Positions 1 through 64,000 of a stretch of 64,000 nucleotides of DNA are shown here, in pieces. Every line of letters starts with the position of its first letter. Positions within the stretch are counted from its first letter, which is position 1. Both the position numbers and the translations under genes were made by a program. The stretch comes from Piedraia hortae CBS 480.64 (lineage: Eukaryota), in the NCBI GenBank assembly GCA_010093745.1, contig MU005961.1:62001-126000 (forward strand), read 5' to 3'. The notes beneath the pieces are model-generated. The model was not told the DNA's origin. It saw nothing but the letters and a program-made list of their open reading frames with translations, and made no database searches.

Positions 1-2
1 TG

Positions 3-3000
3 CATGCGAGCTATGCGGAGGTTGTGGCGGGTGATGTTGTCAGACATTGGCGGGAGAGCGCAGTCTCTGATGAGCTGTTAGATGATCAAGGGTTGAGTGA
101 TTACGTCGAGGATGTCAACGCTTCGTTGATGTTTGCGAGCGCCTTTTGCGATGCATTGCCTGATTTTGAGGAGTTGAAGCTGGCTTTAATGACGTGGGAA
201 AAGCTCAGTGAAAAGCAGATCAGCGACTTGGACAGCCTCGTCTCGCAGCTCAGAGCTCTCAGTGCGTGTCTGGCCGTCAAGGGAGATGAGAGTTTGAGAT
301 TGCGGGTGCTTCGATTGATATCAAGCCTGTGCAAGGGAGATGCTCTAGCATTGTGTGAACTGGCTGGGCAACATCTTGACTGCGGGTATGCGGAGAAGGC
401 GAGCGAGGTACTTGGACAAACTAAAAGGTCCGAGGATGAACTTGTCAATGCAAAAGTGCATCTAGCCCGGGCTCTGTGCCATCTTGAAAGTGGCCACGCC
501 GACAGCGCAGAGAAATCTCTGCAGGAGGCATTCCAACTACTTGAAGGAATTCGCAAGGAGGATAGGAAGACATACGACCTGCTCACCGTCGAAAGCTGGC
601 TTGTACAATCGTTATTGTGCAGAAAAATGGGAAAGCCGTATGATGCCCTCACAGCAGCCAAGAAATCGATGCAAATGATTAACACTCTCTGGGCAGCGAC
701 GGAACGGTCGGAAGGGCAGGTTATACCTCAGCCGCCTACGAAGTCGACGGAAGAAGTGGAAGTCGATCAACTCACGACGGGCGTCAGTAAACTTCAACTG
801 ACGCGGAAGCGTAGCGATCAGAGTGAAAAGGGAGCAGCATTTTGGCCTTTAGTCCCACTACTCTGTCGGACTTTGACTCAACTATCCAGCATGTATTCTT
901 TCCACGGCATTTTCGGCGATGCAGACTACTACCTCCGTCGTGTGGTAGACGTTTGCGAAGCACTGAAAGCGTCTCCATTGTTGCAGAAAGCACTCTGCCA
1001 CCGTGCTCGTCTGCTGACAATTGCGGATGACCTCGAACAGGCGGAAGTTTGTCTGACCAAGATATCTGAGTTGGGTGGTCTGACGGTGGATTATCATTGC
1101 GCAAAAGCCTTTGCTCGGACCAAGGGGGTTGACTCAAGTGAAGCGCTGAAGCTGTATGATGAGGCACTGAAACTGATTGACGAAATGGTCAAGCCGCAGG
1201 TTGCAGCAAGAAAGAAGTCCAAGAAAGCTGTCAAACCAGCTGAACCCATCCTCTTCCACGAAAAACGCATGACCATCAACCTCAACAAAGCCATCATCTC
1301 TTTACATCAAGACCAACCCGTCAACCTCGCCAACCTCCAAACAAGCACAACCTTCCTCGAACGCCGGGCGCACTACCTCCAACTCATGAACCAAGCCACC
1401 ACAGCCATCTCTTCGGACATAACATTCAGCATGCTCCCCGACTCCACCCTATCCATCCCCTCCCTCCCATCCAAAAAACCCACGCAACCCGCTCTAAAAA
1501 CCTACCTCTCCACCCTCCTCTCCGCAAAAAACAACCTGACCACCAACCGCGAAGCATTCCTCCCCCAACTTCCCACCACGGAAATACATACCGTCCATTC
1601 TATGCTCTCCCAAACAACATCCCTCCTCTCCCCCCTCACCCCTGCCTCAGCAGTAACCCTCGCCCTCGAAATCGACCTCCCAAAAATGCACGCCACACAG
1701 TCCACATCGTCACCCTACCTCCCCTTTCCCCCACAAACCCTCCTGTTATCCCTCACTCCCGCTGAATACCAAGAAAGAATCATCAACACCCTCCCCCAAT
1801 CGATATATGCAGTATCCCTAACCCTCTCCCACGATTCTACCGAGCTCTACGCAGTCCGCTATACACCGCACACCGACCCATTTATAATCCGCCTCCCTTT
1901 CTCACGGAGCGACTCTCCCTTCGATTATACGGAGGGGAGGAGGGTGCTGGAGGAGATTATCTCCCGCTCGAACGCGACGTGCCATTCGCAAAAGGGGAAG
2001 GCGAGGACATGGTGGGCTGAGAGGGAGAGGCTGGATAAGAGGCTGGGCGAGTTGGTGAGGGATTTGGAAAATATTTGGATGGGGGGTTTCAAGGGGATTT
2101 TTGATCCGCTCAGGGCGGTAGATGGGTTTAGGGGGGGATTTGAGGCTACGCTGCGCCGCTTCCTGGCGGGAGGGAAGGGAAGACTTCATGATGATGTGTT
2201 GGGGTTGTTCCTCTCCCTTGGGGAAGGCGATGAGGAAGGCATCCTGGATTTATTGTATTTTGTTGTTGACCTCTTTGTGCTGAATGGAGGGAGGGTCGCG
2301 TACGATGAGATCGATTTTGATGGCTGGGGTGCGGAGGTACTGGGGCTGGTTAAACGACAACAGGCTGAGGACGCTGCTGCGGAGCCGAGTAGGGATGCTT
2401 CGCCTCCGGAGCATTTGGTTTTGGTTCTGGATAAAAAGCTGCAGACCTTTCCATGGGAGAACCTCCCGTGTCTGCAAGGGAGGAGTGTTTCCCGCGTGGG
2501 GAGTATGCTTTCCCTACAACGCTGCGTGGCTGCTTTGCGGGAGGTTAGGAAAGATGGAGGGACGTATATTCTCAACCCCGCCGGCGATTTGGGAAATACG
2601 GAGAAAGTCATGCTGCCGCATCTAAAAGCTCTACATGACTGGGGGGCTTTAATTAGGGAGCCGCCGACGGAGGAGGGGCTAGTTGAGGCGCTGACGCGCT
2701 CGGAGATCCTCCTCTACTTCGGGCATGGATCTGCTGCGCAATTTATTCGACCCCGCAGAGTTAGGAGGCTGGAGAAGTGTAGTAGGGTTGTGTGGTTGAT
2801 GGGGTGTTCGTCTGGTTCGACGACGTTGTTTGGAGAGTTGGAACCTTTGCTCGTTCCGGAAGCGTATCTTACTGCGGGTGCACAAGCTGTGGTGGCGACG
2901 CTGTGGGATGTGACAGACAAGGATGTTGATCGGTTTTCGGTTAGGTTGGGGGGAGAGTGGGGACTTTGGGAGGATGGGAGAAAGAGGACTGCAGGGAAAG

Positions 3001-3113
3001 GTGAGATGAGTCTGGTGGAGGCGCTGGCGAAGAGCAGGGATGCGTGTTACTTGAGATATCTCAATGGCGCGGCGCCAGTGGTTTATGGGGTGCCGGTTTG
3101 GTTGGGGGACTGA
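3..3113 (+). CDS. ESP1: Separase/separin (peptidase C50), 5'-truncated by window edge
   Basis: Frame is open from the window start. C-terminal caspase-like domain has WWAERERLD, LVLDKKLQTFPWE, YILNPAGDL, catalytic His in YFGHG, catalytic Cys in LMGCSS, LWDVTDKDVD and YLNGAAPVVYG. Confidence 0.96.
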   Translation, partial: HASYAEVVAGDVVRHWRESAVSDELLDDQGLSDYVEDVNASLMFASAFCDALPDFEELKLALMTWEKLSEKQISDLDSLVSQLRALSACLAVKGDESLRLRVLRLISSLCKGDALALCELAGQHLDCGYAEKASEVLGQTKRSEDELVNAKVHLARALCHLESGHADSAEKSLQEAFQLLEGIRKEDRKTYDLLTVESWLVQSLLCRKMGKPYDALTAAKKSMQMINTLWAATERSEGQVIPQPPTKSTEEVEVDQLTTGVSKLQLTRKRSDQSEKGAAFWPLVPLLCRTLTQLSSMYSFHGIFGDADYYLRRVVDVCEALKASPLLQKALCHRARLLTIADDLEQAEVCLTKISELGGLTVDYHCAKAFARTKGVDSSEALKLYDEALKLIDEMVKPQVAARKKSKKAVKPAEPILFHEKRMTINLNKAIISLHQDQPVNLANLQTSTTFLERRAHYLQLMNQATTAISSDITFSMLPDSTLSIPSLPSKKPTQPALKTYLSTLLSAKNNLTTNREAFLPQLPTTEIHTVHSMLSQTTSLLSPLTPASAVTLALEIDLPKMHATQSTSSPYLPFPPQTLLLSLTPAEYQERIINTLPQSIYAVSLTLSHDSTELYAVRYTPHTDPFIIRLPFSRSDSPFDYTEGRRVLEEIISRSNATCHSQKGKARTWWAERERLDKRLGELVRDLENIWMGGFKGIFDPLRAVDGFRGGFEATLRRFLAGGKGRLHDDVLGLFLSLGEGDEEGILDLLYFVVDLFVLNGGRVAYDEIDFDGWGAEVLGLVKRQQAEDAAAEPSRDASPPEHLVLVLDKKLQTFPWENLPCLQGRSVSRVGSMLSLQRCVAALREVRKDGGTYILNPAGDLGNTEKVMLPHLKALHDWGALIREPPTEEGLVEALTRSEILLYFGHGSAAQFIRPRRVRRLEKCSRVVWLMGCSSGSTTLFGELEPLLVPEAYLTAGAQAVVATLWDVTDKDVDRFSVRLGGEWGLWEDGRKRTAGKGEMSLVEALAKSRDACYLRYLNGAAPVVYGVPVWLGD

Positions 3114-4929
3114 TCCCCCGGGGGGTGTTAATTGGACTGATGTTAGCGTGGAGTTCAGTGTGTCATTGGTTATTGTGTCTAGCATACCATGGGATTTGTT
3201 GACAGCACTCGTTTTTTCAAGAGCCACAGGTAGCTCTTTCATGCACGGTCACACAATCACGTCGAAAATAACCTGCGCCTGCGAACGGTTAGGGAACTCT
3301 ACGATGAAGCTTCAAGAAAGTGGACCAGTCCACCCACCGCTTCGTGCCTCGTTCATCCCCTGCTCTCCTTGCAATGTCAGCGATGAGACCGAGTCGTTCT
3401 TGTAAAGCCATAAAATCCAGGGAGGTGAAGCAACGATCTGCAAGAGCTTCACAGGATGTCTGCCTCGGCGAAGGTAATAGAAAAAATAGCTGGCATCTAA
3501 CGACGTGGACGTCAGAATTCGGCACTAACATCCCAGCGCGTCGAACAGTTCGACTTCAACCCCATAGAACACTCCCGCATCGAGTGAAATAAGCTTTCCA
3601 TTCACTAAGGCCAGACACACCCATGCCCCGGAAGCAAAGCCATACGACTATTTCGGAAGAAATTGGGCGTTTGGACTCCAGTGCCAGTGATAATCTGCAG
3701 TGTCGTGAAAACCTCCCGTTTCAAATCTACACCGGATCGCCTTTACAGAGGGCAGAATTTGTACTCAAGAAGTGCTCCTATGCGCTGTCCGAGAGCAAGA
3801 TACCGGATGAAGTGGAGGCTGAAGGTGCGCTGGTCGCATACTGTGGAGTTTCACGATCAGTTATGGGGCGAGAAAGTCGCACCGAGTTCGTTGGATGTGT
3901 TGATCGCCCGTCATGATCCTGTCATTGAAACGGTCTGGGATTTCAGCGACTTTGATCGGTGGTCTAAGTCCACTTTATTGACAATCTACTCACATCAGAT
4001 AAAATGCAAGTACTCTCCATCTCACCGCGTCAATATCTCTAACCTTACGATCACAGCTTGTCAGTCATGTCCGTTGGGCGATTATGCCTTGATTTCGCTC
4101 CGCAGCCGGCCTATATTTTCATCATTGAGATCTCATCGCGTCTTTCTCGCCTTCCCTCATAGTTAGAACGTTACTCTGAGAACTGCGCAAAGCTGTCTCC
4201 CGCATGAATGTGGTTGTTTGCCGTGGACCTTGGGCTGGGGAGTGCCTTTGGGGGTAAACCCGAGCAGGCTTCATTCTTCGGCTGAGTTTTTCAGTTTGAA
4301 ATGGGCGTTCGTGTTGAATTGGATCTCGCGTCTTCTGCAGAGGGGCGAGTCCGCGGGTTTTATCTTGTGTAGGTAACGGATTGCGCTCTGGATTAGCATA
4401 GAGATAGCATCAGTGGGGCATTGGGATGGAAAGAGGTATGGCAAGGGAATTTAGATAGACTTGAAGACCGCTACAACAGATCTACGAATGGAGTGATTAA
4501 CACATCTAAGAAAAGATTCGCACGAATGCGATTGCTCTTTGCTCTGCGAGTCTTGATAGCTCTGCATTTTGTCTCTTTACTGCTTGCCATAAGTTGTACT
4601 GTACTGAAAGGGCTAGGAAACGTGCCGCTTTTTGTGAACCTGATGGATGTGAACCAAACTAACAGTAAACAAAGATCTCACGAGGGAAAAGTTCTCCAGC
4701 CAATTCCGCAGGTGAATCAGCATTACTGTACGCTGAGGAAAACTTTGGTTAAGCTTTGTGTACGCACTCTCAACCCGCCACATCACTTTCGAAGACTCAC
4801 AACCGCAACTCGCCATATTTGCATAGAGAGATTTACGATAATACCAAGTATGGAACCAATCACAAATTCTAATTCACAATACTTCTACATCCACGCGTGA
4901 AGCTGTTGCCCTATGCAAGATCTCATTCG

Positions 4930-5150
4930 TAGGTGTGTGGTACCACTCGACTTTTCCCACGCTCCAATACGCCTCAACAGGAACTTCTTTGCAAGTGATC
5001 CCCAGTAGCTTTGCTTCCCGTCGAAATTCGAGCGAGGAGAAATTTGGTCCCAGCATCGTATGACGTTGTTAGGGCCTTGATATGTATCTATCCATGGATA
5101 CCATAGCGCTTGCCAGGTGTCATGGGATGATATGGTCTTGATGGATCTCC
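4930..5150 (-). mobile_element. Degenerate LTR-retrotransposon integrase core fragment (Ty1/copia-like)
   Basis: Frameshifted pieces read TWQALWYPWIDTYQGP..DAG.NFSSLEFRREAKLLGITCKEVPVEAYWSVGKVEWYHTP, matching the rve core pattern of fungal polyproteins (W.D.Y.GP..I.HDAG.NF...EF...A...GI....P.EAH.S.G.VERYH.P). No LTRs were seen. Confidence 0.75.
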
Positions 5151-7912
5151 GCGGGTGTCCTTGTGGTGGCATGGTCCATGACGAACTTCAACCCCACAGG
5201 ACCGAGAGCGAGGCTTTCATATGCCTCGTGGTGCAGGCAATGGTGCAGACGAAGCTGAAACCTCCGCTCATGAAGGCTGCATGCGCTTCTCACTACGGCA
5301 ATGATACCGCGTCATGGTTCTTCGCACTCGATCTCTTTTTCGCGGCGCCTGTTGCATTCGCATAATTTCGTGCATAACGCAGACAATAGTAGATGAGACT
5401 GTTCTGATCGAACCTTTGCAAAACGAAATCCGCCTCGATGCCGTGTCTCATTGTTCAGCTCGCCTATGGCTTTATTGAGTAGCGTGTTGTCGAGATTTCC
5501 ATCAACACTAACGGGCAGATCGTCGCTGAAGGAGACAGGGAGGCGGTCCAGATTGAAAACGCCTTCTGTTAAAATATTATGGGGACTGCCCCGGGATTCC
5601 GTCAGGCCTGGCAGGAATGATGTCGTGGCGACGCAGGGTATCTACTCTGCTTGTTTGACAAACAAACAGAGACAAAGTTTGTCTGTTCTTCCGGGTTTCC
5701 CTATATAGGTGGATAGCCCCTCAGAATGCAATCTACGGTTCCTACCTCACGTTTTATCACCTTCGACTCTCAGTTCTTCACTCTGACCCTGCGAATGTGT
5801 AAGCCAAACTGAGTTACGCCTGTCACAGGAAAAGCGACTTACGCGAACGTTCCAAGACTCGATGGCCGACAAAAACGCCTCCCAGTCATTGTACTGCTGG
5901 ATATTACTGACAGCGAGCAGTTTTTTTGTGCGCCATGCAGAACTTTTCGTGCTTAGAACAGAAGTGATATTTTCCGCTGGCCGCCGTCACAGCCGTCTTC
6001 GGGCGATAACTGCCTTTGCGCGCAATCCTGCATTGCTCTCACGCTGTGTTCTCCTGCCTCTGGGCGAAGCTCTTGTTCCATTACACATGCCAGGCTCAAG
6101 TCTCTATCATCCACTTGGCTGCCGCGGGCTGCCCTTCTTTCGTGTCCTAATTGAAGTGTGACTGTACGAGACTGGACTTCTGTCGTTGTCGCACTAAGGA
6201 GTGGGGATTCTTCATGTCACCAACCGAGACAGTTGCGATCATTTCGGCTCTACCGTCCATCTGGTTTCCGTACATGAGGGGTACATGCCTTGCATCTCGC
6301 CCACGCTCTCTCGTGTTAGTCGTAGCTGCCCGCTCGTGGCTGAGAAGCTGAGCCTGGTTGGCGGAAGGCCGCCCACACTCTCGTCCTCATACTTTGGCGT
6401 TGCCAGGCGCAGAATGCGCCCCTCCCGGATCGTGGCAGAGACATCCTGACCCCTTCTCACCACGTGCTTGATATTGTTGTATTCCTGGAAGTATCCCAAG
6501 GACACGACGTCCGTTCCGCGGCTGTAGGTGGCCCTGATGGTTTCTACCGTGTGCCGGAGGAATCAGTGAACCAAAGTTGCCGTAAGGGGGGGGAAGGGTC
6601 TGGCGAAAGTACGTCAAACTTTTGCTGTCCCCGTACTCAGCCATCAGCTATGATCGATCAGCCAGCAGGGCCCTGTCCACGCCGCTTTGGTTGCGGCAAG
6701 GGACGTTGGCCGCAATGGCAAAAGAGAACGTGCCAACTTGATACGAGATGCATCGGGCGTCGAGATGCGCAACCAGCTTCCGTAAACCCGGGCCTGTTTG
6801 GATGAAGTGAGCGTAGTCTATGTCCTTACCAAGAATGAGCTTAATTTCTATGTTAGGTACTACGGGAATAGGAACCTCACTGCATAGTTTCCCTGAAGGT
6901 CCTCGGTCTTCCAGGTATTTACTCCTGGCTGCGAGAGCCCTCGACAGTTTCGGCTCACGAAAGGTTGGGTAATGCACATGAGGCGATGAGCGACCATATT
7001 CGACAGAAGGCTGGAGTGTTGTCTATTCTGGAGTCCTCTTGCTTGGAGGATACCTGACACCTTGTGCTACATTCACCACCTTTGGGCGTTCAAGAATGTA
7101 AAGGACCCGTTGAACGGTAGACTCGAACGTCCTCTTGGACGCCCAGCACACTGTCGTCTAGTCAACCAAATTTTCGGTCATACCTGGTATTCTCCCTACA
7201 CTTCCATGATGCACCTCGCGTTGACAGCTTCTAAAATATGCCAAATCAATTTGCGAAGTTTAAATCGATGCAATTGTTATGTTCTAGTAGCACGTGTTAT
7301 TTCGAGTTCATTGCGCCTTAAAAGCTCGTTGTAGGAGGAACCTGGAATTGTTTCCAGGATACTGCACCGATAACACGTCATACACAGATGGCCAACTCCC
7401 AATGATTTGGATCCAAGGCGCAGCCAAATAGCAAGGATATTGTGGCAAAATGCCAGACTACCCGAAGTGCTGATTACAATAACGTTGACTACTCTCGTTG
7501 GTTCGTTGGTTCGTTTGGACGTTCGTTGAACTGGCGATACACTGTACTATTCCTACCGATTTATTAGGTTCGCAGCAATGGCAACAAAACTTTCACTCGT
7601 TGCCAACACTTGGTGCCAATTTTGAGTTTCCTGTTTAGAGTTGAAGGCAGGCGCAAGGAAGCACCAGTATGACGCTTCTGGCGTCGGGTACGAACTGCAT
7701 TGCTTTGTGATTGGATGAGCTCTTCAGCCTGAATCGAAATCCCGAGAGAAAGATGTGGAAGCATGATATGTCTGTTGGTTTCCTTCGTTCATTTTTCCAC
7801 GAGGCCAATGGGGGTTCAGCAATTTAGGTCTTGTTGCCTTGGCTGCTCTGCAATGTTGATTCGATGACGCCTGAATCCATGCAAGAAGCCAACCAGGGAT
7901 GGTAAAGTCGTT

Positions 7913-9126
7913 GTGGCTGGATGGTATTCCACCTGGTATAAAGTCACCGAGAGTTGTACCATTCCGCTCATCACCAAGGTAGTAAGCGAGCTTGATTTCA
8001 TGATGGACATTAATCAATTCTACAGAAATCCCGATACGGCAACGGTCAGAAGACCTTTCAAGTGTCCTAACCTGGGCCCTATGCTGGTCATGCATGAGCA
8101 CCATATGCTATTGTCCCAGACGCTTTAAGGCATGGGATATCCCGACCTGCAGAGTGACATTCTCCAGGCCGAGGGCGGGAAATGCTTGTTTGACATGATG
8201 CTCAACGACAGGTTGAAAAGGCAAGGTTTGTCGGGCCAAGACAGTCCAATCTACATGATATCGTGAAACTAGCCTTCATCAACAGTTCCCTGAACAACTG
8301 GAATAAGGCCATTCAGTGGTTCGAAAAGGCCCTTACCCTTCTACGTAAATATGATAATACTGACCCTCAATCACTTGTTGAAGCAACCCACCACCTCAGC
8401 CGCGCCCAACTATCATTGAACATGCTTACCGAAGCCGTGAAAGTGTTCGAAACCACCCTAAGATCCTTCGAGACGCACCATGGATTCCTAAACCTACTGA
8501 CCCTATCCATTGCTAACCGTCTCGGCTACCTTTACCACACCGTCGGACACACACACGACCGAGCCGAATCCATGTACAAACGCACCCTCAACGGCTTCGA
8601 TCAGCACAACAACCACCGCGGCATCTTAAAATCCTGCCAGCACTTAGACCACTTCTACCTTGACCAAAACAAACTCTCAGACGCATCAAACATGTTTTCC
8701 AGAGCCCTGAACCTCTACCGACAACTCCGAATGCCCCAGACCACCTCATCTTTGCTCTACGTCACATTCGACTACGGAGTCGTCAAACACCTCCTAGGTC
8801 AGGTCATCTTCGCGGAGCGCTTGATGTTTTTTGCGCATGACGCTTTTTAGTCGAAATTCGGCGCTCAGTACTTGGTCCCAGCGGTCGTGGCGGATTATAT
8901 TGGGGATTTTTGTTGTACGCAGGGGAGGTTCTATAACGCGTCACATTGGGCTCATAAAGCTTTGGCGGGATATGAGCACGTCTTGGAACAGAGCCATTAT
9001 GCTACTAAAGCTACGCTTGAGAAGTTAGAGCATCTTGTAGTTTGCTGTGTATTGAGCCCTTTACAAGGGACTCGAGTCAGTGAGGATTGGGTGGGCAGAT
9101 GGAGGCGTGGTATTTGTTGGGTCTAG
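7913..9126 (+). pseudogene. TPR-repeat protein (kinesin-light-chain / fungal NLR-type TPRs), disrupted
   Basis: Repeats such as LTLSIANRLGYLYHTVG..DRAESMYKRTLNG and QGRFYNASHWAHKALAGYEHVL. Stop at 8126-8128, frameshift near 8250, and an in-frame TAG at 8848-8850 joining ORFs 8263..8850 and 8872..9126. Confidence 0.7.
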
Positions 9127-10825
9127 GAGATTGGAAGTAAAGGTCATTGAGGATTAGTTTACAGTTTGGTTTTGGGGTCTTTTTGTTGCAGTTCGGATAC
9201 TGTCATAAGAGCGCATCGAATAATTTAGCAAAGTAAATGACTATCTCGTGATCATTTGGGTCAATATTAGTCCAACATCACAGCCAGCCCCGCATCATAT
9301 CCCCAGCATATTCTCAACATAAGACGAAGATATGATCGCCCAAATAATATCATTATCATATGTTGTCTAAAATTCACGCGATATGATGAACATACCATCA
9401 TTGGAAGATGAAGGGCATTGGTTTTGGGCATGAGAGGAGGGTTAAGTAGAGGGTGCAGGCGCAAGTTACGCGTTACAGCAGTTGAAAAACCGATCTCTGT
9501 TGTGGAAATCCCTTATTACGTCACATTAGATGATATAACCATCATATGCTGTTAAGAGTCCACGCGATATCACGAACGTATATCTAAGGAAAGGATATAA
9601 AATTGATATTGAGCATGAAATCAACGGTGCACACCTGCTACACAAGCCATGGGCACTTTTTCAAAACGATTTCTGGTGAGAATATCCACCAAAACGGGAC
9701 AAAGCAAACGCAACCAGCTGTACTAGCAGAAAGGGCTCGAAGCCGACTCTGAAAAGGAGGATTTTGTGGAAGAAGATTGCCCAGCGGAAAACTCTGACGA
9801 CGAGAGAGGGCTAGCTCCCACGAGCACCAACGGTGCAGAAAGACCCTCTGCGATTGGGGCTTTCTGAGGGTGCAAACTGGTGATATAGGGCAGTTCTTCA
9901 TTCTCGGTTTGAAGATTGCCCTAAGTTTCACTGCAATGGAAAGTCGACAACAGTCAGTTTAAATACTATTGCTTCCTCGAAGACACGCACAACGCGTGCA
10001 GCTCGTTAAAATACGAGCAGAAGTAAGTGTCGCCATCATAAGAGCTATTTAAGCTTACTAACATATGCCAAGAAGTATCCTGCAGACGTACACGCCCAAA
10101 CCCCTGGCAACTTGCAGGAAGTCGCAACCACCCAAGCAAGTTACAGCGAGTTGTTACCTTAGGCCTGGTTGGGGTGGGTAGGGCTCAATTCCAGGCGACC
10201 GGGTTTTGTTCAGACTTGCATGAGCTCCTACATCATCCTGAGGGCCTGTCATGCTTCTTTGGGCTTATTCGGATAGCTAAAATTCGATCGATACCAAAAT
10301 CTTATTCATTCGCAGCAATTTAGATTTCGGCAACTTGTTGCCATTTTTTTACAGTCACAACTTGCTACGACAAAATGTGCCATTTGCTGCAAGTTGCAGT
10401 AGGGTTGGCCATGTATGTGGCAGCATTTGGGTGGTCGGACTCGACGGACCGCTCTGGGACTGGACGCGAACAAGGGAATGGTCTTTGCAAATCGATTATC
10501 TAGACTATATAGTAGCGTATCCTGAATGTTGCAAACAGTATTATGAAGACCCGAAATCTGATGCTCAATAGCTCCATCATGACCTAACCTACATTTTCAT
10601 CAGGATATGTTATATGATATGGTTGAGTTATGATTTGTGATGTGTTCCAGATATAATATACTTGCGGAGAAGATACGACACCTCTCATATCAACGACCAT
10701 GTTATATTACCCTGGAAGTTTATATCACATCGTATGATAAGGGGTTGGTGGTGCACAAGTAATTATGGCCCTTTACAAGTAGTTAGGATGGAATACATTG
10801 ATCGTGTGGTGGAATTAAAGGATAT

Positions 10826-11983
10826 CTACACATCCTTACATAACAATTCCGCGGATTTGTTGAAATATCCCTGAAATTCCTCTTTCAGAAATACATCTGG
10901 GATGTCAGGGATGCAGTTAAGGACATCCCGAAGCATCTTGAGATGGTCCGGCGCCCAATAGCGGTAAACATTCTTTACCACAGTAGGTGAGGACCATCTC
11001 CCGATGATTCCGATCTGTGTCATTTCTTCACTCGCACCGAGTTTGCGACCAAAGATCATATGGCTATGAACCGTCCAGGATCCATTGGAAAGCACTGGAT
11101 AATGCCCAGTGATAGAGACCTAAGAAGCATCGTGTGCAATCGAGAATGCGAGAATCTTCCGGTGCAACGTTTCTTCTTCGCCTAGGAGCCTGAACAGGTT
11201 GACCACGCCAAAGACTGCGATGCCCATACTATGAGCATTTTGGCATCGGGCAGCACGAATGGATCCCCCGCTGCCCTTGACCTCGCAGGCCAGGAATGGA
11301 AATAACATTCCGTCTCTGGCCTTGAAGGGTGATATGCATCCCACTCCGAGGAACGGCCAAATTCTCTGGATCCGTTGCGGTGTGAGAGCGGTTTTCTTAA
11401 ATCCAACTGCATAGTCGGGCTGAGGTCGAATGTTGGTCAGCTTGCGGCAACGGTCCCAGCCCTGATTGGTTGACTCCTTTAAAAATTCATACTCCTGTTC
11501 AAGAGCAAATGTTGCCAGTGATTCCGCCGATGGGACGAGAAGTTGAGTAATATCCCGAAACACTCTCATCTCATTGGCATCCACCAGCTTATGTAGTGTC
11601 ATTTTGTAAAACCGATTGTCAAACAAAGAGACCGATGGCAAATCCACGGGGGTTGAATTTAGATTTTGGCAAAGCCTAGCACTCGGCTGGTCGATATCCA
11701 ACACGTGCTCCATTATAGGGCTGCCCCTCATTGCCAAAGTCGATGCATAAGCGGGATCACCATAATACGCATTAACATATTGTATTGTATCCTCCAACAT
11801 TGACGTTGCCTTCAAACTTGGTATCTTGTTCCTAAGTCCGCGGCCCAAAAGTGAGGAGCTAGTTTGAGAGGAGCTGACTTGTAAGGCGCTGGCTGGTGCG
11901 CCAGTGGAGATAGTCGAGGGCACTGTAGAGGTGCGGCACGGCCTTGCTTGCAACTCCACTGCGACGTCTCTGTCAATCATCAT
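10826..11983 (-). pseudogene. Fungal uncharacterised family (DUF7924-like, putative PD-(D/E)xK fold) with one in-frame stop
   Basis: Motifs NEMRVFRDITQLLVPSAE, RPQPDYAVGF, FPFLACEVK, QNAHSM, ILAFSIAHD*VSITGHYPV and KNVYRYWAPDHLK. ORFs 11120..11983 and 10826..11095 share a frame, split by TAG at 11120-11122. Confidence 0.75.
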
Positions 11984-12963
11984 GAGCTTTAGGAGGCAGC
12001 AAATTTGGAAGGCTGAGTTGAAGGGAGAAGTTTATACTATCTACAGCCTGATATACATGTTCATCAACGAAAAAGTATCTTGGGATCGGTTTGGCGGTTC
12101 GGCATCTATTTGCAGTTAAACAGCGTTGAAAGGGATGGAGCAGCGCGCTTAGCATTGTCACGCGTCAGCAGGAGGCGCTTACCGCCGTAAATCACTGCAG
12201 CCTTGTATCATGCGGTCATGTGCCGACTCCTGATTGAAAACGAGCTCAGACATTACCTGAAGCCTCACCGACAACACTCTCGTCACACCTTCAAAAACAC
12301 ATCACCGTACACATGTACACACATTCACACACTGTTCTATGCTTTTCCACCTGCACCGAGAATTACAAGTTTCAAAGCCTCTTGAAATTACGCACCCAGC
12401 TTGCAATATGAGGATTTGCAAAAGCGTCGAGTAGAAGCGGATTTGAAACTTTGCGAGATACGGAAGACTTCGTCATCCATCTTTCTCGGTGATAATGGAA
12501 ATCATGATCGAAACTGGTCGCAACCGCAAAGGATACACGAGTCTGCATCGCTCTTGAGACGCGCTGTAGAATTTCAATGCAGCTAAAGTATCTACGTATG
12601 CCTATAGTATACTGGTTTTCCACCCTACGAGAGCCCTGAAGGCGAATAGTGAATCATAGAACAGACACACCATCTACTGTAAGTCCCTCAGGCATGCGGT
12701 ACGGTAGGCGTCCTGAAGCTTTATCACTTTATGGACTTATATGTGTCGCACTAGGGCTCCGCAATTTTGCATACGTCAGCGGCACTGATTTTGCACAATC
12801 GCATGTCTTTTCCGTGGCCCAAGGCTGGCTCATCTCCCATTGCCCACTTGCAACTACCCACCCGGTTATGTATACTCTATAGTCATGACCTTGATCTAAG
12901 GTATGCGCCATAACTTGCACAACACAGTGGATTACACAGAAGATAGATGTACAATTAGAGCTG

Positions 12964-13335
12964 CTAGTCAGAGTCAGAGTAATAATCAGGCTCAAAGTCT
13001 GGGGGATGAATGACTTGCTTCGCCAACATTCCATCAAGCGAAATGCCATTGATAACGCCGTTCTGACCAACATTGGATCCGACGTCGACGGGCAAATCAT
13101 TTATTGCGGAGCCAATCTTTTCTTGATGTCTCGGCATCCAAACATGGTAGATATTTTTGCAGAAGTGATGACTTCGCCATTTATAGTCGGGTATCTGAAA
13201 AGTTTCGAAGCAATGAACGTAATAGCTCTGGGTTGAACCTTCAATGACAGCATAATGGCCGAAGATACTTACCGAGAATGCGTCATGTACGATAGACCAA
13301 GCAAGAATCTCTCTGTCAAGCTCTTTCTCTCGATT
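12964..13335 (-). pseudogene. Second, 5'-truncated DUF7924-like copy (C-terminal part only)
   Basis: REKELDREILAWSIVHDAFSVSIFGHYAVI...W.SHHFCKNIYHVWMPRHQEKIGSAINDLP aligns with the C-terminus of the copy at 10826-11983. The upstream portion is absent. Confidence 0.7.
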
Positions 13336-13600
13336 GACCCAATCCGCAGTAGGTTTATGTCCCGCCTGTGGAAGAGTTTGGGGGGTTGGGGAGGGGTAGA
13401 GAACATGAGAGGGTTTGTGGGATGTGTATATACCTATTCTGTTAGATATGGGAGGTAGCGATGGGGTGTTGGGGTGCATTTGTTGTTATACTGTTACCCA
13501 TAATAGATGGTGCACAATACTATCACACTAGGGTCAACGCCCGTGACGTGAAACAGTCCAATCAATCATCCCACTGAGACCAAATCTCATAAACCATAAA

Positions 13601-14981
13601 CTACAACTCCCCTCTCCCCCCCTCCAGCCTCACCCTCAACTCTTCCGGCTCCACCTCCCCCTCCTCCACGGGGGGCTCAAACCCCGGCCTCTTCGGCGGG
13701 ACGAGTACACTCTCCGTCACCTGAACAACCCCATCCTCCGCCACCAAATCCTGGACATACACCCTCGCGAAGCCATTAATCTTCATCTCCACAAACCTCG
13801 CCCAGCGCGCAATATCAACTCTAACCGTCCGTCCCTCCAGCAGGGTCGGGAGATCGATATGCGCATGTCCATGCCCCTCCGCAAAATAATACGCATCGCT
13901 ATACAATGTATGTCCTTCAACGATATGGTATTGGAGTAAGGATTTAAGATAGGGAAGTCCCGCAGGGGAGAAGAGGAATGCATTTGCGGCAGGACCTAGT
14001 TTTGCGAAGGCGTGGTTGGAGGGTGCGAAAAGGGTTCCCCCTTAAGAACCACTTGAGGTAAGGGTTTCGATGAGACCGGTTTTGTGCAGGGCGAGTTCGC
14101 GGGTGCTGAAGCGGGAGGGGAGGAGGGAGAGGAGGGAGGCTTTTTCTAGGGGGAGCATAAGGGGACGGTCGATGGCGTGGATTACGCCGTTGACGGCCAT
14201 TATGTTGGGGTGGGTTATGCGGGTTTTGAAGTTGACGGATAGGCCGCGGAGGGTGAGTTGGAAAGAGACCCGCTGGGGTTCCTTTTTGGAGCTGAGGCGG
14301 GTGCTTTGGAGCAAAATGGGTGCGGTGTGGGTGAAGAAGATTCGTTTGGCGGTGTAGAGGCCATCGAGGGCGTGGTAGAGGAGGAGGTCTTTGAGTTGTT
14401 CTTTGCTGGGCTCGTGGTCACCGTCGCAGGGGATGTGTTTGAGGGCTTGGTCAGTGGGGGCGAAGACAGTGTATTTTGCTTTCGTGCTATTCAGCATTTC
14501 GACAATGTCGTCGTGTTCATTGATTAGCTTCGCGAGTTTGGTCGTGTATTTGCTCTTGTCAATCAGTTGGTACACTGTGAGGTTGGATGTGCCATGGTGG
14601 CCTGGACAATGATGGGGAGGTCCGTGGTGGGGAGGCCCGTGGTGAGGCGGGCCGTCGTGTGGAGGACCATCGTGAGGCGAATGGTGAGTATCCTCCTCAG
14701 GATACAGCAACGAGTCTACAGCGGAGAGTTTGTAGAACTTTTCCTGCGCCATATGGACCGCATCCTCACCATCATCCCAGATATCATCCAGGACGTGAGC
14801 GGCCCAATTTTCAGCCTTTGTTCACCGCATCGCGAACAGTCTCCCATGGTCGTTTGACGTGCTCTGAGAGACCCCCACGGTTGCGGTTGTCCTCAATGGC
14901 GATGTTTTCAAGTACTTCCTCCGGAGGAAGTACCAAGGCCGAAGCCAAAGCTACAGACGAAACTACAGCAAGCAACTTCAT
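13601..14981 (-). pseudogene. Secreted fasciclin (FAS1) two-domain protein, disrupted
   Basis: Signal peptide MKLLAVVSSVALASA, FAS1 motifs YTVFAPTDQAL, NGVIHAID, GTLFAPSNHAF and DGVVQVTESVLVP. A +1 frameshift lies near 14817 (aac aaa ggc tga vs aac aag gct gaa) and an in-frame TAA at 14042-14044. Confidence 0.85.
14594..14685 (-). repeat. 15-bp tandem repeat encoding (H-D/H-G-P-P)n inside the fasciclin gene
   Basis: Translation reads HDGPP HDGPP HHGPP HHGPP HHCPGHHG. Confidence 0.8.
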
Positions 14982-16871
14982 GATTGTAAAGGAAACGAAG
15001 GAGTATTGTGGATGCCACTCATTGCTGACGATGCAGACGTCATCCAACGGTCCAAGTTAAGGTAGTGGGCCCGCAGGGCACCATGAATTACAGATTCATA
15101 CTGCCTGACGCTTATATCTTTTGAACCTACCTACTATACCTAGGGTTTATTAACTAGAAGAATTCGTTCAGGCCGATGTGTAGTGGATTACTATGAACTC
15201 ATGTGAGTTAATATCATTGTGGGTAGTTAGAACTACTCCGGCTTCTAGCTACTCATTGCCCCTAGGGTGCGTGTATTTCAATGTGAACATTACGCCCGAT
15301 CGCTTGCTCCAGTCGCTCAATAGTGGAATCATGAAGAATTGCCCATTGAGTTGACCGTCCTCTACCATCGGACCTATGATAAATATGCTCGTCCGTTAGC
15401 TGGCTAGGATTAGGGGGTAGTATGTGCGTTAGGCCATTGACTATGTTTCCTAGGACAAGCTCAAGCCCTGGGCGGTAGAGACATTGCAGGTGCCGAGGGG
15501 GCCGCCTTTGGCTTCACGAAGCCCACACATATTCTTGAAAGGGCTGGCTCTACCAAAGCTCTTCCGTGGTCAAAAGCCTGCAAGAAATGCGGACGGCACC
15601 TGCGCTGCGATTAGCTATGTGTTCGCCTAGGGCGCCCTTATTGCGGCGTGTTTGAAACATGGTGACTGTGTCCTCCTCGGTCGTCCAGTACTGGGCCTTG
15701 TGGCTGTAATTAAGCTCACCGCCAGGCAAAGTAGTCAACGGATCGAGATCAATGTTCCCGTCGGAATGGAACAGAACAGAGGGCCGCTAAAGGAAGGGTC
15801 CATGGCGGCCTTGCCCTTGTAAAAGATAACATGGCCGGGGAGAGATGCGGGCGGCGTGGCAGCGGTAGGCTGATTAGTCCTCTGTGAGGAGATGTTATCT
15901 ACTTTTGGCGGCTCCCCCTTCCTACCGCCCTTACCTTCTTCGACACTTGTTTCGCTCGCCACTGTTCTCATTAGCTACGCATGAGTTTTGAGCTTGCGGT
16001 TCAGAGGCTGCATGACCGAATGGTTGTCTCGAATGGTTCCACGGGCCCAGTACATCAGGGATTGGGTAGAGCGCACTACCTGGAATCCCGGGTCGAGAAT
16101 GGCGTCACGAACCTTTTACATGGTTCCGTCCTGCGTTGACGTCAGGTGAGCCTGGAGCCCCAGCATCTTCGTTCGAGCAAGCGCAAAGTTCAGGGTGTCT
16201 ACATTCATTAGCTCCTCGGTTTCCTTGGCGACGCGCATGGCATCGCAGATTTCTTGAGCCGCCTGAGCGGTATATCCCATGGACTTCAACGACCCGCATA
16301 AATCCTCATGGGTGGGGGTATCTACCGACGAGCTCTACTGTGGTGATGCCGAAGTTATGAGACATGCGTTAATGGCATCCAGCGAAGTACGGCTCGGAGT
16401 ACCGGGTGGCAACACAGGGGCAATCGGAGAGCCAGGAACCTGAAATTGTGAGAATTTTTCCATCGGCGGACGGGATGACGAGTTGTGCTTCTTCCAGCAC
16501 GCGTACCTCATCCTGGGCTAACGTGGGTTTTGACGACATTATTGTCGAAGAGAAGAGATATAGCAAATTGGAGTGTCTAGCCAGCAATCAGCGTTATCTT
16601 CACGTACATAGCCGCTAGTACAGAAACACCCGAGAAGGTGTCATGGCATATAACGACCAATACGTGATAAGGATGCAAAGGACTGCAACATGGCAGCTCA
16701 ATGATCAATGGGTGACAACTCCGAATAACAGATGGTGTGTGCCTAGCTGAAAAGCGTGGGGTATAAACCTACGTTACGGCGATTACTAAGCACGTGCCTG
16801 CAGGCAACAAGGCCCGTGCGTGGCGATTTGTTAGGAGTCTGGGTGCAAACCGTTCCCTCTCAGTCAAAAAA

Positions 16872-17810
16872 ATGGCAGATTTGGACACTTATGGCGACGA
16901 GACGCGCAACTACGAAGAGCGCGACTACGGCTCGCACTCTCGTAATCGCTCTCGCTCGCCTGATGGCGACCATTCGAGGCAGCGCGATGAGCCGCCTAGT
17001 CACCGCGACGACCGGTGAGTTGCTCCATAACACCACTTTAACAGAGGCTAACGGCCAGTAGCGGACCGCCCGAGCGCCCGCGGGAATCGGAAGACGCGCT
17101 CAATACGGGCTCTAACCTCTTCGTGACGGGCATCCATCCGCGCCTTGGCGAAGCTGAGATAACGCGTCTCTTCGAGAAATATGGCGCCGTGGAGAAGTGC
17201 AACATCATGCGCGATCCGCACACCCGCGATTCTCGTGGTTTCGGCTTCGTCAAGATGGAGACAGCGCAGGAAGCTGATGCTGCAAAGGACGCCCTTCAGG
17301 GCCAAGTGTATGAAGGCCGAACTTTGAGCATCGAAAAGGCGCGTCGTTCGAGGCCCCGTACGCCCACGCCGGGTAAATACTACGGACCGCCCAAGAGAGG
17401 TGCGAATTGGCAGCATTTTGGGGCGCCGCAACGCTGACCTTTTTATAGATGACCCGCCTCGTCGCGGCTATCGTGGGGGCGATCGCTACCAGGACGTAAG
17501 TGGACAGCATAGCTTTGATAGCGCTGGGCTGACGGCTTAGGACCGCGGCTACGGCCGCCGTGACGATTCCCGTCGCGGGGGAGGATACCGTGACCGTTAT
17601 GACGATCGTGGTAGCTACGGCAGGCGGGACGATTACCAGCCGCGTGATCGCTACCGCGACGACCGTTATGGGAGCGATCGTGACCGCGGCTACGGCAACG
17701 GGGGCTACGACAGGTCGCGTGGACCATCGGACTCTGGTGGCTACGGCCGAGATGCACCGGCGGACATTGCGCCGTCCCGCGGCTACGACGAGCGTCGCCG
17801 CTATGAGTGA
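16872..17810 (+). CDS. RRM-domain SR/Tra2-like RNA-binding protein (4 exons)
   Basis: N-terminal RSRSP, RNP2 NLFVTGI, RNP1 SRGFGFV, RPRTPTPGKY and an R/D/G/Y-rich tail. GT-AG introns 17015-17058, 17400-17448 and 17496-17540 carry CTAAC/CTGAC branch points. Confidence 0.9.
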
Positions 17811-18147
17811 TTAAAAGCCAAATGTTCTACTACAACTTTTCTTTCGGGGCCGACTTTACTATCGGCGGACTTGGTGCAACAGGCCGTATAGAACAGCGTG
17901 ACTGGATCGACTCCATGGCTTGATATTCAACAGCCAATGACCTTTCGCCGCACCGTCCACCACTGATACCATCTACCCTGACACCGTCCGCCACTGACAC
18001 CGTAACCGCCATTCCATTCACCAGCACACAACATTTGAACAGAGGTATGTATTCCCATCTAACCACAGAAACAGGATAAATTCTCCGAAAAAAACAAAAT
18101 GCTTTGATAGGATAAATCTCGTAGACTATTCCCGTTTAGAAATCCCC

Positions 18148-19275
18148 ATGAAACCTCTGACCCGTCGCTTCGGCGCATTACTCTTGACGACGAGCCTCGC
18201 AACTGTAATCCTCCTCCTCCGCAATGGCCATTTGTACGAACGCATCCCGCAATCCATCGGCCTAGGCGAATCCGTCACACAATCACCCTCCTCCGTCTCC
18301 ACAACACCTATCAACCATGACAACCATGACAGCCCAACCAACTCCACCATCGCCCTAATCATCCCCCGCCTCTCCCACGAATCCACCTCCTGGGTGTCCG
18401 AACTGCCCTCTACCATTAAACCCTACATCTACACCGTTGACTCACCCACCTCCGCCCTCCACCCCCCCAAAAACAAAGGCCACGAAGTATCCACCTACCT
18501 AACCTACATAATCGACCACTACAATACCCTCCATCCCCTAACCATATTCATGCACTCCCACCGCGAAACCTGGCACAACAACATCCTCCTCCCCTCTGCC
18601 CCCGAACTCCTCTCCCACCTAAAACCCTCCCACATCCAACAGCAAGGCTACGTAAACTTAAGATGTGACTGGGACCCAGGCTGTCCGGAATGGATCCGTC
18701 CGGGGGCATCACTCCGCGATTCGCGAAAAACGGAGGAAATCATTCTCGCGGAAAGCTGGGCGGAGATTTTCCCGAAGGACCCTATTCCGAAGCTGCTGGC
18801 GCAGCCTTGTTGTTCGCAATTTGCAGTTTCGAGGGAGGCTGTGCTGAGGACGGGGAGGGAGAGGTGGGTTGAATTGAGGGAGTGGGTTTATAGGACGGAG
18901 ATGGAGGATGCATTGTCGGGGAGGGTGTTTGAGTACCTCTGGCAGTTTATTTTCCTGGGGAGGGAGACGTTGTGTCCGCCTGCGGCGGAGTGTTATTGTG
19001 ATGCGTTTGGGTTTTGTTTTGAGGAAGGGGGGTTGGAACGTTGGTTGGAACTCAGGGAGCAGTATGGTCACTTCGTGACGGAGTTGAAGAGGTGGAGAGA
19101 TAGGGCGGAGAGGATCGAGGAGTACTTGGGGAGGAGTGGGAGGTTGAATGGCGATGAGGAGATTGAGATTCCGGAGCCCGGGAGGGATCTGTTCCTGCAG
19201 AAGAGGGTTGATGAGCTTGGGAGGGAGTTGGAGAGGTTGAGGAAAGAGGCGTTGGAGAGGGGAAGGTTGGATTGA
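18148..19275 (+). CDS. DUF3431 family membrane-anchored protein
   Basis: N-terminal hydrophobic anchor with motifs PKNKGHEV..YLTYIIDHY, FMHSHR..WHN, GYVNLRC.W.PGCP, CCSQFAVSR and SGRVFEYLWQ. Confidence 0.9.
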   Translation: MKPLTRRFGALLLTTSLATVILLLRNGHLYERIPQSIGLGESVTQSPSSVSTTPINHDNHDSPTNSTIALIIPRLSHESTSWVSELPSTIKPYIYTVDSPTSALHPPKNKGHEVSTYLTYIIDHYNTLHPLTIFMHSHRETWHNNILLPSAPELLSHLKPSHIQQQGYVNLRCDWDPGCPEWIRPGASLRDSRKTEEIILAESWAEIFPKDPIPKLLAQPCCSQFAVSREAVLRTGRERWVELREWVYRTEMEDALSGRVFEYLWQFIFLGRETLCPPAAECYCDAFGFCFEEGGLERWLELREQYGHFVTELKRWRDRAERIEEYLGRSGRLNGDEEIEIPEPGRDLFLQKRVDELGRELERLRKEALERGRLD

Positions 19276-19280
19276 GTAAC

Positions 19281-20677
19281 TTAGCATTTTGCTATGAGGT
19301 TTTTGTTTCGTATGAAGCGGACAATGCAGAAGAGGGTTCCTGATGCGAGACAGAATACCCCCCCGAATATCCATGTTGAGCGCCAGCCGGATTGTTGCAG
19401 GACGCTGCCGCCGCCGGGACCTCCGATGAGAACGCCAAGGCCGAAGATGGCGAAGCCCATCCCCATCCGCGAGCCGACTTTGGTTTTGTCCGCTGTAGTG
19501 GCGACCATGATGATGGGTGGGAGGGCGATGAACACGCCCGAGAAGAAACCGAATAGGAGAACGGTTACGACCAGGCCGCCGGCATTGTGGACGGCTATGT
19601 TGCAGAAGAGTAAGACGGCGACCATCAACGTGCCTGAATATGTGTTATGTGGTTAATTTTATGCAGCATGGTTGAGACTGACCTGGTATCATGACGTTCA
19701 GAGGGCCGATTTTATCGCTCAGCCAGCTGGGCAGGGTGCGTCCGAAGACGGAGCCGGCATTCAGTATGGGGACGAGATAGAAAGCCAGCGAGTCGCTCGT
19801 CAAGCGAGCATCCTGGCCGTAAAAGGATGAATAGAAGAATCCCACATAGAGCCCCACAAAGCCTATGAGTGTTGAAATGACCTATTTCGGAGTTAGTGCA
19901 TACGAATGCTAACAGAGAGGAATGACTCACAGTCAGAATGTATGGAGTATCGGTAAAGGCAGTGGTATCGACCAGTGCTCTGGCCTTGGCAGGCTGTACC
20001 CTCATCCTCATAAACGCCAAGGGAATCATGAGCGTTGCCAACGAGGTAAAACCCAGCGCTCTAACGCTCCAGCCAAAGCCCGCCTGCGGCAGCAGTTTGT
20101 AGAACATGATTGGATATATTATCCCACCGACCGAGCTACCAGACGCAGCCAGACCCATGGCGAGGCCGAGCTTTTTGGAAAAGTACGTTGGCATGATGGC
20201 TATGGCGGGGACGAACAGCGCTCCGCCGCCGAGTCCGATACAGAAGCCCTGCGCCAACAACGCCTGCCAGAACGTATGTACCAGGCTTGTCATCATGAAG
20301 CCAAAAACGACGAGAAAGGAGCCGACGATCAAAAGTAAGCGGAAATGGCCGCCGTCGTATATAGGGCCTGCGACGGCGCCGAAGAACAAGACCATGACGG
20401 CCTGGATGGATCCGATCCATGCGATTGTCGACGATGACGCGTGGAACAGCTTTTTGGACTCGTAGTATGTCTGGAACACGCCGAATGTATTGAGGATTCC
20501 CCATGTGTTAAAAAAGAGACACCAGCTACTTGCAACTTGCAGCCAGGCCACGGTGCCGCCGTCAGGAGGAGGACCGGGCGTTGGTGGTTCCACGGACAAT
20601 TGCTCTGCTGGTCGTCCCACCCGCGACGGTAGGGACACCTCGCTCGAGGACCGTTTGTCCTCTTCGATGATGCTCAT
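19281..20677 (-). CDS. MFS monocarboxylate-permease-like (MCH family) transporter
   Basis: PPPDGGTVAWLQV, TWGILNTFGVFQTYY, LAMGLAASGSSVGG and multiple TM segments. Introns 19882-19930 and 19634-19682. Confidence 0.92.
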
Positions 20678-21815
20678 TGTGAGTGGGATGTAACAAAAGT
20701 GAAGTTGGACAGGTTCAATGGTAATATCGCTCAGCACGTGGGTCGTTGTGACACGCTTAGTGGGACATTTCCTTATTTCTAGGCTCAGACTTGCAGAGCT
20801 GATTAATTTGGTCTCAATCAGCAATCCATGCGTTCAGTGAACGCTTGGTCACCGTAAGAGAGACAGGCAGGGGCTCTCGAGCTACTGTCGATAAGCTCGC
20901 GGAAAGGAACGTGGTGCTGCTTATCTACAGCCTACTACTGGTCAGGATTGGCGAACGATATGCAGCGTGGCTCGGTCCGAGTTTAGCGGGTTGATGCCTT
21001 GGTGTTTTGTTCGGGCCAAATTTCCGAATAAACCGAGCGGACCCGAATGCCGAGAATAAAGGTTGTTTGTTCGGGACCCGAGTCGTTTCGTGTTCGATGG
21101 AATTTGTTCGTTAAGCGATCGTACAATGTTGTGTCTACCACAGCGTGCTCAAGAAATTAACTGGTGTGTTGCACAAAATTAAATCGTGGTCAAGCCAGCA
21201 CTTGGTTAACATGAGCTACTGGGGAGTGGTTTGCAGAAGCGTCAAAGCTGCTAGATAAGCCCCATAGCTGCCAGATTACGGCAGGGGATGAATGAGTGGA
21301 TTCAAGCTGTCTGCAAGGAGAAGAGTCAGGCATTTGATAACAGGGTTTTCCATATCATACTTTGGTTGAGATGCTGGGAGGTTGGAACTCTTTCCAAGCA
21401 AGTAGCTGTTTGAATCGACTAAGAACTGCGAAGTAGTGAGCAATTGGATAACAGACATCTTGCCCTCGAAACAATAGGACATCAGTCGAAACACTGGTAT
21501 CAGAGGGGCTGGCAATCTTGGTGGCCGAGTTAAGATGCTTTATTTTTGGAACTGTGAACCTAATCTTGTTCGTGTTAGTTCGGGCCCCACCAGAGGTCGT
21601 TTGTCCGGTGTTCGGTACCCGAGATCGAACGACCCTCCGTTCGTTTCGTTTGTGTTCGGCTTCTCGCTTCTCATGTGTACTATCATGGTTTCCGTTCTGT
21701 CTTGCGCTCCTAGCCCTGGCCTCTTGCCCGCTTCCTAGCTCTCTTTCCGTTCTTAGCCTTCAATGACATGATATCAACGTAACAATGTGATCGATTAACG
21801 TCCGTCAACTTTACA

Positions 21816-22424
21816 ATGCCACAGACCAAACCGTCTCCCACAGCCAATGTCCGACCCCACCGTTTACCTGCACCAACGCTCTTCGTTGGCCCACCGTCGC
21901 GAACCCCATCTCACATCTCCCTCTCCCAATATGCCACCGACCCGCGCAGCTCGCTCGAAGAGGGCAAACAGGGAGACGATTCGAGCCCCGCAACCCAAAA
22001 AGACGTGAAGGCGCAATGGCGGAACATGCGCAGCACTCTCAACGAGGTCGAGCTGACAGTCCAAAGCTCCACCCACGTCTTTGGCCAACAGCACACGGCC
22101 GCCCTCGACAAGCTCCGCGAGGCCCAGATTGAGATCGCACGGGCTTGGGGCAAAGACGGCAAGGAAAAAGAAAAAGAACAAACGGAGAGGAAGGGATCCG
22201 TAGCGTCGACAGTCCTCAGCAATCCCTCACTCGCAGATGAATTGGAGTCGTCGGAACGAGACGTGCGAAGGGCGACCCAGCGGAGAAAAGAGAACAGGGA
22301 ATTCTTCCGCAACGTGCAGGAAAGCGTCAGGGACGTTGTAGAGAAACTAGACCAGGTGGCCGTGGCCATGAAAGGCGTAGAAGACGAGAGTAGATGGTTA
22401 TGGAGCGGTCAGGAAAAGAGCTGA
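21816..22424 (+). CDS. Conserved fungal coiled-coil hypothetical protein
   Basis: 202-aa ATG-initiated ORF with LPAPTLFVGPPSR and STHVFG..H..AL..LR.AQI..A.AW blocks and a C-terminal amphipathic helix. Confidence 0.8.
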   Translation: MPQTKPSPTANVRPHRLPAPTLFVGPPSRTPSHISLSQYATDPRSSLEEGKQGDDSSPATQKDVKAQWRNMRSTLNEVELTVQSSTHVFGQQHTAALDKLREAQIEIARAWGKDGKEKEKEQTERKGSVASTVLSNPSLADELESSERDVRRATQRRKENREFFRNVQESVRDVVEKLDQVAVAMKGVEDESRWLWSGQEKS

Positions 22425-22429
22425 GGATT

Positions 22430-22948
22430 TTATAACTGTGCTAATTGTACTATATTCCCGCCCAACTTGTCCACCACGCCGGTTTTTAATCCCATGGTGC
22501 GTTCAATTTCCGCCGCGCTCTTCCTGTGAACGTCTCTGAGAACGAGCATCTGACGCAGCTCTTCTGCAACTAAATATTTTCTGCCTTGTCCATGGCCTTG
22601 CTCCGTCTGCTGCTGCTCTTCCTCTGCCTCTTGCTGTATCCTCGCCCGCGCTTTCAGCATAACCACTGCAGGATTGGACATGGGGTCAAACGCCTTCCCA
22701 TGTGGGCCTGCTTGGGATGAAGGGGAGAGTGTAGGATTAGGCTGCACTGGCCCTATGGAGCGTAGAAATCGCGCAAAGTCTGGGTCGCGGCCATCTCGGT
22801 CGATCTCCTCACCTCTTCCTTCCTCCGCCGGCCGCGGTGGTTGTGCAGGTGGTGGTGGCTGAGGTTTCGTTTGACTAGCAGCCAAGCTTGGCGTTGTCGG
22901 ATACTTTCTTGTAGCCGCTCGGGCGCCTTTTGAAGCCGAACTGCCCAT
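22430..22948 (-). CDS. Conserved fungal hypothetical protein with C-terminal helix-turn-helix-like segment
   Basis: MGSSASK N-terminus (possible myristoylation), DGRDPDFARFLRSIGPV, and C-terminal ELRQMLVLRD...SAAEIERTMGLKTGVVDKLG. Confidence 0.75.
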   Translation of the reverse strand: MGSSASKGARAATRKYPTTPSLAASQTKPQPPPPAQPPRPAEEGRGEEIDRDGRDPDFARFLRSIGPVQPNPTLSPSSQAGPHGKAFDPMSNPAVVMLKARARIQQEAEEEQQQTEQGHGQGRKYLVAEELRQMLVLRDVHRKSAAEIERTMGLKTGVVDKLGGNIVQLAQL

Positions 22949-23021
22949 TTTGAGACTCTAGACTGATCTGGTGGTCTTGGGCGACGTTGATCGACGGCCC
23001 GGCCCGACCCAGCCCCAGATC

Positions 23022-23054
23022 CGACGCGTCGCGACGCGCCCACAGCGCGACGTC
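23022..23054. promoter_or_regulatory. MCB-like (ACGCGT/CGCG) cluster in the divergent promoter upstream of SMC1
   Basis: cgACGCGTcgcgacgcg...cgcg lies ~40-70 bp before the SMC1 ATG. Cohesin genes are established MBF targets in yeasts. Confidence 0.55.
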
Positions 23055-23093
23055 TGCTTCACCGGCGCAAGTTGTCGCAAGTGTCCCAAGACC

Positions 23094-26000
23094 ATGGGGA
23101 AGCTCATCGCGTTGGAGGTTTATGACTTCAAGTCGTACCGCGGTCATCATCGTCTGGTTGTGAGTCGTACGCTGGCTGACGTGTGGAGTTTGGACTGACG
23201 CGGACCAGTTTGGAGACAGCTACTTCACTTCAATTATTGGTCCCAATGGCTCCGGAAAGTCGAATTCCATGGACGCCATCTCCTTTGTGCTGGGGATTAA
23301 ATCTTCGCATCTCCGGTCAGCGCATCTGAGCGAATTGATCTATCGTGGGCGCGTTTTGAAAGAGTCCACCGTGGATGCCAATGGGGATGCGGTTGAGGGA
23401 GCGCAGAATGGCGACAGCGAAGGAAACGATCATGCGAACCATAACCCTACGACGGCATGGGTCATGGCCGTTTACGAAGACGATGCGGGTGAAGAGCAGC
23501 GTTGGAAGCGCACAATCACCTCGGCCGGACAGAGCGAATACCGCATTAATAACCGCGTTGTCACGGCGAAGCAGTACAACGAAGCGTTGGAGGCGGAGAA
23601 TATCTTGATCAAAGCTCGTAACTTTCTTGTCTTCCAGGGAGACGTTGAATCTATTGCGAACCAGAACCCCAAAGATCTTACGCGGCTGATTGAGCAGATT
23701 AGCGGGTCGCTGGACTACAAAGCTGAGTATGAACGTCTGAAGAATGAAAAGGAACGGGCAGATGAGGATCAGCATCACAAATTGAACCAGCGTCGTGGAA
23801 TCAATGGCGAGATTAGGCAATATCAGATGCAGAAAGAGGAGCTGGAAAAATACGAAAACTTGCGTGATGAGCGCGATGAGGCGATCGTTACCCATGTGCT
23901 GTGGAAGCTATTTCACTTCCAGCGTACCATTGAAGACAGCGCGGCCGAGTTCCAGAAACGCCAGGAAGAGCTGAAAGAGTTTCGACGAAACGTCAAGCAG
24001 TACGAGAACAAACTCAAGGATGCCCAGACGGAACAGGCCAAAGTCGGGCGGGAAGTCTCCAAGTACGAGCGTCAGATCAAGCAAAAGGAAAAAGATGCCG
24101 TTGAAAAGGAAAACGAGCTCGTGCCGATCGATGAAAAGCTCTCGTTCTCCCAAGACAGGCTGAGGACACACCAGCGGGTGTTGGCCAATATGGAGGGAGA
24201 ACGCAAAACGCAACAAAAGTCGGCTGCTAAGATGCAGAATGATCTAAAAACGGTTGAAAAGGCGCAGACGCGCTGGGAGCAAGAGTGGCGTGAACAGCAG
24301 AAGCAGACTGGGCGGGAGGTCAGTGCGGAAGATGTCAAGGAATATCAGCGTCTCCGCAGCGAGGTCTATAAACGATCTGGTCAGGATCAGATCAAGGTAG
24401 ACAACATTTCCCGCCAACTAAAGGCCGATGAGGATGCTGTGAGTAGTCTGAAGTCTAAAGTCGACAGCACAAAGGCTCAGGCGGGCAGTCTAGAGGCCGA
24501 GCTGGCCATGCTCCAGGAGCGTCGGACAGAACTGCAGGACGCCATGGACTCTACCAGCAGCCAGGTTGATGCCAAGAAAAAGTCGATTAACGCCCTCGCC
24601 AGTGAACGCGAGCGTCACAACCAAAGGCAGCGGGAACTGGAGGAGAAGTTGGTAGAAGTTCTCCGTCGACTACGGGATGCCACCGACTCTCAACGTGAAT
24701 CCCGTAAGGAGGCAGAACAGCGTGAGACGGTGGCCCAGCTGAAGCGTCTCTTCCCAGGCGTGCGAGGCATGATGCACCAACTCTGTAAACCCAAGCAGAA
24801 AAAATACGAGGCGGCCATTGTGACTGCCCTGGGCCGGGAGTGGGACTCTGTAGTGGTAGACACTGAGAAGGCTGCTCGTGATGCCCTCGACTACCTCCGT
24901 GACCAACGCATAGGTCAGATGCGGTTTATCCCACTCGACACCATCATCCACAAGCAGCCCAACTCCAACCTCCGCGGCATGCATCAGGGCATGCGTCTTG
25001 CCATTGATGTCATTGACTTTGACAGCAGCATCGAGCGGGCCATGAACTTTGCCTGTGGGAACACCATCGTTTGTGAGACGCTGCAGATTGCCAGACATCT
25101 CTGCTACGAACGCCATGTTGATGCCAAGGCCGTGGTGCTCGACGGGACTGTCATTCACAAAGGCGGCAACATGACTGGTGGCTCCGAGCCCAGCGAGAAG
25201 AAGAGGCGATTCGAAGAGTCTGAGGTCGAGAATTTGCGTGTCCTCAAAGACAAATTCCAAGCAGAGATGTCTGCACTGCCCAAAGGGCACAAGCGTCAGG
25301 CAGAGGAAGAGCAGCTTCGGTCTGATCTCAGTGGCTTGGAGGCCAAGTTGAAGTACGCCCAGGAAGAGCTGGCTGCTCTCGAACGCAATATCGAGTCCAA
25401 GTCGAAACTCCTGGGCCATGTGCAGACTGAACGGTCTCAGTTGAAGAAGCAATATGATGCTCAAACGCGTAGTCTTGAGACGCTACGCAATACCTATTCA
25501 GAACACAGTAATGCCGTCAAGTCGGTTGCCGACGAAGTCTTTGGCGACTTTTGTCGTCGACTGGGCTTTGGCAATATTGAAGAGTATGAGCGTCTACAGG
25601 GTTCTCTCGAGCAGGAAGCCGACCGGAAGAAGCTCGAATTTAGTCGGCAGATCTCCCGTCTGAAAAACCAGCTCTCGTTTGAGAATGAGCGGCTCGCCAC
25701 GACTACACAGCGCATTGAGGCTGAGCGGGCAAAGGCTAAACGAGATGAAGCCACAATTGAACAGCTGGAGGCCGAGCGTAAACGCATCGCTGCTGAGGAA
25801 GAAGAGTTGAAGTCTGAGCTGGAAGACCTGCGGGAAAGTCTGGCGGGCTTACAGAAACAACACGAACAACGAGGGGAAAAAGTCAACGAAACCCGCCGTC
25901 AACTCCAGAATCGCATCAAATCAGTAGACAAAACCGTTAAAGAAGCGTCGAACTACCAAGCCGAAGCGCAGCGAGCATCAACAGAGCGTTACGGCGTTCT

Positions 26001-26941
26001 CAAACGCTGTCAAGTGGAAAACATCACCATCCCACTACTCAGCACCAGCCGCGCACTCAACGAGCTCCCATCCGAAGACGCATTGATCGAAGACGTCGAC
26101 GAAACCGTTGACCTAGACGAAAGCGATGCAACCCATTGCAACGACTACGGCATGCACGTCGACTTCTCCACCCTCCCCGAGGACCTCGAAACCGACGGCT
26201 CTCCCGACCGCGAAGCCTCCCTCCTTGAACAAATATCCCTCCTAACCACCAGCCTCGAAAAACTCGCCCCAAACATGCGTTCCGCGGAGCGTCTCGCTGC
26301 AACCTCCTCCCGCCTCCAAGCCACCGATCGCGAATTCAAACAATCCACGCAAGCCAGCAAGCGCGCAACCAAAGAATTCGAAGCCATAAAGTCCCGCCGT
26401 CAAGAACTCTTCAACAAAGCCTACAAACACATCTCTCAACAAATCACTCCAATCTACAAAGAACTAACCAAAACACCCCATTTCCCCCTCGGCGGCTCCG
26501 CATCCCTCGATATCGAGGACGAAGTCGAGCCCTACCTCTCTGGGGTAAAGTACCATGCCATGCCGCCCCTGAAACGCTTTCGTGAGATGGACTCTCTCTC
26601 TGGCGGGGAGAAAACCATGGCCGCCCTAGCCCTCCTCTTTGCGATTCATACCTTTGCTCCCTCGCCGTTTTTTGTCCTCGATGAGGTCGATGCGGCGTTG
26701 GATGTGAATAATACTCAACAGTTGAGTGCGTATCTCCGCGCACATGCAGGGCCGGGGATGCAGTTTGTTGTTATTTCGCTCAAACAGGCGCTATTTCAGG
26801 ATTCGGCCAGCTTGGTGGGTGTCATGAAGGATCAGTCGGCTAATTCGAGTAGAGCTGTTACGCTTGATGTGAGTTTACACACACCGCTGGTGGGTGAGTT
26901 GCTGACAAGTGGTACAGTTGAGAAAGTATCAGTTTGGGTGA
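23094..26941 (+). CDS. SMC1: Cohesin subunit Smc1
   Basis: MGKLIALEVYDFKSY, Walker A IIGPNGSGKSN, hinge region, LSGGEK signature and LDEVDAALD. Introns 23160-23208 and 26869-26917; last exon LRKYQFG*. Confidence 0.97.
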
Positions 26942-27143
26942 ATGATTTGGGAAGGGGGGGTGTTTTTTTTTTCTCCAGTGAGCATTGCATTCGTGTGGGT
27001 GCACTTCTTGTAGTTGTAGAGAGGACGTGTTTGTTTCGGTCTCTATCCGTTTTTGATCTTTATCCATGTGCTCTCATTCGGTGTGGTTGAGAAAAGGTTG
27101 AATAGATTGGGTATATATTCCTTTCTCTTTTGATTAATCTACG

Positions 27144-27235
27144 GGTGGTATGGTCTAGTGGTATGACGTCACGTTGTGGTGATTAACAATTGCACAACTT
27201 CCGTGCCAGCCTCAGTTCGATTCTGGGTACCGCCA
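27144..27235 (+). tRNA. tRNA-His(GTG) with 21-nt intron
   Basis: Acceptor stem GGTGGTA/TACCGCC, A-box TGGTCTAGTGG, anticodon loop TTGTGG, B-box GTTCGATTC and a downstream T-run terminator. Confidence 0.92.
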
Positions 27236-27672
27236 TGATTTTTTTTTGCCCTGCATTTTGAAAGAAACAAATTCCTCAATCACACACAAACACTCGATGG
27301 CATAACGAAAGTTGGGAGGACGTAGCAAATCGATATGGAATTTCCATGGCTATTCGTATGTTCTGTGAACATCTACTGTATAATCATTGTTGAGGTTCCA
27401 GATTAACGACAGTCCATTGCTCCAGGAAGCTATTTGCATCTAGACCAGATGTGCCACGGAACCATATTGCAGCCACGTGACCCGACGCCTTACCTCCAGC
27501 CCATAGCGTAGTTAGGTCTTTCGTAAGGCACAGCACAGTTGTAAGGATAGTATAGTCCGCAACGTGACAAGACGCTGTTATGGTCCATTGTGAAAAACCC
27601 GCTTAAATGTGGGGTACTTATATTTCACCAATTCGGAAAACATTGTAACTGGAATGATTGGTCCAGTGGAAA

Positions 27673-27758
27673 GGTGGTATGGTCTAGTGGTATGACGTCA
27701 CGTTGTGGCTATCTTCTCTGCATCCGTGCCAGCCTCAGTTCGATTCTGGGTACCGCCA
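27673..27758 (+). tRNA. tRNA-His(GTG) with 15-nt intron
   Basis: Exons are identical to 27144-27235 but the intron differs (ctatcttctctgcat). A T-run terminator follows. Confidence 0.92.
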
Positions 27759-28967
27759 ATTTTTCTTTTTTGTAAAATCTCTCGTGTGGATGAGGGTCTG
27801 TGAGATTTGTGGTGGAATGATTTGCATCTTTTTGAGTATTCATTGCGAAATGTAGGAAGTAATTGCCCTATGTGAAAAGGTAGAAGTATGGTGGCAACTC
27901 CCAGGAAAGTTTTTGTGAAACTGCCATCCAAGCGGCGGAGATCTCATCCATAGTTGTATGCTAACCCTTTTCTCTTGTAGAGTGTCGGCCGATGGTTTAT
28001 GGGCTGGTGTAGGAAGTGTAAAGATTGGGTCGATGAACTCCCCATGTGGGAAAGAGGGAGATAGGTGTTACGTTTCCTTGCGGAAATATTGGTGAAGTTT
28101 GGTGAGATTTGGGTGGATCTTCCAACGAACGTATTCTCTGAATCTTTGAGGAAATATAATGAACTGGACCGGCAGACCTTTTTGGTGGGAACTATGATGC
28201 GGCTTCTGTTCCGTCGGAGAATTGATTTTTTGCTAGAGGTTTGTTGGGTGGGTCACTACGTTGAGATAGTTTGTTCGGGTACTAAACCGTGGATACACTG
28301 GGACGGGGTGCACATTCTTTGGGGTAACTATCCTTCTCTTTGTAGATTCCCGTTTGTGTGGACTGGATATAAAGAGACGCTAGGCTGGTGGAAGATGACC
28401 TCGGAGTGGATACTCTTGGTATAGCCCACTCATTTGAATTACAAAGGAAGGGTGCACAAATAATCACCGCTACCGTTTGACTGAATTTCAGGATGGATAC
28501 ATACCTGGTGTCAACTCCTGGGGGCGTCCAGATCCCGTCGTGCTGAAACTTATGGGGTAGGGGTTTGAGTTTGGCTTTTGCATACAGACGTGGAAGATCT
28601 TGGCACAGAATTGGGCAACAGTCCTCTGAGGACAGGAGAGGCTTCACCAGGATAGGTGGGCGGACACGCATTTTCCAATGCCCGCGTCTTTACAAACAAG
28701 TCATTCCGATCATCTCAGCGTGTTTCAACCTCCATACCGAAACGAACTGCACAATCACACACGGGTTAATCCATTCTCTGCTCCATTTCCCCCCATCGCG
28801 CGCTCATCTTCCACAAAACCGTAGCCGCCTAGGCCATTCCCTGCCCCCTTGTCCACGCCCTCAATCACCGCGGATGCAGAAACGAGCTTTGTGCTTTTGT
28901 AGTTCGCCTTTATCTTTGAACTTGTACGTAAAGACCCAGCGAACTAGTAGTGCCAAATCTTGCATCC

Positions 28968-29306
28968 GCTACCACAAATGTCCCGCAGCCGCAGGGATGC
29001 CATATTTTACCCTGGTCGAGTAATCGACTTAGGGGTTTCTTGAAATTGTGCCAATTCTCACGTTGTTCTGGCCAATCTAAACTGGTGTAGGCATCCATGT
29101 TAGCTTGTACTGACGTCCATCAAAAGTGTGCACGCATTGATGCAGTGCGCAGAATGAGAAGGACATTCAACATAGACAACGATGTATTGACTTTGGCTAC
29201 CATGTATGTGAAACGGTAGCAGGGACACCATACTTTCCCTTGGCTGAGTTATCGACCTGGACGTCTCTTAATATTGTGCCACTGCTCACGCGGCTCTGGT
29301 GAATCT
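28968..29306 (-). repeat. Diverged 228-bp-period direct repeat within a decayed coding relic
   Basis: 28991-29078 aligns without gaps to 29219-29306. Minus-strand translations are PEQRENWHNFKKPLSRLLDQGKIWHPC and PEPREQWHNIKRRPGR*LSQGKVWCPC. Confidence 0.75.
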
Positions 29307-30950
29307 GACTTTTGCGCAGGCGTCCCATTGGTGATCGTCAGAAGCGTGCAGACAGTGACGCACTGCAAGCAATAGGGAAGACGTCCAGTATAGGCAACGA
29401 TAAATGGGCATTAACCACCTCTGATTCTTGCAACCTCAGGGGAAAACCATCCTTTTCCTCGTCTGATTTACGAAGGGCATTGACCATGGGTGCTTCTTCA
29501 GATCGTGCCAATCCTCATCTAGTTCTGGTTAATCCAACCTCTATGCAGACGTCCCTGACGACCATCAAAAGCGTTCCCTCTGTGCTGTAATGCACACGGC
29601 GGGGAAGATCTCCAGTATAGGCATCGACGATGGCATCATTAAAAATCTCCCCTGCTTCCTTGCCCTGCGCTGGGATAATTTTGTCCATGGTGAAGTTTAA
29701 CAGACATTTTCGCAAGTGATGTTGTCCTCGAAAGTGTAGGAAGACCGCACTCTCTGCAGTATATATCGCCCTCGTCTTGCGATACTGCCCCTCTGCGGAC
29801 GATCTCGGGTCAACGCACTATGAAATGTCCGGAGGATGAGCCATAATCAATGTCTAGGACGCTCGATGGGTCTCCATTCCAGCGTCGTTCCTAGCTGTTA
29901 CGGGCTAGCCCTCTCGTCTCATGGTTGTCTTCTGAGTCTGGTCTTCAGAACAAAGTAGCTCCTCAGGTTCCACGCAAGAAAATCTTTCGCTCAGGCCTTG
30001 ATCTGTGCCCACTGCCAGTGCTTCAACCAATGGTTTGTTGCAACGTATAACTTTGTTTGATAGCCATATATTGAGAGATGCCGTGCTCGCGGCAACGGCA
30101 GTTCGTGTCCTCTATAAACTGCTTATGTGCTCATCCTTTAAACAATTCCCGTGCCTCTTCGATTGCGGGCCCAGATACCGGAACAGCTGTACAATCTGGT
30201 ATATTGACTCCGAGGTTAAGGGACAAGTCGCTGAGATCTTCGCCCGACTCAATTGTGTAAAGAATTATCAACTGACGCTCCAGGTGGACCGGGCCAGTGA
30301 AAGCTGGGAGGTGTTAGCACTCAAGCCATCTCCAGATGCCCGTAGCAGGGCATCCTTCAACCAACACTTGAGATGCAAGATGACTGTTAACTTGAGGCGC
30401 AGCATCTTACAACAAGCTGTCTATCGCAGCACAACAGGCGGCCGCTATCCTACCAACAAGTTCTTTGGCAGTGCCCGATGCAAGAGTTTTGGAGTAGCAG
30501 ATTAGGCCTCTGTGCGCGATGATACGAATTAGGGGCGAGGATCGCACGCTTGTATCATTGTCACTGTGCGCGAATTCCGGCGCGTCTGGAAAAGAGCGGA
30601 GCAGTTCTACCTGCCGCCTCAACTTGTTTGGAATGGTTCGAAGTGCATGTCGCGCGCACAAATCAAAGTTTTACACTAGCCGTAGTATGGTGCGGCCCGA
30701 AGCGGATCTGACAGAGTTTAAGTGGGGTCCATCAAGTCTCGCATTACTGAATCGACAAGATCTCACATTGCAAACTTCCCCGTCAGACCACCCCACTCCT
30801 GCGACTAGACCGATTCTGAACAACATATAAAGAAGGCAGAGGCAGAACACCAAACCTCATCTAATAGCAACCACGTCCGTGTTCCGTGTCCGCCAAGCCG
30901 GCCCGTCCCATCTCACCCCCCACCTGACGCGTCTCCCCCTCCACACAACA

Positions 30951-31532
30951 ATGTCCTCCCCACCGGTCGCGCAGCCTGCGCAGCCTAAACCCGGCTCGCG
31001 CGAATCCTCCCTCCGCTCTCTCTACGACAAAGCAATCACCTACATCCTCACACATACCTTCACCCTCGAAGCTCTGGAGACAAGCTTCCCCACCATCGCG
31101 TCCTACACGCCTCAGGCGCTCGCGAATTTACACGCGCAACTGGTCGGAAACCTCGAGCAACAGCTAAAAGACCACTTTGAGGTTATTCTACAGGAGAGGA
31201 ATGTGCCCACGTGGCTGGCGCAGTTGGATCGGGTTGTGGAGGAGGCGAGGAGGAGGAAGGGAGAGGATGAGGGAGGGGTCGTTCCGACTGCGTTGCATGC
31301 GCTTCCCGCGGAGGAGTTGGTGAAGGCACGCGTGCAGCCGGTGCTGAGTGGGTGTGAGGAGGAGTTGGATAGGAGGTTTGGGGTTTTGGAGGAGAGGGTT
31401 AGGGAGAGGTTTGAGAGAGTGGAGAAGAAGGGGGGGGAGGTTGAGGTGTTAATGAAGAGGATTGAGGGGGCGTTTGAGAGGGCGAGGGAGTTGGGGGAGG
31501 TGGGGGAAGCGGTTAGTGAGGGGGGGTTATAA
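30951..31532 (+). CDS. NNF1: MIND/Mis12 kinetochore complex subunit Nnf1
   Basis: PGSR...LR.LY.KAI......T.E.L...FP...F..IL.ERNV...LA.LD.VVEEARRR pattern followed by a coiled coil. ACGCGT lies at 30927-30932 just upstream. Confidence 0.8.
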   Translation: MSSPPVAQPAQPKPGSRESSLRSLYDKAITYILTHTFTLEALETSFPTIASYTPQALANLHAQLVGNLEQQLKDHFEVILQERNVPTWLAQLDRVVEEARRRKGEDEGGVVPTALHALPAEELVKARVQPVLSGCEEELDRRFGVLEERVRERFERVEKKGGEVEVLMKRIEGAFERARELGEVGEAVSEGGL

Positions 31533-32033
31533 CAGAGGGTGGGGGTTCGATGATGGGGAGGGGGCTGTTATGAATCGGGGAGGGCGTTTGGGGTGGGATG
31601 CACTCTGTCTTTGCTTGAATGTGGTATCATCGTTTCTAATTGCCTTTGAACGCAGATTTCACGCCATTGTTGCGGGTGAAGTGAGGCTTGCATCCTGCTA
31701 ATAATTCTGCTAATAATGAACCTTCGGCTCTCGTAGTAGACACTGTTGCCGATACAGCACCTTAAAAGGGTTTCCCCAGCTATGATGCACTCTGGCGAGA
31801 AAAAGTTTCACGTCTGGGAACGCACTCATAGCGTAGCTCTCAAACCCATACCTTTACAAAGATTGTAAGCCTTCTCCCTTTGGAGAGAGGAGAACACCTC
31901 ACCTCGATACTCATATCTACCATCAAAATCCCCTCACCCCAAAAAGTCACAAAGCCAAATAAACAAACGCATCTCAACCCCACCATCTCTCGCAAAAGCC
32001 ATCTACCCAAACCCACAAGAAGCAACATCCCCT

Positions 32034-33456
32034 CTACATCCCCTCTACCCCCTCCTTCCCCTCCTTCCTCCCCCGCGAAGCATCCCTACTCCCCCCCTCC
32101 AATGCCCCATTAAGCCTAGCGACCTCAACCCTCAACGTCTCCAGCTCCCTTTCCAATCTCTTCCCAAAAATATCAATATAATACGTCGCACCATTCCACG
32201 ACGCCCACGCAAACACAATCAGTAAAAACGCCCCCGAAGCATGGAGGGACGAGAACCAAAGCGGACACGGGAGGATAGTAGTCAGTGCGTAGAGGTACTG
32301 AATCGCCATGAACGCCGGTTCCTGCGCCTTCTCGGGGCAGGAGAGGACGAGTTTTCCGAGAAAGGTGTTTTTATAGGAGCGACGGAGCCAGGTGAAGGAT
32401 GTTGGGCGACCGGCGGCGATTTTGTCGCGTTTGCGGACGGTGATGAGGATGTGGTAGGAGAGTTGCCAGATGGCATAGGGAAGGGTTGCCCATAAGATCA
32501 TGTCTTTGAGGCGGTAGTGTTCTGGTGCAGTGGGGGGGGAGTATTTGATTGTGTGGACGGCAGGGAAACGAACTTGTTGGAGGGTGACTGGGAGGAGGTG
32601 GACTATGCAGTGGAGGGTTGCGCAGGGCATGAAGTGGATGAAGACGGATGTGACCTTGAAGGGTTAGGTTGCAGGTTGGTGGGGAGGAATGGCTTACCTT
32701 GTCAAGGCTGTGGAAGACGACGCTGTTCCTCCACATGGGGATTGCGACGGCGTTGTTGCCCATGGCGAGACAGAAGACGCTGATGAAGAGGCGTTTGCTT
32801 TGGGGGAAGAACCAGATGCTCAACAGGAGGAGGACATTGACAAAGTAACAGAGGTCGGCGACGAAATAGTGGAAGCCGATTTGTCGGTACTTGTACCATC
32901 GTAGGGGGATTAGGACAAGGACTTGGGCGGTATACCAGTAGTGGAAGTTTTGGGGGAAGGCACCGAGCATGTAGGCGGATATTATGAGGTTCATGACGGC
33001 TAGTGTGAAGGTGATTTTTTCTTTTAGTGTGACTGTCTTGGCATCGTTCCAGGTTCGGGAGAGACGCTCAACGGAGTTTTTGACTCGCTGGCGGTATTTT
33101 TCTAGTTTTAGGTCTTCTTCGGGTACGCCTCGTTTACGCAGCTCCCCTACAAGAATGTTGGTGGAAGAGAGAGCTCGTTCGGTCAGTTTGGTCCGCTGAC
33201 GACGCACTTTTTCTGCTTGGTTCTGCATCGCCTGCTGCATCCTCTCCAGTCTTTGCGGTAGGGCGAGATTTTCCAGAATGTCGAAAATGGTAAGACGTTC
33301 CAAGGGAGGGAAGACGCGTTCGCCGAATTCTTCAAAGCCGCCGTCCGAGTTGGTGCTGGAGCTGCGGTCCAGACTCGGGGTTGAGAGCCCGTCATTGCTA
33401 CCGTCTACCGAGAGGTAGTCTGAGTTTTCTCGTTTTCTGCTCTCGCTGTCGTCCAT
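32034..33456 (-). CDS. GPC1: Glycerophosphocholine acyltransferase (DUF2838 family)
   Basis: HYFVADLCYFVN, WRNSVVFHSLDK|VTSVFIHFMP, GRPTSFTWL and WNGATYYIDIFG. Intron 32655-32697. Confidence 0.92.
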
Positions 33457-33795
33457 GGTTGATATCAGACTGCCAGGTGGAATCAGAACTCTTGAACCCC
33501 GCGCAAATCCGACAAGCTAACCGAAAGGAGCTTAAATTTCTTTGAATGTCTTCAGGCGGGGTACGCTAATGTGCACTACAGAAGGTAAGCTTCAGTAGAA
33601 GTCATCCTTTGATTGGCCAGCTGGCAATGCTGTGCAAACCCACGTGTAGCCGCAAGGCCAAAGATTGGACGAAAGACGGCCCGCTAACAGATCGCCCAGA
33701 ATCATTACTCGAAACAAATGAGTGACGTATTAGCGTGCATTAGCTTCGAATAACCTCCGAGAGGCGACGACGTCAGACTCGTTGATCGAACCGCA

Positions 33796-34375
33796 ATGGC
33801 CTTTCCTAATACAGCCCCCCCCCCATCCTCCTTTGACGACCTCGCCTCAGAATATGGAGACGAAACCCGGTGGATGCGCGTTCGTCGGCGGATCATCGAG
33901 GAACCCTTGATCCCTATCGGTTGCGCCCTAACCTGTTGGGCGTTGTACGAAGCGTGAGAATGAACAGCACTATGTCCCAGCGAGACTAACATTGCCAAGA
34001 TCCCGCTCAATACGCATGGGCGACAAACACCGGACGAACATGATGTTCCGGCGTCGAATCTACGCCCAGGGATTCACTCTGCTGGCCATGGTGGGCGGTT
34101 CGGTCTACTGGCAAAAGGATCGTGCCAAGAGGTCGCAGTATAATGAACTGCTTGAGGATAAGAAGAGGAAGGAGAGACATGAGGCTTGGCTTCGGGAGTT
34201 GGAGGTTAGAGAACAGGATGAGCAGGATTTTAAGCAATTGCAGGAGAAACTCATCCAGCAGAGAGTTGAGGAGAAGAAGAAGGAGATGGGAAAGGTACAG
34301 AGTGTGTTGGAAGATAACGAGGCGAGGTGGAGAGAGAGGTTTCGACAGTCGGTATATTCGTCGACGTGGAGGTAA
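33796..34375 (+). CDS. RCF1: Respiratory supercomplex factor 1 (HIG1 domain)
   Basis: EEPLIPIGCALTCWAL|..SIRMGD...NMMFRRRIYAQGFTL and WLRELEVRE. Intron 33954-33999. Confidence 0.92.
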
Positions 34376-34483
34376 GCCAGAGATGCTAAAACGCCCGACT
34401 CCTCGCTATGAAAATGAAGCAATACATGTAACCTCGATAATGATCAACCCCACAGTTCTTCCATTAACCCCCCGCAGTGCATG

Positions 34484-36118
34484 TTACCCCCACAGTGATG
34501 CCTGCTGCTGTTGCGGCTGCGATGGCTGACCTTGCCGCGGAAACACGGCAACGGTGGGCAATTGCTCCAAACCGCCCATGGTGGGTTGTGGTGCATTCTG
34601 CCATCCTGTTCCCTGTGTACCAATGAATGCTGATTGACGAAAGGGATTAGTGCCTGTAGGCTGAGGCTGCATTGGGATAAGTTGCTCTTGCGGCTGGGTC
34701 TTGGCAAACGGATTGGTGCCTGTGGTTTGTGGCCTCAACATTTGACTGTTTCGTGCAAATGGATTGGTATTCTGTGGTTGTTCTGGCTGACTCAAGGGTG
34801 TAGAGGATAACATCATGGACCGTCTGAACGGATTTGTAGTTCCCGTGAGTTGTGGTTGAAGGGGTTGCTGAGGTGGGAATAATTGTGGTGGGCTTTGGTG
34901 AAAGGAACTCTGTGGTCGCTGGGGTGTGTAGTTATTAGGAGGAAATGGCTGCTGAGGCGGTGGCATTTGATAGCCTGTCATCTGTGGCTGCTGCATTCCA
35001 AACGGGTTGGGATTTTGGTAGAAGGCATATTGCTGTGGTGGTGAAAGTTGCTGCTGTTGCGGGAAACCATTCATCTGAGGCTGCATTGGCGGACTCTGGA
35101 CCATTGGTTGTTGATTCTGCTCAATCGACTCGAAAAGGTCAATGAGATCCGGTGCAGGGCCCTTTGCCGGCGGTGGAGCTATTGCAGGGAGTGGTGTAGA
35201 CTCTGCTGGAGCCGATTTCTCCTTTTCCTTTGGCTTCGGCGACTCTCTGAGTCCACTCTTGCCATTTTTGTTTCCCTTCAACGCCTGCTGCTTGGCTAGA
35301 TATTGCCTCCGATTCATCTCAAAGTCCTTATCATCGAGATAATCCTGCAAAGACGTAGCCAGACTTGTTGGAGCATGTCTAAGCTGAGGCACTTTTAGAC
35401 GCATCGCGTGTTCATATTGCCTAGCCACGCTCAGATACCTCATCACATGGTCCGTCAGCCGACAAAACTCCTTGTAGATGGCGACTACACGCTCAGCATT
35501 AGATCGGGACAGTTCAAAATACATTGTCAGCAAGACCATGACGGCTTCGTTCAGCACTTTGTATAAATCCAGCAAATCTCGCGTCAACAGTCGAAAGGCG
35601 GTTAACGATATGTCGTTTTCCACCTCGTTAGTGAGAAAATCACACTGCACCAGCGCGTGAATCTCTGTTTGAACAACCTGTGCTTCCTTCAACAAGCCCT
35701 TTTCGATGCCCAGCCGCTTGAAGCGCTCGGCTCCCTGTAAGACGTGGTCGACGTGACAGGTCGAGTACGCATTGGCGCGCGTCAGCAGGTAATCTGAGTA
35801 ATGTCTAATGTTCATTCCCTGCGTCTGGACATCGGTGTAGCCGTTAATGGCGAGGCGGGTTTGAGGCGCATCGGCAATGAATCGCAGCGTCACATCCGGG
35901 GCGCCTTCCCTGATCATGACATGCACCACTACGAGGCTCTTGAAGGCTACCGTCCATGTAGAGTCGCGCATACGGCGGGTCAGGGAGCGGAAAACCTCGC
36001 CGACGGCCGCCTCTCCGGCATGAGTCGCCCCGAGTATGTTATCGATATATTTGGCCTTGGGTGCCGCCAGTTTCACCTTGGTCGCGCCCTTGACCGATTT
36101 TTCGATACTCGACGCCAT
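34484..36118 (-). CDS. ANTH-domain clathrin assembly adaptor (AP180/Yap1801/2-like)
   Basis: KGATKVKLAAPKAKY and WTVAFKSLVVVHVMIREG, a DLIDL clathrin-box-like motif, and a Q/P-rich tail with several NPF motifs. Confidence 0.94.
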   Translation of the reverse strand: MASSIEKSVKGATKVKLAAPKAKYIDNILGATHAGEAAVGEVFRSLTRRMRDSTWTVAFKSLVVVHVMIREGAPDVTLRFIADAPQTRLAINGYTDVQTQGMNIRHYSDYLLTRANAYSTCHVDHVLQGAERFKRLGIEKGLLKEAQVVQTEIHALVQCDFLTNEVENDISLTAFRLLTRDLLDLYKVLNEAVMVLLTMYFELSRSNAERVVAIYKEFCRLTDHVMRYLSVARQYEHAMRLKVPQLRHAPTSLATSLQDYLDDKDFEMNRRQYLAKQQALKGNKNGKSGLRESPKPKEKEKSAPAESTPLPAIAPPPAKGPAPDLIDLFESIEQNQQPMVQSPPMQPQMNGFPQQQQLSPPQQYAFYQNPNPFGMQQPQMTGYQMPPPQQPFPPNNYTPQRPQSSFHQSPPQLFPPQQPLQPQLTGTTNPFRRSMMLSSTPLSQPEQPQNTNPFARNSQMLRPQTTGTNPFAKTQPQEQLIPMQPQPTGTNPFRQSAFIGTQGTGWQNAPQPTMGGLEQLPTVAVFPRQGQPSQPQQQQASLWG

Positions 36119-36730
36119 TGCTGTGGAATAATAGTGGCTTTCCCTACTGTGCTATGGTTGGAATGTGGACAGGGTTCGCCCCGCATCACGTGGTCATGTG
36201 TCAAGGTCGTTACAGTCAGGCAGTCACTGATGGACAGCCCAACTTGGTTACCATGAGTTACTCTTCCGCTCGTCGTGTTGAAAAGACGGACACATAAAGT
36301 CCGCATTTCATGAGGTTGACGGCGGTAGTGTGGGGCATAAAGCGTTTGCAGGTTAACAACAGTTGATAAGCTACATACTGTAGTTGAGACCCTCCATCGG
36401 GTCAGAGAAGCCGTCCTCGCGTCCGATTTCGAACAAGGTAAAGGGTGTGCCCGAACGCAGATTTCACGCCCCAACCATCCGACCTGCACCCTGCCACTTG
36501 AGCCCCGAAGGGAGAGCGGAGCACAAACGGATAGCGGGTCTCATCTGGTTGCACGCCAAGCTTTCATCATCTATTGACCATTAGCACAGCTTCATGGGAG
36601 AGCGCTGCTTGACGCACATTTTCTTGAATGGAGGGTTCATAAAGAGAAGAAGAAAGAAGGTCAGGGATTCGCGGTGGAGTGGAAGCCGGCTCGGGCCGAA
36701 ATTGACCTTTATCATACACTAAAATTACAT

Positions 36731-39109
36731 TCACTTTTTATTCTTCTCAGCTCGCTCCTTTTCATACTTGGCCACCAGCTCCTTTTGAAGCTGTGGTGGA
36801 GCGGCAGCGTAGTGTGAAAACTCCATGGAAAACTCGCCCTTCCCCTGTGTTGCCGCCCGTAATTGGCTGGAAAATCCAAACATTGCTCCCAACGAGCAAT
36901 CTGCCGTGATTGTAAAGTCATCAGCCCCGGTTTCGGTATCGCTAATGATGGCGTTGCGTTTGTTCAGTAAACCAACAACGTTACCTTGAAACTCTGTGGG
37001 TGCCGTGACCATGGTTTTCATTAGCGGCTCCAACACCTGCGGTTTGGCGGCGACAAACGCCTTGCGAAAAGCCTGCTGTGTTGCCCGATGGAAGGCGTTT
37101 TCCGACGAATCCGTCATGTGCGTTGCTCCGTCGCTGATGACCATGTGGCAGCCCAGCACACGGTGGCCAAGCAGAGGTCCATTGCGACATGAGTCTTGGA
37201 AACCCTTTTCACACGCGTACATGTACTTTTCGGGGATCGCACCACCAATAATTTGTTCTTCAAACGTATTTTCTCCCAGTTCGCCGTCAGGCTTTGGTTC
37301 GAGATAGCCAATGACACGGGCATAATCTCCTGCACCACCCGTTTGTTTCTTGAGCAAATGATCGAATTCGACGTGCTCTTTGATAGTCTCACGATAGGCA
37401 ACCTGTGGAGGCCCAGTCACCACATCAACATTGTATTCCCGCTTCATCCTCTCCACGTAGATGCCGAGATGCAATTCGCCCATGCCGCTGATGATTGACT
37501 GACCAGACTCGGTGTCGACATGTACGCGAAAGGTAGGATCCTCTCGCTGGAAGCGGGCAATTGCCTTCGAAAAGTTGTTCAAATCCTTGCTGTTCTTGGG
37601 CGCAATGGAGAGACTGACGACGGGATCGGGCACAAACATGGAAGTCATGGTGTAGCCTAAGCCACTGTCGGTAAAAGTATCACCAGATGCACACTCTACG
37701 CCAAACACTGCACAAATCTCACCCGCACTAATGTCTTGCACATCCTCCATTTCATTAGAGTGCATGCGGACAATTCGCGGGATTTTGATCTTCTGGCCGG
37801 TGCGGGCATTGATGACATTGGCTCCTTTCTTCAACTGACCTTGATACACACGCACATAGGTCAACTGACCAAAGTTCGACTCTTCGAGTTTGAATGCCAA
37901 GCCAACAAACGGAAGGCTGTTGTAAGAAACCAGCTTGACGGGAGCCTCTTTCCGCCTTCGATCCAGCGCCAAATTTGCCACCTCTGATGGATTGGGAAGG
38001 TAGTCACAGACTGCATCCAGCATCGGCTGCACGCTCTTGTCAGCCAAGGCAGATCCCATCAAGACGGGCGAGAATGATCGATTTATAGTTGCCCTTCGAA
38101 TGGCGGCCTTGATTTCCAATGGTGACGGCGTCCTTTCTTCCAGAAAAGCGTTTGCAATCTCCTCATCCACATCAGCTAATGTTTCGATCAGCTTATTCCT
38201 CTTCTCTTGTGCAAATCCAAGCAGATCAGCTGGGACTTCATCCTCGCGGATAATCTCGCCTCTAGCGCCTTCGCTGTACAATGCCTTCATCTGGATAAGG
38301 TCTACAACACCCTTGAATTCATCCTCCATGCCAATCGGGATCTGGATAGCAGCAGCCGGCATTCTTAGCTTCTTGTTAATCCCTTCAATGGCCTTCCACG
38401 GGTCGGCACCAGCACGATCCATTTTATTAACAAACGAAATCCTAGGAACATTGTACCTCCGCATCTGCCGGTCAACCGTCATTGTCTGTGACTGCACTCC
38501 TGCCACGGCACAGAGGATCAACACCGCACCGTCCAGCACACGCAGCGCCCTTTCCACCTCAATCGTGAAATCAATGTGTCCCGGGGTATCAATCAAATTA
38601 ATATGGTATTTCTCCTCCTTCAGTTCTCCCGTAATCGGGTCAGGCTGTTTCTTCTTCCAATCGCAAAACGTGGCCGCAGACTGGATGGTAATCCCCTTTT
38701 CCCTCTCCAAATCCATCGAGTCCATCTTTGCCCCGACCGAGTCTTTGCCGCGCACTTCATGAATGTCTTTTATCCTGCCTGTATAGAAGAGAACCCGCTC
38801 AGTGGCGGTTGTCTTGCCCGAGTCGATGTGGGCCGCGATGCCAATGTTGCGCACTTTGTCCAGTCTGGCGGCTTCTTTGGGATCGAGGTTGGAGACGATC
38901 GTCTCTTGAGATAGTGCGTTGGGGTCGTGAATGGCCGCTTCTTGCACCGCAGACGCTGCGCCGGCGGATTTCCATCTTCGTGGTTGCCACTGACTCGTGG
39001 CTATCCGTGGGTGTCGCTGGCCGAATATCTGCGGTTGAAATACGGCTACTTGCCCTCTCCTCAGAGCAGCAATCGGCTTCCTTGCGCTCCGGGCGACGAC
39101 GGCGCGCAT
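36731..39109 (-). CDS. MEF1: Mitochondrial elongation factor G1
   Basis: Arg-rich presequence, [41 protein letters not shown] and [11 protein letters not shown]. Confidence 0.97.
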
Positions 39110-39230
39110 TCTTTCCTTCAGAAATCTTGCGGCGGCTTCTCCTTTGGGAAGGTGGAGCGGAATTGATCCGCGATGTCACTGACGTCGTCTGTCCAGCAGC
39201 GCTGCCATCACCGTCTTCTCTCCAGCAATC

Positions 39231-40721
39231 ATGTCCCTAATCCCGGCTAAGAAGAGCGATACACCGGCGCAAGCCCCCCAACCAACAACAACAAAGCGCG
39301 GCAAGTTGCCGACAGGCTACGCCCAAGAAATCGTCCTCTCCGACCAAACCTTTCGCACCTTACAACGCAGCAACGAGCAAGTCACACGGGGACAGAAACG
39401 CAAGCGCGAGGCGCGCGGCGACGCATCCAAAGTCTTCGGCGCCGGTGCCTATAAGGGGCCATGGGCGCGGTACGAGGAACAAGACATTTCCAGCTCTTCG
39501 GGGGAAGAATACGAAGTCTCCATCTCCGGCTCCGATAGCAGCCAGAAGGAAGTCTACTACGAAGACGAGATCGCACCAGTGCCATCCAAAGCATCCACCC
39601 TAGCAGGTACAGCATACAAAGACATCACCGCGCAAGAAACCGAATCCTCCACCTTCCACGGCGCCCAAGAACGCGACTACCAAGGACGCACATACATGCA
39701 CATCCCCACCGACATCAACATCGACCTAACCTCCGACTTCGAATCCCTCAACCTAAAATGCTACGCTCCCAAGAAACAAATCCACACTTTCAAGTCCCCG
39801 AACGGGAAGGAATCAGCACACGACCGCGCCATCACGGCGCTCCGCTTCCTCCCTACAAGCGGCCACCTCCTCCTCTCCGCCTCTGCCGACTCGGAGCTCA
39901 AACTCTGGGACGCGTACCACTCGCGCAGTCTCCTCCGTTCCTTCTCTGGCCACGCCAAAAGCGTTAGCGACATTGATTTCTCCCCCGACGGGTCAAAATT
40001 CCTAAGCTGTTCCTACGACCGGAGTGTCAAAGTCTGGGACACCGAAACTGGCGATTGTACTGGAAAGTTCAAACTCGGCAGCACGCCGCACGTCGTCCGC
40101 TGGTTCCCTGGCCATACCTCCGGAGGGGAGTTTATCGCCGGGATGCATGATAATCGCATATTGCAATACGACACCCGTGAAGCAGCGTCGGAGGCTGATA
40201 AACCGACCCAGATATATGACCACCACCTCGGCCCAATCAATACTCTGACGTTTATTGATGAGAATCGAAGGTTCATCTCCACATCAGACGATAAGAGCCT
40301 AAGGGCATGGGAATGGGGAATCCCCGTCCCGACAAAGTTGATTTCGGATAGTAGTATGTTCGCGTTAACACGCGCGACGGGACATCCAATTAAACCTGCG
40401 GTGTTGTGTCAGAGTGGAGATAATGTTATCAAGGTTTTTCACACCGGGGATAGGATTAGGGTTAATAGGAAGAAGGAGTTTCGGGGTCATAATGTTGCGG
40501 GGTATGCGGTTGATGTGGCGATTTCGCCGGATGGGGGGGTTGTTACCTCAGGGGATAGTGGGGGCTTTGTTTGCTCGTGGGATTATAAAACTTGTAGGAT
40601 GCTGGGAAAGTACAGGGTTACGAGGGGGGGGGTGCCGCTTGTTGCGATCGCGTGGAATCCGAGGGAGACGTCGAAGGTGGTGACGGGGGATGGGGAGGGG
40701 TTTGTTAGGTATTGGGATTGA
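39231..40721 (+). CDS. PRP17: Pre-mRNA splicing factor Prp17/Cdc40 (WD40)
   Basis: YKGPWA, DYQGRTYMH, SGHLLLS, YDHHLGPINT, STSDDKSLRAWEW and FRGHNVAGY. Confidence 0.94.
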   Translation: MSLIPAKKSDTPAQAPQPTTTKRGKLPTGYAQEIVLSDQTFRTLQRSNEQVTRGQKRKREARGDASKVFGAGAYKGPWARYEEQDISSSSGEEYEVSISGSDSSQKEVYYEDEIAPVPSKASTLAGTAYKDITAQETESSTFHGAQERDYQGRTYMHIPTDINIDLTSDFESLNLKCYAPKKQIHTFKSPNGKESAHDRAITALRFLPTSGHLLLSASADSELKLWDAYHSRSLLRSFSGHAKSVSDIDFSPDGSKFLSCSYDRSVKVWDTETGDCTGKFKLGSTPHVVRWFPGHTSGGEFIAGMHDNRILQYDTREAASEADKPTQIYDHHLGPINTLTFIDENRRFISTSDDKSLRAWEWGIPVPTKLISDSSMFALTRATGHPIKPAVLCQSGDNVIKVFHTGDRIRVNRKKEFRGHNVAGYAVDVAISPDGGVVTSGDSGGFVCSWDYKTCRMLGKYRVTRGGVPLVAIAWNPRETSKVVTGDGEGFVRYWD

Positions 40722-40728
40722 GTAATAT

Positions 40729-42381
40729 TTAGATTATGCGATCGAGACGTTTGAGGAGCCCGCCGACTTTTTTTTCGATGTTGCTTGGTTTGGGCTTGGA
40801 CTCTTCGCTGGGGGTGGGGATGTAGACTTGGTTGTGAAGCTCGCCGGTGTAGCTCCCGCTGGGGGTGTAGGGTTGGTGAGGGTTACCCGTTGATAGGTAG
40901 GAGGGATGTTGAGGAGGTGGGAGGCCGGGTGAGGTCATTCCATATGGACCATATGACCCCGCTGCAGGCCCGGGAGATACCGCTGCTTGGGGTCCAAAGC
41001 TCGGCTGGTTCATTGTATGGCTTGGTGGAATTCCCGGAGAGACCAAGGCTTGGGAACCATAAGGTTGGTTGTATGATGAATGGTGATGAGAGGAAGTTAG
41101 GCCTGGAGATGCAAGTGCTTGCGGACCAAACGACGGTGCATATGGCTGCCGATGTGGTTGTTGAGGAGGCAGTCCGGGAGACGGTACCCCTTCTCGACCA
41201 TAACTCGGCACAGTTATCGTTTGTGCAGCCGAACCGTAGCTTGCAGTCTGTAGTGGAGCATTTTCGTATCCTTGAGGCCACGCAGGAGCAGCTGCTGATG
41301 GGCCATAGGAAGGCTGAGAGTTGGATGCATTTGGTCCGAAGCTCGGTGTATCGGACCGACCAACACTCGGTCCAACGCCCGGTATGCTAGAATGACTAGC
41401 ACTAGGACCGAAGCTGGATAAGCTAGAGTTTCCAACGCTGGGTCCAACGCTCGACGGGTTCAAGTGACCTGCACTTGGCCCAAAGCTCGGTGTACTGGGC
41501 TTCTCATACCCATAGCTCGGTGTACTAGACTTCTCATACCCATAGCTTTGGGTCGGGTACCCTGCAGGCTGTGAATCAAAACTAGACTGAGTATGGTGTC
41601 CCTGAACCGGTCGAGGTTGAGGGCTATAACCGGCCTCAGGATGATGATATCCAGACTGGGGTTGGTCGTATTCCTGACGTGGAGGAGGAGCAGATTGGCC
41701 AGATGCATAGTTTGACTTGGGCAAGTAGAGCCCACCCGATTGTCCATCCTCTGGCGGAGGCGTTTTCTCCCGATGAGCAATGGGCTCGGGCGCGGCGGGA
41801 GCGGCCGGATTATATGACTGCGTGGGCGGAGGGCTTGGGACGTACCCGGGAGTGAAGGATGTCTTTTCCAGCTGCTGAGCAATCGGACTCACAGAGTCAC
41901 TGCGATTTGCTGATGTGGCTGTTGCCAACTCCTTTCGCAATATCTCACCATCCCTTTCGGTCCAGTGGTAAATGTCTACGCCTTGCACATAGTAACGACC
42001 TGTTCGGCTATTGTCAATGTCATATCCAGGCAGTGTCCACTCAGTTTGGTCAGTGCTAGCTGCATCGGCACGTAGAGAGGACAAAGTCGGCTGCTGGTTG
42101 CTGTATTCAAGACTGGTGCTGCTGAGCGAGCCGCAGAAACAGTCGTTGTTACGGTTTATAATCGACACCCTGACGCTACCAGTGTTGGCATCGTGAAAGA
42201 GACAGAGCTGGCTACCTCGATCAAAGCGATGGTGAAGAGGATTCGAGTTGGGACTGGAAAAGAAGTAGTGCACGTCAACATAACTGTGTTCGAAGTCAGG
42301 ATTGCTTCTGACACACACACAAACACACAAAAGGGAGTTTTACTGGTTCGCCAACAATCGTTCATTCGGTCGAGGATGCAT
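40729..42381 (-). CDS. Conserved fungal protein with globular N-terminus and long Pro/Ser/Gly-rich repeat tail
   Basis: Exon 1 MHPRPNERLLAN, intron 42284-42343, then YVDVHYFFS..HHRFDRGS and PAAPEPIAHREKTPPPED. Repeated PSFGP/SPG units, including a 30-bp tandem unit near 41484-41547. Confidence 0.8.
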
Positions 42382-43549
42382 CATCTCTTATTTGTCGATG
42401 AAATTTTCTGAAATTGTCTGAAATTGTCTACGTTCTGCTCTCACACCTGCCACACCTGCCACCCCGTTCAAGGGCTGGCGGCTACATGGCCAATAGAGTT
42501 GGAGACGGACCTACCCGTCGCGGATCGCCCAGTCACGGCCCGGTCCGAACGCACTTCACCCAACATCCCCAAGTTGGTTGCTTGCAGCAGATGATTTTCA
42601 TTGCAGAGATTCTAACCCGGAAATTTGCTGCAGCTGGTTGGATCGACCGTGGTGAGAGAGCCCCACCTTGATGTATCTACTTGTTTTATGCTCAGGGATT
42701 ATCAGTCATGGATAAGGGTGACGGGTCGCCGCATATTTTCGGCAGGAAGCCCTGTCACCTGCCTTTAGGCCTGCTTATTGTGTATCAAGGACATGATCCG
42801 TAAGCCGATCTCCTGGTCAAAGGAAAATTCTTGCTCCTTGTGCAACTCCAGCCAAACGCTGCAGTTCTTGGCTGTTTGAAACGTTGTATTATCGATAGAC
42901 TGAGACGACGATTTTCCAATCCATCCGCAGTCCCAGCACACATCTTACACCATACATCAATGCCATTGAGGCTCCGCTGCTGACCTCTTCTGCATGGTGG
43001 TTGCGCTCGCTGCAATTGTGTGAACGCGAAATTCATGCAGGCTGCCGGACGTTTATGACAGACGCAACGCGCCGATGTAAGTACTGCGAACACGACACGG
43101 AAACGGCGTTTCGTCGGCTCCTTTGGAAATTCTGTGAAGCTTGACTTTATTGGCTTAGCGGTACCGACGACCTGTTTTTTGCCCGGGGTTTCATTCGCTT
43201 CTTTCGCTACCGTGCTTGGAAAAATGGCCCTTCTGTTGAGCTTTCCCCGTTTCTCCCGTGCCGCGTTATGCGGTTTCACACAGCGTCAGCTGTTCTCCAT
43301 CTGAGACCCTCGACTACAAAGCCGAGCCCATTTCCCTCTCCCGAGCTGCGACCTTTGTTCACTTTTGTTTGCAACCTGTTTGTGGTGGACTTTATTGTTG
43401 TCTCGGGCTTGTAACATTGATTGTTGGTGCTGGCGGGTTGTGTTTCTTTGCATTGCACGGTGAGTGTTGGGGGCAGTGTTCATTGTGCACTGCTAACACA
43501 CGGCTAGTGGCCTGCTGTTTGACACGTACAACCCCGTCGCTAATCAATC

Positions 43550-44407
43550 ATGGCTGAGTGGATGCCTCTGCAAGACGAGATTGTCGTTCCTGAGCAGCTC
43601 CATCCGCCAGGGTACTACCTGTACGCCCCGGTGATGCACCTGTCGCCACCAGCGAGCTGTTCTTCTTGTACGTCGTTTGGTTCGACTGCGAGCTTCCAAT
43701 CCTCTGCGCTTCCCCCAGTTTTTCTCGACGAGTCCTGTGTCTCACCAGAGTACGGCTTCTATCAACCCCAGGAGTGGATGCAGGGGAACATTGTCGCCCC
43801 TCCTCCACAAGCACTTCCTCCTCCTCCAGCGTTTTATCCAGTTCCCGCTGCGTTCGAGACGGACACCTTCAGCACTCAATATGACTCAAGTTTCGATTTT
43901 GGTAGTGCGGGAGGTAGTGTTGCAGAGTACTGCACGCCTGCCCCGACCGAAATTAGCGGCGATGACGTTGTCTCGGTCGCCGAAGACGATCAAGCGGAGC
44001 CCCCTCTCAGTCGCCGGAAGCTAGACAGCGAGCTGGTCCGTCTGCGTCAGCACGGCATGTCATACTCCAAGATCCGCAAGGCCTTGAGATGCAGCGAAGC
44101 AGAAGCCACCCTCCGCGGCCGCCACCGAATGCTAATCACGCGCAAGGAGGACCGTCTGCGGAAGCCCGTCTGGCAGGACACAGATGTAAGTGATTTTTAG
44201 TGCATCAAAGTTAACCTCACTCATGAATTAAACTAGGAGCACCTCCTCTACCGTGCCGTGGCGGTTCTTGCTCGTCCGCAAAAGCGAACGGGCCGTGTCA
44301 AGCCACCGTGGAAGAAGATCAGCGAATGGATGAGGGACAATGGTGCGTCGTACAAGTTCTCTGCGGCTGCATGTTCGAAGAGATGGAGGACTTTGAACTA
44401 TCGTTGA
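43550..44407 (+). CDS. Myb/SANT-like HTH DNA-binding protein
   Basis: LVRLRQHGMSYSKI....EAEATLRGRHRML...DRLRKPVW|...PWKKISEWM..NG.SYKFSAAACSKRW. Intron 44186-44236, plus a probable 5'-UTR intron at 43460-43507. Confidence 0.85.
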
Positions 44408-44814
44408 AAAAGAGTTGAGAGCCTCGCAGCGTTAAAGAATTATTTGTTACCCGCAAGGCATTGATATATTGTATCTAGAAATGTAATCGCTCGTTTGATC
44501 CAACCACTGTGAATTGATGGAGGCACAAACATCTCGCCTCCTTTGTCAGTACAGAAAGTTCCGCTGCATGCCAAGACACTCACACCACATTGACATCATC
44601 TGGCACCACGGTTACTTGACACTCAGCTTGGTTGGAGATTGCATGCATTTGCCTTTAGAGAGGGGAATCCGGGCGGGATCACCCGCCCTACCAAATATGC
44701 GCGGAATCCCGCCCGTCCCCAGCTATTTCAGGCTGCACCATATCTCATCTGCGAACAACGATTGGGCCATTTTCTGAACCAAGGCAGTTGTTGGAGTTGA
44801 GTACGTAGAGCTTA

Positions 44815-46390
44815 CAGTGCCCCAAGAAATTGTCCTAGATCTGAGGGTTATTGACACATCAGAACCATTTCTTGCGCTCTATTAACTGTATAGGCTTGAG
44901 AGTAGTACCATTCGATGGCGCTTCGAATGCGCTATCGAATGAGGGTAGTTTTGTTTATGTGCGTAGTATATAGCGCGAGACAACTGGGATGAAAGTGCGA
45001 CAAATTTGTGGGACAATTTATTGGCGGGGAAATTCTAGTACCTCCTTTCGCCTTGACAACAGCAGCACGCCTACTCGGCATGCTTTCCACAAGGCTATAG
45101 CACTCCTCTAGAGTGAAAGGGACTCAGACTTCTTCCAATCTCCCCTGCAGCTGCTTCAAGCCCTCCACTTTGCCGTCATGTTCCGCCAGCTTTCTCTTCA
45201 CAATCTCCCAGAGGTGTTCGATGAGATTCTGGTCTGGAGTGTACGGCAGCCAGTCTAGAACGATGATTCCCTTCTCCTCGAAATAATCATGGGCCAGCTT
45301 CGAGGTGTGCTTGTTGTTCCCGTCCTGCTGAAGCTTGGTGCAGCCGAGGGACCGCGTGCTGCTAGGATGATTTACCGCAGAATGCTGACATACTGCTTTG
45401 CGTCCATTCTGCTGACCACATATTTGAATCGGCCAACACCTGCTGCTGACAGGCAGCCCCAAATCAGGGTGCTGCGGCCGCCAAACTTGACTGTACCCTT
45501 CACATTGTGTGGTTCGAGTCCATTCTCATGAGGCGGAACCCACAACCACTTTCTTCCGTCGGACCCTATCCTATTAACTTTGGTCTCGTCGGTAAAGAGG
45601 ACCTTCTCTCAGTCCTTCGTAGTCCATTCCTGATGTTCTTCAGCCCATTTCAGGCTTGCTTTCATTTTCTTCTTCGTGCGGAGCGGGGCCTTCTTCTTTT
45701 TGATCGCCCTCAATTCGTTTTCTTTGAAAGCCTTGCGGACTGCTTCACTTGAAACATCAATATTTAGGCCCTGCTTTAAAGCTCTGGAAACACCAAGTTC
45801 CGAGTCTCGCTCACCAGTGCGCACCATACGCGTGGTACGCCGTTTGGTAATTTTATCAAGCTTGACTGAACGGCCCGAATTGCTATATACAACGTTTGCA
45901 CCCTTATCCTTCAGCTCACTATGGTCTCTTTCGACGTTACTCTTGCTATATCCGGTGTCCTTCGCGATTTCACAGACCAATTTGCCCGATTATATGCCAG
46001 CGATGATGTTCTCTCGCTTAGACTGTCCCAATGGTCGCATGTTGATCGGATTTAAAAATTTCGATTGTTAGTGGAATCTGAAGTCTCTGGAATACGTTGT
46101 GTTCACTTTCAGGTATGTCGGGGTGTTGTCTGTTGAATACGACTTGTTATTTTGGTTGATGTTGATGTTTTTATGCGTCGCCAATGAATTGTCCCACAAA
46201 TTTGTCGCACTTTCATCCCAGTTGTCTCGCGCTATATACTACGCACATAAACAAAACTACCCTCATTCGATAGCGCATTCGAAGCGCCATCGAATGGTAC
46301 TACTCTCAAGCCTATACAGTTAATAGAGCGCAAGAAATGGTTCTGATGTGTCAATAACCCTCAGATCTGGGACAATTTCTAGGGGCACTG
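44815..46390 (-). mobile_element. Tc1/mariner (DD34E) DNA transposon, 1576 bp, 212-bp TIRs, TA target-site duplication
   Basis: TA|CAGTG...CACTG|TA ends. TIRs 44815-45026 and 46179-46390 differ at 3 positions. A transposase relic lies inside. Confidence 0.97.
45035..46040 (-). pseudogene. Tc1-family transposase, disrupted by stops and frameshifts
   Basis: HTH N-terminus, SGRSVKL, VLFTDETK, TVKFGG..IWGC, QQD-x34-E (DWLPYTPDQNLIE) and LVESMPSR..AV.KAKGG. Stops lie near 45990, 45609 and 45124. Confidence 0.92.
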
Positions 46391-46654
46391 TATCTCGGGA
46401 TATTCGGGGGTGCGAGATCCCCTATGAATCCGTGGGAGACGCCAAGTATGCCCCCACAAAACACAGGATTTGATTGGCGCGCGGAGCGCTACATACCACA
46501 TTTGGCGTAGCTTTCCTCTTCTCCAACTTCACTCTTTCTTGGATGGCTAGAAAACCCATTTACTGACGAGTAACACACGTATATTCATATGGAGATGAAA
46601 CCCAGCCAGTTATAGAGTTCCATATAACCCCAATATCTTACATTTACTACACAA

Positions 46655-47854
46655 TCACCTCCCAATCCACCCATCAACCCCAAGCACTCCACCCCCTGCA
46701 ACCATCCCATCAAGCGGCCACTTCCTAAACGGCTCAATCCCAAGCTCTGAAACAAACCCCAACTCCCACATCTCCACAGCCGTCCAAGCAATCATGAGAG
46801 CATTGTCCCCACACAGCTCCATGGGGGGGAACACCAACTCCACATTCGCATACCCCCTGACATCCAACCCCCGTCTCAACACAGTTTTCAGAACCTTATT
46901 CGCAGCGACCCCCCCCGAAACAACCAGCGCCTTTGGCGTGTCAACCCCCGCCTCGAGCCGGATCAAAATTCTGGAGAGTAGGTGTTCGAATGCGACTCTC
47001 TGCACTTCACAGGCAAGATGTCTCCTCTCGCGAAGCGATATTTCGTTTGACGTAAACACGATTCTCTCGACGGAGCTGAGGAGTCCAGAGAAGGAGAATT
47101 CTAGTCTTCGATTTGATTTCAAAGGTGGGGGGAGAGCCCAGTCCCATTCCGATTCTCGAGGGGTGATTTCCTCGCTTCGCGACTTGGGGGGTTTATAGGA
47201 TTCTGAATTCAGGGCGGAGAATTCCTCTAATGCGCGGCCATAGGGGACGGTTGATTTGAGTGCCTCGGACGGGAGGATTGCACGTGCGCATTTGTCCAGA
47301 CAGTCGCCAATGGCAATGTCCTTTGTTTCCGCGATGAGGAAGTGGTCTACGGTGTTTTTGGTATCAAGGAGGAGAGTGTGTCCGCCGCTGACGAGGAGGG
47401 TCATGAAGGGGAAAGATGGTGTGGGTTTATTTTGGAGGGATGCTGCCAGCCTTGGGGTGAGGGCATGAGCCTGCATATGGTGCACACCTATAAGCGGTAC
47501 GTTCCATGCAACAGCGAGGCCTTTGGCTATCGAGAGACCGACAGAGAGGTTGGAATACATCCCCGGACCGCGTGTCGCTGCTACCATGTCGAGCGGTGGA
47601 AGTTTGGGGAGGAGGAGACTCGCTTCGCGTATAAGGGGTGCCAGGAGGCGCTGGTGGGAGGATTGTGCAACAAGAGGGTGGATGCCGCCATAGGCTGAAT
47701 TGTCGGATGTGAGGGTTTTGTGAAAATGGACTTCTGTTGTCGATTTGTCGTTGGTGAGTAGGGCCACAGAGGTATCATCGCATGAGGTTTCGATTGCTAG
47801 CGTTGTGATTTGTCTTCTACTTGTTCGAGAGAGGAGGGACGCTGCGCGGTACAT
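46655..47854 (-). CDS. QRI7: Mitochondrial tRNA t6A synthase (Kae1/TsaD family)
   Basis: LAIETSCDDT, YGGIHP, ATRGPG, GVHHMQAHAL, LLVSGGHT, VVSGGVAAN and CGDNALMIAW, with a basic presequence. Confidence 0.93.
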   Translation of the reverse strand: MYRAASLLSRTSRRQITTLAIETSCDDTSVALLTNDKSTTEVHFHKTLTSDNSAYGGIHPLVAQSSHQRLLAPLIREASLLLPKLPPLDMVAATRGPGMYSNLSVGLSIAKGLAVAWNVPLIGVHHMQAHALTPRLAASLQNKPTPSFPFMTLLVSGGHTLLLDTKNTVDHFLIAETKDIAIGDCLDKCARAILPSEALKSTVPYGRALEEFSALNSESYKPPKSRSEEITPRESEWDWALPPPLKSNRRLEFSFSGLLSSVERIVFTSNEISLRERRHLACEVQRVAFEHLLSRILIRLEAGVDTPKALVVSGGVAANKVLKTVLRRGLDVRGYANVELVFPPMELCGDNALMIAWTAVEMWELGFVSELGIEPFRKWPLDGMVAGGGVLGVDGWIGR

Positions 47855-49255
47855 AGAATCTTCGTTGACATCGCCTTGGCAAGTCAAGACCCTGCATTTG
47901 ACGCTCGCGGCCCGGCCCTAGCTGCTGATTTGACAAATCGGGCCGCAAAGAGGCGTTCTCTCCAACCCCTGCATGGGGCATCAGGAGCTGTTAAGAAAAT
48001 AAATTCAATAAATAAGTGGGTCTGCAAGGCATTTACCTCAGGCACCACACGCTAGTTCGATACAAGTAATTACAATATCTTGGTGAGATAATTTGGATTA
48101 CGTCAGCAGTTACGCGTAATTTTTCGATCGGACCGGCCTGAAGTTGATGCCTTGCGAACCCACTTATTGAATTTATTTTCTTAATAGCCCTTATGTGCAT
48201 AGAGAGCGTTGATCAGACGTCATCTTCCTTCCTTCCCAAAGTAAGCCTACAGGCGTACCTTCCCTCCCTGTCTTTATAGCACTATATCAGCGCCGCAACT
48301 GGTCTCTTTTCCTCTCATCACAACACAATCATCTCTTCATCTTCTCCCAGAAACGAACCTGTTCATCAAAGCTCTCTTCGCCGCTCTCAGCCTACTAGGC
48401 TTGCAGACCTCCTCCATCCGTCGCACAAGGAAGCTGCTGAGTCTCCAGCTTACCTACCTATGGCTTGAGCAATGATGTCGAAACCCATTCTCCTACCAGG
48501 ATAGGACAGTCACATAGCTCGGGTCGACCGAAGACGAAGCTTCAAGGGGTCCAACAACCTTCGGAAGCTGGTGCCATCCTCACAGGCTAGCAGAAAATGG
48601 TGCCGTGGCACATGAACACCAAGAGCGGGATGAGAATAGGAACTGGGAGACGGCAATGGAGGAGAAGACAAACATGCATACCCCGGAGCTATAATTTCCG
48701 TCACATTCTTACGAGTTATATACCAACGAGTGAGCCCGTGGACGCTATCAAGAATGCCTCAGAATTTGGTATTAGGGCTGTCATAGTATCAGGGAATCAG
48801 AAAGAATGAAGTCGACCAACCAGGTGACAAGATATTTCCTGACCTGGAATCCTCAAGGAACATGGGCGGACATGAAGTTATCACAGCACCATTTATCTCT
48901 TGCATCGAGGATATACGCGCCTAGTGAAGTCTGTAGGGATCACAGTAATTCGTAGTGAGTGTATTGTAACATTAAGCCGACGTAAAAAACATCCAGGAGG
49001 TTTCATGCCTACGTCTTGCGGATCGCCCCGCTACGGACCGACCCTAGTGGCCCCACTATCACTGCCTTTCCTCTGCTTCGTCATGCATTGTTCACTGTCT
49101 CTTTCTCGCCTCCTATACGTTCGTCCTGAGCTCATATCATACCTCGAGTCAGTTCCCAGCTCACGTTGCCTGTCATCAAATTCGCGTCGTTACAGGGAGG
49201 TCGTAAATCTGTGCTGACACAACCAGCGTCGATACTCAAGAATACATATTATCAT

Positions 49256-51547
49256 ATGGCGAAGTGCAATTATGCCTTTGGCCCGGAGGATTGGGATGTT
49301 CGAAATCTTCCAGACTGGAACGATGACTTGGTGAATAAGGATGATATTCTTGCTTTTGCCTCAGCCTTGTCGACTTCAGATTTACCCCCACCAGCCGACT
49401 CACCGATTGAAGAGAAGGAGGTTGGAGGAGGGGCACAGTTCATTACTGCTCTTAATGACTGGAGACCGGTTAGGCAACGAGTCAGGAGGCCTAAAGTGAA
49501 GAAGAAGCCGCGCAGAGGCAAGGACGAGACGAGAGAGGGCTGGACCTATTGCGTAGTCAAATACCCCTTCCTGTTCTTTGTATTAGGCTGGATCGTCTTC
49601 CTCGGTGCAGCATATCTCCTAACCAGGCTTTATATCTACATATATGAACAGTGTTTTGGATGGCACGGCAAGAGCGATAAGCTGCGGAGGAGGCTGAGGG
49701 AGCAGACGAATTACAGTGACTGGGTCAAGGCTGCGAAAGACCTCGATAGATGTCTGGGTAATGACCGATGGAAGGAGAGAGATGAATATGCGTATTACGA
49801 CCATCTAACCATCAGACGTGCGACTGAACAGCTGAGAAAGTTGAGAGGAGAAGCTGAAGGAAAGGAAAACGGACCGCCAAACGGCGTAGGAGGGAGGAGA
49901 CCGATTGATGAACTAAGAAGTCTCGTTGAAACCTGCGTCAAGAACAACTTTGCCGGCTTCGAGAATCCCAAACTCTACTCGGAAACTTATTACGGCACCA
50001 AAGTGCTTGTGCAGAGATTCATCGACGAATTGTCCATTTCGCTCAGGTTTCTAAAGTCCACCCGGCAGCTGACGCTGACGGAGAAGAGCGAATTGTTTTC
50101 CCATCTTAGCACCAACTTTGGCCGGACCGCATTGTGTCTCAGCGGCGGGGCAACGTTTGCATACTACCATTTTGGCATTGCCAAAGCCCTGTTGGATGCT
50201 GAGCTTCTCCCCAAGATTGTGACCGGAACCTCAGGCGGGGCACTGGTAGCCGCCTTGCTAGCCACGCGAACAGACGAAGAGCTGAAAAGACTCCTCATCC
50301 CGGCTTTGGCCTCTCGCATCACGGCCTGCAGCGAACCATTTAATGTCTGGCTGCAGAGATGGTGGCGGACGGGGGCCCGGTTTGACAGCATCGATTGGGC
50401 GCGTCTCTGTTCATGGATGACATACGGCAGTCTCACCTTCCGCGAAGCCTACCTCCGGACCGGAAGGATCCTCAACGTATCCTGCGTCCCATCTGACCCC
50501 CACAGCCCAGCAATTCTAGCAAACTACCTCACCGCGCCCGACTGTGTGATCTGGTCCGCCGTCCTAGCCTCAGCAGCCGTACCCGGGATCCTCAACCCGG
50601 TCGTCCTCATGCGCAAGAACCGCGACGGACGCCTGGAACCATATAGTTTCGGCCACAAATGGAAAGACGGCAGCTTACGCACCGACATCCCTCTCAAAAG
50701 CCTCAACCTCCACTTCAACGTAAACTTTTCCATCGTATCCCAAGTCAACCCCCACATTAAACTCTTCTTCTTCTCCTCACGAGGAACCGTCGGTCGCCCT
50801 GTAACCCACCGTCGCGGCCGAGGTTGGCGGGGCGGATTCCTCGGCAGCGCGATCGAACAGTACCTCAAACTCGATCTCAACAAATGGCTCAAAGTCCTCC
50901 GCCAACTCGAACTCCTCCCTCGTCCTCTAGGCCAAGACTGGTCCGAAGTCTGGCTCCAACGTTTCCGGGGCACAATAACCGTCTGGCCCAAAACCCAACT
51001 TTCAGACTTTTACTACATCCTCTCCGACCCCGACATGCGTCGTCTCGCGCGAATGTTGCTTGTAGGTCAGCAGGCCGCGTGGCCGAAATTGAAATTCATC
51101 GAGAACCGTATGGATGTGGAGAAGGTCATTCGTCAAGGTGTGGATGAGTTTGTGCGTGATGGATCGACACCAGTGCCGGTGCTGAGTGCAGAGGATTTGC
51201 AGCAAATGCTTTCTCAGGCGAGAGAGAGAAATCCGGTTAAGTTGCCGCCAAGGCCGGTTAATGGGGAGTATAGACTTGATATTCCCCGGGAGAGTTTTGG
51301 ACAGAGGGTTTCGAGTTGGTTGGATGGGGGTTTTGGGAGGAAGGGGGGGAATATTAATGCTTCGCCTGAGGATTCGTCGACGCCGACGCAGAAGAATCCT
51401 TACCCTGCTGCGCTGGATGAGATTAAGAGACAGTCGAGTGTTTTTTGGGATGATGAGGATGAGACTACGGGTGGGGAGACAACGGATGAGGATGATGATG
51501 ATGATGATAGGACTGTTGTAAGGTATAAGGAGCACTTGTCAGAGTAG
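49256..51547 (+). CDS. Patatin-like triacylglycerol lipase/phospholipase (Tgl3/4/5 family, DUF3336)
   Basis: GRTALCLSGGA oxyanion motif, GTSGG nucleophile, WSAVLASAAVPG, WKDGS and an N-terminal TM segment. Confidence 0.93.
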   Translation: MAKCNYAFGPEDWDVRNLPDWNDDLVNKDDILAFASALSTSDLPPPADSPIEEKEVGGGAQFITALNDWRPVRQRVRRPKVKKKPRRGKDETREGWTYCVVKYPFLFFVLGWIVFLGAAYLLTRLYIYIYEQCFGWHGKSDKLRRRLREQTNYSDWVKAAKDLDRCLGNDRWKERDEYAYYDHLTIRRATEQLRKLRGEAEGKENGPPNGVGGRRPIDELRSLVETCVKNNFAGFENPKLYSETYYGTKVLVQRFIDELSISLRFLKSTRQLTLTEKSELFSHLSTNFGRTALCLSGGATFAYYHFGIAKALLDAELLPKIVTGTSGGALVAALLATRTDEELKRLLIPALASRITACSEPFNVWLQRWWRTGARFDSIDWARLCSWMTYGSLTFREAYLRTGRILNVSCVPSDPHSPAILANYLTAPDCVIWSAVLASAAVPGILNPVVLMRKNRDGRLEPYSFGHKWKDGSLRTDIPLKSLNLHFNVNFSIVSQVNPHIKLFFFSSRGTVGRPVTHRRGRGWRGGFLGSAIEQYLKLDLNKWLKVLRQLELLPRPLGQDWSEVWLQRFRGTITVWPKTQLSDFYYILSDPDMRRLARMLLVGQQAAWPKLKFIENRMDVEKVIRQGVDEFVRDGSTPVPVLSAEDLQQMLSQARERNPVKLPPRPVNGEYRLDIPRESFGQRVSSWLDGGFGRKGGNINASPEDSSTPTQKNPYPAALDEIKRQSSVFWDDEDETTGGETTDEDDDDDDRTVVRYKEHLSE

Positions 51548-51708
51548 ATACACTAGAATTCAGAAACGAGGTTTCAGAAACTGATATATATATTCAATGT
51601 ACTCGCAATAAATGATTGTTTAGATATGTATTCGTGTTAATGCATATATATGCTTCGCAAACTCCAGCTTTCAAAATGTTCTTCGAGATATCTTCCATAT
51701 CCACCCAT

Positions 51709-53331
51709 CTAGCCTGGATCTGGCTCGGGCTTGAACTCCCCTTCGAACACCAGGGTCGATTGGGTGTCTTGACATGGCTGAGAATAGCCAACGGGAACCG
51801 ACATGTGCGGTGGTATAGTGTCATTGTAGGGAACATCACATGCATCCGTACTAGCACTTGCGTCGTCGTAGATTCCGCTAAGGCTCGAAGGCACGGCAGG
51901 AATGCCGAATCCTGGCGTGGGAAAGTTTGTAAGCGACTCTCCAATCTTGGACATCAAAAGAGGCATGTATCGCTCTTGGCCGCCACGGAGAGTCGATATA
52001 AGATTTACCAGCTGGGCAAGGTAGTCTCTCGGTCCATACTCAAACGTGTTTTGTTCGTACGGCACAAATGTTAGCACGTCTGTTAGCGTGCATGCCACGT
52101 CGAACAACTTCTGCACAAGTCCAATGCCGTGCACCTCCATGGCCTGTTGCGAGAACTGGCTGGCCGCGGCCACAAGATCTCCGGAGACCTCAAGCGGGAA
52201 GTTGAATGACAATGAATTTTCGGCCGCGGCTGATGAGAGAAATCCGAGGCTAATGGAGAGCTGCCAGACCATAGTCCGGAGCCACTGCTGCGTGCATCTC
52301 AGGTCGACTGCCTGGTTTTCGGTGCTACGCAAATATGCCGGTAGTGCATCCGAAAGCTGTTGCTGGAGCTGTGCCAGCCACTGTGTCGTGCATCCTGTCT
52401 TGGCCTTATTCCAGACTCCAACAAAAGTTTCATCAAACGGCTTGAACAAACGCACTAGACTAATGAACCCACTGAGCTCTACGGCCTCCTCTGAGCCTTC
52501 TTCTACCGTAGGCATCTCAATTGTTGCTGGAAGCGTCAGGGGCCGGTGCTGCTGCAATGCGTACGCCCGCTCCGTCAGAAACAGGAGCCAATACAGCCGG
52601 CGCTGGCGTATGCTTTCTTGTTCCTCGAGCAAGGCGTAATGCCCTTCGTCAGCCAGGCCCATCATGTGCGTCAGAGTTGTCGCTTCACGCATATGGAACC
52701 AAGCTGTATTGTGTTTGTTCAAACAAAAGTGGCTGGCAAAGATGAAGAATGAAGTCAAGATACTCCATATCGTGCAGTTCTCAACGTAATTGTAGTTCTT
52801 GCGCACCCGCAACACATCCTGCAAAAGGGAATTTCCAAAGTTCGCGTCCGCCTGTGGTGATTTCTTCGTACCGTCCGCCGTAAAGGTCATGTTTGGTTGA
52901 ATCAGCATATAGGCACAAACAGACAGGACAAGACAGTAGGCTTCAACATTGGACTCCATTTCAGCAACGGCGGTGACCATATCTTGGCGTATAAGAATGG
53001 GTTGGGTAGGATAGAGGTTCACAAAGAAATACTCGATGCACGACCACATCAGCTCGTCAGTCAACATGCTGGGCCTCGACATGCCAGATGGGGATAACTG
53101 AGCCATGTCTAGAACTGAGCCGTGGCCCCGCGTTTCTCGCAGGGCGGAAATGATCTTGGCTCGGCTGCCTTTAGGGCCTTTTTTCTGTGGGACAGCATTG
53201 AATGTGCAACTCAAGTTTGCTGCAGAACAGTTTTTGCAAGGCAACACACCATTCCCCACGCACTTGACCTTTCTCCGATGACAGGCATCACAAGCTCGCT
53301 TTACGGGACCCGAACCAGCACCGTTGGGCAT
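51709..53331 (-). CDS. Zn2Cys6 transcription factor (Mal/AmyR/COL-26-BglR-like)
   Basis: ACDACHRRKVKC....PCKNC....LSC, PQKKGPKG, and a Fungal_trans region RRLYWLLFLTERAYALQ. True start inferred at MPNGAG. Confidence 0.9.
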   Translation of the reverse strand: MPNGAGSGPVKRACDACHRRKVKCVGNGVLPCKNCSAANLSCTFNAVPQKKGPKGSRAKIISALRETRGHGSVLDMAQLSPSGMSRPSMLTDELMWSCIEYFFVNLYPTQPILIRQDMVTAVAEMESNVEAYCLVLSVCAYMLIQPNMTFTADGTKKSPQADANFGNSLLQDVLRVRKNYNYVENCTIWSILTSFFIFASHFCLNKHNTAWFHMREATTLTHMMGLADEGHYALLEEQESIRQRRLYWLLFLTERAYALQQHRPLTLPATIEMPTVEEGSEEAVELSGFISLVRLFKPFDETFVGVWNKAKTGCTTQWLAQLQQQLSDALPAYLRSTENQAVDLRCTQQWLRTMVWQLSISLGFLSSAAAENSLSFNFPLEVSGDLVAAASQFSQQAMEVHGIGLVQKLFDVACTLTDVLTFVPYEQNTFEYGPRDYLAQLVNLISTLRGGQERYMPLLMSKIGESLTNFPTPGFGIPAVPSSLSGIYDDASASTDACDVPYNDTIPPHMSVPVGYSQPCQDTQSTLVFEGEFKPEPDPG

Positions 53332-53674
53332 CGCTAGATATATGGGTACCCTTCCTGCACCGGCAAGGGTGACCACGTTATCAACAACACAGCTACGCCA
53401 GCTACGCCAGGAGAGCTTTAACTGGAACACGTCTACCCAGCCCCACCTGATTGCAGGAAACAGGGCGGCGCATTCCAGGCGACACCGATGAGAGATTTCA
53501 CGATTGGTAAGCCAGTTACATCCTGGTATGACGTGTATGATGCATGCCACCTGGTTTCTGATTGGCCACTGTCGACGCCGGGGCGGACGTACCCCGCACT
53601 TGGTCCCACACATTCGGCTACTCCGACGGCAACTTCCGAAAAGAGGCAAAGTGGTTGTTGCAATCTGCAGCTGC

Positions 53675-54619
53675 CTACAGCTTGGCCGCCATGCGACTAC
53701 CACCCTCGCAGCGGTCTAGAATCCACTTGGCCATATCTGCGCACGCTATGTCCTTGTCCTTCCCGGGCTCCAGATGTAATTTGTGATACCACCCCTCGTA
53801 CATCTTGAGCTCCTTGTCTTCCACCGCTGTATGCTTAAACAGCTCTTGCACAGCTGGCCACGAGCATATCTGGTCATCGGTGCCCATTGTAATTAGCAGT
53901 CTCGTCTTGCCTCCCTCGCCTACCCCATCCATCACCCGTACTGTACCCGTTTCCAGTGCACGTGCACGGTCTAGCATGCCAGCTAGGCCTGCAAGAGTAC
54001 CCATGTTGTGGCACAGTGGATCGTTGTCAAATGCTTGGGCAACCTCTTCGTCTCGACAGATGGTAGACGAGTCGAGCTTCTGCATCTTTTGCATGTGCGG
54101 CAGTACCATGGCTGCTACCCGGCCGAGCATGACCGTGATTCGAAACGGCTGGGCTTTGGGATGCAGGGCCACAAACGGGGCCTCGACGATGAACCCTCGA
54201 ATCTTGCTCAAGATGTCCTTGGGCCCCGCGGCGGCATAATACAAGGTTTCTTGGCCTCCCATGCTGTGGCCCATCATAAACAATGGCAGGTGCTGGTCGC
54301 TTTGCTGCGACAATGTATGGCGGACGAAGAAGCTTATATCGTCCATGACCTGCTGTGTCCCACCGCACTTGCCACGGTCTTGAGGTAGTAGCGCGCTTCT
54401 TCCCCATCCTCTCTGGTCAAAGGTGTAAGTGATTATGCCACTATGGGCCAGGGTCGGGAACAAAGGGCCATGGAAGTTGCAGTGGTCACTGAATCCGTGG
54501 AGGAATACGAGCCGTGCCTTGACAGGTATAGATGCGACGGGTCTCCATGTCTTGGTATAAAGCTCCTGACCGTCTGGAGTTACAAGCGATCCTTCTTCTG
54601 TTGTGTACGAATTGCCCAT
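53675..54619 (-). CDS. Monoacylglycerol lipase / lysophospholipase (alpha/beta hydrolase, Yju3-like)
   Basis: LHGFSDH, FDQRGWGRS, GHSMGG nucleophile, GTDD and YEGWYHKLHLE. Confidence 0.92.
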   Translation of the reverse strand: MGNSYTTEEGSLVTPDGQELYTKTWRPVASIPVKARLVFLHGFSDHCNFHGPLFPTLAHSGIITYTFDQRGWGRSALLPQDRGKCGGTQQVMDDISFFVRHTLSQQSDQHLPLFMMGHSMGGQETLYYAAAGPKDILSKIRGFIVEAPFVALHPKAQPFRITVMLGRVAAMVLPHMQKMQKLDSSTICRDEEVAQAFDNDPLCHNMGTLAGLAGMLDRARALETGTVRVMDGVGEGGKTRLLITMGTDDQICSWPAVQELFKHTAVEDKELKMYEGWYHKLHLEPGKDKDIACADMAKWILDRCEGGSRMAAKL

Positions 54620-54916
54620 TGTCAGAGTCTGAGCCTGCAAGCTGCTGTCGGCTTCTGTTACCTCCACGTGCCAATGCTACCTCGGCCGGTGTAACCTGAA
54701 CCAGATCTGAGCGAGATTTTGGCTGCAGAAGAAACTACGAGGCAGTAGTTCTTTTAGTATTACGAATTTTTGCGTGGTCCAAGTCTTGGCACCCACTTGC
54801 TGCCTGTTTGTCCACAGCTAACTTACATCACGTGTCGAAGGTTGCTATGTAGACTAACGATTGTTAGCACCGCACATAATACAACAAGCTTCTTCCGTCC
54901 CTGACTTCTCCTTAAC

Positions 54917-55537
54917 ATGGACACGTTTACACTCCGCGTAGAGATGCAGCGCATGAAGCAGCAGTTGGCAGATCTTCAGTCCTCGCACGACCCTTTTCTC
55001 CTCCACCTTCGCGCTTCGAGGGCTGAACTTTACAACCTTGAGAACCGCTACTTGACACACAAAGCCAATTCTTGTTCGTGCAACAATCAAGCCATCCAGG
55101 AAAAACTGGACCGTCTCGAAGAATTCACAAAGGACGGGATTTCAGGCATTGCCAACCAGCTGAAGAAGCTCAACGAGAATATGGTCCAACTTCAGAAATC
55201 GTTAGATTCGTTGACCATGAACTTGATGACTCCTGCGGCAAGTGAGGGCATTGACGAGAACTATTTCAACAACCAAGCGTTTGACGCTGCTTGTAAGGAT
55301 GGCCCCCAACCTGCTGCTGTGTCCTCCCACATGGGAAGTTCAGTTGGAAGTGGAGAAACCATGATTCAGAAGCAGAAGATGCCAGCCTCGGGATCGTTCA
55401 ATGATGGCGCAGATACTCAGGCCGACGTGATGAGTGAACTTGCAGCTCTGAACCAGAGGATGGCAGCGCTTGACCACGGACTGAAGCAACGCCGTCAGGA
55501 GATTCAACAGCACTTTTTGAAGTCTGGAGCACTCTAA
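54917..55537 (+). CDS. Hypothetical coiled-coil protein
   Basis: 206-aa ATG ORF with heptad-rich N- and C-terminal helices. No family recognised. Confidence 0.65.
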   Translation: MDTFTLRVEMQRMKQQLADLQSSHDPFLLHLRASRAELYNLENRYLTHKANSCSCNNQAIQEKLDRLEEFTKDGISGIANQLKKLNENMVQLQKSLDSLTMNLMTPAASEGIDENYFNNQAFDAACKDGPQPAAVSSHMGSSVGSGETMIQKQKMPASGSFNDGADTQADVMSELAALNQRMAALDHGLKQRRQEIQQHFLKSGAL

Positions 55538-55790
55538 TATTGTAGCCGAGGCTTAATATGACAATTCTCTCTACAATTTCCTACCTACCGCCTTTCTACC
55601 TCTCCAAACGTTGCCGAGGCGCACACACACACACATGTTTGCTGACAATTAGAATGTACTCTTGGGGGAGGATCTCCAAGACTTTCGATCCCCCAAACTG
55701 ATAATGACGTTAACATGCATTCGGGCCCGAGAGAGAACTTTAAAAGCGCCTTCATGCCTCAATCAGCCCTAAGATCAGAGAGGTACCGCC

Positions 55791-56624
55791 ATGCCTTCCC
55801 ACTACTCTGACCACTCCCCGCCTCGCTTGTCTCACCATCGCTCTTCGCGCCGACCGTACTCAGACGACTACGACGACTATAGCACCCATCGGTCGCACCA
55901 CGGCGACCACGACCATGGCAGACGACCACGAAAAGTCGACTACGATGCCAGCGACGAAGACGACGAATACACCATCCGCAAACCCCGCCATGCCGACGAA
56001 GCAAAACGGGAGCCACCAACCACCAAAATCCCACCCCCACCCATTCCCAGCGCAGCCGACAAACTCCCTCGCGTAAATGGCGATAGCGAGCGGCGCGAAC
56101 CTCGGGAGCCCCACGACCCCCGGGAACGACGTCAGCGCGACTACGACCGTAACCGCCGGTACCCCCGCCCCCCGCATCCCGACCCCAACGACGACAACGA
56201 TTCAAGCGACTACCGCCCGCGAGCGCGTGCTCACGGAACTTCACGGCGCGGCTACAACGACCGGAGCCTTGATCGGGGCTACCGCACCGAAGCACCCCGT
56301 CGTAGACAATACCTTGACGACCACGACCGCGGGTATCGAACCGATCACCGCAGCCATCGTGACCGTGACCGTGACCGTGACCGCGACCGCGATGGAAGAA
56401 GACGTGAGGTCCGTCGCGAGGATTATAGGGACCCGTATGCGTCAGATCGGTATGCGCAGCCTACTAGCAGGGCTCGTCAGGCGCATGCGGCTAGAGAGGC
56501 GGCGAGGCATCATAAAGTCGATATGAACCAGGTATGGGTCCAGGGTCAGAAACATTGGAAGACGGTCGAGCCGATCGCCAAGCCGGTGCTTAGTGCACTG
56601 GCGAAGAAGTATCTTGCTGAGTGA
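55791..56624 (+). CDS. Hypothetical Arg/Asp-rich low-complexity protein
   Basis: 277-aa ORF with a (GACCGT)n RD repeat near 56359-56390 and a C-terminal amphipathic helix (WKTVEPIAKPVLSALAKKYL). Confidence 0.7.
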   Translation: MPSHYSDHSPPRLSHHRSSRRPYSDDYDDYSTHRSHHGDHDHGRRPRKVDYDASDEDDEYTIRKPRHADEAKREPPTTKIPPPPIPSAADKLPRVNGDSERREPREPHDPRERRQRDYDRNRRYPRPPHPDPNDDNDSSDYRPRARAHGTSRRGYNDRSLDRGYRTEAPRRRQYLDDHDRGYRTDHRSHRDRDRDRDRDRDGRRREVRREDYRDPYASDRYAQPTSRARQAHAAREAARHHKVDMNQVWVQGQKHWKTVEPIAKPVLSALAKKYLAE

Positions 56625-56777
56625 GTGAGATCAAAGGGGTGGTTTTTTGGTTATATGTAAGCTCTGGGGGTCGTTGCGGGCGGTAGACATATATCTATAC
56701 ATCGATATAAATGTGTTCATTTTGAAGTCCTAAGGGTGTAAGTGGGTTCGTAAAAGTGCGTCTGGCTCTACATTAAG

Positions 56778-57964
56778 CTACACAACCGCAAAAGCGCTGG
56801 CATAGCTGACGCTGCTGTCCCGTACCGATGAGACTTCTGAACTGCGTTCATACCGCACAAAGCGAAAAGTACCGCTTTGCAAGGTTTCCATTGCTGCCAT
56901 GATGACGCTGATGGGATGTCTCCCGCAGACAGTGTTTCCAGTGTCTTTTCATGGCATCAGTTCTGCATGCAGGGATTCCAAGACTAGGGATACACCTTAC
57001 CTTTCAACACGTCAACCCATTTGCTGAGCTTCCCGCTCTCGCAGGCTTCCATGCATTCTTCATCTACAGCTTTGATGCTCTCGTGGATGGGTGGGTCAAT
57101 GGGTTTGTGTGAGCTGGAGGTGAGATTTTGTGTTTTTCCACTCGACGGACGGTAATAAGTGTAATCGAATCGTAGACCCCAGTGACAGAAATCAGAGGAG
57201 ACGACAAAGGCCGTAGAAGGATCGGAAAGGTAGGGTGCAAGAAGCTTGCCGAGTTCCACCTCTGTTGAGGAAGATGTGTTGCCCACCATGATTGGAACAA
57301 GCAATGGAAACTTGGAGGAATCGTTGCCGAATGTTCTGTTGTTAGTCAGCCGAGTACTTTAAAGTCTGATTCAAAAACACATGCTGCGAAAAGAGTTTGT
57401 AAATGTACGGTAGGTGCATTTCTAGGCTATGTTCGGCCTCATCTACTGAGAGGGACATTGTTTCGAATTTTGAGGATTGCTGGAGCTCATCCGTCGTTTC
57501 TCGATCGATTACAAGATCGCCGAGGGGCGTGCTGTAATGCGTGCAGCCTGTTAAAGCAGCACGCCGGAGGTAGTGGTGATGGGATGGACCAAGAAGAAAT
57601 ACTCGTTTACTGGGATGGGTTAGGCCTTATGAAAGCTGATTGTAAGACAACTACTGACGCTTTGGAGACGTCCCAGGCCTTGTAAGCGTATGCCGCAGCC
57701 GGACCAGAATAAGCATAACCGGCATGGCTAGAGTAACTGAGTAAGAGGATGTAAGTATTTCAAAGCCACTTACGGCCCGATAATTACTCTTGCACCTGGC
57801 ACCGGTAGCTGAGTGACATTCTCGCTCTGTTTATGGTCAAGGCATGGTACTACTGGCGGGTCTACCGCGGCGAGCCACTCATCCAGTTCAGCATTAAGCT
57901 GAGACTTGGATGATTTGTACCAAGAACCAGCATGGCTGGGCCTGCGAACGGTATTTGTGGGCAT
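56778..57964 (-). CDS. MHO1: MEMO1 family protein (multi-exon)
   Basis: RRPSHAGSWY, IIGP|HAGYAYSG, FLLGPSHH, EHSLEMHLP, SSDFCHWG, TGNTVCGRHPI and DSSVSYAS. Several short introns, the first at 57728-57773. Confidence 0.93.
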
Positions 57965-58054
57965 CGGTCAACCGGGTTTCAGTTCGCTGTGCTGCTCAAC
58001 GTGCCCCACCATAATCTGCCACACTGTGGGGAAGATGAGATTAGATTGATTAAA

Positions 58055-58090
58055 ACGCGTTTGCGACGCGTGAGTTTATTACGCGACGCG
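58055..58090. promoter_or_regulatory. MCB cluster in the MEMO1 / zinc-finger gene divergent promoter
   Basis: ACGCGT at 58055-58060 and 58066-58071, plus ACGCGACGCG at 58081-58090. Confidence 0.6.
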
Positions 58091-58161
58091 CCCTGCCAAC
58101 CGAAACGAACTTCTTCTTTTCATACACCCATCTCTTTCCAGCAGCAATCACCACCGCAATT

Positions 58162-58770
58162 ATGGGCTTCAAACGCAAACGCGACTCTTTCTCAATACCG
58201 TCAGACTCAAGCAGCCCAGCGTCATCCACATCTTCATGGCTTCACAGCGATGACTATCTCATCAGTCGCACCATGAAGCGCCATCGCGACGACCGCCCAG
58301 CTGATAACACAGTCTATGGTGCGTCCTATTTGAGCGCAGAGTACTTTCACATGAGATCTCTTGCTGATGCATGTCGCAATGCAGCCCAAACCATGCAAAT
58401 ACTCTACGACGCCCAACGAGAACAACCTGATCGTCATTCCGCACCGCCATCTGCCCCTCCTCCTCTACGGCGCGCAATATCCGCCATGCCAATGAGCGGC
58501 CGCGGACCAATGTATACGCATCGAAACAATACACTACATTCCTTTTGGCACATCCAGAGCGAGGCTCCTCAGAGCGGTGCATCAACCCCAATGGATCTGG
58601 ACGAATCTATCAGTGGACCGCAGTGTCAAGATTGTGATCGGATGATTCCATGTGAGGGTGCTATGGATCTTGATGGCCAAGACTCGGCGTGTGGGGTATG
58701 TCAGAGGGTGGTCTGCAATCTCTGTGCGGTATCAGGCGATGTGAGGGTATGTTTGGTGTGTGTGCGGTGA
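58162..58770 (+). CDS. Conserved fungal zinc-finger protein (SIVA-like, see findings)
   Basis: KRKR NLS, RTMKRHRDDRP, in-frame 66-nt intron 58319-58384, NTLHSFW and four C-terminal CxxC pairs. Confidence 0.8.
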   Translation: MGFKRKRDSFSIPSDSSSPASSTSSWLHSDDYLISRTMKRHRDDRPADNTVYGASYLSAEYFHMRSLADACRNAAQTMQILYDAQREQPDRHSAPPSAPPPLRRAISAMPMSGRGPMYTHRNNTLHSFWHIQSEAPQSGASTPMDLDESISGPQCQDCDRMIPCEGAMDLDGQDSACGVCQRVVCNLCAVSGDVRVCLVCVR

Positions 58771-58983
58771 ATCAAGCGAACTGGTATGGTCTGAGCATGT
58801 TTGTCATTGCTCGCAATGTAGCATAGCAAAGCTGCGCTGCAAAGCGTTTCCATAATGTATACGTTCTCTTCCAACCTAATTTTTTCTCCAAGACATCTTC
58901 ACACAATTAAGCAACAAGAAATCGAAAAACCGTTACACGTCGCTGAGTATATTATCCACTACCCCGCTCTACGCACATGCAAT

Positions 58984-59069
58984 GGCCGACTGGTGTAGTG
59001 GTTATCACGTTTCGTTTACACCTCAGGAGGAATCCGAAAAGGTCGCTGGTTCGATCCCAGCGTCGGTCA
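58984..59069 (+). tRNA. tRNA-Val(TAC) with short intron
   Basis: Acceptor GGCCGAC/GTCGGTC, A-box TGGTGTAGTGG, anticodon stem TTTCG/CGAAA with TT-TAC-A, a ~13-nt intron and B-box GGTTCGATCCC. Confidence 0.9.
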
Positions 59070-59121
59070 ATCTCTTTTGCCTTCTTTTTGTCTTTCCAAA
59101 CTACAAAAACCTCAGACAAAC

Positions 59122-59712
59122 ATGTCTTCCAAGCAAAACTCCGACCACACAACCATGTCCGCCACAGACCAAAGCCCTGACCAAACAAACATGTCCACCA
59201 ACCAAAACACCAACCAAAACACCAATCAATTAACCACATCAACCAAACCAACATCACCAGAACCATTCAAACCCTTCTTCACCCTAATCCGCACCCCCTC
59301 AGGTGACGACGAAGAAGAATCCCACCCTAAAGTCCAATACATTTTCTCCGACGACGACACCAACCTCCTCACCGAATCCATCCTTACATCCATCGACCCC
59401 CATCAACCCTCCAACATCGAGAACCGATCAATTTTAATAGATATTTCCCCTACGGGTGAGGTAGAGAAGTGCGTTTCCCTCGCAAAAGAGTGGCAGGTTG
59501 TAGATACGGAGGTCAGGGAGTTGACGCCTTTGGAGGGAGAGAGGGGGAGGATGGTCACGATTTTTGGGGTGGGGATGGGGAAAGAGGGGAGGGATGGTAG
59601 GGATGCTTCGCGGAGGAGGGGGACGACGACGGGAAAAGGGAGGATTGAGGGTTTGGCGAAGGAGTTTGGGGAGGGGGTGGATTTATTGGGAGTTATTCTG
59701 GGAAGGGGATAA
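59122..59712 (+). CDS. Conserved fungal hypothetical protein (Atg31-like, see findings)
   Basis: 196-aa ORF with a low-complexity N-terminus, then PFFTLI...HPKVQYIFSDDD...SILIDI....V....SL...WQV. Confidence 0.75.
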   Translation: MSSKQNSDHTTMSATDQSPDQTNMSTNQNTNQNTNQLTTSTKPTSPEPFKPFFTLIRTPSGDDEEESHPKVQYIFSDDDTNLLTESILTSIDPHQPSNIENRSILIDISPTGEVEKCVSLAKEWQVVDTEVRELTPLEGERGRMVTIFGVGMGKEGRDGRDASRRRGTTTGKGRIEGLAKEFGEGVDLLGVILGRG

Positions 59713-59842
59713 TGGGGTGGTGAAGGATGCTTCGCGGGATGCGGGAGAAAGGCTACGCGGGCTGGGGTGGGATGGGATGGGGGAGGTTAAATATGCGGGA
59801 TGATGGCATGGGAGGGAGGCTACGCAAAAACGATGGACGATT

Positions 59843-61558
59843 TTAATCGCTACGTAAAAAGAGACGATAGGTTTGGTTGTCCGTTTCTTCCGTATATCGG
59901 TATCCGATTTCTTGGAGGAATTTTCTGAGTTCATTTTCCTGGTCAGAGGGACACTGGATTCCGGCGAGGACTTTACCCACGTCACCGCCGTAGTTTCTGT
60001 AATGGAACAGGCTGGTGTTGAGTCCGGGTTGCATTGTTGTGAGGAATTTGTGCAGAGCTCCCTGCCGTTCGGGGAATTCGAAAGCGAATAGTCTCTCGGA
60101 AGAGACTTCTGTTCGTCCTCCGACGAGATATCGGAGGTGAGATTTGACCAGTTCGTCGCTGGTTACGTCTCGTGTTTTCATCCCGTCGGATTCCAACCTT
60201 TCAATCACCTGCGCCAGATACCGGGTGCGTGTTGCTGCCGGGAGGGACAGGCCCAAGAAGACGTTGGCATGGTCAGGATGGCTATAGCGATAGCTGAACT
60301 CCGTCACTGCCAGAGGATTCACCGCCGCTATGACCTTTGCGAACGCTCCAGGACGCTCTGGAATGGTCACCGCAAGGAGAGCTTCTTTCTTCTCTCCCAT
60401 CGCCGCTCGTTCGGCCACGAATCGTAGTCGGTCGAAATTCATGTTCGCACCAGAAGCTACAGCAACGAACTGACGTTTGGGATTCGGATCCGGGTTTTGC
60501 TCGACATATTTCTTCAGTCCAGCTACGGATAACGCGCCGGCAGGCTCCAAGATGGAACGTGTATCTTCGAAAACATCCTTGATAGCCGCACAAATGTCGT
60601 CTGTGTCGACTTGGATGACTTCGTCAACGACAGTAGAGCACACCCGAAAAGTCTCCCGACCAACCGTTTTGACGGCAGCCCCATCGGCGAAGAGGCCGAC
60701 GTCTTTCAACGTGACCCGCTCTCCAGCCTTGAGCGATTGTACCAGGGCATTTGCATCGTAAGTTTCCACCCCAATGATCTTGACATGAGGTGCGATACGC
60801 TTCACATATGCTCCCGTGCCTGCGATGAGACCGCCTCCGCCAACACAGCAGAAGATGGCCTCAAGTCGGCTAAGATCAGCCTGACGTAGGATTTCAGCTC
60901 CGATGGTGCCCTGGCCAGCAATGACATATGGATCATCAAAAGGTGGGATGATGGTGAGATCATGTAGCTCCGCAAGACGTGCACATTCTGCTTTGGCGGC
61001 ATCAAAATCTTCGCCGTGTAATACTACTGCCCCTCCCAGTCTAGAGACATTGGTGTGCTTGATTGCTGGTGTGCCTATCGGCATGGTTATCGTAGCTGGA
61101 ATTCGAAGTTTCTGCGCAGAATAGGCCACGCCTTGGGCATGGTTCCCAGCCGAGCAAGCAACTACTCCCTTCCACTTCTCTTCCTTGCTCAAGTGGGCCA
61201 TTTTGTTATAGGCACCTCTGAGTTTGAAGGAGAATACAGGAAGTAAGTCTTCTCGTTTGAGGAGAACATTGCACTCCAGCTTGTTGCTGAGATTGATGGC
61301 GTGCGTGACCGGTGTAGTGTCGATAACATCGTACACTTTGGCCGTCAGAATGAGCCGAAGGTACTACAAACTCAGCCCGGAACACAGCAGTACGGAGGCA
61401 CTTACATCTGGGTGGCCAGTGGGCAAAAGAAAATCGGCGGGCACACCCGCATCACGACCTTCCTCAAGTTCAGATTTTTCAGCAGAGTATTCAGTCAAAG
61501 CCAGACTAGCACGCGAGGGTTTTGAAGAATGGTTGACACCGTTGGGCACTTGTTCCAT
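59843..61558 (-). CDS. ILV1: Threonine dehydratase (biosynthetic)
   Basis: [18 protein letters not shown] (PLP lysine), [14 protein letters not shown] and [10 protein letters not shown] with two C-terminal regulatory domains. Intron ~61361-61404. Confidence 0.97.
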
Positions 61559-61686
61559 TGTGTGGTCAAAAAAGTTTATGACATACCCCATGTTATTACC
61601 ACGTCGCTAGGAAAATTATTAAACCGTTTGTGCATTCTGCTCGCTTCCCTTCACTTTCCACCATTCCTTTCATGTGGCCGATCTAC

Positions 61687-62741
61687 TTAGGCACCCTCGT
61701 CATCATCACCCACTCGAATCTGTCCCTCGCTGGCAAGACCAGTGCTCCAGTAGCCATTCAGCTCAAGATTGATCTCAGGAAGACGGGCATGGCTGAACAA
61801 AAGCCAGGCACCGAAAACAGGCTTGGCTAGAATGTCCAGGATGACATAGGCGATAATCTCTTCATCAACGCTCATCTTGCGAGCTCCCTCACCAATGCCC
61901 CAGATGCTGTGTCATAGTTGTTAGCCATGTCAAGCTAAATTGTCGGACAACTTACATAGGATAGATGGCCCAGACAACCAAGGTAAAGCCGGCAATAGAA
62001 AGGAAGAAGTTGCGCGGCCTCTCACCACAAGCCAAGGCGGCAACGCGGCCATTTCCAAGGAGCTGCCAGACAATGACCAGATAGGAAATGCAGGCAATGG
62101 TGTACCAGCCCCAGCGCTGAGGAGTATCCTCACGGCCAAATGCGGCGAAAAGTCCGGTCAGGGCCATGATGAGATCAGCCACAATGGCTAGGAGGGTGTG
62201 ACCACCGTCGAGGCCAGCGACCAAGCAAAGATCCAGGAGCAAGAGGGGGGTGGTAAGAGCCCAGTCAACATAGCGGGCCCAGTAGACTTGACGCACAATC
62301 TCCTTTGTAGTGTCAGGAACGCCATGCTTGTGGTGCTGCTTCTCCGTGATGTAGTGCTCGCTAACGCCATGTCCACTGGCCATGGCAAAGTAAGAGAGCG
62401 TGGCAATCGTCACAATCAGAGTGGTAATGACATGGAAAAGTCGTTTGGACTAAGAAGTTAGCTACATACTCGAGCGTGAGCATTCATCCTTACCATCGGG
62501 ATGCTCCATGACACGCCAACAAAGACAATCATGGAGATGAGCATGACAACAAAGCCAACCCTGAGTTGTTAGCAGCTCGTAGCTGTAGAGCCTGTTGCAC
62601 TTACCATAGAGAACGATGGCCAGCCTCGCCAGCTACTTCATACTCCGGCAGAGTGGGAACCACGGTGGGAATTGGAGCTACCGAGCTCGTGGCAACGGGC
62701 ACCTTGGCCGTGGCAAAGGCTTGAACTGGATCCACGATCAT
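61687..62741 (-). CDS. Fungal microbial rhodopsin (Leptosphaeria rhodopsin/NOP-1 type), 4 exons
   Basis: SYFAMASG, ARYVDWALTTPLLLLD (D-T-D motif), WGWY, YP and LDILAK (retinal-binding Lys). Confidence 0.95.
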
Positions 62742-63037
62742 TCTGGGCAGTATTCTGAGGATTAACAGGAGATGTAGAAGGAGGTGATGAGGAAAACAGA
62801 GCAGAAACAAGCTTGCGGCGGTTAAGGCGGGGACTGTCACGGGATGACGGCTGAGTGACGTCGCTCCGTTTTAGCGCGTAAACAAATCAATATGTGGGGC
62901 ACAGTTACCGATTCGGACCATCAGGCTGGTTGTATGATTACCCAACTCGCACACGGATTAACTAAATACCCCGGTCTGCTTAACCAGCCGCCGTTCGGGT
63001 ACCAACGGTTGACATTAGTTCCAACCAGGCTTCCCTA

Positions 63038-64000
63038 ATGCAACAACTGATACCGTTCGCAGCCCTGCTGGGCGCTGCTTGGGGATCATGCTCTCCATAC
63101 TCTCCGTACTCTCCCCAATTTGTCTATACCGGGCTGGAGAAGAGACCAGAGGATTGCCCGCCTTGTTTCAATTGCAATCTCGATGACTTTGTCTGTCTCC
63201 AATTTGCAAACTGCACCAAGAGCTCTGGAAAATGCGCGTGTCCGTCTGGATTTGGAGGAGATGATTGTGGCGAACCTCTCTGCGGCTCTCTGCCAGAGGG
63301 CAAGGATCGACTACCTCGGCAAGGCAAAGAGTGTGAATGCAAAGAAGGGTGGGATGGAATCAACTGCAACGTCTGCAATAATGACGCTGCGTGCGGTGCT
63401 ATGATGCCGCCTGGGCAGACAGATGATGCCGTATGTTACCAAGGAGGGTTGGCCGTTAACGAGAACTTTCAAATGTGTGACATTACCAATCGCAAGATCC
63501 TCGACCAACTAAAAGAAAAGAAGCCTCAGGCCACGTTTAGCTGCAATTCAGAACGGAATGACTGCAATTTCCAGTTCTGGGTCGACCAAAAGGAGAGTTT
63601 TTACTGTTCGCTGGATGATTGTTCGTGGAAAGCCGAGGCAACCGAAACGTCCAATACAACAAGCTATCGTTGTGAACACATGAAATGTGCCTGTGTACCT
63701 GGACGTATGCTCTGCGGCTCTGCCAACAGCATTGATATTTCAGACTTCTTGACCGAAGAGATCAAAGGGCCAGCTACCTTTTCCACCGTCAAAACCAAGG
63801 GAAACTCAGATCGTGATGGATCACGGTTTTCTGAGCCTGCAATGAATGATTTGATTTCATCCGTGTTTGGAGACGAAAGTATCTTCCTCCGTTGCCACTC
63901 TGGCGAATGCTTGTATAAGACCGAGGTGCCTGGCTACGTTCGCCCAATCAAAAGGATCAACACTCCATTGATTGCAGGAGTCATAGCAGCTTGCGCCCTG
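63038..64000 (+). CDS. ADP1: ABCG-type ATP-dependent permease Adp1, 5' part (runs off window)
   Basis: Signal peptide [16 protein letters not shown], then Cys-rich EGF-like CPPCFNC...[57 protein letters not shown]. The frame is open to the window end. Confidence 0.92.

Follow-up and report, generated by a model that had tools for sequence, protein, structure and literature searches.

SIVA1 and the recruitment of factors to PCNA

In animals, the recruitment of Rad6-Rad18 to PCNA via SIVA1, a CD27-binding protein of Pfam family PF05458, is well described. Mapping of the protein assigns RAD18 binding to SIVA1 residues 40-58 and a divergent PIP box to residues 83-96, in which the substitutions Q85A and I88A abolish PCNA binding, while the C-terminus carries two cysteine-rich, finger-like domains (Han et al. 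2014, PMC4068132). The same portion of the paper gives the PIP consensus as QXX(M/L/I)XX(F/Y)(F/Y) and states a SIVA1 counterpart only for higher eukaryotes (Han et al. 2014, PMC4068132).

A sequence-only reading of the locus described below knew of no described fungal SIVA homolog. That none has been described is not quite right, since a published table files S. pombe SPBC26H8.13c under the label 'Siva family protein' and gives its conservation as Metazoa and Vertebrates, not Fungi (PMC9290682, accessible portion). Its overexpression leads to a longer chronological lifespan, the sole phenotype reported in the part of PMC8246873 at hand. A search of the literature on Siva in fungi and Ascomycota found this S. 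pombe report only and nothing on the filamentous-ascomycete family considered here.

The gene in question lies in a window of 64,000 nucleotides from Piedraia hortae CBS 480.64, the whole stretch of DNA that was analysed and the frame for all coordinates given here. It encodes a good, though unproven, candidate for a replication-clamp adaptor of SIVA1-like build.

Gene structure, transcript and neighbors

From ATG to stop the gene spans 58162-58770 on the forward strand and codes for a protein of 180 amino acids in two exons. Exon 1 (58162-58318, +) begins with the ATG at 58162 and holds codons 1-52 and the first base of codon 53; exon 2 (58385-58770, +) terminates in TGA at 58768-58770. The intron between them (58319-58384, +) measures 66 nt, is bounded by GT..AG, contains a branch-site-like GCTGAT and is both in frame and free of stops. 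Two records bear out this intron, which had been proposed from the letters of the DNA. The spliced translation is identical, letter for letter, to the 180-aa hypothetical protein K470DRAFT_255014 (NCBI) of Piedraia hortae CBS 480.64. A spliced contig of 712 nt from run X1 covers 58099-58876 (+) in the pieces 58099-58317 and 58384-58876, an extent that does not fix the true RNA ends, and its joint omits exactly 66 bases, GT..AG, corresponding to the proposed intron. Because this joint skips the same 66 bases, both transcription of the gene and its proposed splicing are confirmed, and at 58319-58384 the Piedraia contig has the spliced form alone. Run X1 is public and not on record as RNA, yet contains spliced contigs.

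Several public gene models of orthologues (P0004, P0007, P0011 and P0034) read through the equivalent in-frame intron. Such read-through gives rise to a spurious 'conserved' peptide, ..LADVCR.AA.., that is in fact the branch site and the 3′ splice site.

On the other strand, a MEMO-family gene (56984-57964, -; PF01875) diverges from the zinc-finger gene across a common intergenic region of 198 bp. It too is represented by a spliced contig, which confirms its 46-nt intron at 57728-57773 (-). This contig stops at 57956 and so misses the first Met codon of the frame (57962-57964) by a few bases; either its end is cut short or a more internal start codon is used. Downstream, a tRNA-Val (anticodon TAC) occupies 58983-59070, beginning 107 nt past the end of the transcript contig; at 88 nt it has room for an intron. 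An open frame at 58999-59712 has 237 codons, is rich in Asn/Gln/Thr repeats and is without a Pfam match. Farther away in the window lies an SMC-family gene (23164-27090; SMC_N, SMC_hinge), and the same 64 kb hold genes for a separase (Peptidase_C50, 3-3113) and for the kinetochore protein Nnf1 (30831-31532).

The MCB promoter cluster

In yeasts, MCB-driven transcription at G1/S through MBF and Res-Cdc10 is established. A cluster of MCB elements is found at 58055-58093; it precedes the ATG by 69-107 nt and lies immediately 5′ of the point at which the transcript contig starts (58099). Two copies of ACGCGT, at 58055-58060 and 58066-58071 (-107 and -96 relative to the ATG), are followed on their 3′ side by two further CGCG cores within ACGCGACGCGCC, and the 12-mer CGCGACGCGCCC occupies 58082-58093. 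The hexamer ACGCGT occurs 19 times in the window against 11.7 expected, and the sole close pair is that at 58055/58066. At least four CGCG within 45 bp come together at two places in the 64 kb, of which this is one, where a uniform distribution would give 0.13. The other cluster (23025-23049) precedes the SMC open reading frame at 23164 by about 100-115 bp, and CGCGACGCGCCC is common to both, with two matches against 0.21 expected and none elsewhere in the window. The sequence-only reading had likened this promoter, with its two ACGCGT boxes and extra CGCG, to that of SMC1; the two share a 12-mer and have the only two such clusters in the window.

Related loci show the same tendency. Eighty of them were collected from metagenome contigs with a 20-row alignment, and the ATG could be placed by the N-terminal motif in 76; once duplicates and loci with under 150 bp of upstream sequence had been set aside, 56 were left, 52 of them with the full 300 bp. 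At least one ACGCGT falls within 300 bp upstream in 24/52 orthologous loci compared with 24/564 control windows, and at least two in 9/52 compared with 1/564, where the controls were drawn from the same loci, coding DNA included, and the locus counts are not independent events because the loci are phylogenetically related. The mean number of MCB core 5-mers is 2.83 in the 52 upstream regions and 0.41 in the 564 controls. Conservation of the upstream MCBs in orthologues, which the sequence-only reading had named as a check, is therefore observed, and the locus has the conserved ACGCGT within a few hundred bp upstream that characterizes an MCB gene. As the role of MBF and Res-Cdc10 is established in yeasts, we infer that the cluster would mean G1/S transcription of this gene. 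In Fusarium, ACGCGTC is among the most conserved promoter heptamers (PMC2853525, accessible portion).

The spacer is shared with MEMO, and it had been allowed from the outset that the MCBs could serve that gene instead. If the cluster served MEMO, or both genes at once, it would be uninformative on the zinc-finger gene. The geometry in Piedraia agrees with such an assignment, the cluster lying within the 198-bp spacer at about the same distance from both ATGs, as does the frequency of the head-to-head arrangement: MEMO is upstream in 44 of the 80 related loci, tandem downstream in 4 and not seen in 32, many of which are short-flanked. The position of the sites across loci argues against it. 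Every spacer of the 35 non-redundant head-to-head loci contains MCB cores (110 sites), and their distance to the ATG of the zinc-finger gene (median 125 nt, IQR 111-146, SD 40) is far tighter than that to the ATG of MEMO (median 174 nt, IQR 155-298, SD 111). Where the spacer extends to 533-815 bp, the sites follow the zinc-finger gene: 141-249 nt separate them from it, and 355-601 nt from MEMO. The cluster is also retained at four distinct loci (L038, L039, L041/L042 and L066) that lack an upstream MEMO, and in three tandem loci the 500 bp before MEMO contain between one and three CGCG cores, which are scattered, and lack ACGCGT. In the other loci of this kind among those listed, where MEMO is likewise not upstream, the cluster is weak or missing: L036 has no cores, L047 has one, and L045, L060 and L072/L075 have two or three apiece, for the most part at a distance of over 200 nt. 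Because the distance is tight, the sites stay with the zinc-finger gene in long spacers and the clusters persist without MEMO, the cluster belongs chiefly to the zinc-finger gene, and its assignment to MEMO or to both genes is improbable.

A single lineage, comprising L045, L047, L060 and L075, combines a tandem downstream MEMO with zinc-finger MCB cores that are weaker and further off. This tandem MEMO lineage may reflect a rearrangement that changed the promoter.

A family of filamentous-ascomycete proteins

Once the intron is removed, the KRKR cluster, the helix stretch NTVYAQTMQILYDAQR, the NNTLHSFW motif and the cysteine pattern all stand where the sequence-only reading had placed them. 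The KRKR cluster comprises residues 4-7 (58171-58182, +) within MGFKRKR. A second basic cluster, RTMKRHRDDRP (58267-58299, +), is also encoded by exon 1, and its residues R36, T37, K39, R40, R42 and R45 are invariant in the family alignment.

An exhaustive phmmer search returned 186 cluster representatives at E≤1e-3, of which 38 reached E≤1e-10, and a profile search returned 283 proteins at E≤1. The best 120 of these 283 come from Sordariomycetes and Dothideomycetes and bear names such as 'hypothetical', 'uncharacterized' and 'ORF21 protein'. They are without a Pfam domain except for two over-long gene models, one of them fused to a MEMO domain, and precomputed Pfam annotation places a Siva domain in none of the best 120. 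Its sequence thus places the protein in a filamentous-ascomycete family that is uncharacterised and without a significant Pfam match.

Alignments delineate four conserved blocks. The KRKR N-terminus has the consensus M-x-L-K-R-K-R-S. The RTRKRHRDNRP block, S-R-T-R-K-R-H-R-D-N-R-P in its full consensus, leads into the helix. The LHSFW block reads Q-x(2-3)-L-H-S-F-W, and the C-terminal finger with its eight cysteines reads C-E-D-C-D ... M-D-V-D ... C-x2-C-x-R-x-V-C-x2-C ... C-L-x-C. One apparent member, the 821-aa repeated finger protein P0048, was set aside as a false family match. In three others (P0130, P0131 and P0140) the basic clusters and the helix are present along with a fully canonical PIP box (Q-Q-T-L-x-K-F-F), and the gene models have no zinc finger, which may point to truncation of the models or to a subfamily devoid of the finger.

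The PIP-box-like motif

The PIP-box-like NNTLHSFW is located by alignment at residues 100-107 (58525-58548, +). Among the short motifs of the family, LHSFW is the one most strongly conserved in the aligned sequences. Within the close subfamily L103, H104, F106 and W107 are invariant, and [LI]xx[FY][FWY] is present at the expected place in 277 of 286 distinct family proteins, a sample that leans to Sordariomycetes since its profile-search part consists of the best 120 of 283. The nine members without the motif are fragments, two divergent members and the unrelated repeat protein P0048. Glutamine is at the canonical position, giving Q-x-x-L-x-x-F-[WF], in 189/286 members, one residue further out (the QKSTLHSFW type) in 81/286 and absent from 7/286, Piedraia (HRNNTLHSFW) among them. 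In the Piedraia subfamily this glutamine is at least 90% conserved; Piedraia has R99 in its place, R99/N100 making up the Gln region.

The motif had been put forward as a PIP box from a single copy with Asn in place of Gln, and a non-conserved motif had been named as the finding that would count against it. With the core kept in 277/286 members and the canonical QxxLxxF[WF] in 189/286, that objection falls away at the level of the family; the Piedraia copy itself is without the Gln. The form Q-x-x-[LIM]-x-x-[FY]-[FYW] in a disordered region, as expected of PIP clients, is thus found at the level of the family, in 189/286 members, and the Piedraia copy keeps its L, F and W. In the AlphaFold2 model the motif falls within a low-confidence linker (pLDDT 50-70), with a short helix at 103-106.

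Two positions are held far more strictly than the PIP-box consensus demands: residue 5 of the motif is His in 265/277 members and residue 8 is Trp in 258/277, which may mean a different or an additional partner. A PIP degron requires Thr-Asp at positions 5-6. A degron was ruled out here, as these positions are His-Ser and a basic residue at +3 to +5 is absent from 185/277 members.

Helix and zinc finger

An AlphaFold2 model built with a 138-row alignment has a mean pLDDT of 70.6. Its conserved helix comprises residues 48-65 (58303-58422, +, interrupted by the intron), in a block with pLDDT of 85-95. The near-invariant residues T55, L59, A62 and Q63 of the alignments lie on one face of this helix, which may resemble the SIVA1 helix in sequence.

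The C-terminal zinc finger extends from C133 to C178 (58624-58767, +). Its eight cysteines, C133, C136, C155, C158, C163, C166, C175 and C178, are arranged as CQDC followed by C-x2-C-x4-C-x2-C-x8-C-x2-C, and a conserved acidic MD(V/L)D loop separates the first and second cysteine pairs. Residues 130-180 are modelled with pLDDT of 90-96 except in this loop. The best structural match of the finger (residues 129-180) is Slp4 (5x6t; Z 5.6, rmsd 1.9 Å, 45 aligned), followed by RIM (2cjs_C, Z 5.1), FYVE domains (Z 3.9-4.5) and CARP2 (1y02, Z 3.3), the last of which is also matched by a PDB profile search (E 0.0024). A Foldseek search with the finger model gave no match at E≤0.001, and the likeness to fingers of the FYVE/RING type, though shared with many of them, is weak. 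The model therefore suggests that the finger likely adopts a FYVE-like fold; as these Z scores are in a range counted common, the fold class says little on function. Lipid-binding FYVE domains carry a basic, histidine-rich signature before the third cysteine. Residues 150-158 of the present finger, GQDSACGVC, do not show it, and at these positions acidic or neutral residues make up the family consensus.

Weak Pfam matches across 138 members were to C6_DPF, IBR, FYVE_2 and B-box, with C6_DPF reaching E≤1 in 28 of the 138 (best 0.0011). The top matches of the PDB profile search were C2H2 arrays (E 4.7e-6, several stretches), which were read as CxxC periodicity and not as kinship. Among the 36 listed matches of the same search there was no Siva-named chain.

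Possible kinship with Siva

The order of modules, with a basic N-terminus, a helix, a PIP motif and a cysteine-rich C-terminus, had been likened to that of SIVA1 and agrees with the mapping in the available text of PMC4068132. Profile searches did not link the two families. The Siva profile PF05458 gave no match to the spliced, unspliced or exon-2 protein at E≤10 (hmmscan), and across 138 members it was absent from the 25 listed of 64 families at E≤1 and from the 25 listed of 27 at E≤0.06, a negative that holds at the level of single sequence against profile. A search with five short fragments for proteins of Siva length (38-177 aa) returned 37 matches, all of them family members or fragments with no Pfam domain.

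Embedding-based look-ups in the ESM Atlas point the other way, with values below the tool's bar that count as leads. For P0003 the nearest named family was Siva (0.79; TM 0.26 in the structure row); for P0012 Siva took the top three places (0.77-0.78) and made up 9 of the ten best matches with a family. These two proteins, both nearest to Siva, share 36% identity. A chytrid-rich cluster is also among the Siva look-alikes, again as a lead. Annotated fungal Siva proteins raise the prior for a divergent counterpart in filamentous fungi. Kinship of the fungal family with Siva is accordingly plausible and unproven, with odds close to even. By analogy of build, the family is probably a divergent filamentous-fungal counterpart of SIVA1; that it is the missing filamentous-fungal orthologue, having kept an ancestral canonical PIP box, is a more tentative proposal.

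Proposed function and alternatives

Of the SIVA1-like adaptor put forward in the sequence-only reading, the module order, the conserved PIP-type motif and the MCB cluster stand, and the match to PF05458 does not. The reading preferred here, with a probability of about 0.55 and drawn from the sequence features above, is that of a nuclear PCNA client expressed at G1/S and built along the lines of SIVA1, in which the helix and the FYVE-like finger would bring in one more factor. MBF-type factors acting on the MCB cluster would switch the gene on at G1/S, yielding a small, predominantly disordered and presumably nuclear protein that the two basic clusters would carry into the nucleus. Going by the motif, Q-x-x-L-H-S-F-W may then dock on PCNA as a short helix that fits its hydrophobic pocket. 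The client-binding end would be made up of the conserved helix together with the two-zinc finger of FYVE-like fold, and would bring to the clamp another factor, which by analogy with SIVA1 could, speculatively, be Rad18.

The principal alternative takes LHSFW as a docking site for some other partner, or as a structural element, in a nuclear FYVE-like finger factor that is unrelated to PCNA and has come to resemble Siva and PIP boxes by convergence. The near-invariant His5 and Trp8, exceeding what a PIP box requires, fit this account, as do the glutamine that is out of register in 81/286 members and missing from 7/286 including Piedraia, the absence from 185/277 members of the basic residues commonly seen after a PIP box, and the generic nature of the zinc-finger matches. 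The account sits poorly with a full consensus in 189/286 members, with a motif that lies in a disordered linker, where the model gives it a short helix, and with a conserved MCB cluster of the replication type like that of the SMC gene; it is possible, at odds well short of even. A stricter version of the clamp-adaptor idea would make the protein a true SIVA1 orthologue, in which the helix binds Rad18, the PIP motif binds PCNA and the two together promote monoubiquitination of PCNA-K164 after UV or MMS. Module order and spacing are as mapped for SIVA1 in the accessible part of PMC4068132, Siva is the nearest named family in the two ESM Atlas leads, and Siva is annotated in other fungi, in S. 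pombe SPBC26H8.13c (PMC9290682, same portion) and the chytrid-rich cluster. Set against this are the lack of a Pfam Siva match, the statement of a counterpart only in higher eukaryotes and a finger with fewer cysteine pairs than the two cysteine-rich domains of SIVA1, the last two judged by the description in the available text of PMC4068132. Orthology in this strict sense, which is argued by analogy, is doubtful. The PCNA client of SIVA1-like build is hence the reading carried forward.

Implications

Should the Siva relationship be true, a Siva-PCNA(-Rad18) adaptor would belong to the old opisthokont equipment for DNA-damage tolerance, with its expression controlled at G1/S. This would contradict the 2014 view, as given in the available text of PMC4068132, of the Siva adaptor as an addition of higher eukaryotes, and would open it to genetics in Neurospora, Aspergillus or Fusarium. 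Hundreds of 'hypothetical' proteins of filamentous ascomycetes gain a precise hypothesis, that of a G1/S-expressed, Siva-built candidate PCNA client, and particular residues are singled out: L103, F106 and W107 of the motif, the helix face T55/L59/A62/Q63 and the eight cysteines. Even without Siva kinship, the periphery of the fungal replisome would gain a member, namely a new and conserved PIP-box protein whose gene is controlled through MCBs.

Comparison with known systems

The promoter resembles that of the SMC gene in its four CGCG cores and ACGCGT upstream of the start, and the 12-mer is common to both. It differs from the MBF-controlled G1/S genes of yeasts in that MBF regulation in Dothideomycetes is inferred from those yeasts. 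Among zinc fingers, the closest structural matches of the fungal finger are FYVE-type, Slp4-RIM-rabphilin and CARP2 fingers; unlike lipid-binding FYVE domains, it is without the basic His-rich stretch before the third cysteine. As a putative PCNA client, the family resembles known PIP-box clients through the consensus in 189/286 members, the disordered linker and the modelled short helix, and departs from them in having Trp rather than Phe/Tyr at the last position (258/277) and a fixed His at position 5.

The closest parallel in overall build is SIVA1, as described in the available text of PMC4068132. The fungal protein is likewise small, with a helix, a PIP-type motif some 35 residues further on and a cysteine-rich, zinc-binding C-terminus; helix 48-65 is in a place matching the RAD18-binding residues 40-58, and the position of the motif corresponds to SIVA1 residues 83-96. 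Differences are found in each part. The fungal PIP motif is canonical, with aromatics, whereas that of SIVA1 is divergent; the fungal finger is one compact eight-cysteine unit, compared with two cysteine-rich domains by description in SIVA1; the fungal proteins add the N-terminal KRKR and RTRKRHRDNRP clusters; and the fungal family has no PF05458 match. In S. pombe SPBC26H8.13c, a fungal protein is already filed under Siva (PMC9290682, accessible portion), so that Siva is not confined to animals.
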